In this document: positions 1 to 64,000 of the stretch, one piece after another
How the letters are laid out: each line of letters opens with the position of its first letter
Position numbering within the stretch: position 1 is the first letter of the stretch
Assembly: GCF_947500605.1 (NCBI RefSeq)
Contig: NZ_CANMSJ010000003.1
Span: forward strand, 331,816 to 395,815
DNA from: an uncultured Lacinutrix sp.
Lineage (GTDB): Bacteria; Bacteroidota; Bacteroidia; Flavobacteriales; Flavobacteriaceae
Direction of reading: 5' to 3'
Length of the DNA: 64,000 nt
Notes under the pieces: generated by a model
Databases searched by the model: none
What the model saw: the letters and a program-made list of their open reading frames with translations, nothing else
What the model was told of the DNA's origin: nothing
Translations under genes and position numbers: made by a program

Positions 1-46
1 AAAACGTATTCTTAAAGAAGTCTTGGCTTATTTAAAACACAAAACT

Positions 47-967
47 ATGAACACAAAAAATATAATATTAAAAAATAAAGATTTAGAATCTCTGTTTTTT
101 ACCGGACTAAAAGTAATAACTATAACTACCATTTTACTATTTACTTACTCATGTAGTAATGAAGACGATTGCGCCTATGGAATATTAAACGAATGTCCAG
201 AATTAGGATTAAATATTGGAGATGCATGCGATGCTTCTGGCCAAGGAGTGTTGAATGGAACAGTGACCGAAGATTGTGAATGTATAGAAGCATTTCCTGT
301 AATAAGAACTTGTCCAGGTTTTATACAGAATGGAGATTTCGAAATTGTAACAGGTAACCCAAATGCAACTGTAGACGAAGATATTGATTTAGCAACAAGT
401 TGGAAACCTTTATGGCAAAGTGGTAGTCTAGCCGATTTATTTAATGCTGCAACAACAAACTTTGGAAGTTCTTCGTTTGCGGCTCCAACGCCTTCAAGCG
501 GTGTTTTTGCAGGTATGTGGATTGAAAACTCTACATCAAGTAGTGCAACTTATAGAGAAGGTATGTTTAACGAATTAACAGCACCAATAAATGCTAATAC
601 AGGTAATTATACACTAACTTTTGATTATGCTAACATGAGTGAATCAATTGCTTCAAATGCGATTAAAATAGGTGTTTACGGTGTGTATCATCCTATTTCT
701 GGTACATTGCCAGCAACTCCAACAGGTATTAATACACCTACAAATCTAGATTTGTTTGGTAGTACTAATACAGTGTTTTTAGGAGAAGTAACTATAACAT
801 CTTCTACTACAAATGCATGGACTACTGCAACTTTTATAATAGATACTAGTACTTTAATTATTCCTGCAACTGGTATAAACCACATTATGATTACCAATTC
901 TCATATTCCATTTCCCGATTATGGAAAAATGTATGTTGGACTAGATAATTTTTGCTTAATAAATTAA
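47..967 (+). CDS. Hypothetical lipoprotein with Cys-rich N-terminal module and beta-rich C-terminal domain
   Basis: ORF 23..967; first ATG at 47 after an A-rich stretch; lipobox-like LLFTYSC; CPELGLNIGDACD..DCEC module. Confidence 0.7.
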   Translation: MNTKNIILKNKDLESLFFTGLKVITITTILLFTYSCSNEDDCAYGILNECPELGLNIGDACDASGQGVLNGTVTEDCECIEAFPVIRTCPGFIQNGDFEIVTGNPNATVDEDIDLATSWKPLWQSGSLADLFNAATTNFGSSSFAAPTPSSGVFAGMWIENSTSSSATYREGMFNELTAPINANTGNYTLTFDYANMSESIASNAIKIGVYGVYHPISGTLPATPTGINTPTNLDLFGSTNTVFLGEVTITSSTTNAWTTATFIIDTSTLIIPATGINHIMITNSHIPFPDYGKMYVGLDNFCLIN

Positions 968-980
968 GGCTATATAAATA

Positions 981-1017
981 AAACTCAAGACCATACTATT
1001 TGGTCTTGAGTTTTTTT
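981..1017 (+). terminator. Intrinsic terminator
   Basis: aactcaagacc-atactattt-ggtcttgagtt stem followed by T tract. Confidence 0.85.
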
Positions 1018-1144
1018 AATTAGTAAGTAAGTTCTTAAACTAATGAGGTGATCAATTTTTAGAGGATTATTTTAGCTAAAAGTTTAGCATATCCTTAACA
1101 AATTATAATATAACTTTGTACTTATTAATAATTTAAGTATTAAC

Positions 1145-1489
1145 ATGGCAAAGTTTAAGTATATAGTTATAGCTCTTCTTTTGGGCTTGTCTACTTCCTT
1201 TTTTACAGAAAGTGAGACTGCTATTACTATTAAAAATACCTTGCCGCAAAACACAGTGCAAACTAGTACTGGTTTTAATACTCAAGGTATAATTGTAAAT
1301 TCTCAAATAGATTTCACGGTTAACCTTTCTCAAGAAGATAATCTTTCATTTTTTAAACAATTAGGTTTAGTAAATGGAGTTTGCAAAGAGCAGCAAGAGA
1401 GTTACTTAGTTTATGAAAAAACGAGTGAACTTATTGATGTTAACTTAACTACAAAAGAAATTATTTTCCCATTTCATTGGTTTACGTAA
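1145..1489 (+). CDS. Hypothetical exported protein ending IIFPFHWFT
   Basis: 114-aa ORF with signal-like N-terminus; TAACTTTG promoter element upstream (~1110). Confidence 0.65.
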   Translation: MAKFKYIVIALLLGLSTSFFTESETAITIKNTLPQNTVQTSTGFNTQGIIVNSQIDFTVNLSQEDNLSFFKQLGLVNGVCKEQQESYLVYEKTSELIDVNLTTKEIIFPFHWFT

Positions 1490-1581
1490 GCGCAATAGTT
1501 TTTTAAAACTATTGCAATACTAATCTTTTTCGTAAAGATTTAGTATTGATTTACTATACATTAAATCAAAAAATTACAACA

Positions 1582-2076
1582 ATGAAATTATCATTCACAT
1601 TAATAGAAATACTAGTGGTGTCAAGCGTTTTCGTACCATTCCTTATATTCGTTTACAAAGGACTTAACAACACTTCAAAAACAAAACAAAAAGCCGAAAA
1701 AATCACTAAATTAAGTGGGTTCAATTATAAATTAAAGGAGGTTTGGAACAATAAGTTTATTGGTCTTGCAGAAGACGATAACATGTTAACCTACATTCAG
1801 TTTAATAACGATAATCATAAGATTTTTAACCTAAAACTATCTGATATTAAGTCTTGCGAATTAGTTACAAACTATAAAACAGGAAAGGATAAAGTAACAA
1901 GATTAGAATATTTAGATTTAAAAATTGCATTTCATTCTTTTAAAAAAGAAGAAGTAACCTTACATTTCTTTAATACAGACGATGGCTACACCGAAGATTA
2001 CGAAATGCGTAGAATAGAAAACTGGAACAGCATAATTAATAGTAATATAAATGCAAGCTTGAAAAAAGCATCTTAA
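1582..2076 (+). CDS. Hypothetical membrane-anchored protein
   Basis: ORF 1546..2076, likely ATG at 1582; N-terminal TM helix; terminator follows. Confidence 0.7.
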   Translation: MKLSFTLIEILVVSSVFVPFLIFVYKGLNNTSKTKQKAEKITKLSGFNYKLKEVWNNKFIGLAEDDNMLTYIQFNNDNHKIFNLKLSDIKSCELVTNYKTGKDKVTRLEYLDLKIAFHSFKKEEVTLHFFNTDDGYTEDYEMRRIENWNSIINSNINASLKKAS

Positions 2077-2098
2077 TTGCTATTTAATATTAGTTCAA

Positions 2099-2137
2099 AA
2101 AAAAGCATCAACCTTAAATTGGGTTGATGCTTTTTTT
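2099..2137. terminator. Bidirectional intrinsic terminator overlapping the tex 3' end
   Basis: A7-gcatcaacc-ttaaattg-ggttgatgc-T7 between convergent genes. Confidence 0.85.
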
Positions 2138-4252
2138 ATGTAGCTTCAATTGTATTCGTTTTCTAGTAACATCTACTTCCAAAACTTTTACAGTAATTTG
2201 TTGGTGTAAATGCACATGCTCATTTACATCTTTTACAAAACTATCCGATAGGTTAGAAACGTGTATCAATCCGCTTTCTTTAATTCCAACATCTACAAAA
2301 CAACCAAAAGCAGTTATGTTATTTACTATTCCTGGTAATAATTGTCCGGAATGTAAGTCGGTAATCGATTTAATATCTTGGTTAAAACTAAACGCTTTAG
2401 CTGTTTCTCTAATATCGAGTCCTGGTTTTTTAAGTTCTTTAATAATATCTTCAAGCGTTAATAACCCAACAGATTCTGTACAATATTTTTTTAAATTTAT
2501 TTTCTGAAGAATGGCCTCGTTACCAATTAATTCTCGAATAGTAACACCTTCGTCTATAGCCATTTTTTCGACTATTTTATAACTTTCAGGGTGCACTGAA
2601 GAATCATCTAAAGGATTTTTAGCCTCTTTAATTCTAAGGAAAGCAGCACCTTGCTCGAAAGCTTTTCCGCCTAAGCGTGGTACTTTTTTAATATCATTTC
2701 TAGATTTGTAAACACCGTTTTCATTTCTATAATTAAAGATGTTTTCGGCCAATTTGGGTCCAATTCCAGAAACAGAACTTAATAATGGAACACTTGCAGT
2801 ATTAATGTTTACACCAACGGCATTTACACAATTCTCTACCACAACATCCAGTTGTTTTTGTAATTTATTCTGATCTACATCATGTTGGTATTGCCCAACA
2901 CCAATAGATTTAGCATCAATTTTAACGAGCTCTGCTAATGGATCTTGTAAACGTCTTCCAATAGAAACAGAACCTCTAACGGTTACATCGTAATCAGGAA
3001 ACTCATCTCTTGCAATTTTAGATGCCGAATAAATACTAGCTCCAGCTTCACTAACTATAAATACTTGTACATCGTTTTTAAACGGTACTTTTTTAACAAT
3101 GGCTTCTGTTTCTCGAGAGGCTGTTCCGTTTCCAATGGCGATAGCTTCAATTTTATAGGTCTCGACTAATGATGCGATTTTATTTATAGCTCCAATACTG
3201 TCGCTTTTTGGAGGATGCGGATAAATAGTGTCGTTATGTAATAAAGTGCCTTGTGCATCTAAGCAAACTACTTTACAGCCTGTTCTAAAACCTGGATCGA
3301 TAGCTAATACTCGTTTTTCTCCTATTGGCGAACCTAATAGTAATTGTTTTAAGTTTTTAGAGAAAACTGTAATTGCAGCTTCGTCTGCTTTTTCTTTAGC
3401 ATTACTTAAAGCTTCGTTACTTAAAGACGGAAATAATAAACGTTTGTAAGCATCGGAAATAGCAAGTTCTATTTGGTCTGCACATCCATTTTTGCTTCTA
3501 ATTATTTTTCTATCAATATTCTCTAATGCTTTTATAGCATCTATTTCAATTTTAACTCTTATAAAACCTTCGTTTTCTGCTCTTAAAATAGCTAATAGTC
3601 TATGGGATGGGATACGTTGTAAGCTTTCCGACCAATCGAAATAGTCTCTAAATTTTTGAGCCTTTTCATCTTCAATTTTGGCTTTAACCACTTTTGTAGA
3701 AATTTGAGCATGTCGCTCTAATTGGTTTCTTAGATTATTTCTAATGTCTGTACGCTCGTTAATCCATTCTGCAATAATATGTCTTGCGCCTTCTAATGCA
3801 TCATCAACAGAGGTAATATCACCTTTTACGTATTTGTAAGCAATAGACTCTACGTCGTTTGCATTTTGGCTCATTATTATTTTAGCCAATGGTTCTAAAC
3901 CATTTTTTCTTGCAGTTTCTGCCTTTGTTTTTCGTTTTTTCTTGAACGGTAAGTAAAGGTCTTCAAGCGTTATTAAGTCTGTGCAGCTTTCAATTTTTAA
4001 TTTTAAATCTTCAGTTAAAACAGCTTGTTCTTCTAAGGCTTTAATAATTGCCTTTTTACGTTTCTCTAAGGCTTCAAAAAGTTCTTTGTATTTTACAATG
4101 TCTCCAATTTGAACTTCATCTAAATTGCCTGTAGCTTCTTTTCTGTAACGAGAAATAAAAGGAATTGTACAATCTTCGTTAAGTAATTTAATAGTGTTCT
4201 TAACTGAAGATTCAGGTAAGCTAGTATGTAATAATATGTATTTTAAAAGCAT
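2114..4252 (-). CDS. tex: Tex family RNA-binding transcriptional accessory protein
   Basis: TIPFISRYRKE N-terminus, YqgF-like AIDPGFRTGCK, HhH repeats, C-terminal S1 domain. Confidence 0.95.
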   Translation of the reverse strand: MLLKYILLHTSLPESSVKNTIKLLNEDCTIPFISRYRKEATGNLDEVQIGDIVKYKELFEALEKRKKAIIKALEEQAVLTEDLKLKIESCTDLITLEDLYLPFKKKRKTKAETARKNGLEPLAKIIMSQNANDVESIAYKYVKGDITSVDDALEGARHIIAEWINERTDIRNNLRNQLERHAQISTKVVKAKIEDEKAQKFRDYFDWSESLQRIPSHRLLAILRAENEGFIRVKIEIDAIKALENIDRKIIRSKNGCADQIELAISDAYKRLLFPSLSNEALSNAKEKADEAAITVFSKNLKQLLLGSPIGEKRVLAIDPGFRTGCKVVCLDAQGTLLHNDTIYPHPPKSDSIGAINKIASLVETYKIEAIAIGNGTASRETEAIVKKVPFKNDVQVFIVSEAGASIYSASKIARDEFPDYDVTVRGSVSIGRRLQDPLAELVKIDAKSIGVGQYQHDVDQNKLQKQLDVVVENCVNAVGVNINTASVPLLSSVSGIGPKLAENIFNYRNENGVYKSRNDIKKVPRLGGKAFEQGAAFLRIKEAKNPLDDSSVHPESYKIVEKMAIDEGVTIRELIGNEAILQKINLKKYCTESVGLLTLEDIIKELKKPGLDIRETAKAFSFNQDIKSITDLHSGQLLPGIVNNITAFGCFVDVGIKESGLIHVSNLSDSFVKDVNEHVHLHQQITVKVLEVDVTRKRIQLKLHKKSINPI

Positions 4253-4289
4253 AAAAAAGACCTTATCTTTTTAAGTAAAATAAGGTCTT
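4253..4289 (-). terminator. Intrinsic terminator of the ompA-like operon
   Basis: aagaccttat..ataaggtctt stem with T6 on the minus strand. Confidence 0.7.
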
Positions 4290-4338
4290 GTAATATATTT
4301 AATCTTGGGTTTATTCCGAAGAAAAAGGCAAAAGAATT

Positions 4339-5046
4339 TTAGTTTTCTCCAGACTCGTTCTTAGCGTCCTCAATCATTTTGTCATTTGGTAAAATAGCAA
4401 TATTTACACGTCTGTTTTTAGAGCGTCCTTCTGCTGTAGTATTATCGTGAGTTGGTTGTAATTCTCCAAACCAGTTTGTTGTTAATCTACCATTACTTAT
4501 ACCGTTGCTAATAATAAAATTTGTTACAGCATTGGCTCTGTTTTTTGAAAGTGTCATGTTGTTTTCTTCGCTACCAACACTATCTGTATGGCCTACTACT
4601 AATATGTTTGTATCTGGATACTCTTTAAAAATAGTTACTAATTTATTTAAAGTCGCTTGAGATGCAGTATTTACATTATACTTTGCTGTATCAAAATATA
4701 CACCACTGTCTTCATCAAAAGTTACTACAATTTTATCCTCTATACGTTCTACTGTTGCTCCAGGAATTTCGTTTTCAATTTTCTCAGCCTGCTTGTCCAT
4801 TTTGTTTCCAATAAGAACACCAGCACCACCGCCAATAACACCACCAATAACAGCTCCTAATTCGCCGTTACCACCTTTACCAACATTATTACCAATAATA
4901 GCTCCTAAAATGGCTCCACCAGCTGCGCCAATAACGCCTCCTTTTTGTTTGTTATTTGCATTTTTTGTAGCACTACAGTTAGTTAATGTAATTGCTAACA
5001 TTAAAGTTAATGCTATACTTGTTACTTTTTTTATAGTTAAATTCAT
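4339..5046 (-). CDS. OmpA family lipoprotein with glycine zipper
   Basis: Lipobox LTNC, GxxxG zipper, OmpA C-domain motifs GHTDSVG, LSKNRA, NRRV. Confidence 0.92.
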   Translation of the reverse strand: MNLTIKKVTSIALTLMLAITLTNCSATKNANNKQKGGVIGAAGGAILGAIIGNNVGKGGNGELGAVIGGVIGGGAGVLIGNKMDKQAEKIENEIPGATVERIEDKIVVTFDEDSGVYFDTAKYNVNTASQATLNKLVTIFKEYPDTNILVVGHTDSVGSEENNMTLSKNRANAVTNFIISNGISNGRLTTNWFGELQPTHDNTTAEGRSKNRRVNIAILPNDKMIEDAKNESGEN

Positions 5047-5051
5047 GATTA

Positions 5052-5522
5052 TTATTGTTTAGAAAAATTCATATTAATTGTAAATGGTTTTCCATCTACA
5101 GATACGGTTTGTTGCCATTGCATATCAAATTCGGACAATTGCGCTAGTTTTAATCTAAAACCTTGGTTGGTTTCAGATTTGTTTTTAGCATCGGTAGGCT
5201 TTAATAAAAAGTCATACAAGCCAGTTTGTTCGTCAACTTCTTGTATTGTGAATACAAAGTTTCTTTCGCCAGTTGTACAGTTTTGGTTGTTTATAGTATA
5301 AATACCAGTGTTGTTGTTTGGGATAAAAGACCAAGTACTACCTTCAAAACACTCTTTAGAAGCGTCGTTAAGTAGCATAACATTAAAGTTACCAGATTCG
5401 CTATAAGAAATGTTATTTAAAAGCCATTGACCTTTAATGGTTTTTTGAGATTGTCTCACAACTTTAGATCCTCCACAAGATAGGAAGGTTGTAACGACTA
5501 GAAGTAATATTATTTTTTTCAT
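5052..5522 (-). CDS. Lipocalin-like domain lipoprotein
   Basis: Lipobox FLSC, IKGQWLL strand typical of lipocalin-like folds; 5 nt from the ompA-like gene. Confidence 0.7.
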   Translation of the reverse strand: MKKIILLLVVTTFLSCGGSKVVRQSQKTIKGQWLLNNISYSESGNFNVMLLNDASKECFEGSTWSFIPNNNTGIYTINNQNCTTGERNFVFTIQEVDEQTGLYDFLLKPTDAKNKSETNQGFRLKLAQLSEFDMQWQQTVSVDGKPFTINMNFSKQ

Positions 5523-5649
5523 GGTTTAGTTTTTTGATTTTGTGTTACACAATGTACAATCAAAATAAATAAATAGTGCTAATATAATCTCAATTAATAA
5601 ATATTTAACTAACAGTTTTAATGGTAGTTAGGTCTGTTTTAATTGAGGC

Positions 5650-7065
5650 TTAATCGAAGATAAACAGTCTGTATAATCCTGTTTTGTAATTAAAAGATCC
5701 CCAAACATAATCATCCTTATAACGGAATACAGATTGAGCATCTAAGTGGCTAAAGTCTTTTGTGAAATCGTTTATTTTATCAAAGCCATTTTCAGGAATT
5801 AAATTAGAATTATGGTTAAAGTGCTCATTAAACAAGCATTTAATTTGTATTGATTTTGTTTTGTTATAATTATCGAAAGTAGAAAATAAAACACCACCAA
5901 TTGCTCCTCCAATCAGGCCGCCAACAACCGACATTGTTCCGCCAGTAGCAATTTTGCTAGATCCAATAGTTACAACATAGTTACTACTGTCTTTATAAAC
6001 TGCAACTCCCAAGTGTTTGTTGGCTATTTTTCTTAAATATTGAGACGTGTTTTCTAACACACGAACACCATATTTACCATCTCCCACTTTTTGAATCATT
6101 TTTGTATTCTTAAAGTCTATTGTTTCATGCTTTCCAACTTTATAGCTTTTAAGCATTTTCATTTCTGGATAAGTATAAACAGAAAATAGAAGTTTATCTT
6201 TAGTGGCATACACATTAAAGTAGTGGTTGTCGAAAATAAAAGAGTTAATTCCAGATTTTAGTTCACCCTTAATAAAGCCTAAATTTTCTACAGCATTAAA
6301 TTTTAATGCTCCATCTGTTACATTAATGTCTATTATATAAGTGCGCTTTCCAAAGAAATTGTTTGTTAATATAATTTTACCATCTTTATAAAACACTTTG
6401 GTTTGAGCAGTTACACTCTCTAAAGCCAGCGGCTCTCCAATGTCAATTTTCTTAATTTCAGAAGCATAAGCAAAAATAAGACTGTTGAAATTGACTGCTA
6501 AATCTGTGTCAGACTTTATTTGTTCTTCAGGTAAGCTAATCTCTTTGTTAGTAACATTAGCATTATTATCTAAGGTGTACAGGTTAAGTTTTGAGGTTTT
6601 ATATACTGATGTTAGAATATAAAATTTATCCTTATCTGAAAAGCTATTTACATACTCTTCTTTTTCAAAATTGATATCTAAATCATCAACCAATTTAAAA
6701 GTATTAGTTTTAAAATCAATTTTTAAATACCCGAATTTTAATGAGGAATTACGTTTAAAGTAGAGAGTGTAACTATCATTTTCTATAGATTGACCGACGA
6801 TACTCCTGCTTTTTTTTGGAATATCGTCTATAACTACTTTTGAAATTAATTCCTGATTTTGGTTATATAAATATACAGTTATTTGCTTTTTTTCTCTTAA
6901 GAAGAAAGCAATATTTCCAGATTCTTTATCAATAATAGGCAAAGCATCTTTTAAGTTTGAATATTCTCCTTGCAAACCAGTTTCGATAACAATCCAATTT
7001 CTTTGTGCAGAAACGGTTGTGCTAATTAAGAGCAAAAATAGAAGTGGAAATAGTTTACTAAACAT
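5650..7065 (-). CDS. Hypothetical exported protein (471 aa)
   Basis: Long ORF, signal peptide ending VSAQ, beta-rich body, Gly-rich segment near the C-terminus. Confidence 0.75.
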   Translation of the reverse strand: MFSKLFPLLFLLLISTTVSAQRNWIVIETGLQGEYSNLKDALPIIDKESGNIAFFLREKKQITVYLYNQNQELISKVVIDDIPKKSRSIVGQSIENDSYTLYFKRNSSLKFGYLKIDFKTNTFKLVDDLDINFEKEEYVNSFSDKDKFYILTSVYKTSKLNLYTLDNNANVTNKEISLPEEQIKSDTDLAVNFNSLIFAYASEIKKIDIGEPLALESVTAQTKVFYKDGKIILTNNFFGKRTYIIDINVTDGALKFNAVENLGFIKGELKSGINSFIFDNHYFNVYATKDKLLFSVYTYPEMKMLKSYKVGKHETIDFKNTKMIQKVGDGKYGVRVLENTSQYLRKIANKHLGVAVYKDSSNYVVTIGSSKIATGGTMSVVGGLIGGAIGGVLFSTFDNYNKTKSIQIKCLFNEHFNHNSNLIPENGFDKINDFTKDFSHLDAQSVFRYKDDYVWGSFNYKTGLYRLFIFD

Positions 7066-7068
7066 ATA

Positions 7069-9126
7069 TTAACTTATTGTTAATCCATTAGAAACATTTG
7101 CATCATCGGGATTTACAAATACTAATTTACCATCTGCGTTTTCAGTCATTAAAATCATGCCTTCACTGTCTACACCACGCAAAGCTCTTGGTGCTAAGTT
7201 AACCAACACAGTTACTTTTTTACCAACAACTTCTTCGGCTGTAAAGCTTTCTGCTATTCCAGAAACAATGGTTCTAACATCTATTCCTGTATCTACTTTT
7301 AAAACTAAAAGTTTCTTAGCTTTTGGCATTTTTTCAGCTTCTAGAATTGTGCCAACTCTTAAGTCTAGCTTTGTAAAATCGTCGAATGCAATAGTGTCTT
7401 TTTGTGGTTCAGCTACTTTATTGGCAGCTTCGTTCGCTTTCTTACTAGCTTCTAATTTATCTAACTGTGCTTGTATTTCGGTGTCTTCAATTTTAGAGAA
7501 TAATAACTCACCTTTACCTATTTGGTGTCCAGCAGAAATTAATATTTCTTTAGTTGCAATGTCTTCCCATTTGTTCTCATCACTATTTAAAATATTTTTT
7601 AATTTAGTTGATGTAAATGGTAAAAATGGCTCGCATAATGTTGATAACGCCGATGCTATTTGTAAAGCAACATACATAATTGTTTTAGTACGGGCTTCGT
7701 CAGTTTTTACTAATTTCCAAGGCTCTTCGTCGGCAAGATATTTATTTCCTAAACGCGCTAAGTTCATTAATTCTTGAGAAGCTTCTCTAAAACGGTAACG
7801 CTCTAAAGAACTTTCTATAACACTTGGGAACGCTTTTATTGTTGCCAAAGTTTCTTCGTCTATGGTAGATAATTCACTTGGAGTTGGTATAATACCTTCG
7901 TAATATTTGTTAGTTAAAACAACTACACGGTTAATAAAGTTTCCAAAAATGGCAACCAATTCGTTATTATTTCTTGCTTGAAAATCTTTCCAAGTAAAAT
8001 CGTTATCCTTAGTTTCTGGTGCATTAGCAGTTAAAGCATAACGCAATACATCCTGCTTATCTGGGAAGTCTATTAAATATTCTGGTAACCAAACAGCCCA
8101 GTTTTTAGAGGTAGACAATTTGTTGCCTTCTAAATTTAAAAACTCGTTTGCTGGTACATTGTCTGGTAATATATAAGAACCTTCTGCTTTAAGCATTGCT
8201 GGAAAAATAATACAGTGAAATACAATATTATCTTTACCAATAAAGTGAACTAGCTTAGTATCTTCATCTTTCCAATATGGTTCCCAATCTTTATTTTCTC
8301 TTGCAGCCCATTCTTTGGTTGCAGAGATGTAACCAATTGGAGCATCGAACCAAACGTATAATACTTTGCCTTCGCCTCCCGGAACAGGAACTGGTATTCC
8401 CCAATCAAGATCACGTGTTACCGCTCTTGGTCTTAAACCATCGTCTAACCAAGATTTACATTGACCGTAAACGTTAGATTTCCAATCTTTTTTATGTCCT
8501 TCTAAAATCCATTCTTTTAAAAAGGCTTCGTGTTTGTTTAATGGTAAAAACCAGTGTTTAGTTTCTTTTAAGCTAGGTACATTTCCTGTAATTGCAGATT
8601 TTGGGTTGATTAAATCTGTAGCATTATGGCTTGTTCCACATTTTTCACATTGATCTCCATAACTTTCTTCGTTACCACATTTTGGACACGTACCAACTAC
8701 AAATCTATCTGCAAGGAATTGGTTTGCTTCAGCATCATATAATTGTTCAGAAACTTCTTCAACAAATTCATTTTTATCGTACAAAGTCTTAAAAAACTCT
8801 GATGCAGTATCATGATGAATTTTAGCTGAAGTACGAGAATAGTTATCGAAAGTAATACCGAAATCTAAAAAAGACTGCTTTATAATAGCGTGGTATCTGT
8901 CCACAATTTGTTGAGGTGTAACACCTTCTTTTTTTGCTTTAATAGTAATTGGCACACCGTGCTCATCACTACCACAAATAAAAGCAACATCGTTTCCAGT
9001 TAATCTTTTGTAACGTGCGTAAATATCTGCAGGTACATAAACACCAGCTAAATGTCCAATATGTATTGGTCCGTTAGTGTATGGCAACGCTGCAGTAATG
9101 GTATATCTTTTAGGATCTTTCGACAT
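7069..9126 (-). CDS. metG: Methionine--tRNA ligase
   Basis: HIGH, CPKC zinc knuckle, KLSTS, C-terminal tRNA-binding domain; ATG at 9126 supported by TATTTTTG promoter at 9147-9154. Confidence 0.97.
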
Positions 9127-9333
9127 GAATTCTTGTAATTTAACAACAAAAATAATCATTACCTTTTTTAAAATTGAATTCTTAACCTTGGATTTAATAA
9201 AAAGGAGTGTTTTTTTATAGATTTGAGTAGAAAAGTGATGGAACAGTGCTCTTATTCAATATTATGAGACTAATCTACTTTTTTTAATAAGTACTTCATT
9301 TTAATTTTGTAAAATATCGGTTACATTTACATT

Positions 9334-10344
9334 ATGATAAAAAAAATATTAATTATTACTGTGTTATTTTTCTTCGGAAGTATTAACGTTTCGGCTCAAG
9401 AGAACACAACCATAAAAACACCATCAAAATTGATACAACCACCCTATCTAAAAGCAGGAGATACTGTTGCTATTGTTGCACCATCTGGTGTTTTAAAAAG
9501 CAGAGCAGACGAAGTTACACGTGCTAAAAAACTATTAGAAAGTTGGCAATTAAATGTTGTTGTTGGTAAGCATGTTTTTAGTAGAGATAACCATTTTGCA
9601 GGTACAGATTTGGAGCGTTGCGAAGATTTTCAAGAAGCTTTAGATAACCCGAATATCAAAGCCATTTGGAGTGCAAGAGGAGGTTATGGAACAGTGAGGA
9701 TTCTTGATAAATTAGATTATTCAAAATTTTTACAACAACCCAAATGGGTTATTGGTTACAGCGATATTACTGCTTTACATAACCAAATTAATACTAAAGG
9801 AGTGGAGAGTATTCATGCTATTATGTGTGTAAGTTTACCTAAAAATCAAGAAGAAATTAAAGAAAGCATAGACACTTTTAAAGCTTCAATTTTTGGTAAA
9901 CCTATAAATTACACTTTAAAAGAATCTAAATACAATAGAGAAGGTAAAGCTTCTGGCCAATTAGTAGGAGGGAACTTAACAATATTACATACTATGTTAG
10001 GTTCTAATACAAGTATTGATACAAAAGGAAAGATTTTATTTATTGAAGAAATAGGAGAGTATAAATACCATATCGACCGTATGTTACAAAGTTTAAAACG
10101 TGCTGGTTATTTTGATGACTGTAAAGGTGTAATTGTGGGCGGTATGAGTAGAATGAGAAAAAATACTACGCTTTGGGGAACTAGTGTAGAGCAGCTTGTT
10201 ATAGATGCTTTATCCGCCTATGATTTTCCTATTGCTTTTAAAATGCCCGCAGGACACGAAAAAGATAATCGTGCCATGATTATGGGACGAACGATTGATT
10301 TAGAAGTGAGTAAAACAAAATCAACAATTAAGTTTGAAAAGTAG
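9334..10344 (+). CDS. LD-carboxypeptidase (S66 family)
   Basis: ARGGYG, GYSDIT (catalytic Ser), GGNL, EEIGE, PAGH motifs. Confidence 0.92.
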   Translation: MIKKILIITVLFFFGSINVSAQENTTIKTPSKLIQPPYLKAGDTVAIVAPSGVLKSRADEVTRAKKLLESWQLNVVVGKHVFSRDNHFAGTDLERCEDFQEALDNPNIKAIWSARGGYGTVRILDKLDYSKFLQQPKWVIGYSDITALHNQINTKGVESIHAIMCVSLPKNQEEIKESIDTFKASIFGKPINYTLKESKYNREGKASGQLVGGNLTILHTMLGSNTSIDTKGKILFIEEIGEYKYHIDRMLQSLKRAGYFDDCKGVIVGGMSRMRKNTTLWGTSVEQLVIDALSAYDFPIAFKMPAGHEKDNRAMIMGRTIDLEVSKTKSTIKFEK

Positions 10345-10404
10345 ATTGCTATTGCATATAATAAAACGAAAAATATAAATACATTAAATTTTAGTTTGTA
10401 GGAT

Positions 10405-10427
10405 GAGATTCCTGCCTACGCAGGAAT
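10405..10427 (-). repeat. REP-like palindrome (ATTCCTGC-N4-GCAGGAAT family)
   Basis: gagattcctgcctacgcaggaat; same family as 33934-34004 and 61788-61852. Confidence 0.8.
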
Positions 10428-10428
10428 T

Positions 10429-10788
10429 ATGGCGCAACACAACGAATTAGGAAAAAAGGGGGAGCAACTTGCTGTAGATTTCTTGTTGAAAAAAGGCTAC
10501 GAAATTCTAGAGAGAAACTATACATTTCAGAAAGCCGAAGTTGATATTATTGCAAAAATAAAAGACACATTAGCTATTGTTGAGGTAAAAACGCGCTCAA
10601 CAATAGAATTTGGTAATCCTCAAGATTTTTTAAAACCAAAACAAATTCAACGTTTGGTAAATGCGGCAGATGAGTTTGTAACCGTAAATAAATTAGATGT
10701 AGAAGTGCGTTTTGATATTATTGCTATTGTAAAAGAGAATAAAGAATTTAAGATTGAGCATTTAGAAGATGCTTTTTATCACTTTTAA
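10429..10788 (+). CDS. YraN/UPF0102 family nuclease-like protein
   Basis: GKKGEQLA..L..KGY.ILERN, EVDII, VEVKTR, RFDII. Confidence 0.92.
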   Translation: MAQHNELGKKGEQLAVDFLLKKGYEILERNYTFQKAEVDIIAKIKDTLAIVEVKTRSTIEFGNPQDFLKPKQIQRLVNAADEFVTVNKLDVEVRFDIIAIVKENKEFKIEHLEDAFYHF

Positions 10789-10806
10789 TACGTGGCAATT
10801 TTAAAT

Positions 10807-10841
10807 AAAAAAAGCTTCAACTTTATGTTGAAGCTTTTTTT
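10807..10841. terminator. Bidirectional intrinsic terminator
   Basis: A-tract-gcttcaac-tttat-gttgaagc-T tract between convergent genes. Confidence 0.88.
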
Positions 10842-10860
10842 ATATTATAAATCTTAGAAA

Positions 10861-11388
10861 CTATGCTTTAGCTTCTTTAGTGCAACAAGCTTTTTTACAA
10901 TCTTTAGCACAAGCTACTTTTTCACCTTCTGTTTTGTTTTTACAACAGTCTTTTTTACAGTCTGCAGTGCATGCCTTTTTCTCTTCTTTAGAAAAAAATT
11001 CAACAGTATTCATATCTTTTACTTTGTAAGTGTCAGATACGCTAGTAACTGTGTTTTCTAAACTTACAGGTGTTACTTTAGCTTCGTCGTATTCTACCAT
11101 AGCTAATTGTCTATCGAAATCTACAGTGGCAGATTTTACACCTTCCATTTTAGCCATCTTTTTCTCGATAGTTTTTGCACATCCCATTGCGCAAGTCATG
11201 CCTTCAATTTTAAATTCTGCTTTAGCATAAGTAGCATTTGGATCTAATTCTGCTTTTGTAGCTTTAACTTCTGTTTCAGCAGTTTCAGTAGTTTCAACCG
11301 TTTTAACTTCTGGTTGTGCTTCGTTTTTACAACTAAATGCTGCAATTGTAATGATAGCAATTACTAATATGTTTTTTAAATTTTTCAT
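10861..11388 (-). CDS. Heavy-metal-associated (HMA) domain lipoprotein with Cys-rich tail
   Basis: Lipobox AFSC; IEGMTCAMGC HMA motif; C-terminal ACxxDCKKxCC twice. Confidence 0.88.
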   Translation of the reverse strand: MKNLKNILVIAIITIAAFSCKNEAQPEVKTVETTETAETEVKATKAELDPNATYAKAEFKIEGMTCAMGCAKTIEKKMAKMEGVKSATVDFDRQLAMVEYDEAKVTPVSLENTVTSVSDTYKVKDMNTVEFFSKEEKKACTADCKKDCCKNKTEGEKVACAKDCKKACCTKEAKA

Positions 11389-11414
11389 GAGTTTGTTTTT
11401 ATTGTTTATTAATT

Positions 11415-11474
11415 GTCACATGCTGCTTACTATTAATAATTTCTTTAACGATAGAATTTTTAACAGCTCGTTTC
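11415..11474 (-). promoter_or_regulatory. Candidate structured cis-regulatory leader, copy A
   Basis: GAAACGAGCTGTT..AGCAGCATGTGAC; second copy at 62566-62622; lies between a TAATTTTG promoter element (11510-11517) and the ATG. Confidence 0.6.
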
Positions 11475-11583
11475 ATGAGTATCGATTTTTATTATTCTGT
11501 TATCAATTACAAAATTAACAATTATATCTATTTATTGCGTTAAAAATTAGATTTTTGCATAAGCTAATAAACGCCTTATTTAT

Positions 11584-12474
11584 ATGAAACTATCGAAATG
11601 GACTTACCTCATTATATTGTCTGTTATTTGGGGAACAAGTTTTATACTTATAAAAAAAGCGTTAATAGGTTTAGATCCTTATCAATTAGGAGCTTTAAGA
11701 ACAGTTTTAACAGGTTTGTTTTTATTTATTGTAGGTTTTAAAACCATAAAGACCATAAAAAAAGCAGACTGGAAATGGATAGTAATTTCGGGTTTCTTAG
11801 GTTCCTTTATTCCTGCTTTCTTTTTTGCAATTGCCGAAACGGAAATAGATAGCGCTGTAGTTTCTGTATTAAATTCTTTAGTACCATTAAATACTATTTT
11901 AATGGGAATGGCTGTTTTTAAGATTACCTCTACAAAGCGACAGGTATTTGGTGTTGTAATTGGTTTTATTGGTACGGCTTTGTTAATATTAAAAGGTGCC
12001 GAATTAAATCCACATCAAAATTATTTATTTGCAGGTTTTATAATTGCTTCAACATTAATGTATGCTGCTAACGTAAATATTATAAAACGTTATTTACAAG
12101 ATGTAAAGCCATTAACGATTGCTGTTGGAAACTATGTACCTATTGTAATTCCTGGACTTATAGTTTTGTTTTTTACGGGATTCTTTTCTGCTGAAGCATT
12201 TAGTCAACCGGAATTTAGGATGTCTATTTTATATGTTGCTATTTTATCTTTATTTGGTACTGCTATTGCTAAGGTGTTGTTTTTTAAACTTGTTCAAATG
12301 TCGACTCCTGTATTTGCATCTTCGGTAACTTATATAATGCCAATTGTCGCTTTAACTTGGGGATTGCTAGATGGAGAATCTTTTAGTATTATACAAATTG
12401 TTGCTTCTGCTATTATATTAATTGGAGTGTATTTGGCTAATAAAAAGAAGCAACAAATTAAATCTAAATATTAA
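11584..12474 (+). CDS. DMT/EamA family transporter
   Basis: ~10 TM helices, IWGTSF start, two EamA repeats. Confidence 0.9.
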   Translation: MKLSKWTYLIILSVIWGTSFILIKKALIGLDPYQLGALRTVLTGLFLFIVGFKTIKTIKKADWKWIVISGFLGSFIPAFFFAIAETEIDSAVVSVLNSLVPLNTILMGMAVFKITSTKRQVFGVVIGFIGTALLILKGAELNPHQNYLFAGFIIASTLMYAANVNIIKRYLQDVKPLTIAVGNYVPIVIPGLIVLFFTGFFSAEAFSQPEFRMSILYVAILSLFGTAIAKVLFFKLVQMSTPVFASSVTYIMPIVALTWGLLDGESFSIIQIVASAIILIGVYLANKKKQQIKSKY

Positions 12475-12476
12475 GC

Positions 12477-12510
12477 AAAAAAAATCTGAAGCCTTTCGAC
12501 TTCAGATTTT
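12477..12510. terminator. Intrinsic terminator between convergent genes
   Basis: aaaatctgaag-cctttcga-cttcagatttt. Confidence 0.8.
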
Positions 12511-12536
12511 AATAAAGATATTAAATAGCTTTTTAC

Positions 12537-14624
12537 TTATTCAAAGTCAGCTGTTGTTAAAGGCTCATTTACTTTAATTGTAGTTACTTTAAGCTCTACA
12601 TTTTGTCCTCCCATTGGTACAGAAGTTACGTGTGGAAATTTAATACCACTTACTTCTTTATAGTCACCAAAAGTTCTTTCTTGAGTAATTTCTTGTCCTC
12701 CTGGACCTTTTCCTTTAGAAACACTTTTTATTTTTAAACCAGAAGTTACATCGTAATAATTTTTAGTAGATTCTCCATCTTTATCTTCAATTACTAAAAC
12801 ATAAGCATCGTTACCATCTACAGTTTCAATTGAATCTAAAGATACTTTTAATGAAGAATTAGCCATTAAACCTAATTCATCAAATAATGCTGTTTTAGCC
12901 TTAGATTTAGCGATAGCTTCAGCAGGCATAGGTTGTTTGTTTCCCATTTGTGCCATGTAACCAGTTTCACCATTAAAAGCTTGTTTAAAAACAGATCCCA
13001 TTCCAATAATGCTAACATCTGTAGACATAAGGTTTGGGCTTTTTTGCTTAAGAGTCATTGCCATATTTTGTCCTTGAAAAGAAGCACTCATTTCTTGAAC
13101 TAAAGTAGTTACATTTTGTAATGTAGTTTCACCACCAATAGCTTTTATATAACCGTCTACTACAGTTTGAGCTGTTACTCCTGCAGGAATAGGCTTAGAG
13201 AAAACTGGCTTTGATACAGAGTTTGCAAAAGCATCAAAATATTTAACAGGAATTCCTGTTTTTTCTAAGTTAGAAACGACTTCGCTACCTTTTCCTACTA
13301 CTATTACTCTTGCGTTTTGCTCAGTAAAGTATTTGTTTGCAACACGTTGTACATCATCTGCTGTTACCGCATTGATTTTTGTTAAGTACGTTTTGTAAAA
13401 ATCACTAGGTAAATTATTTAACTTAATGTTTAAAGCATATCTAGCAATTGTAGAAGGCTGTTCTAAAGCCAATACAAAATCACCAACGTATTTTGCTTTA
13501 GCATTTCTTAAATCTTCAGCAGAAACTTTTTCAGTTTTAATTCTTTTAATTTCTTTTAAAGATTCTACAACAGCACTATCTGTAACTGCATTTCTAACTT
13601 GTGCTCCAGCTGTAAAACGGGCAGCTCCATAACGGTCTGTTCCTACACTAGAACGTGCACCATAAGTATAACCATGCGCCTCACGTAAGTTCATGTTTAA
13701 GTAAGAGTTAAAACCACCACCTAAAATTTTGTTTGCAATTAAAACAGCATGATAGTCTGGATCACCCATTTCTAATTTTACATTGCTAGTTACAGATATA
13801 TTAGACTGTACGGCATTTGGCATATCTACAAAGTTAATTTCTGTAGCGTTTACGTTTATGTATGGTTGTGGGATGTTTTTAGTAACATCGATACCTTTAT
13901 CCCATTTTTTGAAGAATTTTTTAACCTGCTTTTCTACGGTTTTAAAATCTACATCACCAACAATTACTAAGTATGCATTGTTAGGGTTAAAGTTTTCTTG
14001 ATAGTAAGCACGAACATTATCTAATGTAATGTTATTTAAAGACTCCTCTGTAATAAACTCACCATAAGGATGTTTTTTACCAAAAGATAAAGCACCACCT
14101 ACACGAGAAGCTACTGCATCTACACTTTTTGCGCTAGATTTTAAGCCTTCGATAGCTTTTTCTTTTTCTTTTTGAAACTCTTCTTCAGTTAATAAAGGGT
14201 TCATTGTAGCATCTGCCATTAATTCTAATATTCTTTCAGAATACTTTGTTAATGAGCTACCAAATGCACTACTAGATCCAAAGCTTAAACTTGCTCCAAG
14301 GAAATCGATCTCTTCATTAAATTGATCTTTAGAAATAGAAGTTGTTCCATTACCTAACATAGATCCAAGTATACCAGAAACACCTGCTATTTTACCTTCA
14401 ACTTTTGGTTGGTTATCTATTCTTAAAGAATAAGATACTCTTGGTAACTTGTGGTTTTCTACTACTAATACTTTAAGTCCGTTTTTAAGTTCAAATTCTC
14501 CAGGAACTTCCAATGTAATTGTTGGCGCTGGACCTGGTTTTGGTTGCACAGATCTATCTATTTGAGCAGTAGCCGAAAAGGATAGTAAAAACAGTGCTAT
14601 AATTGCTGTTATTTTTGTTTTCAT
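12537..14624 (-). CDS. M16 peptidase family protein, non-catalytic subunit with extra C-terminal domain
   Basis: LKNGLKV, LREAHGYTYGARS; lacks HxxEH; likely ATG at 14624. Confidence 0.88.
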   Translation of the reverse strand: MKTKITAIIALFLLSFSATAQIDRSVQPKPGPAPTITLEVPGEFELKNGLKVLVVENHKLPRVSYSLRIDNQPKVEGKIAGVSGILGSMLGNGTTSISKDQFNEEIDFLGASLSFGSSSAFGSSLTKYSERILELMADATMNPLLTEEEFQKEKEKAIEGLKSSAKSVDAVASRVGGALSFGKKHPYGEFITEESLNNITLDNVRAYYQENFNPNNAYLVIVGDVDFKTVEKQVKKFFKKWDKGIDVTKNIPQPYINVNATEINFVDMPNAVQSNISVTSNVKLEMGDPDYHAVLIANKILGGGFNSYLNMNLREAHGYTYGARSSVGTDRYGAARFTAGAQVRNAVTDSAVVESLKEIKRIKTEKVSAEDLRNAKAKYVGDFVLALEQPSTIARYALNIKLNNLPSDFYKTYLTKINAVTADDVQRVANKYFTEQNARVIVVGKGSEVVSNLEKTGIPVKYFDAFANSVSKPVFSKPIPAGVTAQTVVDGYIKAIGGETTLQNVTTLVQEMSASFQGQNMAMTLKQKSPNLMSTDVSIIGMGSVFKQAFNGETGYMAQMGNKQPMPAEAIAKSKAKTALFDELGLMANSSLKVSLDSIETVDGNDAYVLVIEDKDGESTKNYYDVTSGLKIKSVSKGKGPGGQEITQERTFGDYKEVSGIKFPHVTSVPMGGQNVELKVTTIKVNEPLTTADFE

Positions 14625-14727
14625 TTGTCTTATTTGTTTTTTATAATTTGTCAAATGATGTTTTTAACTTTTTAGTATTCTTATTTAAATTAAGAACATT
14701 CACTTGTCTTGTTATTTTTCTAAGATA

Positions 14728-16050
14728 TTATTCTTCTTCTTTAGCTACTGGTAAATACTCTAAAACCACACGTTGATTTGGGTTTAAGTATTTTTTAGCA
14801 ACCGCTTGTATTTCTTCTCTAGTAATAGATCTGTAGATATTAATTTCGTTATTAATTAAATTAACATCATCAAATAACATGTAGTAACGTGCTAAAGAAT
14901 TTGCAATACCAGAAACGCTAGAGTTAGAGCTAACAAAATCGTTTTCAAATTGGTTTTGAAGTTTTTGATAATCTCTTTCAGACATTAATTCATTTTGAAC
15001 TTTTACTAATTCTTCGTCTATTTCTGCTAATAAGCTTTCTAAAGAATTATCTCCTAAAGGTAAGCCGTATAAAATGTACGTTCCGTAATCTTCTTGACTT
15101 TGGTTAAAAGCACCAACTTGAAGTGCCATTTTCTTATCGTCAACAAGTTTTTTGTATAATTTTGAAGTTTTACCAGAACTTAAATAGCTAGATAACATAT
15201 CTAAAACATAAGCATCTCTCTCTGTCATTGCAGGAGTTCTATAAGCCGCCATAATTGCTGGAATCTGGATATTAGAATCGTAAGCTTTAGCTTTAATAGT
15301 TTCTGTAATTGGATCTTCTTTTGGGAAGTTTCTAACAATATCTTCTCCTCTTGGAATAGGTCCAAAATAATCTTCAATCATTTTTTTAGTTGCAGGAACA
15401 TCTATATCTCCAGCAACAACTAAAACAGCATTGTTAGGTACGTAGAACTTTTTGTTAAAAGCTTGAAACTCTTCTAAAGAAGCAGCATCTAAGTGTGCCA
15501 TTTTACCAATTGTTGTTCCTTTATATGGGTGTTTTTTAAAGATATTAAGTTTAATTTCTTCAATAAATTTACCATAAGGCGCATTATCAACACGTAAACG
15601 TTTCTCTTCTTTTACAACTTCGTTTTGTGTGTCTACACCAATTTGATTAATAATTGGGTGCATTAAACGCTCAGATTCCATCCATAAACCTAATTCAAGA
15701 CTGTTAGATGGGAATACTTCGTAATAATATGTTCTATCGTCTGTTGTGTTGGCATTATTACTTCCTCCGTTAGAAGTTACAATTTTAAACCATTCACCAC
15801 GCTCAATGTTTTCTGTACCTTCAAATAAAAGGTGTTCAAAAAAGTGAGCCATACCTGTACGGTCTGGTTGTTCATCTTTAGCACCTACATGATACATTAC
15901 AGAGGTTGTTACTACTGGAGCAGTGTTGTCTTGATGTAAAATAACGTGCATGCCGTTACTTAAATCATACTCTTCAAATTTAACTTCTTGTGCATTAGCT
16001 GCAAATCCAGCCAAGAGCAAAGCTGCTAATGAGAATAAATTTTTTTTCAT
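14728..16050 (-). CDS. M16 (pitrilysin-family) zinc peptidase, catalytic subunit
   Basis: Inverted zinc motif HFFEH; signal peptide. Confidence 0.93.
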   Translation of the reverse strand: MKKNLFSLAALLLAGFAANAQEVKFEEYDLSNGMHVILHQDNTAPVVTTSVMYHVGAKDEQPDRTGMAHFFEHLLFEGTENIERGEWFKIVTSNGGSNNANTTDDRTYYYEVFPSNSLELGLWMESERLMHPIINQIGVDTQNEVVKEEKRLRVDNAPYGKFIEEIKLNIFKKHPYKGTTIGKMAHLDAASLEEFQAFNKKFYVPNNAVLVVAGDIDVPATKKMIEDYFGPIPRGEDIVRNFPKEDPITETIKAKAYDSNIQIPAIMAAYRTPAMTERDAYVLDMLSSYLSSGKTSKLYKKLVDDKKMALQVGAFNQSQEDYGTYILYGLPLGDNSLESLLAEIDEELVKVQNELMSERDYQKLQNQFENDFVSSNSSVSGIANSLARYYMLFDDVNLINNEINIYRSITREEIQAVAKKYLNPNQRVVLEYLPVAKEEE

Positions 16051-16488
16051 TGTGTTGTGAGTTAATTAGTATTAATTGCGGTATAAGTCTATAACTTATA
16101 TAATTTGTTACAGATTCAGAACAAATTTACTAATAGATGAACGGAATGTTTAGGATATGTTAAAAAATTTAACATTGAATTGTCACTTTTTTAATCTTTT
16201 TTTTGCAAAATTAATATGAATTACTAATGATTATTAACATTATAGAGCAATTTGATATAACAAGTACATTTAAATTATAACTTTGTTAATAGCATTTTAA
16301 TATGTGTTTTTTGTAAGATTTCTTTTAAATTTTACAGCTTTTTTGTAAGATGTTGACTTTTAATGCTTAAAATATTAGTAATCATAGGTGAAAACGTTTG
16401 CAAATTAATTTTTTAGAAGTATATTTGCATCCGCTTTCTGAGAGGAAAGTAGATATATTTAATAACAAATTAATAAAAACGTTACGCT

Positions 16489-17139
16489 ATGTACGCAATT
16501 GTAGAGATAGCAGGGCATCAATTTAAAGTTGAAAAAGACCAAAAAGTTTTTGTTAACCGTTTAGCATCAGAAGAAGGAGAGACTATGTCTTTCGATAATG
16601 TTCTTTTAATTGCAGATGGTGACAATGTTACTTTAGGCGCCCCAGCTATAGATGGAGCACAAGTAAGTGTGAAAGTCTTAAAGCACCTTCAAGGTGATAA
16701 AGTTATTGTTTTCAAGAAGAAAAGAAGAAAAGGTTACCGTGTTAAAAATGGTCACAGACAAGCCTTAACTGAAATCGTTATTGAGAGCATTGTAGCTTCA
16801 GGAGCTAAGCCAGCAAAAAAGGCTGCTCCAAAAAAAGAAACTAAGAAAGTAGAAGCGAAAGCTGCTGCTCCTAAGGCTTCAAAATCAACAGGAAAAGCTG
16901 ATGATTTAAAGAAAGTTGAAGGTATTGGTCCAAAAATTGCTTCGACATTAGCTGAAGCAGGAATCTCAACTTTTGCTGAATTAGCAAAAACAGATGCGGC
17001 TAAAATTTCTGAAATCATTGCAGGTGTTCGTGGTAACCACGTAACTGATACTTGGCCAGCACAAGCTCAAATGGCTGCTGATGGTAAGTGGGATGAGTTA
17101 AAGAAATGGCAAGACGAATTAGATGGTGGTAAAGCTTAA
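16489..17139 (+). CDS. rplU: 50S ribosomal protein L21 with C-terminal HhH extension
   Basis: MYAIVEIAGHQFKV..KKKRRKGY..GHRQ; Ala/Lys linker then DDLKKVEGIGPKI. Confidence 0.97.
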   Translation: MYAIVEIAGHQFKVEKDQKVFVNRLASEEGETMSFDNVLLIADGDNVTLGAPAIDGAQVSVKVLKHLQGDKVIVFKKKRRKGYRVKNGHRQALTEIVIESIVASGAKPAKKAAPKKETKKVEAKAAAPKASKSTGKADDLKKVEGIGPKIASTLAEAGISTFAELAKTDAAKISEIIAGVRGNHVTDTWPAQAQMAADGKWDELKKWQDELDGGKA

Positions 17140-17181
17140 TTGCTAAACTACTTAAGTATAACAAAATAAAACCTTAAGACA

Positions 17182-17442
17182 ATGGCTCATAAAAAAGGAG
17201 TTGGTAGTTCGAAGAATGGTAGAGAATCAGAATCAAAACGTTTAGGCGTTAAGATATTTGGTGGACAAGCTGCTATTGCTGGAAATATCATATTAAGACA
17301 AAGAGGTAATACGCATCACCCAGCTGAGAACGTATACCAAGGAAAAGATCATACTTTACATGCTAGAGTAGATGGTTTAGTAAAATTCACAAAGAAAAAA
17401 GATAACAGATCTTACGTTTCTATCGAGCCTTTCGAGGCTTAG
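17182..17442 (+). CDS. rpmA: 50S ribosomal protein L27
   Basis: [24 protein letters not shown]. Confidence 0.98.
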
Positions 17443-17463
17443 GAATTTTAAATCCTAAAATAT

Positions 17464-17499
17464 AAAAACGCCTTTCTATATAGAGAGGCGTTTTTTTTT
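17464..17499. terminator. Bidirectional intrinsic terminator
   Basis: aaaaacgcctttcta-ta-tagagaggcgttttttttt. Confidence 0.88.
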
Positions 17500-17500
17500 G

Positions 17501-17965
17501 TTACTTTTTTAAAATATCATTTATAATCTTTAAATGGTGATTTGTATGTAATACTAAAAAGTGAGGCACTCTTTTCTTGTTAATGTGTCCAAATAGTGGG
17601 TGTTTAAAGTAAGCGTTCTTGTTTAAACTGTTTATGGATTCTATATTAGTTTTAACCTGTTGTACTTGTTTGTTGAGGTCTTCTTTTAAAATAATTTCTG
17701 GCGGCTTTACATGTTTTGGAGCTTTTGCTTTTCCTCTTGGAAAGAAGCCTAGTGTAAAGAATACTTTACCTAAAAAACTGAAGTTGTTTTTAAAGGTGTC
17801 AGGATCCGAGTTTTGAAGTGCAATGATTACATTATTAACTACCTTAAGACTATGGTCTATGTGCCAAGCAATATCGCTTTTAGATACTTTAGGTTTTGAA
17901 AGGTTGTGATTTTCTATATGGGATTCTAATGTATTAATGACAGAGTTGATTTTATCTAAAGACAT
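17501..17965 (-). CDS. DinB-like / DUF1569 family protein
   Basis: WHIDH, HPLFG, HTNHHL motifs. Confidence 0.75.
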   Translation of the reverse strand: MSLDKINSVINTLESHIENHNLSKPKVSKSDIAWHIDHSLKVVNNVIIALQNSDPDTFKNNFSFLGKVFFTLGFFPRGKAKAPKHVKPPEIILKEDLNKQVQQVKTNIESINSLNKNAYFKHPLFGHINKKRVPHFLVLHTNHHLKIINDILKK

Positions 17966-18096
17966 AAAGTTGTTATTTGTTAAGGTGAAGGTAATTATTT
18001 AAAAGCTAAAATAAACAAAGTGCATTTTTGTAAGTGATAATAAAACTAAAAAGGTGGTCTCTAATTTCTCTTAATAAAGACTTAAGATGATTGGCC

Positions 18097-18196
18097 TGCA
18101 ATAGCGATTGATGCGGCATCCTTTTTTGAGGCACGAAAAAAAGATATAGTGGAAAGCGCGGTTGGTTTTGGTTTTTCTGCCAAAAGCAAATTGCCC
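18097..18196. repeat. Dispersed ~100-nt structured element, Flavo-1-like, copy 1
   Basis: tgcaatagcgattgatgcggcatcc-T6..A7-gatatagtggaaagcgcgg-hairpin-gccc; related copies at 26975 and 51273. Confidence 0.7.
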
Positions 18197-18198
18197 AA

Positions 18199-18242
18199 CT
18201 TCTCGATACATCACGATAAAAATCGATACACGCGAAGTGATA
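18199..18242 (-). repeat. REP-like element (GTCACTTCGAGTG..GTATCGAGAAG family)
   Basis: cttctcgatac..cacgcgaagtgata; same family as 32519-32630. Confidence 0.65.
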
Positions 18243-18244
18243 AT

Positions 18245-18277
18245 AAAAAAATCCCAAACACGAATGCTTGGGACTTT
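18245..18277 (-). terminator. Intrinsic terminator for ahcY
   Basis: A6-tcccaa-acacgaatgc-ttggga. Confidence 0.65.
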
Positions 18278-18301
18278 AGTATAATTTAGTTTCAATTAAT
18301 A

Positions 18302-18337
18302 AGATTGCCATGTCGCTAAAAAGCTCCTCGCAATGAT
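18302..18337 (-). repeat. REP-like element (GTCATTGCGAGGAGC..GGCAATCT family)
   Basis: Reverse complement reads atcattgcgaggagctttttagcgacatggcaatct. Confidence 0.65.
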
Positions 18338-18345
18338 ATTTCTGA

Positions 18346-19662
18346 CTAGTATCTGTAGTGTTCTGGTTTGTATGGGCCTTCTACTGTTACACCAATATAT
18401 TCTGCTTGGTAAGGTGCTAATTCTGTAAGCTCTACTCCAATTTTAGCTAAGTGTAATTTTGCTACTTTCTCATCTAAATACTTTGGTAGCATATATACAT
18501 CGTTTTTGTAATTTGCACTGTTTTTCCAAAGTTCTATTTGTGCTAAAGTTTGGTTAGTAAATGAGTTGCTCATTACAAAACTAGGGTGTCCTGTTGCACA
18601 ACCTAAGTTTACTAAACGTCCCTCGGCAAGTAAAATAATATCTTTTCCGTCAATAACGTATTTGTCTACTTGAGGTTTAATAGTGTCTTTAGTATGACCG
18701 TGTTTTTCGTTTAACCATCCTACTTGTATTTCGTTATCGAAGTGACCGATGTTACAAACGATAACTTTATCTTTCATTGCCTCAAAATGCTCAGCACGAA
18801 CGATATCTTTATTTCCTGTAGTTGTAATAATGATATCACTATTACCAACAACAGTTTCTAATTTTTTAACTTCAAAACCGTCCATTGCAGCTTGTAAAGC
18901 ACAAATAGGATCAATTTCTGTAACGGTTACAATACTCCCTGCTCCTTTAAAAGAGGCAGCTGTACCTTTACCAACATCACCGTAACCACAAACAGTAACA
19001 CGTTTTCCAGCTAACATAATATCTGTTGCACGACGTATAGCATCTACTGCAGATTCTTTACAACCGTATTTGTTATCGAATTTAGATTTAGTAACCGAAT
19101 CGTTAACGTTAATTGCTGGCATTGTTAATGTTCCGTTTTTTACACGCTCGTATAATCTGTGAACTCCAGTTGTAGTTTCTTCAGATAATCCTTTAATTCC
19201 TGCTGATAATTCTGGGTATTTATCTAAAACCATGTTAGTTAAATCTCCACCGTCATCAAGAATCATGTTTAATGGCTTTCTGTCTTCACCAAAAAATAAG
19301 GTTTGTTCTATACACCAATCAAATTCTTCTTCTGTCATGTCTTTCCATGCGTACACAGCAGTTCCAGCGTCTGCAATTGCAGCAGCAGCTTGATCTTGTG
19401 TAGAGAAAATGTTACAAGAACTCCATGTAACTTCTGCTCCTAAAGCTTGTAAAGTTTCAATTAAAACGGCAGTTTGAATAGTCATGTGTAAACATCCTGC
19501 AATACGTGCACCTTTTAATGGTTGCTCGTTTTTGTATTCTTCACGTAAACTCATTAAGCCTGGCATTTCAGCTTCAGCTAAATTAATTTCTTTTCTTCCC
19601 CAAGCCGCAAGCGACATATCTTTTACCTTATTAGGTACGTAAGCAACTGTTTTATTACTCAT
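18346..19662 (-). CDS. ahcY: Adenosylhomocysteinase
   Basis: [38 protein letters not shown]. Confidence 0.98.
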
Positions 19663-19795
19663 ATTTCTTTGTCTTAATTTTTTATAAAATGAAACGCCTT
19701 TGGGATTTAGGACTTAAAATAGTTAAATTAGCCATTAAAAGCACCTAGATCGCCTTAAGCGATGCAAAGATAATCAATAGAATTTAGAATATTAA

Positions 19796-20422
19796 ATGCC
19801 TCTTTACAAATCCATTAGTGTAAATTCACAAACTACTGTTAAAATCTGGAAGATTGAAGAGTCTTATACAGAGTTAATTACTCCTTTAAATTTAAAAGAA
19901 GAAAGCTTAAACCGTGTAAATGGTATGAAAAGCCAATTGCATCAACGTGGCTTTTTAAGTGTTAGGCATCTTTTACGAGCTTTTGGTTATACAGACCAAG
20001 ATTTATTTTATGATGATAATGGAAAGCCACATTTAAAAGATGGAAAACATATTTCTATAACGCATAGTTTTACGTTTTCGGGTGTTATTGTTGGTGATAA
20101 AGAAGTTGGAATAGATATAGAGAAACAACGTGATAAAATAGCAGTTATAGCAAAGAAATTTGTGGATTATGAGTTTGAATATTTAAGCGAACTAGATACC
20201 GATTATATAAATAGGCTAACTGTTATTTGGGGAATTAAAGAGTCGCTTTACAAATTATTTGCTACTCCAGGTATGTTGTTTAGAGAACACTTTTTGGTGA
20301 TTCCTTTTATGATGGAAGATAGAGAAACGTTGTGTTGGATAGATTATAAGATGAAAAAATACAGGTATAATTCTTACTTCTTAGAGTTTGAAGGTTTTAC
20401 TTGTGCATACGTATTAGGATAA
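19796..20422 (+). CDS. 4'-phosphopantetheinyl transferase (Sfp-like)
   Basis: NGKPHL, ISITHS, VGIDIE, W.IKESLYK. Confidence 0.9.
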   Translation: MPLYKSISVNSQTTVKIWKIEESYTELITPLNLKEESLNRVNGMKSQLHQRGFLSVRHLLRAFGYTDQDLFYDDNGKPHLKDGKHISITHSFTFSGVIVGDKEVGIDIEKQRDKIAVIAKKFVDYEFEYLSELDTDYINRLTVIWGIKESLYKLFATPGMLFREHFLVIPFMMEDRETLCWIDYKMKKYRYNSYFLEFEGFTCAYVLG

Positions 20423-21133
20423 ATGAAGTCTATTTTACAACATCTTAAAACATCGAAAAAACAAAATCTTGCAGTTTTAATAGACCCTGATAAATTTGAT
20501 TTAAAAAATGCATCGCAATTTATAGATAAAGTTAATAGATCTATAGCTACGCACGTGTTTGTTGGAGGAAGTATAGTTGAAAAAGATGTAACCGAAGCAT
20601 TACTTTTAGCAATAAAACCATTAACAAACTTACCAATTGTTTTGTTTCCGGGAGATGTTATTCAAGTTTCAGAAAAAGCTGATGCTATTTTATTTCTGTC
20701 TTTAGTTTCTGGTAGAAATCCTGAGTATTTAATTGGTCAGCAGGTAAAAGCTGTTTCGAAATTGAGAAATAGTAGTCTAGAAATCATCCCGACAGGTTAT
20801 ATTTTAGTTGATGGAAAAAAGGAGACTGCAACTCAAAAAGTGACTAAAACCAAACCTTTAAATAAATTGCAAGAGATTGTAGATACTGCAAAAGCTACTG
20901 AGTTATTAGGAATGCAATTAGTCTATTTAGAGGCTGGAAGTGGTGCAAAACAAGAGGTTAGTAATGCTGTGATTTCAGCTGTTAAATCAGAAATTAATAT
21001 ACCTTTAATAGTTGGTGGAGGAATAAGAAGTAAATTTGTAATAGATAAAGCGTTTAAAGCAGGAGCCAATTTAGTTGTTATTGGTACGGCATTTGAAGAT
21101 GACGAATCGTTTTTTGAAGAGATAAAAAAATAA
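20423..21133 (+). CDS. Geranylgeranylglyceryl/heptaprenylglyceryl phosphate synthase
   Basis: VLIDPDK, FVGGS, LFPG, YLEAGSGA, VGGGIRS, VVIGT. Confidence 0.9.
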   Translation: MKSILQHLKTSKKQNLAVLIDPDKFDLKNASQFIDKVNRSIATHVFVGGSIVEKDVTEALLLAIKPLTNLPIVLFPGDVIQVSEKADAILFLSLVSGRNPEYLIGQQVKAVSKLRNSSLEIIPTGYILVDGKKETATQKVTKTKPLNKLQEIVDTAKATELLGMQLVYLEAGSGAKQEVSNAVISAVKSEINIPLIVGGGIRSKFVIDKAFKAGANLVVIGTAFEDDESFFEEIKK

Positions 21134-21155
21134 AATAAGTAAATATCCCAAGATC

Positions 21156-21416
21156 ATGAATATATCTATAGACTTAACATTATCGCCGTTACAAGACGAT
21201 TACGAAAAACACGTTATAGATTTTATAAAAGTGCTCCGAGATTCGGAGTTTACGGTTTTAGAAAATCCGTTAAGTACTCAAATATATGGTGATTATAATA
21301 GTCTAATGCCTTTTTTAACCCAAGCTATTAAAAACTCTTTCGAGAATCAAGATATTTGTGTGTTAACAATGAAAGTGGTAAAAACAGATAGAAGTGACTA
21401 TGAACCAAATTTTTGA
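21156..21416 (+). CDS. Thiamine-binding protein-like (YkoF/MTH1187-type) small protein
   Basis: ISIDLTLSPL..ENPLSTQIYG pattern; context next to pnuC. Confidence 0.6.
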   Translation: MNISIDLTLSPLQDDYEKHVIDFIKVLRDSEFTVLENPLSTQIYGDYNSLMPFLTQAIKNSFENQDICVLTMKVVKTDRSDYEPNF

Positions 21417-22032
21417 TTTTTTTCTAGATGCTTATAAAAATGCATCAGCCACAGATATTGTATTAGAGATTATTGTCTTTTTTTTTGGTATTGCAAGTGT
21501 AATTTATGCAAAGAGAGAAAATATTCTAGTATATCCAACAGGATTAGTAGCAACTATTATAACTGTTTATCTACTTTATAAAGCTGAGTATTTTGGAGAT
21601 ATGATGATGAATTTTTACTATTCTGTCATGAGTCTTTATGGCTGGTGGAATTGGGCTAGAAAAAACGAAAACGAATATGTTCTTCCTCTTTCTAGAACGA
21701 ATACTCAAGAGAAATTAATAGGTATAGCCTTGTTTTTTATTACAATGTTTGTAACCTATTTAGTTTATAGTGTTTACGATTATAAGTTAGAAATCCCGAA
21801 TTACATAGATATTTTTACTTCCGGTATTTTCTTTACTGCAATGTGGTATATGGCTACCAAGAAATTAGCGAATTGGACTTTATGGATAATTGCCGATTTA
21901 ATAACTATACCACTATACGCTTATAGAGGTTTAGGGATTTTATCATTACAATATTTAATATTTACCATTTTAGCTATACAAGGTTATAAACAATGGAAGA
22001 AAAGTATAGACAACAAGAAGCAAATTGCATAA
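21400..22032 (+). CDS. pnuC: PnuC family vitamin/nucleoside transporter
   Basis: YGWWNW, NWTLWII.D, multi-TM; likely start at 21400. Confidence 0.9.
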   Translation: MNQIFDFFLDAYKNASATDIVLEIIVFFFGIASVIYAKRENILVYPTGLVATIITVYLLYKAEYFGDMMMNFYYSVMSLYGWWNWARKNENEYVLPLSRTNTQEKLIGIALFFITMFVTYLVYSVYDYKLEIPNYIDIFTSGIFFTAMWYMATKKLANWTLWIIADLITIPLYAYRGLGILSLQYLIFTILAIQGYKQWKKSIDNKKQIA

Positions 22033-22598
22033 AAGTTGTGTTGTTTGGCCCAGAATCTACTGGTAAAACAACATTGGCAAAACAATTAGCAGCTTATTAT
22101 AATTCGGTTTGGGTACGCGAATTTGCGCGAGAGTACCTTCAAGAAAAATGGAATAATGAGCGTAAAATTTGTGAGCCAAAAGATTTATTGCCAATTGCTG
22201 AAGGACAAATGCTTTTAGAAAACGAATTAGCAAAAAAAACAGATACTGTTCTTATTTGTGATACCGATTTGTTAGAAACTAAAGTGTATTCCGAAGTCTA
22301 TTATTCTGGAATGTGCAATCCTGAATTAGAAAAATATGCGTTGGAAAACACTTATGATTTGTACTTTTTAACGTATATTGATACGCCTTGGGAAGCCGAT
22401 GATTTAAGAGATAAGCCTGAGGAAAGAGAAGCTATGTTTAAAGTGTTTGAAGCGGCTTTAAAAAAACACAATAGACCTTATGTTTTGCTAAAAGGAGATG
22501 AAAAAACACGTCTTGAAGCAGCAGTAAATCATATAGATAAATTAATAACAAGAAAAAGTGAACTTCACCAAAGCACAAATAAAGCAAATAGAAAATAA
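21993..22598 (+). CDS. NadR-like P-loop kinase (AAA_28 type), kinase domain only
   Basis: GPESTGKTTL, EFAREY, CDTD, PWEADDLR; no HxGH domain. Confidence 0.88.
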   Translation: MEEKYRQQEANCIKVVLFGPESTGKTTLAKQLAAYYNSVWVREFAREYLQEKWNNERKICEPKDLLPIAEGQMLLENELAKKTDTVLICDTDLLETKVYSEVYYSGMCNPELEKYALENTYDLYFLTYIDTPWEADDLRDKPEEREAMFKVFEAALKKHNRPYVLLKGDEKTRLEAAVNHIDKLITRKSELHQSTNKANRK

Positions 22599-24108
22599 AG
22601 GATTAACAGTAGATAAAGTTTTGAAACAAATTGAAACTTTTAAATCGGGATTGCCTTTAATTAATTTAGAATCTGCCGCGATTTTAGGTCATGGAATATT
22701 GAGTGTTTCAAAAGATGAAAATAAAGAGTATTCAGCATTTTACGATAAGCAAAAGGAAGAGTTAGATGTTTTAAAGTTTGTTCCAGCTTCTGGTGCTGCT
22801 ACTAGAATGTTTAAGTTTTTGTTCGAGTTTTTAGATATGTATGACCATGAAAAAGAAACGGTTAATGGTTACATTAACAAACATAAAGCTAACGATTTGT
22901 TAGTGTTTGGTGTAGGTCTTGAAAAATTTCCTTTTTATAATGATGTAATCAAAGAGTCTAAAAAACATGTTCCAAACTTCGACTCATTATCTGCAGATTT
23001 AAAAGTTGTAGAGTTTGTAAAAACCATGTTAAACGAAGATCGTTTAAATTATAGTTTCTCACCAAAAGGATTATTGCCTTTTCATAAATACAAAGATCAT
23101 ATAGCTACTGCTTTCGAAGAGCATTTATTCGAAGCTGCACTGTATGCAACCTCTAATAATATAGCTGCGATTCACTTTACAATATCAGAAATTTACAAAG
23201 ATATTTTTGATGAAGAGTTTAATCGAATTCAAAGCATAGTAGAACAGAAAACGAATACAAAATTTAAGATATCTTATTCTTATCAAAAAGAAGAAACAGA
23301 TACTATTGCCGTGTCAGCAAAAAATGAACCTATAGAAGATGTAGATGGTTCTTTACATTTTAGACCTTCTGGACATGGTGCTTTGTTAGCAAATTTAAAC
23401 GATTTTGATGCCGATATTATATTTATAAAAAACATTGATAATGTTGTTGTTTATAAATATGAAAATGAAGTTGCAAAGCATAAAAAGGTATTAGCAGGAA
23501 TTTTACTTAAAAAACAAAATAAAGCTTTTAAGTATTTAAAAGAGTTAGAAGCAGACAAGGTTTGTGAGGATAAATTAATTGAAATTGCACGTTTTTTAAG
23601 GAAAAAATTGAATGTCATTATTTCTCATGAATTCGAAAAATACTCTCCCAAATATCAAATAGAATATCTGAAAAGTAAACTCAATAGGCCAATTCGAGTT
23701 TGCGGAATGGTTAGAAACGAAGGAGAGCCAGGAGGTGGACCATTTTGGGTTAAAGACGAAAGTGGTACTGTGTCATTACAAATAGTAGAATCAGCACAAG
23801 TAGATAAAAAGAACAAGCATCAAAAAAGTATTTTAAAAAATGCAACGCATTTTAATCCTGTAGATTTAGTTTGTGGTATTAAAAATTATAAAGGCGAAAA
23901 GTTCGATCTCTCAAAATATGTAGATCCAAAAACGGCTTTTATTACAATGAAAACTAAAACAGGAAAAGATATTAAAGCGCTGGAATCTCCAGGACTATGG
24001 AATGGTGGAATGGCAAATTGGAATACCATTTTTGTAGAGACTCCAATAGTAACTTTTAATCCTGTAAAAACTGTTACAGATTTATTAAAGGCAACACATC
24101 AATTATAA
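22558..24108 (+). CDS. DUF4301 family protein
   Basis: KFVPASGAATRMFK, RPSGHGAL, KNIDNV, GEPGGGPFWV, FNPVKTV.DLL; GTG start. Confidence 0.88.
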   Translation: MNFTKAQIKQIENKGLTVDKVLKQIETFKSGLPLINLESAAILGHGILSVSKDENKEYSAFYDKQKEELDVLKFVPASGAATRMFKFLFEFLDMYDHEKETVNGYINKHKANDLLVFGVGLEKFPFYNDVIKESKKHVPNFDSLSADLKVVEFVKTMLNEDRLNYSFSPKGLLPFHKYKDHIATAFEEHLFEAALYATSNNIAAIHFTISEIYKDIFDEEFNRIQSIVEQKTNTKFKISYSYQKEETDTIAVSAKNEPIEDVDGSLHFRPSGHGALLANLNDFDADIIFIKNIDNVVVYKYENEVAKHKKVLAGILLKKQNKAFKYLKELEADKVCEDKLIEIARFLRKKLNVIISHEFEKYSPKYQIEYLKSKLNRPIRVCGMVRNEGEPGGGPFWVKDESGTVSLQIVESAQVDKKNKHQKSILKNATHFNPVDLVCGIKNYKGEKFDLSKYVDPKTAFITMKTKTGKDIKALESPGLWNGGMANWNTIFVETPIVTFNPVKTVTDLLKATHQL

Positions 24109-24515
24109 TGTTTAACGAAGAAGCTCTTGTTAAAGAATTTAATTTTAAAGGTATTAGGAGTTCTGGTGCCGGAGGACAACATGTAAATAAGGTGTCTTCT
24201 AAAATAGAATTAACCTTTAATATTCAAGAGTCTTTAGTTTTAAATGAAAAACAAAAAGAAGTTATAGCATATAAGTTGTCTAATCGAATTACTAAAGATG
24301 GCTTACTAATACTTCAATGTGGAGAAAGCCGAAGTCAACATAGAAATAAAAACATTGCTATAGTAAGAGCTATCCAACTTCTTAAATCTACATTGTTTGT
24401 AAAGAAAAAACGCATTCCAACAAAAATTCCGAAGGCAGTAATTATTAGGAGGCTTAAAAGTAAGCGTGCTAATAAAGAAAGAAAAGCAACCAGACGTAAG
24501 CCTAATTTAGATTAA
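24108..24515 (+). CDS. arfB: Alternative ribosome rescue peptidyl-tRNA hydrolase ArfB
   Basis: RSSGAGGQHVNK, RSQHRNK, basic tail; TAATG overlap with upstream gene. Confidence 0.92.
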   Translation: MFNEEALVKEFNFKGIRSSGAGGQHVNKVSSKIELTFNIQESLVLNEKQKEVIAYKLSNRITKDGLLILQCGESRSQHRNKNIAIVRAIQLLKSTLFVKKKRIPTKIPKAVIIRRLKSKRANKERKATRRKPNLD

Positions 24516-24567
24516 AAAAAGATTAAAACGTAAAACGTAACTCAAAAATCTATCATACCTTTGCGCT

Positions 24568-24655
24568 GTTCTCAAAAAAGGGGTGCCATAAATTAGGCTG
24601 AGATCATACCCATTGAACCTAGAACAGGTAATGCTGTTTAGGAATTTGTAGAAAT
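24568..24655 (+). ncRNA. TPP riboswitch
   Basis: GGGGTGCC..GGCTGAGATCATACCC.TTGAACCT.GAACAGGTAATGCTG..TAGGAA core; TACCTTTG promoter element at 24557-24564. Confidence 0.92.
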
Positions 24656-24797
24656 ACAATTAATATTATTAGTCATCTTATCTAAGAATAAGAAAGTGAA
24701 AAACAGACTATAAAATGTATTGATTGTATTTTGAAAAAAACTAATTATTATAATAGAATAATTACCTCTTTTTATTCGCGATTTAAATGTATTTCGA

Positions 24798-26924
24798 ATG
24801 AAATCTATAGTAAAAACAACAACTTTATTTTTAGCATTTACAGTATTAACTTTAAATGGTTTTGCACAAGAAGTTAAACAAGACTCAACAAAAATTGAAA
24901 CCTTAGATGAGGTTTTGGTTTCTGCGGTTAGAGTAAAAGCAGATGCGCCTGTAACGCATTCTAATTTAACAAAAAAGCAAATTGCAAAACGTAATTTAGG
25001 ACAAGACATTCCTATTCTATTAAATTATTTGCCAAACGTAGTATCATCGTCTGATGCTGGTGCAGGTATTGGTTATACGTATATGAGTGTCCGTGGATCT
25101 GACGCTTCAAGAGTTAATGTCACTATAAACGGAATCCCATATAATGATGCTGAGAGTCAAGGCACTTTTTGGGTAAATATGGGAGATTTTGCTTCGTCTA
25201 CAGAGAGTTTACAATTGCAACGTGGTGTTGGTACATCTACAAATGGTTCTGGTGCTTTTGGTGCTAGTTTAAATATTTTAACAGATGCTGTTTCTAAAGA
25301 GGCTGGAGGCGAAATTTCTAATTCTTTTGGTTCTTACGGTACGAGAAAACATAATGTAAAATTTACTACAGGTAAAGTAAATGAACATTTTGAATTTGCT
25401 GGTCGCTTGTCTAATATTCATTCAGATGGCTATATTGATAGAGCGTCTACCGATTTAAAGTCATATTTTTTACAAGGAAGTTATACTGATGAAAACACCT
25501 TGATTAAAGCTTTAGCTTTTGGAGGGAAAGAGGAAACATACCAAGCTTGGGATGGAATTTCGGCAGAACAATTGGAAGAAAATAGAAGACAAAATCCATT
25601 AACTTACGATAATGAAGTAGACAACTATCAACAAGATCATTACCAATTACATTGGAACGAGAAATTGAACAATAATTGGACAACTAATGTTGGTTTAAAC
25701 TACACTAGAGGTAAAGGTTATTTTGAGCAGTTTAAAGACGATAGAGATGCAGTAGATTATAATAACTTAATAGAAGATGGTAGTGATGTTATTGTACGTC
25801 GTTGGTTAGATAACCATTTCTATGTTGGTAATTTTAATGCTACTTATAGAAAAGATAGATTAGAAATTATTTCAGGAGTGTCTTACAGTGATTACGAAAA
25901 CGACCATTATGGTGAGCTTATTTGGGGAAGTGAATTAGCAGATAATACAAGTATAAGAGATCATTATTACGATGGGAAATCTACTAAAAGCGATTTAAAT
26001 ATTTTTTCTAAAGTATCGTTTGGTCTTACCGAAAAATTAAAAGCTTTTGTAGATATACAAGGTAGATTTGTAAATTATAAAACTAACGGATTAACATCTA
26101 AAAGAGTACCATTAAATGTTGATGAAAAATTTAGTTTCTTTAATCCAAAGTTAGGTCTAACTTATAGGTTAAACAATGAAAATAGTTTCTATACATCGTT
26201 TGCAAGAGCAAATAGAGAACCTAATAGAGACGATTTTAAAGCTGGTGTAAGTACTCATGAAAGCTTAAACGATTATGAGTTAGGATGGCGTTTAACACAA
26301 GAGAATTTTAAGTTAAGTACTAATGTTTATTTTATGGATTATCAAAACCAATTAGTACTTACAGGAGAGATTGATGATACAGGAGATGCTTTACGTGGTA
26401 CTAGTGGTAATAGTTATAGATTAGGTTTAGAGATTGATGCAGATATCCGTTTAAGTAATAATTTTTCTGTAAGACCAAACATTTCTATTAGTAAGAACGA
26501 AAATGTTGATTATGTTACAAATAGAGACGATGCTATACAAGAATTAGGGAACACTAATATTGCAAATTCACCAAATACTGTTGCTGGTAATGCGTTGGTG
26601 TATCATCCATCAGAAAGGTTTCAGGTTGCCTTTTTATCAAAATTTGTAGGAGAACAATATCTAAGTAATACAGATACAGAGGTTTCAAAATTAGACAGTT
26701 ATTTTACTAGCGATTTAAACGTAATGTATGAGTTTAAAATGGAAAGCGTTTTTAAATCTATTGTACTTACTGCTTTAGTAAACAATATTTTTGATAAAGA
26801 ATATGTAGATAGAGGTTATATTTATTTAGATACATGGTCTACGCCTGGAGAAACGCAAGAAATACAAGGATACTATCCACAAGCAACTAGAAACTTTCTT
26901 GTTGGTGCAACACTTAAATTTTAA
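24798..26924 (+). CDS. TonB-dependent receptor, probably thiamine uptake
   Basis: TonB-box-like LDEVLVSA, plug SVRG..VNVTINGIP, C-terminal GATLKF; downstream of the TPP riboswitch. Confidence 0.9.
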   Translation: MKSIVKTTTLFLAFTVLTLNGFAQEVKQDSTKIETLDEVLVSAVRVKADAPVTHSNLTKKQIAKRNLGQDIPILLNYLPNVVSSSDAGAGIGYTYMSVRGSDASRVNVTINGIPYNDAESQGTFWVNMGDFASSTESLQLQRGVGTSTNGSGAFGASLNILTDAVSKEAGGEISNSFGSYGTRKHNVKFTTGKVNEHFEFAGRLSNIHSDGYIDRASTDLKSYFLQGSYTDENTLIKALAFGGKEETYQAWDGISAEQLEENRRQNPLTYDNEVDNYQQDHYQLHWNEKLNNNWTTNVGLNYTRGKGYFEQFKDDRDAVDYNNLIEDGSDVIVRRWLDNHFYVGNFNATYRKDRLEIISGVSYSDYENDHYGELIWGSELADNTSIRDHYYDGKSTKSDLNIFSKVSFGLTEKLKAFVDIQGRFVNYKTNGLTSKRVPLNVDEKFSFFNPKLGLTYRLNNENSFYTSFARANREPNRDDFKAGVSTHESLNDYELGWRLTQENFKLSTNVYFMDYQNQLVLTGEIDDTGDALRGTSGNSYRLGLEIDADIRLSNNFSVRPNISISKNENVDYVTNRDDAIQELGNTNIANSPNTVAGNALVYHPSERFQVAFLSKFVGEQYLSNTDTEVSKLDSYFTSDLNVMYEFKMESVFKSIVLTALVNNIFDKEYVDRGYIYLDTWSTPGETQEIQGYYPQATRNFLVGATLKF

Positions 26925-26944
26925 GTTAAAAAGGACTTGAATAG

Positions 26945-26972
26945 AAAAAAGCGGCTCGATGCCGCTTTTTTT
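26945..26972. terminator. Intrinsic terminator
   Basis: A6-gcggc-tcgat-gccgc-T7. Confidence 0.88.
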
Positions 26973-26974
26973 AT

Positions 26975-27070
26975 TGCGAAAAGGATGGAACGGTATGTTT
27001 GAGCTCCTCGAAGAGAGCGAGTAGTGAGAGCCTGGTTTTTAATGCTATTAAAAGCATTAAAAATTTGCCC
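26975..27070. repeat. Flavo-1-like element, copy 2 (variant centre)
   Basis: tgcgaaaaggatggaacggtat..gcgagtagtgagagcctgg-hairpin-tttgccc. Confidence 0.6.
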
Positions 27071-27513
27071 TAATTGTATACGCGAATAATGCTTCCGTTT
27101 ACTTCTACATTGTAGCGCGTCATTGTGTATTGTCCGCCATCTTGTTTGGTGCCATTTAAAATTTCGTAGGCATTCTCGTCTGCACAACCGCAAGTTGCAA
27201 TAATACCATTAACAGTTAATTTAGAGCAGCTGCTAATTGGGTGGTTTGGGTCGCTAAGTTCGAAAGCACTATAATCGCTTCCAGAATAATAAAGTACTAC
27301 ACCTTTAATACCATAATTGCTGTTTAAAAGAATATAGTTTCCGGGAAATTGCATTTGGTTATATTGCGGTAAATTGGTGTTAATTAATGTTTGGGTGTCA
27401 AAAGAGACGTTTGGAATATTAGGATTGTTATTCTGGTTATTATCGTCGTTTTTACTACAAGAGGTTAGTAAAAAAGTAATTAGTAATATTGATATTGTGT
27501 GTTTTAAATTCAT
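27070..27513 (-). CDS. Hypothetical lipoprotein (Rieske-like Cys/His pattern)
   Basis: Lipobox LLTSC; DPNH...C and C.C pattern. Confidence 0.7.
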   Translation of the reverse strand: MNLKHTISILLITFLLTSCSKNDDNNQNNNPNIPNVSFDTQTLINTNLPQYNQMQFPGNYILLNSNYGIKGVVLYYSGSDYSAFELSDPNHPISSCSKLTVNGIIATCGCADENAYEILNGTKQDGGQYTMTRYNVEVNGSIIRVYN

Positions 27514-27577
27514 TTTTCTTTAATCTTTTTTAGCACTGCAATTTACAACAAAAGTAAATTGCGAATTAAATATTTTG

Positions 27578-27616
27578 TATATTTGTAATACGATCTCGTG
27601 TATGCGAGATTTTTTT
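27578..27616 (+). promoter_or_regulatory. greA promoter element followed by a terminator-like leader hairpin
   Basis: TATATTTG at 27578-27585; atctcg-tgtatg-cgagat-T6 at 27593-27616. Confidence 0.55.
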
Positions 27617-27706
27617 ATGCTAAATTAATTTTAGCATCTCTTCTTTTAAATTAAACAAAGGCAGAGGCATAAATTGACTTAGAATTAGTACTAAAACGAA
27701 AAAATC

Positions 27707-28180
27707 ATGAGTAAAGTATCATATTATACAGCCGAGGGATTAAAAAAATTAAGAGCAGAGCTGGCGCAATTAAAAGATGTAGAGCGCGTAAAGGCTAGTA
27801 AGGCTATTGGTGAAGCACGTGATAAAGGTGATTTAAGTGAAAATGCCGAGTACGATGCTGCTAAAGAAGCACAAGGTATGCTAGAGATGCGTATAAGTAA
27901 ATTAGAAGATCAATTAGCTGGAGCTCGTGTAATAGACGAAAGCCAGATGGATACTTCTAAAATATTAGTATTATCTAAAGTGAAAATAAAAAACCAAACT
28001 AATGGTATGGAACTTAAGTATACTTTGGTTGCAGATGGTGAGGCAGATTTAGCTGCAGGTAAAATATCTGTAAATTCGCCAATTGGTCAAGGTTTACTGG
28101 GCAAAACAGTAGGTGATGTTGCAGAAATAACAGTGCCAAGTGGTGTTATTAAGTTTGATATTGTCGAGATTTCTAGATAG
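27707..28180 (+). CDS. greA: Transcription elongation factor GreA
   Basis: GDLSENAEYDAAKE, ISVNSPIG. Confidence 0.97.
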   Translation: MSKVSYYTAEGLKKLRAELAQLKDVERVKASKAIGEARDKGDLSENAEYDAAKEAQGMLEMRISKLEDQLAGARVIDESQMDTSKILVLSKVKIKNQTNGMELKYTLVADGEADLAAGKISVNSPIGQGLLGKTVGDVAEITVPSGVIKFDIVEISR

Positions 28181-28327
28181 TTTTAGTGTTTCGCTTTCGC
28201 GGAATTATATTGTTATAATTAATATTCCTGTTTATTCTGAAATAATTTTCAGTTTTGCAGGAATCTTTTTTTATATTGAATTCCGAAAAGACCGAAAGGT
28301 CTATAAATGTACTTTAAAATTAAAATT

Positions 28328-28717
28328 ATGGCATCTATATTCACAAAAATTGTAAACGGAGAAATTCCATGTTATAAAGTAGCAGAAACTGAAGAGTTTT
28401 TAGCTTTTTTAGATGTTAATCCAAATGCTAAAGGACATACATTATGTATCCCTAAAAAGGAGACTAATAAAATCTTCGATTTAGAAAAAGAAGCATATTC
28501 TCGCTTAATGGAGTTTTCTAGATTGGTTGCAATTGGTTTAGAAAAAACAGTACCTTGTAAGCGTGTAGGTCTATCTGTTATTGGTTTAGAAGTGCCACAT
28601 GTTCATGTGCACTTAATACCATTAAATTCTATGGAAGATGCTCGATTTGTAAATAAGGTGTCGCTTGATAAGGCCGAATTTGAAACATTAGCTAAAGCTA
28701 TACAGGCAAATTTGTAA
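28328..28717 (+). CDS. HIT family protein
   Basis: IFTKIVNGEIP, GHTL.IPK, HVHVH; ATG at 28328. Confidence 0.93.
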   Translation: MASIFTKIVNGEIPCYKVAETEEFLAFLDVNPNAKGHTLCIPKKETNKIFDLEKEAYSRLMEFSRLVAIGLEKTVPCKRVGLSVIGLEVPHVHVHLIPLNSMEDARFVNKVSLDKAEFETLAKAIQANL

Positions 28718-29051
28718 CTGCTAAAACAATAGCTGCAATTATTACGGCTGCTACAATACCAATAATAATCCAGAAATTAGATTTATACTTTTTAGATGCT
28801 TTTTTAGGTGTAAAAGCCTTCATTTGGTACTCGTAAACACGTTCAATATCTTCTGTCCAGTTTACAGGATAAATGGGTGTATTGCAGACATTGCAAAACA
28901 TTTCGGTTGCAATCTCTTGAGTTATAGATTTAGAGAATTTTGTTTCAATAAATTTTTGCTTAAAAGTAAGTTCTAAACCTTCTTTACTAAAACATTCTGG
29001 ACAGTTATTATTTAAGGATACTTCCTTTACAGTAATTAGTTTTTCGCTCAT
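28698..29051 (-). CDS. Hypothetical zinc-ribbon protein with C-terminal TM helix
   Basis: CPEC and CNVC pairs; hydrophobic C-terminus. Confidence 0.7.
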   Translation of the reverse strand: MSEKLITVKEVSLNNNCPECFSKEGLELTFKQKFIETKFSKSITQEIATEMFCNVCNTPIYPVNWTEDIERVYEYQMKAFTPKKASKKYKSNFWIIIGIVAAVIIAAIVLAVTNLPV

Positions 29052-29053
29052 AA

Positions 29054-30232
29054 TTAAACTGTTTTTAATGCAATTTGCATTATTGTTCCTTTGTCAATTT
29101 GAGATTGAGCAACTTTAATTTTTCCGCCATGAAAATCTTCTACAATACGTCTTGCAAGAGATAAGCCTAATCCCCAACCACGTTTTTTTGTGGTGTAGCC
29201 AGGCTCGAAAACACTTTTAAATTGGCTTTTAGTTAAGCCTTTTCCTGTATCGATAATGTTAATTTTCACGCTGTTTTCTAATTGTGTTATTACTATTGTA
29301 AGATCGCCTTTACCTTTCATGGCATCGATAGCATTTTTTACTAAATTTTCTATTGTCCAACTGTATAATTGCGGATTCAAATTTACATAAATAGGTTGTT
29401 CTGGTAACTTTAAATTAAAGTTAATTAGCTTCGAAGATCTCGTTTTTAAGTAATCGTAAGTATCTTGAGTTTCTTTTACAATATCTGTTTTTTTTAGTGT
29501 AGGAAGTGATCCAATTTTACTAAAACGCTCTGTTATTGTTTGCAACCTGTCAATATCCTTTTCTATTTCTAAAATGTATTCCGGATTTACATTTTCGGTT
29601 TTTAAAATTTCAGCCCAACCAATTAAAGATGATAAAGGTGTTCCTATTTGATGTGCCGTTTCCTTTGCCATTCCAGACCATAATTTATTCTGCGCTGCAA
29701 TTTTTGAACTACGGTAAAAGAAATAGACTACAAAAGCGAATAAGAAAATGATTAGTAGTAACGCTAATGGGTAGTATTTTAACTTGTTTAATAAAGGAGC
29801 ATTACCGTAATACAATTTACTAGCTAGGATTCTTTCTTGTGTTTCAGAATCTATATACGAAATCTCAATAGGTATATTTTCAGATTCAAACTGTCTAATA
29901 AGTTTGTCCTTGTTTTGCGTTACATATTTAGTAGAGTCTTTACCATTAAAATCAATATTATTAAAGTTACTAATAGTACCATCAACATTAACAACTAAAA
30001 TGGGAGTAGTACTATTACTATTTAAAATTTTTACTAGAAAATTAAAATTAGGATTGTTCTCATCACTAGAAAATATTTTTTGGGCGTTAGACCATATTTC
30101 CATTTTAGCACGTTCCTCATCTTTAAATTTTTGAAAGAATGTGTAAGTGTTCCAAAGAATCAAAGAAATGATTGCAAAAGAAGTGATTATTATAATCCAG
30201 CGAACAAGTTGTCTATTTTTAGTGAAAAACAT
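29054..30232 (-). CDS. Sensor histidine kinase (HisKA + HATPase)
   Basis: Two TMs, ETAHQIGTPL, ENLVKNAIDA, DTGKG, GWGLGL. Confidence 0.92.
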   Translation of the reverse strand: MFFTKNRQLVRWIIIITSFAIISLILWNTYTFFQKFKDEERAKMEIWSNAQKIFSSDENNPNFNFLVKILNSNSTTPILVVNVDGTISNFNNIDFNGKDSTKYVTQNKDKLIRQFESENIPIEISYIDSETQERILASKLYYGNAPLLNKLKYYPLALLLIIFLFAFVVYFFYRSSKIAAQNKLWSGMAKETAHQIGTPLSSLIGWAEILKTENVNPEYILEIEKDIDRLQTITERFSKIGSLPTLKKTDIVKETQDTYDYLKTRSSKLINFNLKLPEQPIYVNLNPQLYSWTIENLVKNAIDAMKGKGDLTIVITQLENSVKINIIDTGKGLTKSQFKSVFEPGYTTKKRGWGLGLSLARRIVEDFHGGKIKVAQSQIDKGTIMQIALKTV

Positions 30233-30527
30233 GAAATGATTTTTGTGTTAATATCAAATATGCTATAAACTTAAGCTAAAATAATGAGAATTAGTTTTCG
30301 CTAGTTCAAGGCATTAAATTTAAACATAGCCTAAGCTATGGTAAAATTTCATAACGATGAAATAGTAGAAAAATAAAATTATTATTGGTTTAACGCTATA
30401 GTTCTTTTGATATAAAATAGTTAAAAACTATATAATGGGCTATTGTTAATAATATTGTGCAAACGTAGAATAATCTTCTTTTAGTTCGGGCGTTATTTAA
30501 GTACATTTGTTGAAAATTATAGAGTTA

Positions 30528-31382
30528 ATGACATCTTTCGAACCTAAAGACATATCAACAGCAAAATTACATGGCTATTTGTTAAGTGCAGTAGCGCCAA
30601 GACCAATAGCGTTTGCAAGCACTATGGACGAGCATGGAAATCCGAATTTGTCGCCATTTAGTTTCTTTAATGTATTTAGTGCTAATCCTCCAATTTTAAT
30701 ATTTTCTCCAGCACGTCGTGTTAGAGACAATACAACAAAACATACGTTGGAAAATGCAGAAAGCATGAAAGAAGTAGTGATAAATGTTGTAAATTATGAT
30801 ATTGTACAGCAAATGTCGCTTAGTAGTACAGAATATGCTCAAGGTGTAAACGAGTTTGATAAAGCTGGTTTAACAATGCTTAAAAGCGATATTGTAAAAC
30901 CATTTCGTGTAGCAGAATCTCCTGTACAATTCGAGTGCAAAGTAAATGAGATTATAAAGTTAGGTGCAGAAGGTGGAGCAGGTAATTTAATTATTTGCGA
31001 AGTTGTAAAGCTTCATATTAACGATGCTGTTTTAAACGAAAGCGGAAGTATAGACCAAGAAAAATTAGATTTAGTAGCTCGTGCAGGTGGGAGTTATTAT
31101 AGTAGAGCAAAAACTGGTTTTTTCGAAATTCCAAAACCGTTATCAACTTTAGGTATTGGAGTAGATGCGTTACCAGAAAACATTAGAAATAGTGCTGTTT
31201 TAACAGGTAATGATTTAGGTTTACTAGGTAATGTTGAAGCCTTACCAACCAAAGAAGCTATTAACGCTTTTGCGGAAAAACATGACAATATTGCATTAAC
31301 AGAAGTAGAAAAGCATAAGAAGGCACAGAATTTGCTTAGTTTTGGTGATGTAGAGAGTGCATGGAAAGTATTGTTATCGTAA
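30528..31382 (+). CDS. Flavin reductase-like (DIM6/NTAB) family protein
   Basis: PRPIAFAST..NLSPFSFFN, KHTLEN; likely ATG at 30528. Confidence 0.88.
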   Translation: MTSFEPKDISTAKLHGYLLSAVAPRPIAFASTMDEHGNPNLSPFSFFNVFSANPPILIFSPARRVRDNTTKHTLENAESMKEVVINVVNYDIVQQMSLSSTEYAQGVNEFDKAGLTMLKSDIVKPFRVAESPVQFECKVNEIIKLGAEGGAGNLIICEVVKLHINDAVLNESGSIDQEKLDLVARAGGSYYSRAKTGFFEIPKPLSTLGIGVDALPENIRNSAVLTGNDLGLLGNVEALPTKEAINAFAEKHDNIALTEVEKHKKAQNLLSFGDVESAWKVLLS

Positions 31383-31427
31383 AGTAACAATAATAAATAA
31401 GACGAATATTTAATAATTATATAGATA

Positions 31428-31802
31428 ATGGAAGTACAAGGTAAAGTAAAATTAGTAGGAGAGACACAAACGTTTGGAAGTAACGGTTTTAGAAAGAGAG
31501 AATTAGTTGTAACAACAGATGAGCAGTATCCTCAACACATATTAGTGGAATTTGTTCAAGATAAGTGCGATTTATTAAACAACTATAAGCCAGGACAAGA
31601 TGTTAAAGTAAACATCAATTTACGTGGAAGAGAGTGGGTTAATCCTCAAGGAGAAACAAAATACTTTAACTCTATTCAAGGTTGGAGAATTGAAGGAGCA
31701 CAAGCAGGAGCTCCTGCTGGAATGCCAGAAGTTCCACCGGCTGCAGCTTTTGAACCAGCAACAGATTTAAAAGAAGAAGATCACGACGATTTACCTTTCT
31801 AA
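31428..31802 (+). CDS. DUF3127 family OB-fold-like protein
   Basis: FRKRELVV, YPQ.I.VEF.QDK, NLRGREW, YFNSIQGWRI, tail DDLPF. Confidence 0.88.
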   Translation: MEVQGKVKLVGETQTFGSNGFRKRELVVTTDEQYPQHILVEFVQDKCDLLNNYKPGQDVKVNINLRGREWVNPQGETKYFNSIQGWRIEGAQAGAPAGMPEVPPAAAFEPATDLKEEDHDDLPF

Positions 31803-31836
31803 ATCTATTTCTGCTTAGGCAGAAATCATATAATAT

Positions 31837-31868
31837 AACCTCAATGCTAAATGTCATTGAGGTTTTTT
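31837..31868 (+). terminator. Intrinsic terminator
   Basis: aacctcaatg-ctaaatgt-cattgaggtt plus T tract. Confidence 0.82.
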
Positions 31869-31887
31869 ATTTTAGTAAAATAAAATT

Positions 31888-32514
31888 ATGCACATACTAA
31901 ACCAAAATATAGAATTTCCAAATGTACAAGAAGCAGACGAAGAAGGTTTACTTGCAGTTGGTGGCGATTTATCTGTAGAACGTTTATTATTGGCTTACAA
32001 AAGTGGCATTTTCCCTTGGTTTAATGAGGATGAGGTTGTTTTATGGTGGTCACCAGATCCTAGGTTTGTATTATATCCAGAAGATTTAAAGGTTTCTAAA
32101 AGTATGAAGCAGTTTCTTAGAAATTGCGATTTCGAAATTACTATAAACAAAGATTTTAAATCTGTAATTACAGAATGTGCAAATGCAAAACGAGACGGTC
32201 AAGCAGGAACTTGGATTACAACCAACATGATTGAGGCGTATTGTAAATTACACGAGCAAGGCTATGCTAAATCTGTTGAGGTATGGAGAGATAATAAACT
32301 TGTAGGTGGCTTTTATGGTGTAGATTTAGATAACGGTGTATTTTGTGGAGAGAGTATGTTTGCAAAAGAAAGTAATGCAAGCAAAACAGCATTTATTACT
32401 TTTATTCAAAATACAGACTATAAGTTAATTGATTGCCAAGTGTACACAAATCATTTAGCGAGCTTGGGAGCAGGAGATGTTTCTAGAGATGAGTTTATGG
32501 CTTATTTGAAGTAG
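31888..32514 (+). CDS. aat: Leucyl/phenylalanyl-tRNA--protein transferase
   Basis: GGDLS.ERLLLAYKSGIFPW, WWSPDPR, GTWIT, FCGESMF. Confidence 0.95.
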   Translation: MHILNQNIEFPNVQEADEEGLLAVGGDLSVERLLLAYKSGIFPWFNEDEVVLWWSPDPRFVLYPEDLKVSKSMKQFLRNCDFEITINKDFKSVITECANAKRDGQAGTWITTNMIEAYCKLHEQGYAKSVEVWRDNKLVGGFYGVDLDNGVFCGESMFAKESNASKTAFITFIQNTDYKLIDCQVYTNHLASLGAGDVSRDEFMAYLK

Positions 32515-32518
32515 TTAT

Positions 32519-32630
32519 GTCACTTCGAGTGATTTCGAAGTATGAGAAATTGTATCGAGAAGCAATTTTTTGTGTTGTTTAATTAGTTCTCGATACAAAA
32601 TTCTTAAAAAAGAATTTAACTAGAACCGAC
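32519..32630. repeat. Inverted REP doublet (GTCACTTCGAGTG family)
   Basis: gtcacttcgagtg..ttgtatcgagaa / ttctcgatacaa..aactagaaccgac, each unit with an internal hairpin. Confidence 0.72.
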
Positions 32631-32642
32631 AATTACTTAACA

Positions 32643-33206
32643 TTAAACTTCATTATACCTAAAACATTCAGCTTCATGATCGTTAACCATTCCTGTTGCT
32701 TGCATAAAAGCATACATAACAGTACTACCAACAAATTTAAAACCGCGTTTTTTTAAATCTTTGCTCAAAGCATCACTTAAAGGTGTGTTTGCAGGAGCAT
32801 CCTTGTAGATTTTCACCTTATTCTTAATTGTTTTATTATCTACAAAAGCCCAAATGTATTTGCTAAAACTGCCAAATTCTTTTTGAATTTCCATAAATGC
32901 TTGAGCGTTCGTAATTGCCGATTTCACCTTGAGTTTATTTCTAATAATTCCAGCATTTTGAAGTAGCTCTTCCTTTTTGTCTTCATTATAGTTGGCTATT
33001 TTTTTATAATCGAAAAAATCGAAAGCTTCTCTAAAATTTTCACGTTTACGTAAAATAGTAATCCAACTCAAACCAGCTTGAAAGGTTTCAAGAATTAAAA
33101 ATTCGAATAATTGATGATCGTCATAAACCGGGACTCCCCATTCATTATCGTGGTAAGCTTCATATAAATCATCGCCAACACACCAACCGCATTTATGTTT
33201 TTTCAT
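32643..33206 (-). CDS. tag: DNA-3-methyladenine glycosylase I
   Basis: CGW, YHDNEWG, LETFQAGLSW, GFKFVGST, NDH...C. Confidence 0.95.
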   Translation of the reverse strand: MKKHKCGWCVGDDLYEAYHDNEWGVPVYDDHQLFEFLILETFQAGLSWITILRKRENFREAFDFFDYKKIANYNEDKKEELLQNAGIIRNKLKVKSAITNAQAFMEIQKEFGSFSKYIWAFVDNKTIKNKVKIYKDAPANTPLSDALSKDLKKRGFKFVGSTVMYAFMQATGMVNDHEAECFRYNEV

Positions 33207-33311
33207 CTGTTTTTATTTAATGCCCAATAGGGATTGTAAGGATTTTAAATTTATACTACTAATGTAACAACTGTTACTTAAAAATAAACACAGTATCAGT
33301 ATTTTTATATT

Positions 33312-33929
33312 ATGGAAACACTACAAAACACAGATTTAAAAAATATAATAACTGATAGTTTAGAAAAAGCTATTACTTATCAAGATTATAGAACTTTAGT
33401 AAAAGATTTAGTTGCAAAAGAATCTACAACAGGAGCTAATAAAACTGAAGCTTTAGCAAACTATACTATGCTTAACGATAGAAGAATGAAGCGTTGGGAT
33501 AAAACGGTGAAAGTTTCAGAAACGGTAAAAGAGCAAGTTTCTAATTTAGAGATAAACCAAACATGGTTAGTGTTAACCGAAAGTTGGTGTGGAGATGCTG
33601 CGCATTTAATGCCAGTAATGAATAAGGTTGCTGAGTTGAAAGATAATATTGACTTTAAAGTTGTGCTTAGAGACGAAAATGAAGCTTTAATGAATCAGTT
33701 TTTAACTAATGGAGGACAAGCGATTCCTAAGTTAATAATGATTGATAATAACACAAACGAAGTGGTGAATACTTTTGGGCCGAGACCTACAGAAGCGACT
33801 AAATTGGTTAACGATTATAAAGCAGAACACGGTGCATTAACTCCAGAGTTTAAAGAAGATTTACAAGGTTGGTATAATAAAAATAAAGGCCAAAATGCAA
33901 TTGATGATTTGGTTGGTTTAATGTCTTAG
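33312..33929 (+). CDS. Thioredoxin-like family protein
   Basis: ESWCGDA, AIPKLI, GPRP. Confidence 0.88.
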   Translation: METLQNTDLKNIITDSLEKAITYQDYRTLVKDLVAKESTTGANKTEALANYTMLNDRRMKRWDKTVKVSETVKEQVSNLEINQTWLVLTESWCGDAAHLMPVMNKVAELKDNIDFKVVLRDENEALMNQFLTNGGQAIPKLIMIDNNTNEVVNTFGPRPTEATKLVNDYKAEHGALTPEFKEDLQGWYNKNKGQNAIDDLVGLMS

Positions 33930-33933
33930 GTTT

Positions 33934-34004
33934 TCATTCCAGCGAAGGCAGGAATCTATTTTTAGTTTAGCTTGATTTTGGATTCCTGCCTTCGTAGTAA
34001 TGAC
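33934..34004. repeat. REPIN-like inverted REP doublet
   Basis: tcattccagcgaaggcaggaatct..ggattcctgccttcgtagtaatgac. Confidence 0.8.
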
Positions 34005-34012
34005 TAAGAAAT

Positions 34013-34741
34013 CTAATTTTTTCCTTCAAAATTAAAAGTAATTGTTCCAATTTGGGATGCTTTTTTTGATGTATCAAAATGTGCTTTTTTTGCAAATTCT
34101 AAGGCATGCTTTTGTAAACATGCATTATTAGATGTTGAAGAAGAATTTATGGAGGTAGAAACAACTTTACCAAAACCATTAACAGTAATATTTACTACAA
34201 TCTCACCATTAGCTTCGCATAAGTAAATAGGAATAGGCAAAGCGGTGTCTGTTCTTCCTACTAGAGAGTATATAATACTACTATTTTTATTTACAGAAAC
34301 TTCATTATTTAATTGTTGAGAGGCTTTTCTACTTTTTTTTAAAATAGCACTTACGTTTTCAAAAGAGGTAAGTTCTTCATTATTTACATTAGAAATAGTT
34401 TCACTTTTTAAAGCCTCCTTGTTTTTTAAAGTATTTTCAGTTTTATCTCTTAACCTAGGGTCATCATAATCTTTTGGTGGCGCAATGGGTTTAAAAGCTT
34501 GCGCAAAATGTTTGTATTCTTTAGTATCGTTGTAGGCCTTGTTTGTTTTTAGTGCGTTGTTTTCTAACTCAGGTTCTTCTTGTATGGCTTCATCAAATAA
34601 ATCTGCTGGTGTAATATCTACTAAAGTTTCTCTAACTGTTTTATTCTGTTTAATAAGAGAGTAATTAAAAAGAGAAAGCACTACACAGCCTGCAATTAAT
34701 AAAGAAATGGCTAATGCCTTATGTGAGTTTTTTAATTTCAA
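34013..34741 (-). CDS. TonB C-terminal-like energy transducer protein
   Basis: N-terminal TM, charged linker, GEIVVNITVN..G.VV and GTITFNF. Confidence 0.65.
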   Translation of the reverse strand: MKLKNSHKALAISLLIAGCVVLSLFNYSLIKQNKTVRETLVDITPADLFDEAIQEEPELENNALKTNKAYNDTKEYKHFAQAFKPIAPPKDYDDPRLRDKTENTLKNKEALKSETISNVNNEELTSFENVSAILKKSRKASQQLNNEVSVNKNSSIIYSLVGRTDTALPIPIYLCEANGEIVVNITVNGFGKVVSTSINSSSTSNNACLQKHALEFAKKAHFDTSKKASQIGTITFNFEGKN

Positions 34742-34840
34742 AGCAATAAAATAAGTATTATTAGTAGCTTAAAACTGATATTTATCATTTTACAAAAGTA
34801 ATGTTATAAGTAAATTTATAGACATCAAAATAGTTGATCT

Positions 34841-35053
34841 ATGAAAAAAACACAAGAGTTGCTTACTCAGATTACTCAGTTAACGTCTAATATAGAGACT
34901 AATTATCCCGAGTTGTATTCTTTTTTGTTAGAAGAACCAATAACTATACCATCTACACAACATCCAGAAATAAATAGCACTGTTTTGCAAGATTATTTGC
35001 AAACATTAAAGGAAGAATTACATCATCATATTAAAACTCATAAAGCGAAATAA
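34841..35053 (+). CDS. Small hypothetical protein (70 aa)
   Basis: ORF abuts the DnaJ-like gene with a 0-nt gap; IETNYPELY. Confidence 0.7.
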   Translation: MKKTQELLTQITQLTSNIETNYPELYSFLLEEPITIPSTQHPEINSTVLQDYLQTLKEELHHHIKTHKAK

Positions 35054-35941
35054 ATGGCATTTATAGATTATTATAAAACGTTGGGAATTTCTAAAACAGC
35101 GTCAGAGAGTGATATTAAAAAAGCTTATCGAAAATTAGCTCGTAAATATCATCCAGATTTAAACCCGAACGATAAAGATGCGGAAACAAAATTTAAAGAA
35201 ATTAATGAAGCGAATGAAGTATTAAGCAATGTTGAGAACAGAAAAAAATACGATGCGTATGGAGAGCATTGGAAAAACTCAGAAGCTTATGAGCAAGCAA
35301 AGCAGCAGCAGAATCAAAATCAAAACGCTTATCAAGGACAGTCTGGAAGTTATAGCGAAAAAGATTTTGAAGATATTTTTGGCAATATGTTTGGAGGTCA
35401 ATCTTCAGGGAGAAGTCAAGCGAATTCAAGATTTAGAGGTCAAGATTTTAATGCAGAACTTCAATTAGAGCTTGAAGATGTTTTTAAAGCACACAAACGC
35501 ACGCTTACTGTTAATAATAAAAAAATACGTATTACAATTCCTGCTGGTGTAGAAAATGGGCAAACCATAAAAATAAAAGGACACGGAGGTAAAGGTGTTA
35601 ATAATGGTCCGAATGGAGATTTATACATTCAGTTTTTAATTCAAAATCATTCAAAATTTAAAAGAGATAAAGATAATCTATACACAACTGTAGATTTAGA
35701 CTTATACACTGCAATGCTTGGTGGTGATTTAATGGTGAACACATTTAATGGTAAGGTTAAATTAACTATTAAACCAGAAACACAAAACGGAACAAAAGTA
35801 AAGTTAAAAGGAAAAGGATTTCCGAAGTATAAAAAAGAAGAGCAGTTTGGTGATTTGTATATAACCTACCAACTTAAAACACCTACTAAACTTACAGATA
35901 AGGAAAGAGAATTATTTACACAACTTCAAAAACTAAGATAA
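35054..35941 (+). CDS. cbpA: CbpA-like class II J-domain protein
   Basis: J domain with HPD; no zinc finger; DnaJ C-terminal domain. Confidence 0.85.
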   Translation: MAFIDYYKTLGISKTASESDIKKAYRKLARKYHPDLNPNDKDAETKFKEINEANEVLSNVENRKKYDAYGEHWKNSEAYEQAKQQQNQNQNAYQGQSGSYSEKDFEDIFGNMFGGQSSGRSQANSRFRGQDFNAELQLELEDVFKAHKRTLTVNNKKIRITIPAGVENGQTIKIKGHGGKGVNNGPNGDLYIQFLIQNHSKFKRDKDNLYTTVDLDLYTAMLGGDLMVNTFNGKVKLTIKPETQNGTKVKLKGKGFPKYKKEEQFGDLYITYQLKTPTKLTDKERELFTQLQKLR

Positions 35942-35943
35942 TT

Positions 35944-36240
35944 ATGGAAATAGGAGATTTAATTTCTATAACAACTTTTTGCTCTCATTATAATGTGCCA
36001 GCGACGTTTATAGACGATTTACAAGATTATGAACTTATAGAAATTGTAGTTTCAGACGATATAAATTATATAAAAATAACCCAAATTAATGAGGTTGAAA
36101 AAATGATGCGATTGCATTTTGACCTAAACATAAATTTAGAAGGTTTAGATGCTGTTTATAATTTATTAGAACGTGTAGAAAGTATGCAAAACGAAATTAT
36201 AACACTTAATAATAAGCTAAGGTTGTATGAAGATTTATAG
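35944..36240 (+). CDS. cbpM: Chaperone modulator CbpM-like
   Basis: MerR-like; RLHFDLNINLEG; directly after cbpA. Confidence 0.8.
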   Translation: MEIGDLISITTFCSHYNVPATFIDDLQDYELIEIVVSDDINYIKITQINEVEKMMRLHFDLNINLEGLDAVYNLLERVESMQNEIITLNNKLRLYEDL

Positions 36241-36243
36241 ATA

Positions 36244-37155
36244 ATGGAAAGAATACAACAATGGTTTCAGGATTATCCGCTTTTGCAAAGTATTATTAAA
36301 TACGTTGCAATTGTAGTATTTGTATTGTTATGTATTCAGTTTATTAGACGTTTTTTAAAGCGAAATATAGAGAACGTTTCTGTAAGATATAAGTCGCAAA
36401 AAGGAATAGAAGTGCTAGGCTATTTTGTGCTAGCATTTGTAACTATTTTATACTTTACAGGAAGTATTAAAGATTTTACTATAACGTTAGGTTTGCTCTC
36501 TGCAGGATTAGCTTTTACACTACAAGAGTTAATTTTAAGCATTGCAGGATCAGTATACATATTTATTGTAAAGGTATATGGTCCAGGAGATAGAATAGAA
36601 ATAAATGGTATAAGAGGAGATGTAATAGATGTTGATAGTATTTATACAACAATGATGGAGATTGGGCAGTGGGTTGAAAGTGATAATTATACTGGTAGAA
36701 TTGTAAAATTAAGTAATGCTTTTGTGTTTAAAGGGCCAGTTTATAATTACTCTAAAGATTTTCCATTTATTTGGGACGAATTTAATTTACCAATACGATA
36801 TGGCTCAGATATAGAATTAGCGAAGTCAATAATTATTGAGATAGCAACTAATATTCTATCAGAATATACACAAGCTTCTAGAGAACAATGGACAGAAGTA
36901 GTTTCTAAATATTATATAGAAGATGCAATGGTAGAACCTACATTAGCAATAACGCTAACAGATAACTGGGTGAAATTTAATTTAAGATACATTGTAGATT
37001 ATAAAAAAAGACGATTTACAAAACACTTGTTGCACGACGCTATTAGAAAACAAATTGAAGCTACTAACGGTAAAGTTGTTTTAGCATCTACAACTATAGA
37101 GTTAATAAAAATACCAGAAATAAAAATTGATAATTCTAACACTACAAAACAATAA
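36244..37155 (+). CDS. MscS family mechanosensitive channel
   Basis: GLAFTLQE, GDRIEING.RGDV.D, GRIV.LSN. Confidence 0.88.
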   Translation: MERIQQWFQDYPLLQSIIKYVAIVVFVLLCIQFIRRFLKRNIENVSVRYKSQKGIEVLGYFVLAFVTILYFTGSIKDFTITLGLLSAGLAFTLQELILSIAGSVYIFIVKVYGPGDRIEINGIRGDVIDVDSIYTTMMEIGQWVESDNYTGRIVKLSNAFVFKGPVYNYSKDFPFIWDEFNLPIRYGSDIELAKSIIIEIATNILSEYTQASREQWTEVVSKYYIEDAMVEPTLAITLTDNWVKFNLRYIVDYKKRRFTKHLLHDAIRKQIEATNGKVVLASTTIELIKIPEIKIDNSNTTKQ

Positions 37156-37160
37156 AAGCT

Positions 37161-37625
37161 ATGTTTAAAAATTTAGAAGATAAAGAAATCGAATACATTT
37201 TAGAAAACAATTACGTAGGTCAATTAGGTTATATTTTTAATAATTCTCCTTTTGTTGTTCCTATTACTTATTTTTTTGATAAAGAAAACAATGCGATAAT
37301 ATGTTACTCTGGAGATGGGCATAAAATGAAGGCTATGCGTAAAAATCCAAAAGTTTCTTTATTGGTTTCAAATATTGAAAATGTAACACATTGGAAATCT
37401 GTTTTAGTGCATGGTGTTTTCGAGCAGCATTTTGGTAGTGATGCAAAAGCCTATTTGCACAAGTTTTCCTTAGGCATCAAAGATATTATTTTAGAGAAAG
37501 AACAAAGTAAAGCTAGCTTTATTAGCGATTTTTCTAGTAAAATTTATAAGGATGATGTGCCTGCAGTCTTTATTATAAAAATTGAAGAAATAACAGGTAA
37601 AAAGCGTTTAGATTTTAGAGTTTAA
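37161..37625 (+). CDS. Pyridoxamine 5'-phosphate oxidase-like flavin-nucleotide-binding protein
   Basis: PFVVPITY, G.K..AMRKNPKV, WKSVLVHG. Confidence 0.82.
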   Translation: MFKNLEDKEIEYILENNYVGQLGYIFNNSPFVVPITYFFDKENNAIICYSGDGHKMKAMRKNPKVSLLVSNIENVTHWKSVLVHGVFEQHFGSDAKAYLHKFSLGIKDIILEKEQSKASFISDFSSKIYKDDVPAVFIIKIEEITGKKRLDFRV

Positions 37626-37629
37626 AATG

Positions 37630-38328
37630 TTACTCTACTTTTTTAGGTAAAGCGGTTATAAAATTTGCCATTGATAAAGCATTATCAACATGGAAATCCC
37701 CAATTTTTGTGCGTCTTAAAGCTGAAAGATGTCCACCAGAAATTAAGGCTTTTCCAAAGTCGTTTGCTAGTGAGCGTATGTAAGTGCCTTTGCTGCAAAT
37801 TACTCTAAAATCGACCGAACCGCCATCAATTTTAGTAATTTCGAACTCTTTTATAGTGATTTTACGCGATTTTATCTCAACGGCTTCGCCTGCTCTCGCA
37901 TATTCATACAAACGTTTTCCGTCCTTTTTAAGTGCAGAAAACACAGGAGGAAATTGGTCTATTTCACCAATAAATTGCTTCGTTGTTTCGTGTATTAATT
38001 CTTCGGTAATATGATCTGTTGGAAATGTTTCGTTTATTTCAGATTCTAAATCGAAAGAAGGTGTTGTTCCTCCTAAAGCAATAGTACCTGTATACTCTTT
38101 AATTTGTCCTTGAAAAGTATCAATCTGCTTGGTCATTTTTCCAGTACAGATTATTAATAACCCAGTAGCTAAAGGATCTAAAGTTCCTGCATGACCTACT
38201 TTTATTTTCTTAATACTAAACGCTTGACGTATTTCCCAACGTAGTTTGTTAACCACTTGAAAAGACGTCCAATTTAAAGGCTTATCTATTAGTAAAACTT
38301 GTCCGGCTTGGTAGTCTTCAAGAGTCAT
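37630..38328 (-). CDS. truB: tRNA pseudouridine(55) synthase
   Basis: GHAGTLDPLATG, CSKGTYIRSLA. Confidence 0.97.
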   Translation of the reverse strand: MTLEDYQAGQVLLIDKPLNWTSFQVVNKLRWEIRQAFSIKKIKVGHAGTLDPLATGLLIICTGKMTKQIDTFQGQIKEYTGTIALGGTTPSFDLESEINETFPTDHITEELIHETTKQFIGEIDQFPPVFSALKKDGKRLYEYARAGEAVEIKSRKITIKEFEITKIDGGSVDFRVICSKGTYIRSLANDFGKALISGGHLSALRRTKIGDFHVDNALSMANFITALPKKVE

Positions 38329-38332
38329 AAAT

Positions 38333-39127
38333 TTAATTTAAAAGTGAAAAGCCAATTGCAATTAATCCTACAACTACGCAATAAATAGCGAAATAAGATA
38401 GCTTACTTTTTTTAACTAAAGCAATCATCCAAGTGCACGCAAATAAACCAGATATAAAAGCCGCTACAAATCCAGCACCTAAAGCTGTTATGTTCTGACT
38501 TTCGAAAGATAAATCACCGCCCAAAAGATCTTTTGCAATTTTACCAATAATTAAAGGTACAACCATTAAAAACGAAAAACGTGCAGCTTTCGTTTTGTCA
38601 TTACCTAATAATACAGAAGTTGATATTGTAGCTCCACTTCTAGAAATTCCTGGAAGCATAGCAATAGCTTGAGAGATACCAATAATAAGAGCATCTTTAA
38701 AACCGACTTTCTTTTGAGTGTTTTTAGCTTTGTCTGCTAAAAATAATAGTGCGGCAGTTACTAAAAGCATGCAGCCTACAAGCATTATATTTCCTCCAAA
38801 AAGTTGTTCGAGTTGCTCTTCAAAAAAAAGACCGACTATAACAGCAGGAATCATAGAAATTATAATTTTTCCGGCAAAGCGTTGGTCTTCGTTAATACCA
38901 GGTTTAAATAATCCTTTAACAATATCAATTATATCTTTTCTAAAAATTACAATAGTACTTAGTGCCGTTGCAAAGTGTAGCACAACAGTAAATAGTAAAC
39001 TCTCTTCAGGAACCGAATTATCGCCTAATATGGCTTTACCTAATTCTAAATGTCCACTAGAAGATACAGGAAGAAATTCTGTTAGTCCTTGAATAATGCC
39101 TAAAATGATTGAGTCGATAATGTTCAT
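38333..39127 (-). CDS. uppP: Undecaprenyl-diphosphatase
   Basis: GLTEFLPVSSSGH, PGISRSG. Confidence 0.96.
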   Translation of the reverse strand: MNIIDSIILGIIQGLTEFLPVSSSGHLELGKAILGDNSVPEESLLFTVVLHFATALSTIVIFRKDIIDIVKGLFKPGINEDQRFAGKIIISMIPAVIVGLFFEEQLEQLFGGNIMLVGCMLLVTAALLFLADKAKNTQKKVGFKDALIIGISQAIAMLPGISRSGATISTSVLLGNDKTKAARFSFLMVVPLIIGKIAKDLLGGDLSFESQNITALGAGFVAAFISGLFACTWMIALVKKSKLSYFAIYCVVVGLIAIGFSLLN

Positions 39128-39171
39128 TCGGCAAAAATATCAAAATTGAATGACCAAAAGGTCGTTTGTAG

Positions 39172-39447
39172 TTAATTTTTAGAATCGGAATCTTCTTTAC
39201 GCGTTAAAATAGCATAAATCTGCATGCCAAAACCAATAAGAACTAAAGCTGGAGCTAGCCTAATACGTCTCCAATGAAAAATATCTTCATTAAAAACAGT
39301 TGGGTCATCGTTACCACCACCAGACATTAAAATAAAACCTATTACAATAAAGGCTAAACCAATAAACATAAATTTATAGTTGCGTTTACCAAAGATAAAT
39401 TCACCTTTATTCTCCGAACCGATTTCTTTACGTTTTTGCTCTCCCAC
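39172..39447 (-). CDS. DUF3098 family membrane protein
   Basis: FGKRNY..GF.LMSGG..RIRLAP; GTG start. Confidence 0.82.
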   Translation of the reverse strand: MGEQKRKEIGSENKGEFIFGKRNYKFMFIGLAFIVIGFILMSGGGNDDPTVFNEDIFHWRRIRLAPALVLIGFGMQIYAILTRKEDSDSKN

Positions 39448-39448
39448 T

Positions 39449-39811
39449 TTATGTAGATTTTATAATTTGTGTAATATGTTCACTAGTAATTTTACTACCC
39501 AATATTCTTGGTAAGTGCAAAGTAACGGTTTTATTTAAAACTTTCACCTCTAATGAATCTAAATTTAACCCATTCTCATGACTATGCATTATGTGATAAT
39601 ATTCATGATGTATAACATTATATGCGCTGTTTAAAGCTGTGCCTTCGGCTATTTTTGTAATCTCTTTGGCTTTAAATTTTCGACTTTCAGAAGTAGTTTT
39701 GTCAAATTTAATAGACAAAAACAACTGGTAAATTAAAAAAATAACCCAAGAGATTACAATAAGAGCACTAATTATAGCAATCCCATTTCTTGTTTTTAAT
39801 GACAAACTCAA
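39449..39811 (-). CDS. Hypothetical membrane-anchored protein with His-rich HExxH motif
   Basis: 120-aa ORF, TTG start, N-terminal TM, HHEYYHIMHSHE. Confidence 0.55.
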   Translation of the reverse strand: MSLSLKTRNGIAIISALIVISWVIFLIYQLFLSIKFDKTTSESRKFKAKEITKIAEGTALNSAYNVIHHEYYHIMHSHENGLNLDSLEVKVLNKTVTLHLPRILGSKITSEHITQIIKST

Positions 39812-39815
39812 AATA

Positions 39816-39959
39816 TTAATCGTAAAGTCCTTTAATGTAGTGTTTACTCGTATCTACCTTAACGACTTTAGTCGATCTATCTTCTATCTTGTTTTGAGAT
39901 AACAATACAAAACTTGTTATCGCTACAATACCTATAAATACAAATGTTACTCGTTTCAT
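39816..39959 (-). CDS. Small 47-aa signal/TM-anchored protein not in the ORF track
   Basis: Manual translation MKRVTFVFIGIVAITSFVLLSQNKIEDRSTKVVKVDTSKHYIKGLYD*; A-rich start context; stop 4 nt before the next gene. Confidence 0.55.
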   Translation of the reverse strand: MKRVTFVFIGIVAITSFVLLSQNKIEDRSTKVVKVDTSKHYIKGLYD

Positions 39960-40111
39960 AATTTTTAAATTAAGAGATTTATAAATGTAATGGTATAGTC
40001 AATATATCTGGTTTTTTGTTATGTAAATATAACCTCTAACTTTCCTAAATATTGTTAAGGCTAAAGTTAAAGAATGTTAAACTTAATAAGAAGAAAAAAA
40101 ACGAAGCGCTC

Positions 40112-40990
40112 TTAGTAATAGAGCTTATCTGTGTTAAGGTTTAAAAAACGCTGAGTAGCGAAAAAAGTAGAAATCCAGGTAATAAATATACCAAGGAAAA
40201 ATACTATAGTAAAGAGGCCTATAATAAGAATAGGTTTACTTAATAACTCTAATTCAGGGAATGTTTTGTCTATATAATAAAGCACAACAGCCATTCCTAT
40301 TAAAGCTAAAATAGCACCAAATATCCCTAGTTTTACACTTCTCCATATAAAAGGTCTTCTAATAAAGCGTTTTGTTGCACCAACCATTTGCATGGTTTTA
40401 ATGGTAAAACGCTTAGAATATACTGCTAATCTAATCGAACTGTTGATTAATAAAACGGCGATTAATGTAAATAGTCCAGTTATTAGTAAAACCCAAAAAC
40501 TAATTTTCTTAACATTATCATTCATTAGGTTTACAAGGTCATTATCATAACTAACTTCTTCTACAAAGTTTTTAGTTAATGCTTCATCGGCAATAATTTG
40601 TAATTTTTCTGAGGTTACAAAATCTGCTTTTAAGTTTACATCGATCGAATTTTTTAACGGATTACTTCCTAAAAAGTCCATAAAATCCTCACCACTTTCG
40701 GCTTTCATAAATTCGGCAGCTTGCTCTTTAGATACAAAAGTTGTCGATTTTACGTAGTCTGCCATTGCTAAACTTTTTTCAAGTTGTTTAGTTTCAACAT
40801 CCTTAGCAGTATCTTTTAAAAAAATAGTAACGGTAACTTGCTCTTTAAAATGATCGGCTACTTTTTTTGCATTCAATACCAAAAGGCCTAATAAGCCTAA
40901 TAAAAATAGAACGAGTCCAATACTTAAAACTACAGAAAAGTATGAAGAAATTAAACGACGTTTTTGGTATTTATCAAAAGATGAGCTCAT
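40112..40990 (-). CDS. ftsX: Cell division permease FtsX
   Basis: N-terminal TM, periplasmic domain, TMQMVGATKRFIRRPF. Confidence 0.92.
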   Translation of the reverse strand: MSSSFDKYQKRRLISSYFSVVLSIGLVLFLLGLLGLLVLNAKKVADHFKEQVTVTIFLKDTAKDVETKQLEKSLAMADYVKSTTFVSKEQAAEFMKAESGEDFMDFLGSNPLKNSIDVNLKADFVTSEKLQIIADEALTKNFVEEVSYDNDLVNLMNDNVKKISFWVLLITGLFTLIAVLLINSSIRLAVYSKRFTIKTMQMVGATKRFIRRPFIWRSVKLGIFGAILALIGMAVVLYYIDKTFPELELLSKPILIIGLFTIVFFLGIFITWISTFFATQRFLNLNTDKLYY

Positions 40991-41075
40991 AAAAAGAGTT
41001 TAGTTAATGGTGTAAAAATAATAAAGAAAATGAACAATACTTCAAAAGATTTAAGTCTTTTGTTTTCAATTAAAT

Positions 41076-41101
41076 TGTCTTTCCCTTTAAAACGGGAATC
41101 T
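41076..41101 (+). repeat. Degenerate REP copy
   Basis: tgtctttccctttaaaacgggaatct resembles GTCATTCC..GGAATCT. Confidence 0.4.
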
Positions 41102-41197
41102 TCCTAAATTCATGTTTAATATAATTACAACGTTTAAACTTTTAATTCTGTTGTAATACCTTTAAATTTGACGCTTTATAAGCGGAAAAACAAGACC

Positions 41198-44100
41198 ATG
41201 CAATACGATTTTAATAGAATAGAAAGAGACTGGCAAAAATATTGGGCAGAAAACCAAACGTTTAAAGCCTCAAACAATAGCGATAAACCTAAATATTACG
41301 TACTCGATATGTTTCCTTATCCATCTGGAGCAGGTTTACACGTTGGGCATCCTTTAGGCTATATTGCCAGCGATATTTATGCGCGTTACAAGCGCCATAA
41401 AGGTTTTAATGTATTGCATCCTCAAGGTTACGATAGTTTTGGTTTACCTGCAGAGCAGTATGCAATACAAACAGGACAGCATCCTGCAATTACTACAGAA
41501 ACCAATATTAAAACTTATAGAAGGCAGTTAGATCAAATTGGTTTTTCTTTCGATTGGTCTCGAGAAGTACGAACTTCTAATCCGGAATATTACAAATGGA
41601 CGCAATGGATATTTATTCAATTATTCGAATCGTATTATTGCAATAATGATAATAAAGCTAAAGATATAACAGAATTAGTCTCTATTTTTTCTTCGGAAGG
41701 AAATGCCAATGTTAACGTTGCTTGCGATGATGATATTGAAGTATTTACTGCCGAAGCTTGGAACAGTTTTTCAACTGAAGAACAACAAGCAATACTATTA
41801 AAATACAGATTAACATACCTAGCTGAAACCGAAGTAAATTGGTGTCCAGTTTTAGGAACCGTTTTAGCAAACGACGAGATTGTAAATGGTGTATCGGAAC
41901 GTGGTGGACATCCAGTTGTACGTAAAAAGATGACACAATGGAGTATGCGAATTTCTGCTTATGCAGAACGTTTATTGCAAGGTTTGGAAGCTGTTGATTG
42001 GACAGATTCTTTAAAAGAAACACAGCGTAACTGGATTGGAAAATCGGTTGGAGCTACAGTGTCGTTCAATGTCACTCAGAGCGAAAGCGAAGAGTCTCAT
42101 AAAATAGAAGTTTTCACCACAAGACCAGATACTATTTTTGGAGTAAGTTTCATGACGTTAGCGCCAGAACACGAACTAGTATCTATATTAACAACAGCAG
42201 ACCAAAAAGAAGCTGTTGAAGCCTATATAGAAAAAACCGCAAAACGTAGCGAACGCGATCGTATGGCAGATGTAAAAACCATTTCTGGTGTATTTACAGG
42301 TGCTTATGCAGAACATCCTTTTACTAAAGAACCAGTGCAAATTTGGATTGGTGATTACGTATTAGCAAGTTACGGAACAGGAGCTGTTATGGCTGTGCCT
42401 TGTGGAGATCAGCGCGATTACGATTTTGCAAAACACTTTAATATTGAGATTCCTAACATTTTTGAAGGCGTAGATATTAGTGAAGAAGCTTTTACCGGAA
42501 AAGACAATGTAAAGATTGCTAATAGCGATTTCCTAAACGGAATGAACTATAAAAAAGCAAGTAAATTAGCGATCTACGAACTAGAAAAACTAGGTCAAGG
42601 AGAAGGTAAAACAAACTATAGATTACGTGATGCTGTATTTTCTAGACAGCGTTATTGGGGAGAACCATTTCCTGTGTATTATGTAAATGGAATGCCACAA
42701 ATGATAGATGCACAACATCTACCAATACAATTACCAGAAGTAGAAAAGTATTTACCAACCGAAGAAGGTGAGCCGCCATTAGGCCGTGCTGATGTTTGGG
42801 CTTGGGATACTAAAAATAACAAAGTTGTTTCTAACGATCTTTGTCATTCAGAGCAAAGCGAAGAATCTCATAATGGTATCTATCCTTTAGAATTAAACAC
42901 AATGCCGGGTTGGGCTGGAAGCTCATGGTACTTTTTCCGTTATATGGAGGAAGCAGCCAATAGAGGAGATGTTTTTGCAAGTGAAGATGCCCTTAAATAT
43001 TGGGAAAATGTAGATTTATATATTGGTGGAGCAGAGCATGCTACTGGTCACTTATTATATTCTCGTTTCTGGGTAAAATTATTAAAAGATAGAGGTTTTG
43101 TAAATGTTGAAGAGCCTTTTAAAAAGCTAATAAACCAAGGGATGATTCTTGGGACTAGTGCTTTTGTAAAGAGAATAGCATGGTCATTATCAGGAGAATC
43201 AGATTTTGATCAAACAAAGCTGCCTTATGTTTGTTTATCAGAAGATATATCTGAAAAAATTATAAATAAAGATGCAGTAGCAATTGTTGAAATAAAGAAT
43301 AAACTTCAAAAAATTATTGATGATTTAGGTATAGGTAATTTACGTGTTAACAATTTTTCTAATGATTTGGATGGTCTTGATTTTATGCCGGTTCATGTTA
43401 AGGTACAATATGTAAATGCTTCAGATGAATTAAATATTGAGGGTTTAAAAAATGATGGTGAGTTTGGAGATGATTATGCTAATGCAATTTTTATAGGAAA
43501 TAAAGGAGAAATAGTTGAAGAAGGAAAAGGTGTGTTCAAAGTAGGACGCGAAGTAGAAAAAATGTCGAAATCAAAATACAACGTTGTCAATCCAGACAAC
43601 ATTGTAGCAGATTACGGAGCAGACAGTCTTCGTTTATACGAAATGTTTTTAGGTCCATTAGAACAATACAAGCCATGGAATACAGCAGGTATTACAGGTG
43701 TGCATAATTTCTTAAAGAAACTATGGAAATTGTATGTAGATGATAATGGTTTAAAAATAAACGACGCAGAACCAACAAAAGACAACCTTAAAACGTTGCA
43801 CAAAACCATAAAGAAAGTACAGGAAGATATCGAGAATTTCTCTTTTAATACTTCGGTTTCTACTTTTATGATTGCTGTAAACGAACTTGGTGCTCAAAAA
43901 TGTACAAGTAAAGACGTACTAGAGCCTTTATTGGTTTTAATATCGCCTTACGCACCACATATTGCTGAAGAATTATACAGTAAATTAGGAAATAGTACAT
44001 CTATTTCTACTGCTGCTTTTCCAGAATTTGAAGCAAGCCATTTAGTAGAGAGTAGTAAAAATTACCCAATTTCATTTAATGGTAAAATGCGTTTTACGTT

Positions 44101-44239
44101 AGAGTTACCAATGGATTTAAGTAAAGACGAAATAGAAAAAGCCGTTATGGCTCACGAAAAAACCATAGCACAATTAGAAGGGCGCACGCCTAAAAAAGTA
44201 ATTGTAGTTCCTGGTAAAATTGTAAATATAGTAGGCTAA
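41198..44239 (+). CDS. leuS: Leucine--tRNA ligase
   Basis: MFPYPSGAGLHVGH, FTTRPDT, NTMPGWAGS, KMSKS; ATG at 41198 after TAAATTTG. Confidence 0.98.
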   Translation: MQYDFNRIERDWQKYWAENQTFKASNNSDKPKYYVLDMFPYPSGAGLHVGHPLGYIASDIYARYKRHKGFNVLHPQGYDSFGLPAEQYAIQTGQHPAITTETNIKTYRRQLDQIGFSFDWSREVRTSNPEYYKWTQWIFIQLFESYYCNNDNKAKDITELVSIFSSEGNANVNVACDDDIEVFTAEAWNSFSTEEQQAILLKYRLTYLAETEVNWCPVLGTVLANDEIVNGVSERGGHPVVRKKMTQWSMRISAYAERLLQGLEAVDWTDSLKETQRNWIGKSVGATVSFNVTQSESEESHKIEVFTTRPDTIFGVSFMTLAPEHELVSILTTADQKEAVEAYIEKTAKRSERDRMADVKTISGVFTGAYAEHPFTKEPVQIWIGDYVLASYGTGAVMAVPCGDQRDYDFAKHFNIEIPNIFEGVDISEEAFTGKDNVKIANSDFLNGMNYKKASKLAIYELEKLGQGEGKTNYRLRDAVFSRQRYWGEPFPVYYVNGMPQMIDAQHLPIQLPEVEKYLPTEEGEPPLGRADVWAWDTKNNKVVSNDLCHSEQSEESHNGIYPLELNTMPGWAGSSWYFFRYMEEAANRGDVFASEDALKYWENVDLYIGGAEHATGHLLYSRFWVKLLKDRGFVNVEEPFKKLINQGMILGTSAFVKRIAWSLSGESDFDQTKLPYVCLSEDISEKIINKDAVAIVEIKNKLQKIIDDLGIGNLRVNNFSNDLDGLDFMPVHVKVQYVNASDELNIEGLKNDGEFGDDYANAIFIGNKGEIVEEGKGVFKVGREVEKMSKSKYNVVNPDNIVADYGADSLRLYEMFLGPLEQYKPWNTAGITGVHNFLKKLWKLYVDDNGLKINDAEPTKDNLKTLHKTIKKVQEDIENFSFNTSVSTFMIAVNELGAQKCTSKDVLEPLLVLISPYAPHIAEELYSKLGNSTSISTAAFPEFEASHLVESSKNYPISFNGKMRFTLELPMDLSKDEIEKAVMAHEKTIAQLEGRTPKKVIVVPGKIVNIVG
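42070..42102 (+). repeat. In-frame REP-like element inside leuS, copy 1
   Basis: tgtcactcagagcgaaagcgaagagtctcataa, translated VTQSESEESH. Confidence 0.8.
42842..42873 (+). repeat. In-frame REP-like element inside leuS, copy 2
   Basis: tgtcattcagagcaaagcgaagaatctcataa, translated CHSEQSEESH. Confidence 0.8.
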
Positions 44240-44265
44240 AACAATGTTAGCTTATTTAGTGATAG

Positions 44266-44299
44266 ATGGATTCTTTTGAAAGAGAGAATCCATTTTTTT
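44266..44299 (+). terminator. Intrinsic terminator after leuS
   Basis: atggattct..agaatccat plus T tract. Confidence 0.82.
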
Positions 44300-44434
44300 A
44301 TACTTTACATTTAAATAAGGTTATTCAAGTTTTTCTATTTATTTTTAGGGTTAGGCTTTGGTTTTTCCGCGGAAGCGATAGAGAAATTGTTTTTAAAATT
44401 AGTTAAGCAATTAGAATAATAGCAAAAAAAGGAG

Positions 44435-44803
44435 ATGGGTTTTAAAATTAAACGGAATGACCAAATAGGAATGTTTTTCTTTGCAGCATTTGTAATAGGT
44501 ACATCTTTAATATGGTTTTTCGAAGAGCGGTTTAATTCAAAGCAATGGAAATCGAGTCCAGGAATGCGCTATAAAATTGTAGAAGACCTTTTGGATAATA
44601 AATTAATTGTAGGCAAAAGAAAAGCAGCTGTTATTGTTTTATTAGGAGAAGGAGAGGTGTATAATGTTAATGGAAAAGAACATATGGAATACCGTTTAGG
44701 TATTAAACCTACTTTTTTTGAAGAAAAACGAGAGAAGCTAACTGTCGTTTTTAAATACGATGTAGCTACAGAGGTGATTCATTCTAAAGAAAAACTAAAA
44801 TAA
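44435..44803 (+). CDS. Hypothetical membrane-anchored protein
   Basis: 122-aa ORF; N-terminal TM; FNSKQWK..VIVLLG pattern. Confidence 0.65.
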   Translation: MGFKIKRNDQIGMFFFAAFVIGTSLIWFFEERFNSKQWKSSPGMRYKIVEDLLDNKLIVGKRKAAVIVLLGEGEVYNVNGKEHMEYRLGIKPTFFEEKREKLTVVFKYDVATEVIHSKEKLK

Positions 44804-44887
44804 ACCATTTGTTAGCTGACATTTTTTCGGTTAAAGACATTGGCTTACTTTTTGTTATATTTATAACTAGAATTAATATTTAAAATT

Positions 44888-45601
44888 ATGATGGGAACAG
44901 GTTATATGGGTTACTATATTATTATTGGAATAATATCTGTAGTAAGCTGGTTGGTTAGCAACCAATTAAAAAAGAAGTTTGCTAAATACTCTAAGGTGCA
45001 TTTAAGAAATGGAATGAGCGGCGCAGAGATTGCTAGAAAAATGCTCGCAGATCATGGTATTAGAGATGTTGAGGTTATTTCTACTCCTGGACAATTAACA
45101 GACCATTACAATCCTGCAAATAAAACAGTTAATTTAAGTGAGGTTGTTTATGGCGAACGTAACGCATCGGCAGCAGCTGTTGCAGCACACGAATGTGGTC
45201 ATGCGGTACAACATGCTACGGCTTATAAGTATTTAACTATGCGCTCTAAATTAGTGCCGGTTGTTCAAGTAACATCTAATATTTCTCAATGGGTTATTTT
45301 TGGAGGTATAGCATTAATGGCAAGTGAGGCTATGGGAGCTGCTGGTAAATATGTAGCTATCGCTGGTTTAATAATGATGGGTTTTGCTACACTATTTAGT
45401 GTGGTAACTTTACCTGTAGAATACGATGCTAGTAACCGTGCATTAGCATGGTTAAAAAATAAAAACATAGTAACACCAGAAGAATATAAAGGCTCGGAAG
45501 ATGCACTTAAATGGGCTGCAAGAACTTATTTAGTGGCTGCTCTTGGAGCAATTGCTTCTTTATTGTACTTTGCTTTAAGAATATTTGGATCTAGAGATTA
45601 A
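44888..45601 (+). CDS. Membrane zinc metallopeptidase (YugP-like, Zn_peptidase_2)
   Basis: LTDHYNP..K, VAAHECGHA (HExxH), TLPVEYDAS.RA. Confidence 0.92.
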   Translation: MMGTGYMGYYIIIGIISVVSWLVSNQLKKKFAKYSKVHLRNGMSGAEIARKMLADHGIRDVEVISTPGQLTDHYNPANKTVNLSEVVYGERNASAAAVAAHECGHAVQHATAYKYLTMRSKLVPVVQVTSNISQWVIFGGIALMASEAMGAAGKYVAIAGLIMMGFATLFSVVTLPVEYDASNRALAWLKNKNIVTPEEYKGSEDALKWAARTYLVAALGAIASLLYFALRIFGSRD

Positions 45602-45627
45602 AAACAAAAAATAAGACAAACAATTAT

Positions 45628-46347
45628 ATGGAAAATTCTTTCGAAAACCCAATGCCACAACAACGTATGGCGCTTAGTGCTGTAGCGCAAGAAGAACGCG
45701 TAGCTTTTTACAAAAAAACATACGCGCATGTTGCAGTAGGTGTATTAGTATTTATCTTTTTTGAATATCTTTTTTTACAAAGTGAAGCTGTTGTAAGCTT
45801 TGCTTTATCAATGACCGAAGGTTTTAAATGGTTATTAATGTTAGGTGGTTTTATGTTTATTACTAATTATGCAGAAAACATGGCACTAAAAACGCCAGAT
45901 AAAAACAAGCAGTACTTAGCTTTTGGACTATACATTTTAGCGGAAGCTTTTATTTTTATTCCAATGATTTATATTGCTTTAACGTATCTGCCACAAGGAT
46001 CGGAAATGATACAGCAAGCGGGAATAGTTACTTTGGCCTTGTTTTCAGGATTAACAGCGGTAGTGTTTGTTACTAAAAAAGATTTTTCTTTCTTAAAAAC
46101 AGGTTTAACAATAGGTTTCTTTATTGCGCTAGGTTTAATAGTAGCAGGAACTCTTTTTGGGTTTAATATGGGATTATGGTTTTCTGTAGGTATGTGTTTA
46201 CTTGCAGGAGGTTCTATTTTATATCAAACTTCTAACCTTGTAAAAAAATATACAATAGACGATTATATTCCTGCAGCTTTAGGGTTGTTTGCTTCGTTAA
46301 TGTTATTATTCTGGTATGTATTAAGAATTTTCATGTCTAGAGATTAA
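45628..46347 (+). CDS. Bax inhibitor-1/YccA family membrane protein
   Basis: ~7 TMs, KKDFSFL, ILYQTSN, AALGLF. Confidence 0.88.
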   Translation: MENSFENPMPQQRMALSAVAQEERVAFYKKTYAHVAVGVLVFIFFEYLFLQSEAVVSFALSMTEGFKWLLMLGGFMFITNYAENMALKTPDKNKQYLAFGLYILAEAFIFIPMIYIALTYLPQGSEMIQQAGIVTLALFSGLTAVVFVTKKDFSFLKTGLTIGFFIALGLIVAGTLFGFNMGLWFSVGMCLLAGGSILYQTSNLVKKYTIDDYIPAALGLFASLMLLFWYVLRIFMSRD

Positions 46348-46369
46348 TCTATTGTAAAATTATAGAATT

Positions 46370-46399
46370 AAAAAGCTCCTCTAATTAGAGGAGTTTTTT
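46370..46399. terminator. Bidirectional intrinsic terminator
   Basis: aaaaagctcctctaa/ttagaggagtttttt. Confidence 0.85.
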
Positions 46400-46424
46400 A
46401 TTTTTATAAGTGTTCTGTTTTATA

Positions 46425-47102
46425 TTAAAACGAATTATTGTCTAAAGAAACGAGTTTGTTTTTAAGTGCATATATTACTAGTCCAGCAACATTTTTGGCT
46501 TCGGTTTTTAGAAGTAAATTATTACGATGCCCTTCTACAGTTCTTGGACTTATAAAAAGTTTTTCGGCAATATCGCTTGTGGTCATTTGATTGCAAATAA
46601 GCTCTAAAACTTCAATTTCTCTTTTTGTAAAATAGTTGGCATCGAAAGTACATTTTGTTTTTTTGTCTTTTGGGCTTACTAAGCTTTCATGGACATATTG
46701 TAGTACTTGCTCGTCGTAATAAAAACCTTTTTTTGCAACTTGTTCTATGGTTTTAATCATTAATGCTGGTGTGCTGTTTTTTGCTAAGTAAGCAACAGCT
46801 CCAATAGATATCATATTTAAAATAAAAGGTTTACTAAAGTAACTGGTTAATGCAATAACCTTAATGTTTGGAAACTCTTTTCTAATAAGTTTTGTTACTT
46901 CTACACCATTTAAACCAGGCATTTTCAAGTCGGTTACAACAATTTCTGGCTGTAGATCTGCACTACGTAATTTGTTAATTAAATCATCACCATCTTCGGC
47001 ATCAAAAAGAATGTCAATATTCTCTTGGTTACCTAAAATAGCCAGTAAACCTTGTCTAAAAAGTAACTCGTCGTCTGCTAATGCTATTTTTATTTTATTC
47101 AT
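46425..47102 (-). CDS. NarL/LuxR-family response regulator
   Basis: REC (ADDE, DLKMP, YLAK) plus HTH TKREIEVL..ISPRTVEGHRNNL. Confidence 0.95.
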   Translation of the reverse strand: MNKIKIALADDELLFRQGLLAILGNQENIDILFDAEDGDDLINKLRSADLQPEIVVTDLKMPGLNGVEVTKLIRKEFPNIKVIALTSYFSKPFILNMISIGAVAYLAKNSTPALMIKTIEQVAKKGFYYDEQVLQYVHESLVSPKDKKTKCTFDANYFTKREIEVLELICNQMTTSDIAEKLFISPRTVEGHRNNLLLKTEAKNVAGLVIYALKNKLVSLDNNSF

Positions 47103-47898
47103 TGTATTTGCAATTTATAATAAAATGACTTCCGTTATTTTGAATGCTATCAATTTTAAGTTTTCCATTTAAAATTTTAACTCGACTTTTAATATTCTGC
47201 AAGCCAATTCCAGTTTTTTTGTGTAGATCTAAAACATTAAACCCAACACCATTGTCTTGGTAATGTATTACAAAACCGCTAGCATCTTGCTCCATAAATA
47301 CAGCAAGTTCTTTTGCTTTTCCATGTTTAATAGAGTTGTTTATTAATTCTTGAATAATTCTAAATACATGTAGCTGGTTGCTTTCATTAAGTTTATGTAG
47401 CTCTTCAATATTATGTTCAATGTCTATAGCTGTATTAGTAGAAACATCATCAAAAAGCTCTTCTAAGGCGACTTTAAGTCCAAATTTATCTAAAATTGGA
47501 GGCATTAAATCGTGTGCAATTCTTCTAGAGCTTTCTAGTGTGCTAGTCGTAATTTCTAATATTTGATTTAAAGATTCGCGTTGCTTTATATTAATAACTT
47601 TATCACACAAAAGCACATTTGTACTTAGGCTAATTATATTTAGTTTAGAGCTAATAGCATCGTGTAAGTCTTGTGCTATACGGGTGCGTTCGGCTTCTTG
47701 AATAGCTATAGAGGTTTGTAATATTTTTTGTTGATTTTCTAATTTTAAAGCTGATTTTTCAAGCTCTTTTTGAACTATTTTTTGTCTTGAATAATGAAAG
47801 AACAGAATTAATCCAGTAGTTACCAAAACCAAAAAGATGATGCCATAAACTAATGCTTGAATAATTAACTTTTCGTTTTCCATAAGCTCTTTTTCCAT
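47095..47898 (-). CDS. HisKA_3 histidine kinase with a single TM and no sensor domain
   Basis: RIAQDLHD, RIIQELINNSIKHG, QDNGVGF, GIGLQNI. Confidence 0.93.
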   Translation of the reverse strand: MEKELMENEKLIIQALVYGIIFLVLVTTGLILFFHYSRQKIVQKELEKSALKLENQQKILQTSIAIQEAERTRIAQDLHDAISSKLNIISLSTNVLLCDKVINIKQRESLNQILEITTSTLESSRRIAHDLMPPILDKFGLKVALEELFDDVSTNTAIDIEHNIEELHKLNESNQLHVFRIIQELINNSIKHGKAKELAVFMEQDASGFVIHYQDNGVGFNVLDLHKKTGIGLQNIKSRVKILNGKLKIDSIQNNGSHFIINCKYNE

Positions 47899-48521
47899 TC
47901 TATTAAAATTAGTATTAAAAAACCCAAATAGAATAATCTATTTAAAAACCAAATGTTAAAGGATAGTAACCTGTCTACAGTATTAAGTAGATTTCCTAAA
48001 ATAAAAATAAGAGTACTTGTAGATAGATATATTAATACACCAGCGTTTATATACATAAATTTTCCTGGTTTGCTTAACAAGTTATATAGATGAAAAATAG
48101 AATATATAACTAAAGGAAATGATGTTATAAATATTTCTAAGAGATTAAACTTAGAAAATAAACTAGGATTTAAAGTGTATTGGACTATTAAAATAGAAAA
48201 GATTATAGCGCTTATAATTTTTACATACTTCTTTTGGTTTTTATTAAATAGTTGATTGTAAAATAAAGACAAGAAAATAAATTGAAAAATAAAATAGAAA
48301 TGTGATAAGTATAAGTTGTTTAATTCTAAATTATACAACCTCTGAATTTTTACTATTTGATCACTGCCAATTGAAATACATAAACTAAGAACTAAATAAA
48401 AAACAAAATACTTAACAGCTTTGCTTTTGTTACCTTTTAAGTAACTATAAATATATAATGTAGCATTTATAAAAAGTATTATTATGCCAAGCTGTTTTAA
48501 TGCACCATCAATTTCTTTCAT
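47865..48521 (-). CDS. Stand-alone ~7-TM membrane protein
   Basis: Seven hydrophobic segments; NNLYLSHFY; overlaps the kinase start. Confidence 0.75.
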   Translation of the reverse strand: MKEIDGALKQLGIIILFINATLYIYSYLKGNKSKAVKYFVFYLVLSLCISIGSDQIVKIQRLYNLELNNLYLSHFYFIFQFIFLSLFYNQLFNKNQKKYVKIISAIIFSILIVQYTLNPSLFSKFNLLEIFITSFPLVIYSIFHLYNLLSKPGKFMYINAGVLIYLSTSTLIFILGNLLNTVDRLLSFNIWFLNRLFYLGFLILILIEWKKSLWKTKS

Positions 48522-48529
48522 TCCATTTT

Positions 48530-48973
48530 TTAAGGATTATATAAAGGGCTATTTGGGTCACATGTACTAGGACAAGGTGATGTAAAGTCGAAAACACCAC
48601 TTCCTTCTAGAGCAGCTACTGCTTTTTCTGTTTCTCCATCTGGGCATCCAGAAGGTTTTTCGTTTTCAATAATATCTCTATATATCCCATTACAATCTTT
48701 TACTGTTCCTACAATTAATAGTTTTTCTGTTTCTGCGCTTGGCGGATCGTTTTTTGATTTCTTAATGGCCATATAAGCACGCACTCCAGAGTCTGTAACA
48801 TTCTCTATTGTGTAGTGTCCATCTTCTTGTTTTACAAGCACGTTCATTTCTTCTAAACAAGCAATTAAATCGTTTGAAGGGATTAAAAAAGCTTTAGCAT
48901 GTGTTGGGTTTTCTTCTTGCCATTCACGTGCATAAATAATTGCGTCTTCAAGGTCTATTTGTTTTGCTTTCAT
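48530..48973 (-). CDS. Hypothetical soluble protein with C-terminal DFTxPCPxxC motif
   Basis: 147 aa; AFLIP, GVRAYM, EKLLIVG, FDFTSPCPSTCD. Confidence 0.8.
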   Translation of the reverse strand: MKAKQIDLEDAIIYAREWQEENPTHAKAFLIPSNDLIACLEEMNVLVKQEDGHYTIENVTDSGVRAYMAIKKSKNDPPSAETEKLLIVGTVKDCNGIYRDIIENEKPSGCPDGETEKAVAALEGSGVFDFTSPCPSTCDPNSPLYNP

Positions 48974-49145
48974 AATATTATTTTTAGTTGGTTATTATAT
49001 AAAAGTACTAAAATATTGTTATTGAGCAATATAGGGGCTTAAAAACAGGTGTAAACCCCTATTTTTTAATATGAGTAAAAATGCTCTAAAAAACGAGAAT
49101 TGTCTAGGGTACATTTACAGAATTAATCAACTAAAAATAAAAATT

Positions 49146-49673
49146 ATGGAACAGTTTATTGGACAAATTTTAATGTTTGGAGGGAATTTTGCACCTAGGA
49201 ATTGGGCATTTTGCAACGGTCAGTTATTATCTATTTCTAGCAATACAGCACTGTTTTCTATTTTAGGAACAACTTATGGTGGAGATGGAAGAACAACTTT
49301 TGGATTGCCAGATCTTAGAGGTCGCGTCCCTGTACATGCAGGTGATGGACCAGGATTGCCTGTAGTAAAATTAGGACAAAAAGGTGGTAATGCAAGTGTT
49401 ACACTTAACGTAAGTGAAATACCAGCTCATGCGCATGGAGCTACAATTGAGGCCGTTAGTCCGCTTCCTAGAGGAGGAGTGACAGTTGCAGATCCAGCAA
49501 ATGCATATAATGCTCAAGGTGGAGTATATGCAATGGGTAAAAATGCTACAATGGCTGCAGATAGTGTGTCTGTTGGACAAACTGGAGGTAGCCAGCCACA
49601 CGATAATATGCAACCTTATCAAGTTGTGAATTATATTATTGCTTTACAAGGTATATTTCCATCAAGAAGCTAA
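49146..49673 (+). CDS. Phage tail collar domain protein (MdpB-like)
   Basis: FIGQILMFGGNFAPRNWAFCNGQLL..LFSILGTTYGGDG.TTF.LPDLRGR; ATG at 49146. Confidence 0.92.
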   Translation: MEQFIGQILMFGGNFAPRNWAFCNGQLLSISSNTALFSILGTTYGGDGRTTFGLPDLRGRVPVHAGDGPGLPVVKLGQKGGNASVTLNVSEIPAHAHGATIEAVSPLPRGGVTVADPANAYNAQGGVYAMGKNATMAADSVSVGQTGGSQPHDNMQPYQVVNYIIALQGIFPSRS

Positions 49674-49743
49674 TTAAAAATTTAATCAAAGGCAAAAGGA
49701 GTCTAATCCTTGCCTTTGGTTTTCATTATTAAAACTTATTATT

Positions 49744-50559
49744 ATGAAAAAAAACTACACTTTAAAAAAGGCAACATTAGATAGCATTTTTTTTTGTTGC
49801 TTAATCATGTTAAGTTATAGCGTAAATGCACAAGTATTAAATTTTACTATTGATACGGCAGTAGATGATGGTGTAAGTATTACAGAAACACTTACTACAG
49901 GATCTGATACCTATGTATTACTAATAGACGTTCCTAATTCAGGAGCTGAAACTGTAGTGCCTTTATCTGGTGCCGATTTAATCTTCTATTTTGGAAGTGG
50001 AGCTACTATAAATACCTTTACTCTTACACTTACTAAAAATGGTAACCCTATAAATTTTAAATTAAACGGAATGGATTATGACACAGTAGAAACAGGGAGT
50101 ATTTCTATTGTAAACCAAGATGATGAAGTCATTTCATTAGAGCAAGAATATCTAGTAGGTGCTGGTGCTATACCTATAAATAATCCAAGTAATGCTGTAG
50201 ATATTACAGCATTTAAGATTCTTCAGCCAGATGTGAGTGATAATACCGATTTTGCATTTCACAATATAGAGGTAGATGTTCTTGATACATTAAGTACGGG
50301 AGCGTCTGTGTCTTTAGGTAGTCAAGTTGCTGTTTTTCCAAACCCATCTAATGGAGATATAACAATTAAAAATTCTGGTGTAACTTTATATACAGCTGTA
50401 GTTACAGATATTAAAGGCCGAACAATCGAGACTATTAATTTAAATGGAATAAAAACCAATAAAAACTTAGATTTAAGTTCAAAATTATTTTCAGGGTTAT
50501 ATTTTGTTTCTATTATATCTGAAAAAGGTACAATTACTAAAAAGCTAATTATAAAATAA
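49744..50559 (+). CDS. T9SS type A sorting domain protein
   Basis: Signal peptide ending VNAQ; CTD VFPNPSNG..SGLYFVSI..TKKLIIK. Confidence 0.9.
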   Translation: MKKNYTLKKATLDSIFFCCLIMLSYSVNAQVLNFTIDTAVDDGVSITETLTTGSDTYVLLIDVPNSGAETVVPLSGADLIFYFGSGATINTFTLTLTKNGNPINFKLNGMDYDTVETGSISIVNQDDEVISLEQEYLVGAGAIPINNPSNAVDITAFKILQPDVSDNTDFAFHNIEVDVLDTLSTGASVSLGSQVAVFPNPSNGDITIKNSGVTLYTAVVTDIKGRTIETINLNGIKTNKNLDLSSKLFSGLYFVSIISEKGTITKKLIIK

Positions 50560-50578
50560 ATAATTTAATTTATTAAAC

Positions 50579-50609
50579 AAACTCTTAAAGCGATTTAAGA
50601 GTTTTTTTT
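50579..50609. terminator. Intrinsic terminator
   Basis: aaactcttaaa-gcga-tttaagagttt plus T tract. Confidence 0.85.
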
Positions 50610-50660
50610 GTTAGTTTTAGTTGTTCTATTTTGAAAACTTTCGAAGTAATAGAGACTTCT

Positions 50661-51131
50661 TTATATCTTAATCTGTCTATCAATTTGCTGGTTTAGAGAA
50701 ATAAAAGTTTCTGTTCTCGATACACCTTCTATAGATTGAATGTCTTTATTTAAAACATGCATAAGGTGCTCGTTATCTTTACAAAGAATTTTTATAAAAA
50801 TACTCCAGTTCCCTGTAGTGTAATGGCATTCTAAGACTTCAGGTATTTTTTTTAGTTGTTTTACAGCTTCGGGATTACTCATGGCTTTGTCTAGGTAAAC
50901 ACCAATATATGCCATGGTAGTATAGCCTAATACTTTTGGGTTTATTATAAATTTAGAACCTGCTATTAATCCAGATTTTTCTAGTTTTTTTAAACGTTGG
51001 TGTATTGCTGCTCCAGAGATGCCTACTTGTCTGGCAATTTCTAAAACAGGTGTTCTTGCATCTTCCATTAAGGCACGAAGTATCTTTTTATCGATACCAT
51101 CTATATGTATGTTTTGGTTTATAACCTTCAT
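50661..51131 (-). CDS. Lrp/AsnC family transcriptional regulator
   Basis: IDKKIL..L..DAR, RLKKLEKSGLI, CHYTTG. Confidence 0.95.
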   Translation of the reverse strand: MKVINQNIHIDGIDKKILRALMEDARTPVLEIARQVGISGAAIHQRLKKLEKSGLIAGSKFIINPKVLGYTTMAYIGVYLDKAMSNPEAVKQLKKIPEVLECHYTTGNWSIFIKILCKDNEHLMHVLNKDIQSIEGVSRTETFISLNQQIDRQIKI

Positions 51132-51272
51132 TTAAATGTTTTTAGTACCGCTACAGCGGAAAATCTATTAGTATTTATTACTTTTTAAGTGTAGTAAAAC
51201 TCTAATTTAAAACATAAAAGTACTAAAATAGTATGAAACTGAAACTTTAATTTAATATGATGCTTAGGTAAG

Positions 51273-51383
51273 TGCGTTAAGGATAGAAGTGGTATCCTTT
51301 TTTTTGCTGTCATAAATGGCAAAAAAAGATATAACGTAGAGCCTGACCAAGACAATGCCTTTAGGCAAGTCTTGGTAACGCCC
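51273..51383. repeat. Flavo-1-like element, copy 3
   Basis: tgcgttaaggatagaagtggtatcc-T8..A7-gatataacgtagagcctga-hairpin-aacgccc. Confidence 0.7.
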
Positions 51384-51390
51384 AAATATA

Positions 51391-52755
51391 TTATACGTGT
51401 AAGGGATTGTAACCTAAATAAGGTACTTTTTTCTCTTTAAAGATAATACCATAATCTTCCAGTTCTTCTAAAATTGGCTCGTAAACTTCTTTGTTTATAG
51501 GTCTTAAAACGCCAGGAGTGGTAATTTTTTTGTTAAGTATAGCCATTGCAGCCATTGCTACTGGTAAGCCAACGGTTTTTGCCATTGCTGTATAGGTTTG
51601 GTCTTCTCCTAAAGTTACCATTGTAGCATCTATTTGGTAGTTTTTACCATTTAATTGGTAACCAAATTTATGATACATTACAATCATGTCTTTATCTGTT
51701 GGGTCTAATGTCCAACTATCCATTAATATTTTTTGTAATATTTGCGCAGGAGTTGCTTTATCTAGAGTTACCATTTTTGTAGGACTAAAAATATCTAACT
51801 CTTCAAATTTATCCCAAACCACATCATCTTGGTCAATTTTTAATGCGTGTCTAAATTTAATTTCTACAGAATCTGTAGGGCTATATGGTAAAAATGAGTT
51901 TACAAAATCGCGATAACTCATGTTTTTACTATCGTCTATTGTATAGCTATCGTCTGTCATGCCTAATGCTGCAAAAACATTCCAAGCACGGCTAAAACCA
52001 ACACGTCTTATAGTACCACGATACAATGTTTTAATAGCGTCAAGACCATAAATATCTTGATATTTTAAAGAATCTCTGTTGGCATAGGCTTCAAAACGCC
52101 CAAAACCATCAACTTCTAAAAACTCTGTTCGTCTAAATAAACGATTGTATGGTATGTATTTATAAGTGCCTTCTTGTAAAAATTTTGCTGCACTACCTTG
52201 TCCTGCTAAAACTACATTTCTTGGGTTCCAAGTAAATTTGTAGTTCCATAAATTATTGTCGCTTTCTGGAGCAACTAAACCACCAGTAAAAGATTCGAAT
52301 AATATTAGTTTTCCGCCTTGATCTTCTATTCTATCTATTACGTGCATGGCACTCATGTGGTCGATTCCTGGATCTACACCTATTTCATTCATGAAAACTA
52401 AGCCTTTTTCTTTTGCTTGCGCGTCTAAAGCTTGCATTTCGTCGCTAACATAAGATGCTGTTACCATATTTTTGTTATAGGTAATACAGTCTTTTGCAAC
52501 TTCTATATGAAAACGTGCAGGAAGCATAGAAATTACTATATCTGCAGATTTTACAGCTGTAACTCTCGATTTTTCGTTAAAAACATCTAAAGTTATTGCG
52601 GTTGCATTTTTATGATTACTTGTAAGTTTTGATGCGTTTGCTATGTCTAAATCACCAACAGTTATATGTAGGTTTTCAGTTTCAGATTTGTCTAAAAGAT
52701 ACTTTATTAAATAAGATGCAGATTTTCCTGATCCTATAACCAAAATGTTTCTCAT
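51391..52755 (-). CDS. Saccharopine dehydrogenase family protein
   Basis: Rossmann VIGSGKS, VTASY, GVDPGIDH, MAKTVGLP. Confidence 0.92.
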   Translation of the reverse strand: MRNILVIGSGKSASYLIKYLLDKSETENLHITVGDLDIANASKLTSNHKNATAITLDVFNEKSRVTAVKSADIVISMLPARFHIEVAKDCITYNKNMVTASYVSDEMQALDAQAKEKGLVFMNEIGVDPGIDHMSAMHVIDRIEDQGGKLILFESFTGGLVAPESDNNLWNYKFTWNPRNVVLAGQGSAAKFLQEGTYKYIPYNRLFRRTEFLEVDGFGRFEAYANRDSLKYQDIYGLDAIKTLYRGTIRRVGFSRAWNVFAALGMTDDSYTIDDSKNMSYRDFVNSFLPYSPTDSVEIKFRHALKIDQDDVVWDKFEELDIFSPTKMVTLDKATPAQILQKILMDSWTLDPTDKDMIVMYHKFGYQLNGKNYQIDATMVTLGEDQTYTAMAKTVGLPVAMAAMAILNKKITTPGVLRPINKEVYEPILEELEDYGIIFKEKKVPYLGYNPLHV

Positions 52756-52838
52756 ATTAAGAATTGTTATGTAATTTTGTATATAAAATACGAATGTAAT
52801 AAATGCTAGCGTTATTTAAACTCAAATAATACATTTAT

Positions 52839-53219
52839 ATGAATAAAAGAATATTAATTCTAGCCACTATTTTTGGCTTTTTAGCAGTTGTAATTGGAGC
52901 ATTTGCTGCTCATGGATTAAAGCCCAAAATTTCTGCTTCTGCAATGCAATCTTTTGAGACAGGAGTACGTTATCAAATGTATCATGCACTATTACTATTG
53001 TTTGTTGGTAATATGGATGGTATATCTGCTAAAGCAAAAAAAATAGTGTTTTATTTAATAGGCGTTGGTATTTTGTTTTTTTCGGGTTCAATATATAGTT
53101 TGGCTACCAATAGTTTAACTAGTTTCGATTTTAGCGTAATTGGTTTTATTACTCCAATTGGAGGATTATTATTTATTTTGTCTTGGGTAGTCTTATTTGT
53201 GGAATTTGTAAAAAAATAA
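52839..53219 (+). CDS. DUF423 family membrane protein
   Basis: GAFAAHGL, FETGVRYQMYH, FSGSIY, TPIGG. Confidence 0.9.
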   Translation: MNKRILILATIFGFLAVVIGAFAAHGLKPKISASAMQSFETGVRYQMYHALLLLFVGNMDGISAKAKKIVFYLIGVGILFFSGSIYSLATNSLTSFDFSVIGFITPIGGLLFILSWVVLFVEFVKK

Positions 53220-53292
53220 GATAAATAACTTGTATTTTTATCAGTATCTCATATTTATGTTTAATTTTACACTCTAAACAATAATCTAAATT

Positions 53293-54909
53293 ATGGTAAA
53301 CCATACACAATCTACGAAATCGATTTCGTTAGAACAATACGGTATTAAGAACGCTAATGTTCAATACCAACTATCTCCTCAAGAATTACAAGATATAACA
53401 ATCGAGAAAGGACAAGGCGTGCAAGCGTCTTCCGGAGCTTTAGCTGTTAATACAGGTGAGTTTACTGGGCGTTCTCCAATGGATCGTTTTATTGTAAAAG
53501 ACGATATCACAAAAGATCGCGTTTGGTGGGGAGACATAAACATTCCTTTCGATTCTGCTAAGTTTGATAAACTTTATAATAAAGTTGTCGATTATTTATC
53601 TGAAAAAGAAGTGTTTGTAAGAGACAGTTATGCTTGTGCAGACGAAGATTATAAATTAAATATTCGTGTAATCAATGAGTTCCCTTGGAGTAACATGTTT
53701 GCATATAATATGTTTTTACGCCCAACAGAAGAGGAGTTAAAAGATTTCTCTCCAGAATGGACTATTGTAAACGCACCAGGTTTTATGGCTAATCCGGAAG
53801 AAGATGGAACACGCCAACATAACTTTGCTATCTTAAACTTTGAAAAGAAAATAGCCCTTATAGGCGGAACTGGTTACACTGGTGAAATTAAAAAAGGTAT
53901 TTTCTCTGCATTAAACTTTATACTTCCAGTATTTAAAAACACTTTACCAATGCACTGTAGTGCTAATGTTGGTAAAAATGATGATACTGCTATTTTCTTT
54001 GGACTATCAGGAACAGGAAAAACTACATTATCTACAGATCCTGAGAGAAGTTTAATTGGTGACGATGAGCATGGTTGGACTGCAGAAAACACTGTCTTTA
54101 ATTTTGAAGGTGGTTGTTATGCCAAAGTAATTAACCTTTCTCAAGAACAGGAACCAGAAATATTTGCAGCTATAAAAGAAGGTGCAATTCTGGAGAATGT
54201 AAAAATGAATGCTAAAGGAGAAGTAGATTTTGAAGATACTTCTATTACACAAAATACACGTGTAAGTTACCCAATTCATCATATTGAAAATATTAAGAAG
54301 CCATCTATAGGAAAGAATCCTAAAAATATATTCTTTTTAACAGCAGATGCTTTTGGTGTATTACCTCCAATTTCTAAATTAACACCAGCACAAGCGGCAT
54401 ACCATTTTATTTCTGGTTATACTGCTAAGGTTGCAGGAACAGAAGCTGGAGTTAAAGAACCACAACCATCGTTCTCAGCTTGTTTTGGAGCACCTTTTAT
54501 GCCATTACATCCTACAAAGTATGCAGAGATGTTAAGTAAAAAGATGTTAGATGCTAACGTTAATGTATGGTTAGTTAACACAGGATGGTCTGGCGGATCT
54601 TACGGTGTTGGTAAACGTATGAAATTAAAATATACACGTGCTATGATTAGTGCAGTGTTAAATGGTGATTTAGGATTGTATAATTACGATGATTACCATA
54701 TTCACTCTGTATTTGGAGTTGCACAGCCAAGAACATGTCCTGGAGTACCAACAGAAGTGTTGAGCCCAAGAGCAACTTGGAAAGATGATAAAGCATATTA
54801 TGATACTGCTTTTAAATTAGCCAATGCATTTAGAAAAAACTTCGAACAGTTTGAAGACAATGCAAGCGAAGAAATAAGACGTGGTGGACCACAACGTTAT
54901 GCTTACTAA
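53293..54909 (+). CDS. pckA: Phosphoenolpyruvate carboxykinase (ATP)
   Basis: GYTGEIKK, GLSGTGKTT, IGDDEHGW, FEGGCYAK. Confidence 0.98.
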   Translation: MVNHTQSTKSISLEQYGIKNANVQYQLSPQELQDITIEKGQGVQASSGALAVNTGEFTGRSPMDRFIVKDDITKDRVWWGDINIPFDSAKFDKLYNKVVDYLSEKEVFVRDSYACADEDYKLNIRVINEFPWSNMFAYNMFLRPTEEELKDFSPEWTIVNAPGFMANPEEDGTRQHNFAILNFEKKIALIGGTGYTGEIKKGIFSALNFILPVFKNTLPMHCSANVGKNDDTAIFFGLSGTGKTTLSTDPERSLIGDDEHGWTAENTVFNFEGGCYAKVINLSQEQEPEIFAAIKEGAILENVKMNAKGEVDFEDTSITQNTRVSYPIHHIENIKKPSIGKNPKNIFFLTADAFGVLPPISKLTPAQAAYHFISGYTAKVAGTEAGVKEPQPSFSACFGAPFMPLHPTKYAEMLSKKMLDANVNVWLVNTGWSGGSYGVGKRMKLKYTRAMISAVLNGDLGLYNYDDYHIHSVFGVAQPRTCPGVPTEVLSPRATWKDDKAYYDTAFKLANAFRKNFEQFEDNASEEIRRGGPQRYAY

Positions 54910-54930
54910 GTATAGCTAAACTATAAAACT

Positions 54931-54964
54931 AAAAAAGGCTTCTCGATAGAGAAGCCTTTTTTTA
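54931..54964. terminator. Bidirectional intrinsic terminator
   Basis: A6-ggcttctc-gata-gagaagcc-T8. Confidence 0.9.
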
Positions 54965-54982
54965 TGAGGTGTAAAATAATAA

Positions 54983-55729
54983 TTATTTTTTGTTTACAAG
55001 TGTAATGTATTTTTTTAATGCCATCGTCATAGAAGGTGTTTCTGGTGTTGGAGCAGCAATATCTACTCTTAAACCTTTTGCTTCTACAGCTTTTATTGTT
55101 GTGTTTCCAAACACTGCAATTCTCGTGTCTTTTTGTTCGAAATCTGGGAAATTATGAAATAAAGAATCAATACCACTTGGGCTAAAGAATACTAATATAT
55201 CATAGGTTACGTTTTCTAGATCAGATAAATCACTAATTACAGTTTTGTAAAAAACAGCTTCTTTCCAGTTTACGCCTAAACCATTTAAAACTTCTGGCAC
55301 TTCTGCTTTTAGTTTATCCGCTGCAGGTAATAAAAATGTTTCGTCTTTATATTTTTTAATTAAAGGAGAAAGTTCTGAAAATGTACGCTTACCAACATAG
55401 ATTTTACGTTTTCTGTATACTACGTATTTTTGAAGGTAATAGGCTACGGCCTCAGACTGGCAAAAATATTTCATGCTGTCTGGCACTTTAAAACGCATTT
55501 CGTCGGCTACTCTAAAAAAGTGATCGACTGCATTTCTACTGGTTAGTATAATGGCTGTAAATTTACCAAGATCGATTTTTTGTTGTCTAATTTCCTTAGA
55601 AGGAACACCTTCTACATGAATAAAAGGACGAAAATCTATTTTAACTTTCTGTCTTTCTGACAAGTCGAAATATGGTGAGTTTTCTATTTTAGGTTCCGGT
55701 TGCGATACTAAAATGGTTTTTACTTTCAT
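54983..55729 (-). CDS. hemD: Uroporphyrinogen-III synthase family protein
   Basis: ILVSQP, IILTSRNAV, FFSPSGI, AVFGNTT. Confidence 0.82.
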   Translation of the reverse strand: MKVKTILVSQPEPKIENSPYFDLSERQKVKIDFRPFIHVEGVPSKEIRQQKIDLGKFTAIILTSRNAVDHFFRVADEMRFKVPDSMKYFCQSEAVAYYLQKYVVYRKRKIYVGKRTFSELSPLIKKYKDETFLLPAADKLKAEVPEVLNGLGVNWKEAVFYKTVISDLSDLENVTYDILVFFSPSGIDSLFHNFPDFEQKDTRIAVFGNTTIKAVEAKGLRVDIAAPTPETPSMTMALKKYITLVNKK

Positions 55730-55752
55730 ATTCTAATAGCTTTTTTAAGACC

Positions 55753-56400
55753 TTATTGTAGTGTATATAACTTATACAAAACTAGATAAGGTGAAATTTC
55801 AAGTGCGCAAAGATACAAAATAAAATAGAGCCAATTCTTTTTTATAGTTTTAAGATTGTTTTTTATAAATAATAGAATGCCATATACGTTAATTAAGGCC
55901 AGTAATACTGCAAAAATGGAGGTGTTTGTTTGTGTTGGATACCAAGAATAAATTAGGATAGCATTAATAGGTATTAGTAATAAACCTAAGAAGTTTTTAT
56001 AACTTACTTTTAAAAAAATGTAATTATCAATAATAGCATCCATATTAAGAATACTACTTACTAAACGTTCTAATAGTATTTTAACAAGAAACAAAACACT
56101 AATACCAAAGGCTAGTTTAGGTGTTGTTATGTATTCGGTTGCAGGAATATTAATACTTAAATTAAAGCATAGTAATGTAAAAACGGTTAAACTAATAACG
56201 AGGTTTAAAAAGAGTAAGCCTTCAAAGAGGTCAAAAAACTTCTGTTCTCGAGAATAGACTTTTAAGTATCTAAAGTTTATTAATAGTACTTGAAAGTCTC
56301 TAAAACGTTTTGGAAATAAAAGTTTAGTGATTGCAACTAGAACAAGGCAAATTATTAGTAAAATGGTATATAGTTCGGTTGAAAGGACTTCTCTTAGCAT
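55753..56400 (-). CDS. DUF4271 family membrane protein
   Basis: Multi-TM; C-terminal YFILYLCALEISP. Confidence 0.8.
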   Translation of the reverse strand: MLREVLSTELYTILLIICLVLVAITKLLFPKRFRDFQVLLINFRYLKVYSREQKFFDLFEGLLFLNLVISLTVFTLLCFNLSINIPATEYITTPKLAFGISVLFLVKILLERLVSSILNMDAIIDNYIFLKVSYKNFLGLLLIPINAILIYSWYPTQTNTSIFAVLLALINVYGILLFIKNNLKTIKKNWLYFILYLCALEISPYLVLYKLYTLQ

Positions 56401-56674
56401 GCCGTAAAATTATTATAAAATTCTTAAGGCGATGCATCATTTATTAAGAAATTTTTATAAAAAAGCAATTGTCAAATTATGTACATTTGCCAAGAACTCA
56501 TTTAAGCTTTTTCTATTGTAGCTAAAATTAGTCCTAAAATATAACTAGTTAAGGTGTTTTTTTTAGTTTTATAACATAGTTTATAGACTTTAAAGCAAAC
56601 AGAAGAATAGTTGTATGTTGACTTTTTTTATCAAACAATAAAAAGGAATGTGTTCGTTTAATTAAAGATTTTTA

Positions 56675-57397
56675 ATGCAAGACGCTGTTGTAATTATACC
56701 CACTTTTAACGAAATTGAAAACATCGAGGCTATTATCGAGACAGTTTTTAGTCAAGAAAAAGCGTTTCATGTTTTGGTGGTAGACGATAATTCTCCAGAT
56801 GGTACTGCAGATAAAGTAAGGGAGCTGCAAAGTAAATATTCTGACTCTTTATTTTTAGAAGTTAGAAAAGAAAAATCGGGTTTAGGTACTGCTTATATTC
56901 ACGGTTTTAAATGGTGTTTGCAAAGAGCGTATGAGTATGTTTTTGAAATGGATGCAGATTTCTCTCACAATCCTAAAGACCTAGTAAGGCTTTATAATGC
57001 ATGCCACCAAAAAGGAGCTGCATTAAGTATTGGATCGCGTTATGTAAAAGGTATAAATGTTGTTAATTGGCCTTTAAGCCGAATTATATTATCTTATGGT
57101 GCCTCTATTTATGTGCGTTTAATTACAGGAATGCGCATTAATGATAGTACAGCAGGTTTTATTTGCTACCATAGAAGTGTATTAGAAAGTATTAATTTTG
57201 ATGATATTAAATTTATAGGTTACGCTTTTCAAATAGAAATGAAATTTAAAGCCTATTTAAAGCATTTTAAAATTGTAGAAGTTCCAGTGATTTTTACAGA
57301 CAGAACAAAAGGACAATCTAAATTAAGCACAGGTATTATTTCCGAAGCAATATTTGGAGTAGTCTCAATGAAATTTAAAAGTATATTCAATAAATAA
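56675..57397 (+). CDS. Polyprenol monophosphomannose synthase (GT2)
   Basis: [31 protein letters not shown]. Confidence 0.92.
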
Positions 57398-57401
57398 AAT
57401 A

Positions 57402-58748
57402 ATGAGCGATAAAATAACACTTATTAAAAATGCCAAAATTGTAAATGAAGGCACAATTTTTAATGGAGACATATTAATTGAAGGTGAGTTTATTACCAAA
57501 ATAGATACGTCTATAAGTGCAAAATCGGCAAACGTAAATGTGTTTGACGCCGAAGGAAAGTATGTTATTCCTGGAATGATAGACGATCAAGTTCACTTTA
57601 GAGAACCTGGTTTAACACATAAGGCGAATATAGAAACCGAGTCGCGTGCAGCAATCGCTGGAGGTATTACTTCGTTTATAGAAATGCCAAATACAAACCC
57701 ACAAACTACAACTATAGAAAAGTTGAACGATAAGTTCGCTATAGCAAAAGAAACAGCTTATGCTAATTATTCTTTTATGTTTGGTGGCACTAACGATAAC
57801 CTTGAGGAAATTTTAAAAGTAGATCCAAAACAAGTTGCTGGACTAAAATTATTTTTGGGATCTTCTACAGGAAATATGTTAGTTGATAATCCAGAAGTTT
57901 TAGAAAAAATATTTAAAAGTACAGATTTGCTAATTTCTGTTCATTGCGAAGATGAAGCAACAATTAAAGCAAATATAGCAGTTTATATGGAGCGTTATGG
58001 AGATGATATTCCGCTAAACTTACATCCTATAATTAGAAGTGAAGAAGCGTGTTATTTATCGTCTTCTAAAGCTATCGAATTAGCAAAGAAAACTGGAGCA
58101 AGATTACACGTATTCCATGTATCTACAGGTAAAGAAACTGAACTGTTTAGTAATAAAATACCATTAAAAGATAAAAAAATCACAGCTGAGGTTTGTATAC
58201 ATCATCTTTGGTTTAGCGATAAAGATTACGACGAGAAAGGCACTTTAATTAAATGGAATCCAGCAGTAAAGACAGAAAAAGATAGAGAACAATTATTAAA
58301 AGCATTGCTAGACGATAGAATAGATGTTATTGCAACAGATCATGCACCACATACAATCGAGGAGAAAAACAACGTTTACACTAAAGCGCCTTCTGGAGGA
58401 CCATTAGTACAACACGCTTTACCTGCTTTATTAGAGATGCATCATCGCGGACAAATATCTATTGAGAAAATTGTAGAGAAAACAGCGCATAATCCTGCTA
58501 TATTATTTAATGTAGAAAAACGTGGTTATGTTAAAGAAGGCTATTATGCAGATTTAGTTGTTGTAGATTTAAACAATCCTTGGACCGTTAAAAAAGATAA
58601 TATTTTATATAAATGTGGTTGGTCTCCTTTTGAGGGCACAACATTTAAATCGCGTATTACACATACCTTTGTAAATGGAGGTTTAGCATATAAAAACTTT
58701 AAGTTTTACGATACTAAATTCGCAAAGCAATTAACGTTCGATAGATAG
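57402..58748 (+). CDS. pyrC: Dihydroorotase
   Basis: [30 protein letters not shown]. Confidence 0.9.
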
Positions 58749-58823
58749 AAATCTGGAATAGTAGATGGTTTTTTATTCCGAAAAGGAATAATTAATAAAC
58801 AGTATAACTATTAAATTAAGCAC

Positions 58824-59321
58824 ATGAAAATTACACATCTTTCATTTTTAGTATTGTTTTTAACATTAAGCTCGTGTTATACTTTTAGCAAGCCAGAGAA
58901 ACCTGAGAACCTTATTTCCGAAGAAAAAATGGTTAATGTCTTAGTAGATATGGCTATAATGTCTGCTTCTAAAGGTGTTAACAAAAAGAAGTTAGAAGAT
59001 AGTGGTATTGTGCCAGCCGAATACATTTACAAAAGAAACAATATAGATAGTATCACTTTTGCCGAAAGCAATGCATATTATGCTTTCGATATACAAACAT
59101 ACAATGGAATTTACAAACGTGTAAAGGATAGTTTATTTGTTATTAGAGAAAAATATAGAGTAGTAGATAAGAAGGAGAAAGAAGAGAGAGCGGAAAAAAA
59201 GAGTAAAGGGAAAGTTAATAATCGTGAGAAACACAGTCAAGAAGATCTCGATAAGCTTAAAAATAATAGTGAATTACAAGATGGTAAAGCAGGAAAAATA
59301 GAGCCTGAAATTAAAGATTAA
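58824..59321 (+). CDS. DUF4296 family lipoprotein
   Basis: Lipobox LSSC; KPENLISEEKM..VLVD; F.ESN.YY. Confidence 0.8.
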   Translation: MKITHLSFLVLFLTLSSCYTFSKPEKPENLISEEKMVNVLVDMAIMSASKGVNKKKLEDSGIVPAEYIYKRNNIDSITFAESNAYYAFDIQTYNGIYKRVKDSLFVIREKYRVVDKKEKEERAEKKSKGKVNNREKHSQEDLDKLKNNSELQDGKAGKIEPEIKD

Positions 59322-60324
59322 TTTCATTTCTATAAAAACTGCAGGTTTTGGTAATTTCTATTTCTAAATCAGAATATTCAAAATCTACATGAGCTTTAAT
59401 CTTATCACCATTAAATTGAGATTTCGATACTAAAGATTCTGCAAGTTGCTTTGTTAGTACTCTTCTTTTACCGGTAACTTTATGTTTTAGCCAGTCTAGT
59501 CTCCAACCTATTTGTAATAACCAATTTTCGGCCTCTTTTTTAGGAGCGTTTACAGCTAAGGCCTCTGCACAAATAGCTAAGAATTTTTTATAAGTCCAAT
59601 TTTTAGATACTATAATAAAACGTTCGTTTTTAACATCGCTGTGCATGAGTGTAAAAAGTGCCTTTACAACATCGTTTACTGCAACATAACCCACACTACC
59701 ATTAGTATAATATTTTAAACCATTAGCCACTGTTTTTATTATAGAACCGCTACCATATCGCCAAATACCAGGTCCAATAATAACGCCAGGATTAACAATT
59801 ACAGCATCTAAGCCTTCTTGCGTACCACGCCAAACTTCTAGTTCTGCACCATATTTTGTAATGGCATACACACTATTATCTGCTTCAGGATTCCATTCTG
59901 TTTCTTCGGTAGTTATCGCTCCAGGTTTTGCTTCTCCAATGGCAGCAATAGAACTTATATAACACAGTTTAGTAACATTAAAAGCAATAGAAAGGTTAAC
60001 AATGTTCGCAGTGCCTTCTACATTTGTTTTTAGTAATAAATCGAATTTATCTGGCTCGAAAGATACAAACGCAGCACAATGGTAAACGTGTGTTACATCT
60101 TTAAAAGCTTCGGTTAAGGCAGGAATATCGTTTAAATCGGCTTCAACCCAATCTATAGTATTAAAAAGCGCTTCGGCACTATTAGAATAATAAGAGAAAA
60201 TACGTTTTACAGTATTAAACTTTTTTTTATTTCTATAAATAGCGCGAACCGTTTGCTTTTCTTCTAATAATTTAAAAAGCAAATGTGCACCTACAAATCC
60301 GGTTCCTCCTGTAACTAAAATCAT
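59311..60324 (-). CDS. NAD-dependent epimerase/dehydratase family protein
   Basis: MILVTGGTGFVG, YHCAA, YxxxK (YAITK); likely start at 60324. Confidence 0.9.
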   Translation of the reverse strand: MILVTGGTGFVGAHLLFKLLEEKQTVRAIYRNKKKFNTVKRIFSYYSNSAEALFNTIDWVEADLNDIPALTEAFKDVTHVYHCAAFVSFEPDKFDLLLKTNVEGTANIVNLSIAFNVTKLCYISSIAAIGEAKPGAITTEETEWNPEADNSVYAITKYGAELEVWRGTQEGLDAVIVNPGVIIGPGIWRYGSGSIIKTVANGLKYYTNGSVGYVAVNDVVKALFTLMHSDVKNERFIIVSKNWTYKKFLAICAEALAVNAPKKEAENWLLQIGWRLDWLKHKVTGKRRVLTKQLAESLVSKSQFNGDKIKAHVDFEYSDLEIEITKTCSFYRNEINL

Positions 60325-60413
60325 AAGTCGAAGGTAATAAATATTCAATATAGCATCTTAAATTATATAGCTATTTTTATCTTTGCGAATCAATACACAA
60401 AATCAAGTATAAA

Positions 60414-61724
60414 ATGGCTAATACATTTGTAGAAGAATTACGTTGGAGAGGTATGTTACACGACATCATGCCAGGAACAGAAGAGCAATTGAATAAGGAG
60501 ATGACGACAGCTTATATAGGTTTCGATCCTACTAGCGATTCGCTACATATTGGTAGTTTAGTCCCAATTATTTTATTAGTACATCTTGAAAAAGCAGGAC
60601 ACAAGCCTGTTGCTTTGGTTGGTGGTGCTACAGGAATGATTGGTGATCCTTCTGGAAAAAGCGACGAGCGTAATTTATTAGACGAAGTAGCTTTAGCGCA
60701 TAATGTAGCAGGTATTAAAAGTGTTTTATCTCGATTTTTAGATTTTAACTCTACTAATAAAAATGCTCCCGTTTTAGTGAATAACTACGATTGGATGAAG
60801 AACTTTAGCTTTATCGACTTTGCTCGTGACGTTGGAAAACGTATTACGGTAAATTACATGATGGCTAAAGACTCAGTTAAAAAACGTTTGTCTGGAGATG
60901 AAGGAAACGTTGGTATGAGTTTTACAGAATTTACATACCAATTAATTCAAGGTTACGATTTTCATCACCTATACAAAACAATGGACTGTAAACTTCAAAT
61001 GGGAGGAAGCGACCAATGGGGAAACATAACCACAGGAACAGAGCTAGTAAGACGTATGCACGATGGCGAAGATCAAGCAAAAGCGTATGCTATGACGTGT
61101 CCATTAATTACAAAAGCAGACGGCTCTAAATTTGGTAAAAGTGAAGGTGGTAATGTTTGGTTAGATACAGACAAAACTTCGGTTTACAAGTTCTACCAAT
61201 TCTGGCTAAACACTACCGATGAAGATGCCGCTAAGTATATTAAAATATTTACGTTTTTAGACAAAGCAACTATTGAAGCATTAATAGCAGAGCATACCGA
61301 AGCACCACATTTACGTTTATTACAAAAACGTTTAGCTAAAGAGGTAACGACTTTTGTACATTCTGAAGACGATTTTTTAAATGCTGAAAAAGCCTCTGGA
61401 ATTTTATTTAGTAAAACTTTTAACGAAGACATTAGAACATTAAACGAAAGTTTATTTTTAGATGTTTTCGAAGGTGTGCCACAAGCCGAAGTTACCAAAG
61501 CAGATTTAGAAGAAGGATTAGATATGATTGCTGCTTTAGCAGATAAAACTAATTTTTTAAAGAGTAATAGCGAAGCTAGAAGAGCACTAAAAGAAAATGC
61601 TGTTGCCGTAAATAAAGACAAAGTAAAAGAAGATTATAAAATAACAACACAAGATTTAATACACGATAAGTACGTAGTATTAAACAAAGGGAAAAAGAAT
61701 ACTTATATTTTAAAAGTAGTATAA
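60414..61724 (+). CDS. tyrS: Tyrosine--tRNA ligase
   Basis: [28 protein letters not shown]4-like C-terminus. Confidence 0.98.
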
Positions 61725-61747
61725 AAAAATATCCTTTTTAAGTTTAC

Positions 61748-61779
61748 AGACCTCACAAGTTTTTTAACCTGTGAGGTCT
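61748..61779. repeat. REP-like palindrome (AGACCT..AGGTCT family)
   Basis: agacctcacaagttttttaacctgtgaggtct; may double as the tyrS terminator. Confidence 0.65.
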
Positions 61780-61787
61780 TTTTATTT

Positions 61788-61852
61788 TGTCATTCCTGCG
61801 AAAGCAGGAATCTATATAATAAAAGTGGATTCCTGCTTTCGCAGGAATGACA
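61788..61852. repeat. Perfect REPIN-like inverted REP doublet
   Basis: tgtcattcctgcgaaagcaggaatc..gattcctgctttcgcaggaatgaca. Confidence 0.9.
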
Positions 61853-61981
61853 GAATAGTAATACCTCAAACCTTTGCAGGAATTACAAAATAGTAAGCTC
61901 TCAAAAACAAATTAGGAATTAATTCATGTCGCTGTCCAATCTTCAATTTATCTAGTTAAAAAAAAACAAAGTTTAACTAAC

Positions 61982-62020
61982 AAAAAAAGCCCGAATGCAA
62001 AGCTGCAATCGGACCTTTTA
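61982..62020 (-). terminator. Intrinsic terminator for the YHS gene
   Basis: Minus strand gtccgattgca-gct-ttgcattcgggc-T7. Confidence 0.65.
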
Positions 62021-62097
62021 TAAAAAATTAGTTAACCAACTAAAAACTAATTTTTCTTTTTCATAACTATTAAAGATTTAATTAATAAACCAATAAA

Positions 62098-62541
62098 TTA
62101 ATCTTCTTTACCAATAGTCTTCCAACTTTTGTCGGCTTTTTTTATTAAACCTTTCACATCTTTTTCTAACCAAGATTCTAAAGTGTTATTTCCCCAAGAA
62201 TTATAGAATAAATAAAGCTTGTTATCTCTAATTTCAAAAGTTTCTGGGTCTATAGAAACCTTTTTATCGTACTCGGCAACAGCATAAGCACAATAACCAC
62301 CATATTGTGGTACGTATTTGTTTGGGTTTGCTGTAAAAGTATCTAAATGTGTTTGAGATGTAAATTTATATTTTGCACCATCGTAAGTGGTGGTAAAATC
62401 TTTATGTCCTTCTATAGCTTTATTATCGAAATAGGAAACCACATCGTAACCTTCGGCTACAAAACCTTTTTTGGTATTGTAATCTGTTTGCGCTTGGCTT
62501 GTTATTATTCCGAAGAAAAAAAAGTATAGTATATATTTCAT
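62098..62541 (-). CDS. YHS domain-containing exported protein
   Basis: GYDVVSYF, YKFTS..HL..F..NP.KYVPQYGGYCAY, LYLFYN. Confidence 0.88.
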   Translation of the reverse strand: MKYILYFFFFGIITSQAQTDYNTKKGFVAEGYDVVSYFDNKAIEGHKDFTTTYDGAKYKFTSQTHLDTFTANPNKYVPQYGGYCAYAVAEYDKKVSIDPETFEIRDNKLYLFYNSWGNNTLESWLEKDVKGLIKKADKSWKTIGKED

Positions 62542-62565
62542 GCGATTTTTAATTATTGTTTTACG

Positions 62566-62622
62566 GTCACATGCTGTTCGCTATAGCTGTTTTTTTAGCG
62601 CTAAGGTTTAACAGTTCGTTTC
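62566..62622 (-). promoter_or_regulatory. Candidate structured cis-regulatory leader, copy B
   Basis: GAAACGAACTGTT..AACAGCATGTGAC, 24 nt before the YHS ATG; paralog at 11415-11474. Confidence 0.6.
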
Positions 62623-62688
62623 CTATATCACGTTTGTCGGAATATATACGGAGAATTTACAAAGGCGGTTTTATTTTTTTTGCAGTTA

Positions 62689-63669
62689 TTATAAAACCAT
62701 AAGGTTGCAGCCTCTAATATCGCTAGTATCAAAACGACCAATAACCTCAAACGAGTTATCGTTATTTACACGACCTAAATCTTGTGTAGCAATAAAAGAG
62801 CAGGAGTTTATGTTTGCCAAATCGACAACATTAATACCGCCAGTTTTACCACGATCTTGTGTGGTTAAAGCATCTTCGGTATCGCGTGTAATAATACGCA
62901 TCCAGTTTGGGCAATTAAAAACACCATTACCTTTAGAGTAGCCTTGGCTTAAAAGCTCGGTCATGCCATATTCGCTATGTATTGCGTTTACGCCAAAACC
63001 AGTTTTTAAAACACGGTGTAGCTCTTCTCTAATTAATTCTTTACGTCTGCCTTTCATGCCTCCAGTTTCCATTATAATGGTATTGTTAAGGTTAAAAGTA
63101 TAGGCTTCTACTAAATCTAGCAATGCGAACGATACGCCAATAAGCAATACTTTTTTACCTTCGCTATCCAAACGTTTTAAGGTTTCGCTTAAAGCGGAAA
63201 GATTATCCAGGTAAAAGCCACTTTCTGGGTGATTAGAGTCTTTAATCAAGCTATCTACCATATAGATAAGAGACGAGCCTTCGCGCTCTAAATAACTTGG
63301 TAACAATGCCAATACAACATAATCCTTAATGTCGCCGTAAAACGCATTAAAACCATAGTTAAAGCTGTCTTCGTAGACTTTAACATCTGTTATATAATGC
63401 TTGCTAGTTACGCTACCTGTGGTGCCACTACTAGAAAATGTTTTTACTATGTTATCTCTAGAACTTAATACATGGTGAGACTTAAAAAACTGTATAGGTA
63501 AAAACGGAATGGCTTCTACTGTTTTTATATCGCTTGGATTTTTGTAAAGTAAATCGCAAAACGAACGATAGACAGGATTGTTGTCAAACTGAAATTTAAA
63601 CACTTGCAAAGCCATAGTATTAAACTCGGCTTCGGTTTTAATGTTGAAAATTTGGTTTGGGTCTATCAT
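62689..63669 (-). CDS. LuxE-like acyl-protein synthetase / acyl transferase
   Basis: FSSSGTTG, ETGGMKGR, SEYGMTELLSQ, IATQDLG, RGCNL. Confidence 0.88.
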   Translation of the reverse strand: MIDPNQIFNIKTEAEFNTMALQVFKFQFDNNPVYRSFCDLLYKNPSDIKTVEAIPFLPIQFFKSHHVLSSRDNIVKTFSSSGTTGSVTSKHYITDVKVYEDSFNYGFNAFYGDIKDYVVLALLPSYLEREGSSLIYMVDSLIKDSNHPESGFYLDNLSALSETLKRLDSEGKKVLLIGVSFALLDLVEAYTFNLNNTIIMETGGMKGRRKELIREELHRVLKTGFGVNAIHSEYGMTELLSQGYSKGNGVFNCPNWMRIITRDTEDALTTQDRGKTGGINVVDLANINSCSFIATQDLGRVNNDNSFEVIGRFDTSDIRGCNLMVL

Positions 63670-63746
63670 TTTTTAATGCTACTGTATTTTAAATACAACG
63701 CAAAAGTAATAAATAATGCTTGTAATTAATAGTGTTTTAGGTATAT

Positions 63747-63779
63747 AAAAAGAGCGTTACCATGGGCAACGCTCTTTTT
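63747..63779. terminator. Intrinsic terminator
   Basis: aaaaagagcgttac-catg-ggcaacgctcttttt. Confidence 0.82.
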
Positions 63780-63800
63780 AAAAAGTATAAAAATTAGTGA

Positions 63801-64000
63801 TTATTTAATCAGTAATTTTTTAGTAATTGTATTATTACCTTGAGATAATCTTACTGCGTAAATACCAGATTTAAGAGAAGATACATTTAAACGCTCTGCA
63901 TTTAAAGTAGTATTAATAACTTGTTTTCCTAAAATATCGAAAACCGAAACTTGTATTGCTTCTTTGCTACTTGTTTTAATGTTTACAAAACCATTACTTG
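63801..64000 (-). CDS. 3' end of a T9SS type A sorting domain protein (partial, runs off the window)
   Basis: Manual translation ..SNGFVNIK..VFDILGKQV..LKSGIYAVRL..TKKLLIK*. Confidence 0.85.
   Translation of the reverse strand, partial: SNGFVNIKTSSKEAIQVSVFDILGKQVINTTLNAERLNVSSLKSGIYAVRLSQGNNTITKKLLIK

Follow-up and report, generated by a model that had tools for sequence, protein, structure and literature searches.

A run of genes in an uncultured Lacinutrix sp. appears, on balance, to combine two independent functions within one inherited Flavobacteriaceae gene order, namely thiamine uptake and, in the case of the DUF4301 protein, the synthesis of a sugar nucleotide. The observations concern the genes, the fold, the invariant residues and the gene distributions, and all substrates named below are predictions. 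It may be, although the joint claim is a tentative one, that the kinase of this run is an undescribed thiamine kinase, standing in for thiamine pyrophosphokinase (TPK) in roughly half the genomes sampled from the class, and that DUF4301 is, besides, a separate bacterial branch of the eukaryote-type pyrophosphorylases and provides UDP-sugar to members of a phylum in which 0 of 45 genomes had GalU above cut-off. Neither chemistry is new in kind. A thiamine kinase, if confirmed, would close a gap in thiamine salvage in aquatic Bacteroidota and correct annotations of nicotinamide riboside (NR) salvage. DUF4301 is a large, unstudied family, for which assignment to the UDP-sugar pyrophosphorylase fold opens the way to direct assay, and its placement is relevant to UDP-glucose synthesis in Bacteroidota without GalU.

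Gene organization

The window analysed was a stretch of 64,000 nt, and all features described here lie on its + strand. The three-gene set that had been recognised initially, pnuC, a kinase-only nadR homologue and a DUF4301 gene, is real and forms a single overlapping run. The pnuC gene (21400-22032; 210 aa; PF04973, 165.5 bits) overlaps the kinase gene (21993-22598; 201 aa; PF13521 AAA_28, 151.9 bits) by 40 nt, and the latter overlaps the DUF4301 gene (22558-24108; 516 aa, GTG start; PF14134, 715 bits) by 41 nt, in agreement with the overlap noted before. Upstream members of the run specify a 4'-phosphopantetheinyl transferase (19796-20422) and a PcrB/GGGP synthase (20423-21133). On the downstream side, arfB (24108-24515; NF006718, 119 bits, above cut-off), encoding a ribosome-rescue factor, overlaps the DUF4301 gene by 1 nt and is a passenger without relation to its neighbours.

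The initial annotation did not include two flanking elements. The first, 5' of pnuC, is a gene for a small Thiamine_BP/YkoF-like protein of 86 aa (21156-21416; PF01910, E 2.8e-5), which at 24.4 bits falls slightly short of the 24.9-bit cut-off; it overlaps pnuC and, in the locus comparison, its loss mostly accompanied that of pnuC and of the kinase gene. The second (24569-26924), 3' of DUF4301, consists of a TPP riboswitch (24569-24661; RF00059, full model, E 6.4e-8, 50.4 bits, below the gathering score of 54.3) and a gene for a TonB-dependent receptor (24798-26924; 708 aa; PF00593 and PF07715), an OMthi-like candidate for thiamine uptake. A Bacteroidota-type -7 promoter box was located at 24556, ahead of the riboswitch. 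Scans for sigma-70 promoters and terminators performed no better than chance. Because it is placed 3' of pnuC and the kinase gene, the riboswitch can control only the receptor gene. One contig assembled from RNA runs covers 18967-24635, but as it crosses the divergent ahcY region it may represent DNA and is no proof of a transcript.

Transporter and kinase

PnuC carries the motif W159-x-x-W162-x3-D166, of the WxxW(x)3D/N type, and is the product of the sole Pnu gene of the genome. Phylogenetic reconstruction joined E. coli PnuC to the Pnu proteins linked to full-length NadR (100/98), with the clade of the Lacinutrix protein separate, outside the nicotinamide-riboside clade, yet, in a part of the tree with an unsettled branching order, not joined to the PnuT proteins adjacent to TPK. 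The Asp/Asn position of the motif did not separate substrates.

That the NadR homologue retains the kinase domain alone was borne out, as the NadR model TIGR01526 was matched at positions 164-320 of 325 only, i.e. the kinase half (103.8 bits, against a cut-off of 341), and a search of the protein for the H/TxGH adenylyltransferase motif found none. Walker A (GPESTGKT) and Walker B (CDTD) motifs lie at residues 19 and 89, and the nearest solved relatives are the RNK domains of NadR (E 5e-27).

The kinase probably acts on thiamine. In the proposed scheme, the TonB receptor, under the TPP riboswitch, would import thiamine to the periplasm, the Pnu protein would allow its diffusion into the cell, the kinase would trap it as thiamine monophosphate (TMP), and the ThiL of the genome would convert this to TPP. 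The arrangement resembles the thiamine uptake system of Bacteroides, OMthi-pnuT-tnr3 (PMC5613172), and the facilitated diffusion through PnuT that is coupled to trapping by a kinase (PMC5749112). The predicted roles are the same (a TPP-riboswitch TonB receptor, a Pnu facilitator and a trapping enzyme), but the Lacinutrix locus would use the NadR-type kinase in place of TPK, and its riboswitch precedes the receptor only. No TPK (PF04263) was detected in the host genome (99.98% complete), where ThiL is present. Across 141 genomes, kinase and TPK occurred together in three, all of a single genus, against 14.7 expected (Fisher P 5e-7, a value that is overstated because the genomes are related). 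Two TPK-positive genomes had lost the kinase and kept pnuC. Clusters of kinase, riboswitch and receptor without DUF4301 were found in two other families (L126, L146 and L147), and the receptor was conserved and lost together with the pnuC-kinase pair: in L019, L025 and L028, pnuC, kinase and receptor were all gone and DUF4301 was retained. A further locus, L014, was left out of the loss count because its kinase gene is sited elsewhere in the same genome. Nothing relevant to a NadR-type thiamine kinase was found in the literature searched.

An unlikely, though credible, alternative is that PnuC and the kinase serve NR salvage, NR being converted to NMN and then processed by PncC, NadD and NadE, with DUF4301 an unrelated sugar-nucleotide enzyme. 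As in the NadR and PnuC systems of E. coli, H. influenzae (1lw7) and L. lactis (PMC7221760), a Pnu transporter adjoins a P-loop kinase homologous to RNK, the transporter is called PnuC in databases, CinA/PncC and NadD are encoded by the host, and the kinase is intact in TPK-positive Flavobacterium. Unlike those systems, the Lacinutrix pair has neither an HxGH NMNAT nor an HTH domain, its transporter falls outside the NR clade, and its context is of the thiamine type. The Pnu proteins next to full NadR form a distinct clade, and in one genome (G110) a kinase-only gene exists alongside a full NadR. NR salvage would also leave unexplained the near-exclusion of kinase and TPK, the recurring riboswitch-receptor neighbours and the co-loss of the receptor.

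Several observations count against a role in thiamine salvage. These are the homology of the kinase to NadR RNK domains, the position of pnuC and the kinase gene outside riboswitch control, the presence of thiamine biosynthesis genes in the host, the failure of PnuC to join PnuT in the tree, and the situation in Flavobacterium, where TPK is kept and the kinase, there fused to DUF4301, is intact. Decay of this fused kinase owing to the presence of TPK was considered and ruled out, as selection on it is not relaxed.

Fold of the DUF4301 protein

Comparison of the DUF4301 model (AF2; pLDDT 96.2, pTM 0.94) with UDPGP folds by Foldseek, which had been suggested as a check, returned the GT-A fold of eukaryote-type UDP-sugar pyrophosphorylases. 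The best 50 matches were all eukaryotic UGP or UAP (best E 1e-10), and an HxGH-type NMNAT was not seen among the fold matches listed. Similarity to eukaryote-type UGPases (UGP2, Ugp1p and LmUGP; PF01704; 2i5k, 2oef, 4r7p) extended across 325-340 residues with Z 22-24, including, by VIA, yeast Ugp1p (Z 23.7, rmsd 3.9, 325 aligned) and L. major UGP (Z 23.4). The fold is shared with UAP1/AGX1 (Z ~21-22, at most 21.8; best Foldseek E 1e-10) and USP (Z 18.9). Scores of 21-24 against eukaryotic UGP/UAP exceeded those for prokaryote-type enzymes, which were all 16.8 or lower (GlmU 16.8, bacterial GalU 15.7). DUF4301 differs from the eukaryote-type UGPases in its low identity (16-20%), in an insertion of about 85 residues between the nucleotide-binding loop and K170, and in the absence of the C-terminal left-handed beta-helix, its chain stopping 12 residues past K504; the structural alignments end near UGPase residue 400.

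At the sequence level, PDB sequence and profile searches with DUF4301 gave nothing significant, and the Lacinutrix protein had no match to PF01704 in a Pfam profile search. That profile was matched at E<=0.01 by 10 of 61 homologues (best 1.5e-6), among them P0108, whose match of 106 residues scored 27.7 bits against a cut-off of 22; this protein alone showed a weak match to yeast Ugp1p in the PDB (E 0.25). Alignment to bacterial UGPases by hhalign covered the C-terminal 104 columns only (probability 67%). A bacterial UGPase profile gave a median of 3.8 bits for all 138 real homologues, and in the reversed-sequence control no more than 71 were reported, with a median of -2.3. The resemblance between DUF4301 and UGPases exceeds chance.

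Active site and predicted activity

The four motifs quoted earlier are present, ASGAATRM at residue 77, PSGHG at 270, KNIDN at 291 and FNPVKTVTDLL at 500, and their key residues are invariant or almost so in 138 diverse homologues. The GHG, NxDN, ExAQ, FN and PVK..DLL motifs follow the same order as in eukaryote-type UGPases. Residues were mapped from alignments in the C-terminal half and from motif order and spacing in the N-terminal half. Eight of ten residues mutated in human UGP1 (PMC5381698) have identical DUF4301 counterparts that are at least 99% conserved (G79, K170, G272, H273, N292, D294, N433 and K504). The phosphate ligands K127, H223, N251, D253 and K396 of the human enzyme correspond to K170, H273, N292, D294 and K504 (99-100% conserved; N-terminal positions by motif order). 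In T. brucei UGP, Q163 is a uridine ligand and E281, N303 and H192 are glucose ligands (PMC3270307); these map to Q243 (placed by its distance to GHG, 29 vs 28 residues), E411, N433 and H273, all invariant or almost so. The KLNGGLG loop of UGPases is not kept, reading PASGAATRM, the lysine of the sugar loop (K-G-G) is replaced by G392 in a loop reading EPGGGP, and FNPVD stands for FNTNN. The arginine of the nucleotide-binding loop, PKG and EPxG resemble UAP. The UAP-type motifs are GNG and VEYSE, and in their place DUF4301 has the UGP-type GHG and ExAQ.

Given the GT-A/UDPGP fold and the catalytic motifs, DUF4301 is very probably a nucleotidyltransferase. By motif mapping, it keeps the uracil-, phosphate- and hexose-binding residues, which points to UTP and a sugar 1-phosphate, and the acceptor is likely to be a sugar 1-phosphate. 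The protein would be a divergent member of the eukaryote-type nucleotide-sugar pyrophosphorylases, with UTP + hexose-1-phosphate -> UDP-hexose + PPi as its most likely reaction.

Relation of DUF4301 to its neighbours

The initial annotation proposed that DUF4301 supplies the missing nucleotidyl-transfer step on a phosphorylated vitamin in a split salvage pathway. What holds is that DUF4301 is UDPGP-like, coupled to the kinase in this genome and fused to it in Flavobacterium; its supply of a vitamin step is not supported. Transfer of a nucleotide onto NMN (giving NAD) or onto TMP/TPP (giving a thiamine nucleotide), in substitution for the lost HxGH domain, would suit the gene overlap and the in-frame kinase-DUF4301 fusion (11 Flavobacterium loci, as well as other proteins) with its unrelaxed kinase, and other families with the GT-A fold (IspD, LicC, CobY) do use phosphates that are not sugar phosphates. 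It is nevertheless very improbable, as DUF4301 is lacking in 60 of 77 kinase-positive genomes and, of the 17 with both, the genes are adjacent in four and unlinked in 13. Adjacent pnuC-kinase pairs without DUF4301 occur in at least nine genomes, including one of the same family with the order pcrB-pnuC-kinase-arfB. Conversely, 8 of 25 DUF4301-positive genomes have neither the kinase nor pnuC, and DUF4301 also occurs in B. thetaiotaomicron, where the kinase is absent. It has other fusion partners, and its active site, by motif mapping, has ligands of the uracil/hexose type with no adenine/NMN signature. Nor is a step missing in the host, which has CinA/PncC, NadD, NadC and ThiL, because PncC and NadD handle NMN and ThiL handles TMP, completing both pathways. 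The function of DUF4301 is thus very likely independent of the vitamin.

Features that count against such independence are the kinase fusion, adjacency of the two genes in 52 of 58 Flavobacteriaceae-type loci, and a co-occurrence slightly above chance (17 genomes vs 12 expected, the related genomes not being independent). A predicted DUF4301-kinase complex scored 0.00, an answer in neither direction.

Activation of polyol or glycerol phosphate, rather than of a hexose phosphate, in a lipid pathway with PcrB/GGGP synthase would account for the altered sugar loop and for loci that lack the vitamin cassette and still have DUF4301 beside pcrB (L014, L019, L025 and L028). This is very improbable, since DUF4301 is kept at six loci from which pcrB is absent (L027, L030, L031, L032, L047 and L065), L123 has pcrB without DUF4301, and outside the Flavobacteriaceae pcrB was not seen as its neighbour. 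There is equally little likelihood that DUF4301 senses a ligand or acts as a signalling enzyme instead of serving bulk metabolism. Its REC-SpoIIE fusions, its repeated STAS, Hpt and response-regulator neighbours and its patchy distribution would fit such a role, but every catalytic position is invariant, and signalling genes are frequent neighbours in the genomes concerned.

The family comprises about 1,100 clusters (50% identity, E<=1e-30), is found in most Flavobacteriaceae, and received a single passing mention in a searched body of 8.4 million papers. A universal role as substitute for GalU was rejected, as DUF4301 is missing from most Bacteroidota (present in 26 of 161 genomes), DUF4301-negative genomes lack GalU too, and the UGP sugar-loop lysine is not kept; PF01704 proper was found in about 1 of 301 genomes. 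Four unrelated fusion partners were seen, including PurM, a ManA-like cupin and REC-PP2C (REC-SpoIIE). Surroundings that favour a sugar- or PPi-related role were met in other genomes: the ManA-like fusion adjoins glycosyltransferases, an NDP-sugar epimerase is among the neighbours of DUF4301, and a pyrophosphatase adjoins it in Nitrospirales. Stand-alone DUF4301 proteins labelled 'NAD metabolism ATPase/kinase' probably owe that name to the kinase fusion.

Gene run

The genes concerned lie on the plus strand in the order acpS-like, pcrB/GGGPS, Thiamine_BP-like, pnuC (21400-22032), AAA_28 kinase (21993-22598), DUF4301 (22558-24108), arfB, TPP riboswitch (24569-24661) and TonB receptor. We lean slightly towards reading this as one inherited run shared by a predicted thiamine uptake-and-trap cassette and an unrelated, predicted UDP-sugar-type pyrophosphorylase. 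The kinase matched only the kinase half of NadR, with HxGH absent, as the initial annotation had described, and the four motifs it quoted for DUF4301 were all found in the protein, which is 97% identical to one of L. algicola. The riboswitch (E 6e-8) scored 50.4 bits against a Rfam gathering score of 54.3, so that default scans miss it; copies with similarly weak scores occur downstream of DUF4301 throughout Flavobacteriaceae. Also in this run is a PcrB/GGGP synthase (20423-21133), an archaeal-type ether-lipid enzyme in a marine flavobacterium.

Fold and active site of DUF4301

An AF2 model of DUF4301, built from 138 diverse homologues, reached pLDDT 96, and its best 50 Foldseek matches were every one eukaryotic UDP-glucose or UDP-GlcNAc pyrophosphorylases. 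By VIA, yeast Ugp1p aligned with Z 23.7 (rmsd 3.9, 325 aligned), UDP-GlcNAc pyrophosphorylases scored up to 21.8, UDP-sugar pyrophosphorylase 18.9, and prokaryote-type GlmU/GalU ≤16.8. These matches bear out the UDPGP fold originally proposed; the Pfam UDPGP profile matched 10 of 61 homologues. Short forms of 448-469 aa were seen at three loci (L118, L119, L120), two of them without the helical region at model positions ~320-364, which therefore seems dispensable. Open frames of ~1,116 aa in two Bacteroidota genomes (L163, L168) match PF01704 weakly across ~125 residues.

Eight of the ten residues mutated in human UGP1 (PMC5381698) have identical, essentially invariant counterparts in DUF4301 (G79, K170, G272, H273, N292, D294, N433 and K504), while the Gln that binds uridine and the Glu, Asn and His that bind glucose in T. 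brucei UGP (PMC3270307) correspond to Q243, E411, N433 and H273. Residues of the C-terminal half were mapped from printed alignments, those of the N-terminal half inferred from motif order and spacing. Because these ligand residues are kept, but the nucleotide loop carries a long insertion, Gly replaces the sugar-loop lysine and the beta-helix is missing, DUF4301 is predicted to work like a UDP-sugar pyrophosphorylase while standing formally outside the UGPases.

Genomic context elsewhere is modestly indicative of sugar phosphates and PPi release: a ManA-like cupin fused to DUF4301 beside glycosyltransferases in one case, NDP-sugar epimerase genes near other loci, and, in Nitrospirales/Nitrospirota (L072, L078-L080), an inorganic pyrophosphatase gene after DUF4301. 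The Nitrospirales/Nitrospirota loci also have, by eye, an acetyl-CoA-synthetase-like gene there. Besides the ManA-like cupin, DUF4301 fuses with PurM (on a mouse-gut metagenome contig) and REC-SpoIIE phosphatase (all three kinds of fusion: P0391-P0405; L172-L176). Recurring neighbours outside Flavobacteriaceae are STAS, Hpt, REC-SpoIIE, GT2 and epimerase genes (L073, L104, L111, L113, L114). The name 'NAD metabolism ATPase/kinase' on stand-alone DUF4301 proteins (P0013, an Atlas cluster) was probably transferred from a fusion protein.

GalU exceeded the cut-off in 0 of 45 Bacteroidota genomes, and true PF01704 enzymes occur in ~1 of 301 genomes. In some lineages UDP-glucose could come from DUF4301; as a general answer to the missing GalU it was rejected, its distribution (26/161 genomes) being too patchy. 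The PF00483 enzymes of the host comprise RmlA, GlgC, a ManC-like protein and an RmlA-long-like one (L084:1195-2211, contig C2); none of these matches is a canonical GalU or GlmU over the cut-off, making the RmlA-long-like nucleotidyltransferase a candidate for those steps.

Relationship of DUF4301 to vitamin salvage

Within Flavobacteriaceae the link between kinase and DUF4301 is strong, the kinase lying directly upstream at 52 of 58 loci, with a fused gene at 11 Flavobacterium loci. Since DUF4301 also fuses with PurM and REC-SpoIIE, such a fusion is weak evidence for a shared pathway. Across genomes, pnuC, kinase, receptor and DUF4301 are separable in every direction: three loci (L019, L025, L028) retain DUF4301 with the other three gone, one genome (G054) retains pcrB-pnuC-kinase-arfB without DUF4301, and pnuC and the kinase are both absent from 8 of the 25 genomes positive for DUF4301. 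A class-wide sample of 141 genomes had the kinase in 77, DUF4301 in 22 and both in 17; the two were adjacent in only four, all Flavobacteriaceae, and 60 genomes had the kinase without DUF4301. The host genome (99.98% complete) encodes CinA/PncC, NadD, NadC and ThiL, so no new transferase is needed for NMN or TMP. With partners that separate and host pathways closed, we regard the suggestion that DUF4301 supplies a missing nucleotidyl-transfer step in vitamin salvage as very improbable.

Proposed thiamine uptake and trapping

No thiamine pyrophosphokinase (TPK) was found in the 99.98% complete host genome. Among the 141 genomes, TPK (27) and the kinase (77) co-occurred in three against 14.7 expected, the genomes being related rather than independent; all three belong to one genus, taken as Flavobacterium on the strength of the fused gene. 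This avoidance extends across ~12 TPK-bearing families, and is seen even inside one family (f3). In a 45-genome panel the kinase was absent from 11/11 TPK genomes outside that genus, and the three genomes without kinase or TPK also lacked pnuC. Two TPK-positive genomes have lost the kinase and kept pnuC. At three loci from two other families (L126, L146, L147), without DUF4301, the kinase directly precedes a TPP riboswitch and a receptor of the same type. In the tree, E. coli PnuC clusters with Pnu proteins whose genes adjoin a full HxGH-NadR, and falls outside the clade of the window PnuC.

Together, pnuC and the kinase may well form a thiamine uptake-and-trap cassette, in which kinase and ThiL would jointly substitute for TPK. 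Such a cassette would parallel the Bacteroides OMthi-pnuT-tnr3 system (PMC5613172) and the PnuT trapping model (PMC5749112), but with kinase plus ThiL in place of TPK. Against a thiamine role count the homology of the kinase to nicotinamide riboside kinases, a window pnuC that is not riboswitch-controlled, the host's own thiamine biosynthesis genes, and Flavobacterium, where the kinase stays intact although TPK is present. Flavobacteriaceae commonly carry a second AAA_28 paralogue (host contig C7:39520-40044; also L152, L153), a distant one that the tree places well away from the kinases linked to pnuC.

Other features of the window

Flavo-1 RNA gave two matches over the gathering score, at 18089-18167 and 51262-51352. 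A probable ribosomal protein L21 of 216 aa (by eye; 16489-17139), adjoining an L27-like gene, carries an additional domain at its C-terminus and a long linker rich in Ala and Lys.

Follow-up and report, generated by a model that had tools for sequence, protein, structure and literature searches.

The leucyl-tRNA synthetase gene (leuS) of the analyzed window (the whole stretch of 64,000 nucleotides from an uncultured Lacinutrix sp.) carries, in frame, two near-identical copies of a short REP-like hairpin. We consider it likely (a probability of roughly three in four) that these copies belong to a dispersed, mostly intergenic hairpin repeat and are tolerated passengers in two LeuRS loops, exchanged by recombination or gene conversion. 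Both elements sit in surface loops of the essential LeuRS of a Lacinutrix-like marine flavobacterium. The host gene, identified as an ORF, and the two copies are:

41198..44239, plus strand: leuS, leucyl-tRNA synthetase (1013 aa), host of both REP copies
42070..42100, plus strand: REP copy 1, at site 1
42842..42871, plus strand: REP copy 2, at site 2

Two near-identical copies distinguished by two substitutions and one indel had been described in the original prediction, and both were found where it placed them, with the letters tgtcactcagagcgaaagcgaagagtctcataa (copy 1, 42070-42102) and tgtcattcagagcaaagcgaagaatctcataa (copy 2, 42842-42873). Copy 1 is composed of a TGTC tag (42070-73), the stem ACTC (42074-77)/GAGT (42092-95), a purine internal loop (AGA/GAA), an inner GC-GAAA-GC mini-hairpin (42081-88) and a CTCAT tail (42096-100), while copy 2 has the TGTC tag (42842-45), the stem ATTC/GAAT, AGA/GAA, GC-AAA-GC and the CTCAT tail. 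The copies differ at C42075/T42847 and G42094/A42865, and by one G in the loop (GAAA vs AAA). The two substitutions represent the two sides of a single stem pair (C-G vs T-A), which makes the change between the copies compensatory. The encoded peptides are V292-TQSESEES-H301 and C549-HSEQSEES-H558; the different entry frames and the common SEESH end claimed earlier are therefore real, and it is the 1-nt loop indel that brings both copies into one frame for ...SEESH. Copy 1 takes the place of a 5-residue beta-hairpin turn just before TTRPDT, at the entry of the CP1 editing domain, and copy 2 lies in the loop leading from WAWD...VVSND to LELNTMPGW.

The likeness of the two copies is not due to chance: when one half of leuS was locally aligned with the other, the copy pair was the top match with a score of 23, compared with a maximum of 16 in 200 codon shuffles (mean 11.7, sd 1.2). 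An assembly artefact was also ruled out, since the same alleles recur in independent assemblies and sequencing runs. None of the sequencing runs searched contained the window sequence itself; the best run had 0.55 of the window's words.

Related hairpins were localized in the intergenic DNA of the window:

61788..61815, plus strand: intergenic REP (TGTC-ATTCCTGC-GAAA-GCAGGAAT-CTAT), a hairpin of the canonical CGTC-1 type, which forms a tail-to-tail dimer with the next copy
61825..61852, minus strand: intergenic REP, the dimer partner of the preceding copy, with the tail CCAC (sequence scan)
33933..34004: degenerate intergenic tail-to-tail REP pair (33933-33956 on the plus strand, 33981-34004 on the minus strand), each member mismatched to the 61789 copy at 3 positions
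10403..10430, minus strand: single intergenic hairpin AATTCCTGCGTAGGCAGGAATCTCAT, with a TCTCAT tail and without the GTC tag

The intergenic copies have an 8-bp stem (ATTCCTGC/GCAGGAAT) and the tails CTA and CCA, and the DNA of the REP at 61788..61815 folds at -7.8 kcal/mol (z=-6.1). A TGTC tag, a hairpin and a TCTC(AT) tail are common to the leuS copies and the intergenic REPs of the window, as had been proposed from the likeness of their ends. The pattern GTCAYTC-N10-18-GARTCT occurs three times in the window (the two leuS copies and the intergenic REP at 61789), with 0.00 occurrences expected. A generic scan for GTCA plus a stem of 5 or more was unspecific (358 matches vs 490 in shuffled DNA) and was superseded by scans anchored on the tail, the core or a long stem.

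The 1013-aa ORF is uninterrupted and the HVGH and KMSKS motifs of the synthetase are intact. Its nearest homologues are Lacinutrix LeuRS proteins with the Pfam domains PF00133, PF09334, PF13603 and PF08264, and the match to solved bacterial LeuRS is strong (E=3e-164), the closest solved relative, that of N. gonorrhoeae, having a different length and sequence in the element segment. When the whole protein was modelled with AlphaFold2 from an alignment of 73 sequences, the model was poor (mean pLDDT 51.6, pTM 0.33); it cannot place the loops and shows only that each element is flanked by two predicted strands. Translation of the elements is suggested both by their intact frame and by RNA-derived sequence: a 9.4-kb metatranscriptome contig, for which contaminating DNA is a possible source, contains the site-1 element ungapped. 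The predicted tryptic peptides spanning the two segments are SVGATVSFNVTQSESEESHK and VVSNDLCHSEQSEESHNGIYPLELNTMPGWAGSSWYFFR.

Three Lacinutrix leuS genes of approx. 97% identity differ in occupancy, one lacking copy 1 and another lacking copy 2. The empty site-1 allele of Lacinutrix sp. Bg11-31 (CP025118) reads GT-AAAAGATCATGACGAG-AAAATA, and the empty site-2 allele of an uncultured Lacinutrix encodes ND-AIDNETVFS-LE. Comparison of these alleles with the window defined two patches:

42055..42100, plus strand: site-1 patch, window (filled) vs Bg11-31 (empty), comprising six consecutive synonymous differences (42055-42070) and the loop
42838..42886, plus strand: site-2 patch, filled vs empty, which takes in the non-REP flank ...HNGIYP

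With a background divergence between alleles of about 1 difference per 40 nt, the occupancy differences are replaced patches of approx. 46-50 nt, in which the old loop was substituted. The net length gains (+12 and +21 nt) fall short of the length of the element, and neither a target-site duplication nor a clean junction was found at either site in the filled/empty comparison, which excludes a simple insertion with target duplication. The claim that the elements had inserted into leuS in frame thus stands as regards the frame, but not as regards simple insertion, since the old loop was replaced. A (G)G/ATCAT sequence similar to the GTCAT head and the TCTCAT tail of the element is present in each of the two empty loops.

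On the evidence of the aligned genes, the two LeuRS loops appear to be family-wide hot spots for hairpin repeats. Among 81 Flavobacteriaceae species, site 1 is filled in 40, where an insert replaces the short loop, and has the 5-residue turn in 41; site 2 is filled in 23 and has a short loop in 58. The segments are therefore not ancient LeuRS sequence, which is the outcome expected of inserted repeats when LeuS of relatives was proposed for alignment. Most inserts at both sites are recognizable REPs of at least six subfamilies, and all loop lengths, in every one of the 81 genes, are multiples of 3. The loop peptides of relatives are diverse (e.g. IASEAKQSH, VTLSAVEESH, IPTERSDEESH, MLKQVQHD...), and so are the other occupants of the loops: an unrelated G-rich hairpin repeat, microsatellites, REP doublets, nested remnants and, in a single lineage, a complete cassette with a DUF559 endonuclease. 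Examples of nested remnants and of head-to-head doublets are L013, L004, L006 and L039. In 5 of the 16 doubly filled genes, both sites are filled by the same class (1.9 expected, P=0.011). Parsimony gives at least 23 state changes at site 1 and at least 13 at site 2. All filled site-2 alleles, whatever their REP subfamily, nevertheless share the non-REP flank (H/D)NG(I/V)YP, a pattern better explained by a single old filled allele in which REPs were swapped later than by many independent insertions; the parsimony counts consequently overstate the number of de novo events.

From the sequence comparisons, the conserved unit is best read as the nucleotide hairpin, which the protein need only tolerate. 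In the GAGCGNAGTCGA class, 83.8% of stem positions are paired vs 58.7% in shuffles, and the covariation score is 0.82 vs 0.28 (none of 500 shuffles was higher; slid controls gave 0.07-0.16). Stem pairing in this class is kept while the encoded residues vary. Among the metagenome copies, 108 pair GTCAT with GAAT and 7 pair GTCAC with GAGT, and there is a single mismatch. Identity at third codon positions is 0.74-0.92 in the elements vs 0.50-0.62 across the remaining leuS. Nearest-neighbour folding of the leuS copies, as DNA and as RNA, gave no stable hairpin (z about 0), and thermodynamic stability is therefore unusable as evidence for these hairpins; the argument for a hairpin is built on covariation together with non-canonical G.A pairs, which are poorly handled by the energy model.

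The subfamily to which the leuS copies belong, AGAGC(G)AAAGCGAA, is dispersed far beyond this gene. In the genome runs of relatives its depth is approx. 10-25x that of the leuS flanks, and the additional copies are clustered with other REPs, in surroundings rich in AT and in stop codons. About 25 intergenic copies, hairpins with the same head and tail as the leuS elements, were found in 1.5 Mb of the relatives' leuS flanks, where the search for an in-frame copy in other genes yielded no clear case. In metagenomes the subfamily gave 137 matches, of which 120 are tagged (107 TGTC, 13 CGTC), with GNA loops predominating. Outside the interior of long ORFs, that is, in an ORF under 200 aa or no more than 20 aa from an ORF end, lie 107 of the 137 matches, so that most metagenome copies look intergenic. 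The GC content of the element-bearing contigs ranges from 0.30 to 0.67, and identical element nucleotides occur in the intergenic DNA of many phyla, as well as in other frames and orientations. Some of the contigs contain tail-to-tail doublets of the subfamily with a palindromic spacer. The intergenic copies that had been predicted are thus present in the window, in the leuS flanks and genomes of relatives, and in metagenomes. Clustering of the ORFs within 1.5 kb of the 137 metagenome copies revealed no common neighbour family and no transposase, and Rfam contained no family matching either element.

In-frame copies were also identified in about ten other protein families, which indicates that the phenomenon is general. 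The host proteins include A2M, 3-hydroxyacyl-CoA dehydrogenase, a PrmC-like methyltransferase, methylmalonyl-CoA mutase, an E1 dehydrogenase, an aminotransferase, FliK, OmpA/DUF3575 and GT9. In these coding copies the acidic frame ...SEES is nearly always the one used for the 3′ half, and the equally open basic frame SFRAKRRIS never is.

According to the reading that we prefer, a subfamily with the layout of tag, short covarying stem, purine-rich core with a GC-GNA/GAAA-GC mini-hairpin and TCTC(AT) tail would be transcribed as part of leuS and then probably translated as acidic, Ser/Glu-rich loop extensions. Tolerance of such extensions would be easy, because the element is open in 4 of the 6 reading frames and its 3′ half is almost always the acidic ...SEES in coding copies. 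Short-patch homologous recombination or gene conversion, with no clean cut-and-paste, would drive the turnover of occupancy; the exchange would take place between filled and empty alleles of the loops in different lineages and, probably, with other genomic REP copies, and the (G)G/ATCAT of the empty loops may supply microhomology to the head or tail of the element. In a variant of this scheme that we regard as unlikely, if not implausible, the LeuRS loops would be long-lived landing pads, among which filled and empty alleles, several hairpin families and the DUF559 cassette (with a deletion derivative) circulate by short-patch recombination and the polymorphism is maintained. Spread would then proceed by copy-in at GTCAT/TCTCAT microhomology, or upon cleavage by a hairpin-associated PD-(D/E)XK nuclease. 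If this were true, the series of sites would record how tag-bearing REPs, for which no transposase is known, actually spread.

The strong preference for leuS could reflect selection instead of mere tolerance. A hairpin kept in leuS by selection may act in mRNA, setting the pace of translation at the editing-domain borders or influencing decay, or as a DNA structure (a gyrase or nucleoid-protein site, or a recombination signal). Such a role would account for the covarying stems and for element nucleotides that are more conserved than the host gene, for the extreme enrichment in leuS over approx. 1.5 Mb of neighbouring genes, for the location of site 1 exactly at the CP1 entry, and for the linked divergent flanks of filled and empty alleles, which are those expected of old maintained haplotypes. 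We nevertheless consider it quite unlikely: each site is empty in at least half of the species and near-identical strains differ, which indicates that the element is dispensable, while the loops accept occupants as different as unrelated G-rich hairpins, microsatellites and the DUF559 cassette, the window copies fold no better than shuffles, and the same element resides in many unrelated proteins. Selection at the protein level would have favoured an acidic Ser/Glu loop (...SEESH), e.g. for tRNA or partner contacts or for metal binding by His, and the loop would have been duplicated within leuS, the likeness to REPs being secondary. SEESH does end both copies despite their different entry frames, and the preference for the acidic 3′ half, with SFRAKRRIS never used, suggests a protein-level filter. 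An origin of this kind is hardly probable at all, given that the peptide varies freely in relatives while the hairpin is kept, that synonymous sites are more conserved in the element than elsewhere in leuS, that the identical nucleotides are intergenic in many phyla and appear in other frames and orientations, and that most species have the short loop.

Repeated de novo transposition, i.e. independent insertions by a REP-mobilizing enzyme that targets (G)TCAT, with small deletions restoring the frame, would explain the presence of GGTCAT or GATCAT in both empty loops together with the GTCAT head and TCTCAT tail of the element, the different registers in which subfamilies join the site-2 flank (ctt-GTCA vs ctt-tGTCA), the nested remnants and head-to-head doublets (L013, L004, L006, L039), and the at least 23 and 13 state changes on the tree. 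The junctions, however, are not clean, duplications are absent, and the net gains of +12 and +21 nt are shorter than the element. A common non-REP flank goes with the filled site-2 alleles, imported patches are suggested by the linked synonymous differences next to the sites, and no recurrent gene occurs within 1.5 kb of the 137 copies, nor is one known for CGTC REPs. De novo transposition is therefore very unlikely, and the exchange of tolerated passengers between loop alleles remains the explanation that we favour.

In-frame palindromic repeats are usually regarded as a peculiarity of Rickettsia and of a small number of REP-rich proteobacteria, and here they occur in an essential synthetase of free-living marine Flavobacteriaceae. 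Reuse of the sites is unusually high, with about half (site 1) and a quarter (site 2) of the species filled by many subfamilies. With filled and empty alleles present in near-identical strains, the locus constitutes a natural series on how CGTC-type REPs move, and the loops are a natural test of foreign-peptide tolerance at the entry of the editing domain. REP segments inflate the apparent divergence of LeuRS and can lead alignments, phylogenies and annotation astray; translated REPs account for many of the short "hypothetical proteins" that contain CHSERSEES, VIQSEAKNL or SFRAKRRIS.

d(GCGAAGC)-type GNA mini-hairpins were reportedly described by Hirao and co-workers in the 1990s. The commonest subfamily cores, GC-GAA-GC or GC-GCA-GC, are purine-flanked and, judging from the sequence, would be able to form sheared G.A pairs; d(GCGAAGC) is a structural motif, whereas the leuS element is a repeat family. 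The REPINs and RAYT-associated GTAG REPs of Nunvar (2010) and Bertels & Rainey (2011) are said to be short hairpins, often in inverted doublets with a spacer, and the system is characterized by a GTAG tag and a cognate Y1 (IS200/IS605-like) transposase gene that the repeats flank. The leuS subfamily likewise forms doublets with a spacer in metagenome contigs, but its tag is (C/T)GTC, not GTAG, and no Y1 transposase was found within 1.5 kb of the 137 copies. A MITE, which would have the terminal inverted repeats of an IS and a target-site duplication, was ruled out, as the element is a single hairpin and the filled/empty comparison shows no duplication.

The closest relatives are the CGTC-tagged REPs of Di Nocera, De Gregorio & Rocco (2013, BMC Genomics 14:522; PMC3733652), which are defined by an unpaired terminal CGTC tag (TGTC or CCTC allowed), an 8-9 bp stem starting A-T / T-A, a loop of 4-5 nt and a short unpaired tail with the consensus CCA. 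They are dispersed and mainly intergenic, often form inverted dimers and occur in Bacteroidetes too; occasional copies are intragenic and in frame, one of them in a tRNA synthetase, and there is no dedicated transposase (PMC3733652). The intergenic copies of the window match CGTC-1 exactly. The leuS copies share the TGTC tag, multiple and mainly intergenic copies (in relatives and metagenomes) and dimers (including those of the window). Their stem spans 9 positions, of which 6 are Watson-Crick pairs (4+2) and 3 are purine-purine (the 3x3 internal loop), and it starts A-T, T-A in copy 2 and A-T, C-G in copy 1. The loop is GAAA (4 nt) in copy 1 and AAA (3 nt) in copy 2, and a tail is present, with CTC(AT) instead of CCA. 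Flavobacteriaceae LeuRS, a recurrent hot spot and allele turnover are all absent from the published description, and LeuRS is absent from the REP-bearing genes in its supplement (PMC3733652). Neither Flavobacteriaceae LeuRS nor an association of DUF559 with hairpin repeats came up in our literature search.

The parallel with Rickettsia drawn in the original prediction proved to be more than an analogy, because RPE-4 and RPE-6 have been assigned to CGTC families and hence to the same CGTC-tagged superfamily (PMC3733652). Like the RPE (Ogata et al. 2000, Science), the leuS copies are both intergenic and in frame, leave the host product functional and add a short loop peptide. RPE-1, on the other hand, is 100-150 bp long and Rickettsia-specific, whereas the leuS elements comprise 30 nt and occur in free-living marine Flavobacteriaceae, where many subfamilies make repeated use of the same two loops in a single gene. 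The leuS elements act like RPE yet are not RPE-1, and what they represent is already known in kind: the counterpart, in a free-living host, of the palindromic elements of Rickettsia.

The leuS gene of the window, which is from a Lacinutrix-like member of the Flavobacteriaceae, bears two repeats, in the loop at the entry to the CP1 editing domain (site 1) and in the loop between WAWD...VVSND and LELNTMPGW (site 2). As originally predicted, these are REPs (short hairpin repeats) read in frame, and they belong to a TGTC/CGTC-tagged subfamily. The relevant features of the window are:

41198-44239, + strand: leuS, leucyl-tRNA synthetase (LeuRS), ORF of 1013 aa, assigned by homologues and solved LeuRS
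42070-42102: copy 1, site 1, read as V292-TQSESEES-H301
42842-42873: copy 2, site 2, read as C549-HSEQSEES-H558
10403-10430: lone intergenic REP copy
33933-34004: degenerate intergenic REP pair
61788-61815 and 61825-61852: intergenic REP tail-to-tail dimer, TGTC-ATTCCTGC-GAAA-GCAGGAAT-CTA/CCA

The positions, reading frames and mutual differences of both copies were recovered as predicted: 33 and 32 nt align with two substitutions and one indel. The pair is the top local alignment between the leuS halves (score 23; codon-shuffled controls 11.7±1.2, maximum 16 in 200 shuffles). The extra loop G of copy 1 brings ...SEESH into one frame in both copies. The two substitutions (C42075/T42847 and G42094/A42865) compensate each other, being the partners of a single stem pair.

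Each leuS element begins with a TGTC tag and ends with a CTCAT tail; between them, a 4-bp stem (ACTC/GAGT or ATTC/GAAT) encloses a core with a symmetric purine internal loop (AGA/GAA) and a 2-bp GC/GC stem capped by GAAA or AAA. The ends were said to be common to the intergenic repeats of the window, and these indeed have the same tag and tail, placed around a perfect hairpin. CGTC-tagged REPs are defined by the tag (CGTC or TGTC), a stem of 8-9 bp opening A-T, T-A, a 4-5-nt loop and a short tail; dimers are frequent, the repeats are reported in Bacteroidetes, and they have no dedicated transposase (PMC3733652). The features of the window's repeats are those of this definition, from which the leuS copies differ as a variant with a weakened stem. 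In nearest-neighbour folding the leuS copies were no better than shuffles, and an intergenic copy gave z=-6. An Rfam search returned no family matching the element. A sub-threshold match to the Bacteroides sRNA BTnc201 (44235-44303; 22 bits versus gathering 105, E=0.98) overlaps a hairpin and T-run 3′ of leuS and is most likely just a terminator.

The predicted intergenic copies exist in the window, in the leuS flanks of relatives and in metagenomes. A metagenome scan with the pattern TCAGAGC-N3-4-GCGAAGARTCTC yielded at least 137 copies. Among the 137 matches listed, TGTC or CGTC lies two bases 5′ in 120, loops are mostly GNA (GAA 48, GCA 28, GTA 13), and GTCAT is combined with GAAT in 108 and GTCAC with GAGT in 7, a single match departing from this rule. 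The contigs bearing them range in GC from 0.30 to 0.67, and 107 matches are not interior to any long ORF (longest containing ORF <200 aa, or ≤20 aa from an ORF end); the other 30 lie inside long ORFs, a few of which look spurious. Several matches are paired tail to tail around a palindromic spacer, as REPIN-like units. Such doublets occur in contigs of ~0.45 GC (L100, L104, L109, L125, L128, L131, L141, L162 and others), with a spacer of ~20 nt, itself palindromic (gtgtacatccacgtggatgtacac). No recurrent gene was found within 1.5 kb of the 137 metagenome copies.

Sequencing depth in genome runs of close relatives is ~10-25x higher over the 30 nt of the element than over the leuS flanks, and one isolate has three more copies in AT-rich, stop-rich DNA adjoining other REPs. 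Sister subfamilies that share the head and tail contribute ~25 intergenic copies to the 10-kb leuS flanks of 80 relatives, and several of these copies lie directly 3′ of leuS. Judged by these positions, REPs seem to be attracted to the surroundings of leuS as well as its interior. Superfamily members directly after the leuS stop are, by relative:

L008:12882
L026:13101
L030:13098
L037:13121
L059:12966/13020
L071:12885
L077:12864

The loops proved not to be ancient LeuRS sequence, the alternative to the original prediction. Among 81 species (the window and 80 further loci), site 1 is short in 41, with a 36-nt segment encoding FNV-NGHDE-xIEV, and site 2 in 58, with a 42-nt loop (VVSND-KINNTT-IHP and similar); in N. 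gonorrhoeae LeuRS, the closest solved relative, the segment differs in length and sequence. Species without short loops carry inserts that include at least six recognisable REP classes: (i) the window's AGAGC…GCGAA type, (ii) IASEAKQS (ATTGC/GCAAT), (iii) the GAGCGNAGTCGA type, which occurs with a wide variety of stems, (iv) IPTExSDEES, (v) HAEPVEA, and (vi) hairpins with a perfect 8-bp stem and a CTTGT/CTTGA loop, in both orientations, the reverse one read as MLKQVQHD. Other inserts are head-to-head doublets, or remnants that are nested or decayed. On a neighbour-joining LeuRS tree, the minimum number of presence/absence changes is 23 for site 1 and 13 for site 2, close to the 27.5 and 20.1 needed by shuffled tips. 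No clear in-frame copy was found in other genes within ~1.5 Mb of leuS flanks, the sole candidate (L049:20763, from a relative) lying close to the end of an ORF of 333 aa. The two LeuRS loops are thus extreme hot spots.

Stem covariation, changing peptides and high third-position identity show that it is the nucleotide hairpin, rather than the peptide, that is constrained or has a recent common origin. In a set of 14 in-leuS copies of the GAGCGNAGTCGA class, 6 intergenic ones and L049:20763, pairing of the 5-bp outer stem held in 83.8% of cells versus 58.7% when shuffled, with a covariation score of 0.82 versus 0.28 (0/500 shuffles higher; slid controls 0.07-0.16), while the peptide shifts (VTLSAVEES, VISSGVEKR, VRSSTVENS…). 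Between species, elements of the same class have an identity of 0.74-0.92 at third codon positions; synonymous-position identity is 0.50-0.62 in the remaining leuS. Four of the six frames of the element are open. In the real proteins examined, the 3′ half is nearly always read as ...SEES, less often as ...EAKNL, and never as SFRAKRRIS, from a basic frame that is just as open; from these small numbers we infer a protein-level filter on reading frame.

The leuS genes of the window (both sites filled), Lacinutrix sp. Bg11-31 (site 1 empty) and an uncultured Lacinutrix (site 2 empty) share ~96-98% nucleotide identity over most of their length, and the filled/empty junctions are not clean at either site. 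At site 1, AAAAGATCATGACGAG (empty) is replaced by G…TCTCAT (filled), a net gain of 12 nt, directly preceded by six consecutive synonymous differences (42055-42070). At site 2, a 49-nt differing patch (42838-42886) includes the flank, HNGIYP when filled versus ETVFS when empty, and L…(H/D)NG(I/V)YP is present in every filled site-2 allele among 200 sequences, whatever its REP. These unclean junctions, linked differences and common flank argue for turnover in which old filled and empty alleles would be shuttled by short-patch recombination, the REP body within filled alleles being swapped or homogenised. Homogenisation is favoured by the 16 doubly filled genes, of which 5 have one and the same class in their two loops (1.9 expected, P=0.011). 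GGTCAT or GATCAT is present in each of the two empty loops and resembles the element's GTCAT head and TCTCAT tail; that this microhomology guides copying is speculation.

A few inserts are not REPs, namely a G-rich hairpin repeat, short tandem repeats and an entire DUF559 domain, the last in a single lineage:

L058:11576-11722, L059:11573-11719 and L077:11591-11722: site 2, G-rich palindromic repeat …tcctccccttcggggaggctaggagggg…, translated SSPSGRLGGA
L201:6867-7385: site 1, complete in-frame DUF559 (PF04480, PD-(D/E)XK/Vsr-like), 168-aa insert (proteins P0041/P0042)
L045 and L067: site 1, short tandem repeats

The DUF559 insert, from leuS of a metagenome-assembled relative, has ~27-nt terminal inverted repeats, each with a G-rich hairpin (ATTCCCCATCCTATCCTTCCCCAAGGG / CCCTTAGGGAAGGATTTAGGATGGGAAAT); the G-rich site-2 repeat is like these ends and unlike TGTC-tagged REPs. 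In L073 the ends and the ORF start (...GYMTGGNNS) are the same and the domain is deleted, so that this insert resembles a non-autonomous derivative. Tandem repeats also lie inside short-length site-1 loops (L035, L038, L049); those of the five loci are (ttcagaa)n, translated FRIQNSEFRIS, and (ttcaaag)n followed by ccaacaacc repeats, translated KFKV…PTTNNQQPTT.

A separate hypervariable leuS segment (43100-43620; codons ~635-810, leucine-specific-domain region before KMSKS) has 47-72% identity and unrelated peptides in three Lacinutrix genes ~97% identical elsewhere, a length of 25 to 120 aa in 120 relatives, and a GC of 0.27 versus ~0.38 in the remaining gene, which suggests cassette exchange or diversifying selection.

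The frame is kept through every insert in 81/81 leuS genes, and we infer that the elements are translated. A 9.4-kb seawater metatranscriptome contig, perhaps contaminating DNA, spans the site-1 element ungapped before an empty site-2 allele; the element may therefore be present, unremoved, in RNA. The AlphaFold model of the product was too poor for use (pLDDT 51.6). When the protein is aligned with solved LeuRS, site 1 proves to be the turn that directly precedes the TTRPDT editing motif, and site 2 matches a Cys-rich loop in the Neisseria enzyme, just ahead of the conserved ...DTMDTF/SSWYF block.

Other Pfam-confirmed in-frame hosts are alpha-2-macroglobulin, 3-hydroxyacyl-CoA dehydrogenase, PrmC-like methyltransferase, methylmalonyl-CoA mutase, E1 dehydrogenase, aminotransferase, FliK, OmpA/DUF3575 and GT9 glycosyltransferase. 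In Bacteroidales-like OmpA/DUF3575 proteins the REP lies within a 105-bp tandem repeat (TDIRHSERSEESPLTGIT…), and in a FliK-like protein forward and reverse REPs alternate (VIQSEAKDL / EILRSALND), giving a long repetitive region; the contigs are L124, L177, L183 (GC 0.48) and L173 (GC 0.50).

The family-wide reuse of two LeuRS loops, turnover by allele replacement and the presence in these loops of other mobile cassettes as well appear to be undescribed in the literature searched. Intragenic REPs of the CGTC-tagged superfamily, also within a tRNA synthetase, and the Rickettsia palindromic elements (RPEs) have already been described (PMC3733652). The parallel drawn with the latter holds at the level of the family itself, RPE-4 and RPE-6 being members of the CGTC-tagged REPs (PMC3733652).

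Follow-up and report, generated by a model that had tools for sequence, protein, structure and literature searches.

The genes S, T, K and R described here form a genuine co-inherited cassette whose arrangement is preserved far beyond chance. We read the cassette, with a probability of about 0.55, as a conserved four-protein signalling module in which a histidine kinase (K) that would be unable to sense outside the membrane alone is served by two dedicated accessories, i.e. the small protein S and the seven-helix membrane protein T. The signal input of Bacteroidota two-component systems is poorly understood, and the Flavobacteriaceae play a major part in the breakdown of algal biomass in the ocean; the module defined here is widespread, two of the four proteins come from families without annotation, and the predicted operator and regulon open it to direct tests. 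Literature searches on the cassette, on collar genes in Flavobacterium and on 7TMR-DISM proteins in Bacteroidetes returned no relevant description.

Gene order and conservation of the cassette

The cassette was studied within a 64-kb stretch of DNA (the window), whose list of open reading frames (ORFs) places the four genes co-oriented on the minus strand in the order S-T-K-R (Table 1), with the junctions given by the initial annotation, i.e. a gap of 8 nt between S and T and overlaps of 34 nt between T and K and 8 nt between K and R. Co-occurrence across genomes, on which that annotation had staked its case, is likewise borne out by the neighbourhood survey: the four genes are contiguous in this order in 75 of 80 species-level loci, drawn from about 12 genera of Flavobacteriaceae. 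Each of the five distant S-family members whose flanks could be read shows this order as well, and on a sixth, short contig the TM3 motif of the 7TM protein lies just 3′ of S. The module probably occurs in Bacteroidota beyond the Flavobacteriaceae. Median junctions over the loci are +9 nt (S to T), −34 nt (T to K) and −8 nt (K to R), with modes of −40, −37, −34 and −4 nt, among others, for the T-K overlap (80 loci), and this tight and conserved spacing indicates translational coupling. The S-T pair is duplicated as one unit in two loci (L044 and L068) and an extra, orphan copy of S with its own operator is present in another (L039). Four loci keep T-K-R and lack S (L027, L041, L046 and L077), indicating that S is dispensable in some lineages. 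No paralogues were found in the window.

Table 1. Positions of the cassette genes, their neighbours and associated sequence elements in the window.
Feature	Position	Strand	Remarks
Gene S	48530..48973	-	147-aa small Cys-motif protein, from the ORF list
Gene T	47865..48521	-	218-aa stand-alone 7TM protein, N-out/C-in
Gene K	47095..47898	-	267-aa histidine kinase; start overlaps end of T by 34 nt
Gene R	46425..47102	-	225-aa NarL/LuxR-type response regulator; overlaps K by 8 nt
Palindromic operator-like element	49039..49068	.	AAACAGGTGTAAACCCCTATTTTTTA on +
Inferred Bacteroidota-type promoter	49000..49029	-	TTG (49029-49027), 19-nt spacer, TACTTTTA (49007-49000)
Leader element AACCAACTAAAAATAA	48978..48993	-	4 nt upstream of the S start codon
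Leader element AATCAACTAAAAATAA	49125..49140	+	5 nt upstream of the ATG at 49146
Tail-collar-domain protein gene	49146..49673	+	Divergent putative target; about 175 aa, no signal peptide
T9SS-sorted secreted protein gene	49744..50559	+	271 aa, Por_Secre_tail C-terminal domain
Bidirectional hairpin terminator	46369..46400	.	14-bp stem on +, 7-bp on -, T-run after each

The overlap of the T and K reading frames, together with a weak resemblance of T to 7TMR-DISM_7TM, a family normally fused to output domains, could be taken to mean that the two genes are halves of one 7TM-fused kinase of the 7TMR-DISM type, broken by a frameshift or sequencing error or joined by programmed frameshifting within the 34-nt overlap. 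The split is nevertheless kept in 79 of the 80 loci with overlaps of differing length; all 120 members listed from the 261 clusters of the T family are stand-alone proteins of 211-241 aa; and, with the C-terminus of T inside and the N-terminus of K outside, a fusion would put the catalytic domain outside the cell. A single gene broken by frameshift is ruled out on these grounds, and we give the fused forms as a whole practically no credence. T is thus, as first proposed, a stand-alone polypeptide, always separate and encoded by a gene that is translationally coupled to that of the kinase, and the topologies of T and K, both N-out/C-in, imply separate chains that can meet only in the membrane or at its cytoplasmic face.

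The kinase, its regulator and the two accessory proteins

Pfam recognises only HisKA_3 (PF07730, E 1.8e-9) and HATPase_c (PF02518, E 1.2e-10) in K, with no HAMP, PAS or other sensor domain, and hydropathy gives one TM segment (hydropathy window 8-38, core about 12-34) in an N-out/C-in topology, in agreement with the initial description of a single-TM kinase devoid of a sensory domain. The protein runs from an acidic outside stub of ~10 aa through the TM helix and a coiled-coil linker into the HisKA_3 DHp and HATPase_c domains, and its H-box, RIAQDLH79D, in which H79 is the phospho-acceptor His, is at least 95% conserved (80 sequences). The acidic stub, the lack of a sensor domain and a highly conserved juxtamembrane segment recur across 79 K homologues, most of which also have a single hydrophobic segment. 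Intramembrane-sensing kinases, as usually defined, possess two TM helices, a very short outside loop and no other input domain; K shares the absence of a sensor domain and lacks the pair of N-terminal TM helices, and on this basis would work like such a kinase with an even more reduced anchor.

In R, Response_reg (PF00072, E 1.3e-19) and GerE (PF00196, E 7e-15) domains were identified by Pfam, with D10, D11, D58, T86 and K107 as the receiver residues read from the translation; by their domains, K and R belong to the class of HisKA_3 kinases with NarL/LuxR-type regulators. Mirror-tree partial correlations were 0.84 for K-R, 0.36 for T-K, 0.28 for S-K, 0.00 for T-R and −0.11 for S-R, the signal for S and T being modest and the pairs not statistically independent. 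The K-R covariation, which is the strongest among the pairs, and the 8-nt overlap of the two genes lend indirect support to a presumed phosphotransfer from K to R.

T is modelled as seven long helices (AlphaFold2 pLDDT 88.9) and consists of the 7TM bundle alone, its N-terminus of about 10 residues leaving no extracellular DISMED domain. The family, present in at least 209 GTDB species, is invariant at 20 or more positions, among which many are polar residues within the membrane, despite a mean pairwise identity of about 38%; the conserved intramembrane polar set comprises N69, H74, Q80, E129, S134, P136, H144, Y146, N147, N159, S169, T170, N194 and W209. Against 7TMR-DISM_7TM (PF07695) T scores 16.7 bits, under the Pfam gathering score of 29; seven of 36 family members match this model, nearly over its whole span (best E 0.0035, none at threshold), and the other 29 give no match, a pattern that may reflect remote kinship. 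Beyond this sub-threshold similarity, searches of Pfam, NCBIfam, PADLOC, PHROGs and PDB sequences yielded no family assignment for T, and Foldseek found no match in the PDB at E <= 0.001. The comparison with known folds advised by the initial annotation accordingly led no further than generic GPCR/rhodopsin-like 7TM bundles (E > 0.1, TM 0.5-0.58), among them a rhodopsin chimera (E 0.79), and no conserved Lys of the retinal type is present in TM7 of T (alignment columns, residues 190-209).

The S family comprises 526 representatives (clusters at 50% identity). The PCPxxC motif first noticed in S is real (P133-C134-P135-S-T-C138) and forms part of a C-terminal tail, D129-F-T-x-P-C134-P-x-x-C138-D-x-x-S-P-L, in which C134, P135, C138 and D139 are invariant among 36 aligned homologues; the tail as a whole (DFTxPCPxxCDxxSPL) shows little or no variation among genera, the distant members included, and further conserved blocks are RAY (65-67) and EKLLIVGT. 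S is modelled as a confident globular domain (AlphaFold2 pLDDT 83.4) of about 110-150 aa, a shape unlike that of a leader plus core peptide. It has no family match in Pfam, NCBIfam, the PDB, PADLOC or PHROGs, and no Foldseek match at E <= 0.001 in the PDB or BFVD, where resemblance to cystatin/NTF2-like folds and BamE is at noise level only. The S and T families are thus uncharacterised, with no annotation, solved structure or recognisable fold relative. Hydropathy revealed no signal peptide or TM segment in the S protein of the window, and the great majority of the family is similar in this respect; S is apparently cytoplasmic, with some uncertainty of localisation arising from 3 of about 150 inspected representatives (P0301, P0358 and P0247), whose N-termini are signal-peptide-like, lipobox-like or anchor-like.

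These properties bear on the suggestion that S is a secreted signal, a ligand or its precursor, sensed by T from outside in a quorum- or contact-sensing loop. S heads an autoregulated operon, the usual layout of an autoinducer loop, its two invariant Cys residues would suit an extracellular disulfide, and both the three variant N-termini and the orphan copy under its own operator (L039) could be accommodated. The absence of a signal peptide or TM segment from this S and from most of its relatives argues against export, however, as does the globular domain; the C-terminal motif shows no variation between genera, where a signalling peptide would normally diverge for specificity; and the 80 neighbourhoods share no conserved gene for an exporter, a peptidase or a modifying enzyme. 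Neither an export signal or exporter nor a lineage-variable signal region, the hallmarks of peptide quorum sensing, was found for S, and passage as T9SS cargo would require a signal peptide together with a sorting domain at the C-terminus, of which S has neither. We consider a secreted role for S very improbable. Of the functions offered for S at the outset, those of ligand and precursor are disfavoured on these grounds and that of co-sensor is still viable; for quorum or contact sensing we obtained no direct support, the comparative data suggesting instead control of the neighbouring collar and T9SS-sorted genes.

A candidate operator and the putative regulon

A palindrome upstream of the cassette, which is a new observation, suggests an operator of R, the link between the two resting on co-localisation. 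Its family consensus is AAAC-A[CG]GTA-N4-TAC[CG]T-GTTTT; the element here matches on both strands, as befits a palindrome, with PWM scores of 25.5 (+) and 14.8 (−), and is the sole site scoring at least 12 in the window, in which shuffles give 0-1 low-scoring sites. Its centre lies about 81-82 nt upstream of the S start codon, a position fixed in 49 loci, and about 92 nt upstream of the probable start codon of the divergent collar gene. Among 85 sites in 951 kb scanned, 83 are intergenic; 34 sites precede collar genes, including some 4-5 kb from the cassette, and the element also stands upstream of c21 and c10 genes and is kept in three of the S-less loci (L027, L041 and L046), there upstream of T. 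This recurrence before collar and other lineage-specific genes suggests that the sites mark the operator and regulon of R. None was found before the cassette in one Flavobacterium sub-clade, indicating that autoregulation is not universal.

Bacteroidota promoters follow the consensus −33 TTG / −7 TAnnTTTG, and the putative promoter of this type (Table 1) would initiate transcription at about 48993, placing the operator centre at about −61; a TAGCTTTA box, its equivalent, is conserved in other loci, and a cDNA contig of run X16 ends at 48983. The leader element of S is the twin of that of the collar gene, the window containing exactly two matches against 0.09 expected by chance. The terminator closes the cassette and is shared with a convergent Bax1-I-family gene (45628..46347 on +). 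The RNA data are weak, consisting of assembled Logan contigs from a related strain (95-99% identity): cDNA contigs of X16 run from S into T, one of them spans the collar and T9SS genes (49221-50445), and S mRNA is apparently about 5 times the K/R level in one cDNA run, whereas an 8-kb contig of run X1 spans the divergent genes and the terminator and so probably reflects DNA.

The collar ORF starts at 49071 in the mechanical call, although its true start is probably 49146; the Collar domain (PF07484, E 1e-29) begins at residue 6 of the shorter form, and the protein matches PHROG tail and tail-fibre families. Divergent collar genes lie beside the cassette in 40 of the 80 loci and the T9SS-sorted neighbour is present in 38; in the window the T9SS gene is probably co-transcribed with the collar gene. 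Together with the palindrome, this suggests that R may control the neighbouring collar and T9SS-sorted genes. Stand-alone tail-collar proteins are annotated as 'microcystin-dependent protein' or tail-fibre-like; should the regulon prediction hold, it would provide a first handle on these proteins, which are common in Bacteroidota.

We rejected the view of the collar neighbourhood as a defence system or prophage, there being no other phage genes and the flanks consisting of housekeeping genes (LeuRS, Zn peptidase, Bax1-I, AsnC, saccharopine dehydrogenase). PADLOC gave no match for five of six proteins and two weak CARF-family matches (E about 1e-5) over the HTH region of R. Other co-occurring clusters (DnaB, AccA, LptF/G, EamA, Tgt and others) were considered as parts of the system and set aside as lineage synteny.

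Proposed mechanism and comparison with known systems

In the mechanism we propose, T would be the membrane-embedded input subunit. Its conserved polar residues, with N69, H74, E129 and N194 placed toward the outer leaflet and H144, Y146, N147, N159 and W209 at the cytoplasmic face, suggest a binding pocket or conformational switch that might respond to a small molecule, an ion or a membrane/envelope cue. T would touch the TM helix and conserved juxtamembrane segment of K laterally and thereby set its kinase/phosphatase balance, a contact that would be comparable to that in the pairs LiaF-LiaS, BceB-BceS or sensory rhodopsin-Htr. K, which has the appropriate domains, would then autophosphorylate on H79 and pass the phosphate to D58 of R, and the phosphorylated R dimer would bind AGGTA-N4-TACCT about 61 nt upstream of the inferred start, activating the cassette itself and the divergent tail-collar and T9SS-cargo genes; in other lineages R may also reach a 267-aa membrane protein or a 419-aa secreted protein. 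The least certain step concerns S, which may be a cytoplasmic modulator or co-sensor of the T-K complex, docking via its invariant C-terminal Cys tail, possibly a metal- or redox-sensitive element, and providing feedback as the first gene of an autoregulated operon. A more specific version, which we offer tentatively, makes T a ligand-binding receptor of a new Bacteroidota-specific family that signals laterally to the single-pass K, and S a cytoplasmic adaptor at the inner face of T, the module switching on the collar and T9SS surface proteins upon an external chemical or biotic cue.

S and T could also be effectors, not inputs. K itself might, like DesK, directly read the thickness, fluidity, temperature or pH of the membrane, with S and T placed first in the autoregulated operon as stress-response effectors, just as liaI and liaH stand ahead of liaGFSR. 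The TM to coiled coil to DHp layout of K, with its charged stub at the membrane surface, is that of DesK, many host genera are cold-marine, and the position of the operator upstream of S, with S mRNA seemingly above that of K and R, marks S and T as regulated. Translational coupling of T to K is nevertheless kept in almost every locus, T rates covary with those of K and not of R, and no desaturase or lipid-remodelling gene is conserved in the 80 neighbourhoods. Moreover, the operator-less Flavobacterium sub-clade still keeps S-T-K-R behind an unregulated promoter, indicating that the linkage of S and T to K holds even where they are not targets. Membrane sensing by K with S and T as outputs therefore appears to us rather unlikely, and we retain T and S as probable partners of the kinase. 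If T is the sensor, it would represent a new receptor class with a new mode of coupling to a histidine kinase, and a receptor-adaptor-kinase design, if true, would be one without a characterised counterpart in bacteria.

The initial annotation held that no characterised system has this architecture, which stands for the specific proteins and fails for the logic, precedents being LiaFSR, GraXSR-VraFG and BceRS-AB. By analogy, the cassette would best be read as an accessory-protein two-component system that is LiaFSR/GraXSR-like in logic and not homologous. 7TMR-DISM proteins (PF07695) likewise link seven helices in a bacterial membrane to signalling output in the cytoplasm, but T falls below their gathering score, lacks DISMED1/2 and is unfused, K being a separate chain with its own TM. 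Sensory rhodopsin II is a stand-alone 7TM receptor that signals laterally to a separate transducer, HtrII, which controls a histidine kinase. The parallel with it is one of function only, since T has neither the retinal Lys in TM7 nor a significant match (E > 0.1), and the partner of T would be the kinase itself, not an MCP-like transducer.

DesK-DesR shares with K and R the HisKA_3 and NarL-type pairing and a TM region that passes straight into coiled coil and DHp with neither HAMP nor PAS in between; MS-DesK, an engineered 'minimal sensor' with a single TM helix, is fully functional (PMC6879721). Natural DesK, however, has five TM helices and lacks accessory proteins, in contrast to the two extra co-inherited proteins here, and no desaturase target lies near the cassette. 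LiaF is described as a regulator of LiaRS (PMC3543457), and the LiaFSR/VraTSR systems of Firmicutes resemble the cassette in their HisKA_3-class kinase without an extracellular sensor, NarL/LuxR-type regulator, dedicated membrane accessory whose gene lies immediately upstream in the operon, and autoregulation via a palindromic operator. The accessory here is, however, a 7TM protein, and neither S nor T matches LiaF-like families in Pfam or NCBIfam, so that no accessory of the LiaF/VraT family was found; K, with one TM and no HAMP, is not a LiaS-type kinase and with the Strep_LiaS model (NCBIfam) reaches 98 bits, the cutoff being 450, over the catalytic core only. The fourth component is an apparently cytoplasmic Cys-tail protein, the host belongs to the Bacteroidota, and the putative regulon comprises collar and T9SS-cargo genes as opposed to PspA-like envelope-stress genes.

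GraSR and BceRS combine HisKA kinases with regulators of the OmpR type, in contrast to the HisKA_3 kinase and NarL-type regulator of the cassette, which moreover has no ABC transporter and whose S and T, by the lack of family matches, have no sequence kinship with GraX and BceB. GraXSR-VraFG and BceRS-AB would nonetheless provide the closest logical parallel, i.e. a cytosolic accessory, a membrane accessory, a sensorless kinase and a regulator. In these modules an intramembrane-type kinase relies on partners encoded with it: GraX is described as a cytosolic cofactor co-transcribed with graRS (PMC3128592), and the conformation of BceS is reported to be governed by its membrane partner BceAB (bioRxiv 10.1101/2020.02.28.969956).

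Organisation and conservation of the cassette

The ORF listing exactly reproduces the four consecutive, co-oriented genes described in the initial annotation, in both their coordinates and their junctions (+8, -34 and -8 nt). They encode a small Cys-tailed protein (S), a stand-alone 7TM protein (T), a HisKA_3 kinase (K) and a NarL-type REC+GerE regulator (R), and are preceded by a control region of ~97-170 nt. GC content falls to 0.21 inside the T gene (47994-48499) against ~0.29-0.35 around it, which is consistent with the Phe/Ile/Leu/Asn/Tyr-rich composition of this protein rather than with foreign origin.

Homologues of S (69 clusters) and T (182 clusters, or 261 with a profile) are found in Lacinutrix, Olleya, Oceanihabitans, Aquimarina, Formosa and their relatives, and are always annotated as hypothetical. 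When one genome per GTDB species was scanned, at least 209 species proved to have T relatives; Flavobacteriaceae account for every one of the 80 best loci, the closest T among them being that of Lacinutrix algicola (94% identity). The earlier proposal had been made dependent upon co-occurrence of the four genes across genomes, and they clearly do co-occur: S-T-K-R is contiguous and co-oriented in 75/80 loci, the exceptions being four with T-K-R but without S, and one cut by a contig end. Median spacings over the 80 loci are +9 nt (S to T), -34 nt (T to K, with modes of -40, -4 and -37) and -8 nt (K to R), and in two Flavobacterium loci S and T are duplicated together. Searched in full with a HMMER profile, a set of 1.84 billion representatives yielded an S family of 526 members, all short, whose forms include compact (103-118 aa) and tandem two-domain proteins. 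All five distant members with readable flanks (5/5) lie in a cassette comprising the small protein, a ~210-aa membrane protein, a HisKA_3 kinase and a REC+GerE regulator; for a sixth, on a short contig, the next ORF carries the TM3 signature of the T family.

Features of the cassette and of related loci (operator, predicted palindromic element; positions refer to the window unless a locus is named)
Feature	Position	Strand	Details
Gene S, 147 aa	48973..48530	-	ORF listing
Gene T, 218 aa	48521..47865	-	ORF listing
Gene K, 267 aa	47898..47095	-	ORF listing
Gene R, 225 aa	47102..46425	-	ORF listing
Hairpin terminator, 3' of R	46369-46400
Operator, sole window occurrence	49039-49068		score 25.5
S-T-T-S-T-K-R, Flavobacterium	L044 5522-10123
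S-T-S-T-K-R, Flavobacterium	L068 4441-8023
Orphan extra S gene, Winogradskyella	L039 3124-3537		own operator copy 87 nt upstream
Operator before S			50 sites
Operator before collar-domain genes			34 sites
Operator before c21, 267-aa membrane protein	example L036 10670-11473		10/10 loci having c21, Dokdonia-type; ~90-120 nt upstream
Operator before c10, 419-aa secreted protein directly after R	example L059 9133-10392		9 sites, Flavobacterium; ~90-120 nt upstream
Operator before T in loci without S			3 sites
Operator before T9SS-CTD genes			3 sites
Operator before orphan second S copy			1 site

Domain content and topology of the four proteins

Pfam and NCBIfam assign HisKA_3 and HATPase_c domains to K and Response_reg and GerE domains to R, and hydropathy gives one TM segment for K and none for R, bearing out the earlier description of a HisKA_3 kinase with a single TM segment. 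K extends from an acidic outside stub (mean net charge -2.2) through its one TM helix to a juxtamembrane segment that is basic and highly conserved (GLILFF-YSRKKI-QKELEK), and from there through a coiled coil to the H-box (RIAQDLH79D). The AlphaFold2 model of T, a confident one (pLDDT 88.9), contains seven long helices, for which positive-inside statistics across the family indicate an N-out/C-in orientation (net charges of +2.7, +2.9 and +1.3 for loops 1-2, 3-4 and 5-6, +3.8 for the C-terminal tail, and ~0 for the others). Because the C-terminus of T is inside, whilst K begins outside and has its own TM helix, a fused T-K protein would export the catalytic domain; T and K are therefore necessarily separate chains, and a frameshifted single T-K gene is excluded by topology.

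Mean pairwise identity within the T family is ~38%, yet more than 20 positions are invariant, many of them polar residues within helices (N69, H74, E129, S134, P136, Y146, N147, N159 and S169, with Q80, H144, T170 and N194 near-invariant). The only match to T in Pfam and NCBIfam is a sub-threshold one to 7TMR-DISM_7TM (16.7 bits, gathering score 29), no Foldseek match went beyond generic bundles of GPCR or rhodopsin type (E > 0.1), and the family alignment contains no conserved Lys in TM7.

The AlphaFold2 model of S, likewise confident (pLDDT 83.4), shows an alpha/beta domain followed by a C-terminal tail, in which the invariant residues cluster (D129-F-T-x-P-C134-P-x-x-C138-D-x-x-S-P-L); other invariant blocks are RAY (65-67) and EKLLIVGT. 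Distant members retain the Cys pair, the spacing of which varies in second domains. S was unmatched in Pfam, NCBIfam, a PDB sequence search, Foldseek (PDB, BFVD), PADLOC and PHROGs. Hydropathy identified neither a signal peptide nor a TM segment, so that the suggestion that S might be a secreted ligand finds little favour, and we consider a secreted-ligand or quorum-sensing loop built upon it unlikely. In rare S variants (P0301, P0358, P0247, P0261) the N-terminus has a lipobox-like sequence (…VFSAAC), resembles a Sec signal peptide, is a hydrophobic anchor or consists of a Cys-rich domain with a weak thaumatin match. These unusual N-termini could be gene-calling artefacts, or could hint at a function outside the cytoplasm; since the lipobox-, Sec- and anchor-like forms are three N-terminally extended variants, a cytoplasmic location for S is probable rather than certain.

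Predicted operator and control region

The intergenic regions between S and the divergent tail-collar-domain gene beside it (collar gene) share an element whose start precedes the S start codon by ~90 nt and whose centre precedes it by ~82 nt (49 loci). Its consensus is AAAC-A[CG]GTA-N4-TAC[CG]T-GTTTT, in which the bases G, T, A, C, C and T scarcely vary, and its scoring on both strands identifies it as a palindrome, i.e. the shape expected for a dimeric GerE-type regulator, making it a predicted operator. Shuffled window sequence yields 0-1 sites, just above threshold, and 83/85 sites in 951 kb of loci are intergenic. Target genes (table) were counted where a gene start lay 30-200 nt from a site. 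In 25 Flavobacterium-type loci the gene immediately following R encodes the signal-peptide protein c10; c10 and c21 are both unannotated families, and Pfam gives no match for either. Dokdonia collar genes, 4-5 kb from the cassette, each have their own copy of the site, which is independent evidence for the putative operator-collar link. In one Flavobacterium sub-clade the site precedes c10 and not S, which there lies behind a plain -33/-7 promoter after a dnaB terminator.

Under the Bacteroidota promoter consensus, a putative promoter in the window would comprise TTG (49029-49027) and TACTTTTA (49007-49000), a reading that places the operator centre at about -61. In the window the canonical palindrome is diverged in its left half-site, and a second inverted repeat, AATATAGGGGCTTA / TAAACCCCTATTTT (49028-49065), whose arms are separated by 10 nt, overlaps the operator; its AGGGG...CCCCT arms are partly degraded in the nearest relative, L001 (CTACT for CCCCT).

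The S-collar control region has mirror symmetry: near-identical copies of a 16-nt leader, AAYCAACTAAAAATAA, stand 4 nt ahead of the S ATG (48978-48993, -) and 5 nt ahead of an ATG at 49146 (49125-49140, +). The 64-kb window contains just these two copies, against 0.09 expected by chance; they may have a translational or regulatory role common to both genes, or represent the initially transcribed region. Related TATTAATCAA leaders flank S and collar genes in other loci. A mechanical ORF call starts the collar gene at 49071, but translation probably begins instead from the ATG at 49146: the leader is then 5 nt upstream, the Collar domain starts at residue 6, and the intergenic length (~172 nt) agrees with that in other loci (~180 nt).

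RNA evidence takes the form of assembled contigs. In cDNA run X16 one contig (depth 15.6) spans S and runs 60 nt into T, and another spans the collar gene and the secreted-protein gene after it (T9SS gene; depth 16.9), with K and R at depth ~3. An 8.2-kb contig from X1, a seawater 'metatranscriptome', covers 45600-50700 (word depth 104, 95-99% identity) and, as it crosses divergent transcription units, is probably DNA; a closely related strain may have been in bloom, with DNA carry-over probable in this library. Flavo-1 RNA motif matches above the Rfam gathering score occur at 18089-18167 (+; 44.1 bits) and, near the cassette neighbourhood between AsnC-family and saccharopine-dehydrogenase genes, at 51262-51352 (+; 53.4 bits).

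Signalling model and relation to known systems

Mirror-tree partial correlations, each pair being controlled for the other two proteins, were 0.84 for K-R, 0.36 for T-K, 0.28 for S-K, 0.18 for S-T, 0.00 for T-R and -0.11 for S-R, a weak but consistent fit to S and T acting on K. An accessory-protein two-component system is the best-supported model for the cassette; domain content, topology, synteny, gene coupling and the distribution of the operator are established by the analysis, and all protein contacts, the stimulus, the direction of regulation and the role of S are putative. T would be an intramembrane input subunit, whose lateral helix contacts would set the activity of the sensorless, single-pass K; phosphorylated K would hand its phosphate to R, which on the palindrome would activate the cassette, the divergent collar and T9SS-cargo genes and lineage-specific targets. 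S, probably a cytoplasmic modulator or co-sensor acting via its invariant Cys tail, would as first gene of an autoregulated operon supply feedback. The main alternative is DesK-like self-sensing by K, with S and T as effectors like liaIH: a DesK with a single TM segment is functional (PMC6879721). It counts against this reading that S and T remain linked to K even where no operator precedes them, and we allow it a minor but real chance.

The systems closest in logic are LiaFSR/VraTSR and GraXSR-VraFG/BceRS-AB. The cassette has no LiaF-like protein and no HAMP domain, and hence is not a member of the former group; it has no ABC transporter, and hence does not belong to the latter. T differs from 7TMR-DISM proteins in its below-threshold score and in having neither a DISMED domain nor a fusion, and from rhodopsins in lacking the TM7 Lys. 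We therefore class the cassette as a Bacteroidota accessory-protein two-component system made from two unannotated families, its operator and regulon being predictions. The initial annotation knew of no characterised system built in this way; whilst the split-sensor principle is already known, novelty lies in the components, the range over which they occur, the use of a single-pass kinase and the putative connection with tail-collar and T9SS genes, all of which can readily be tested.
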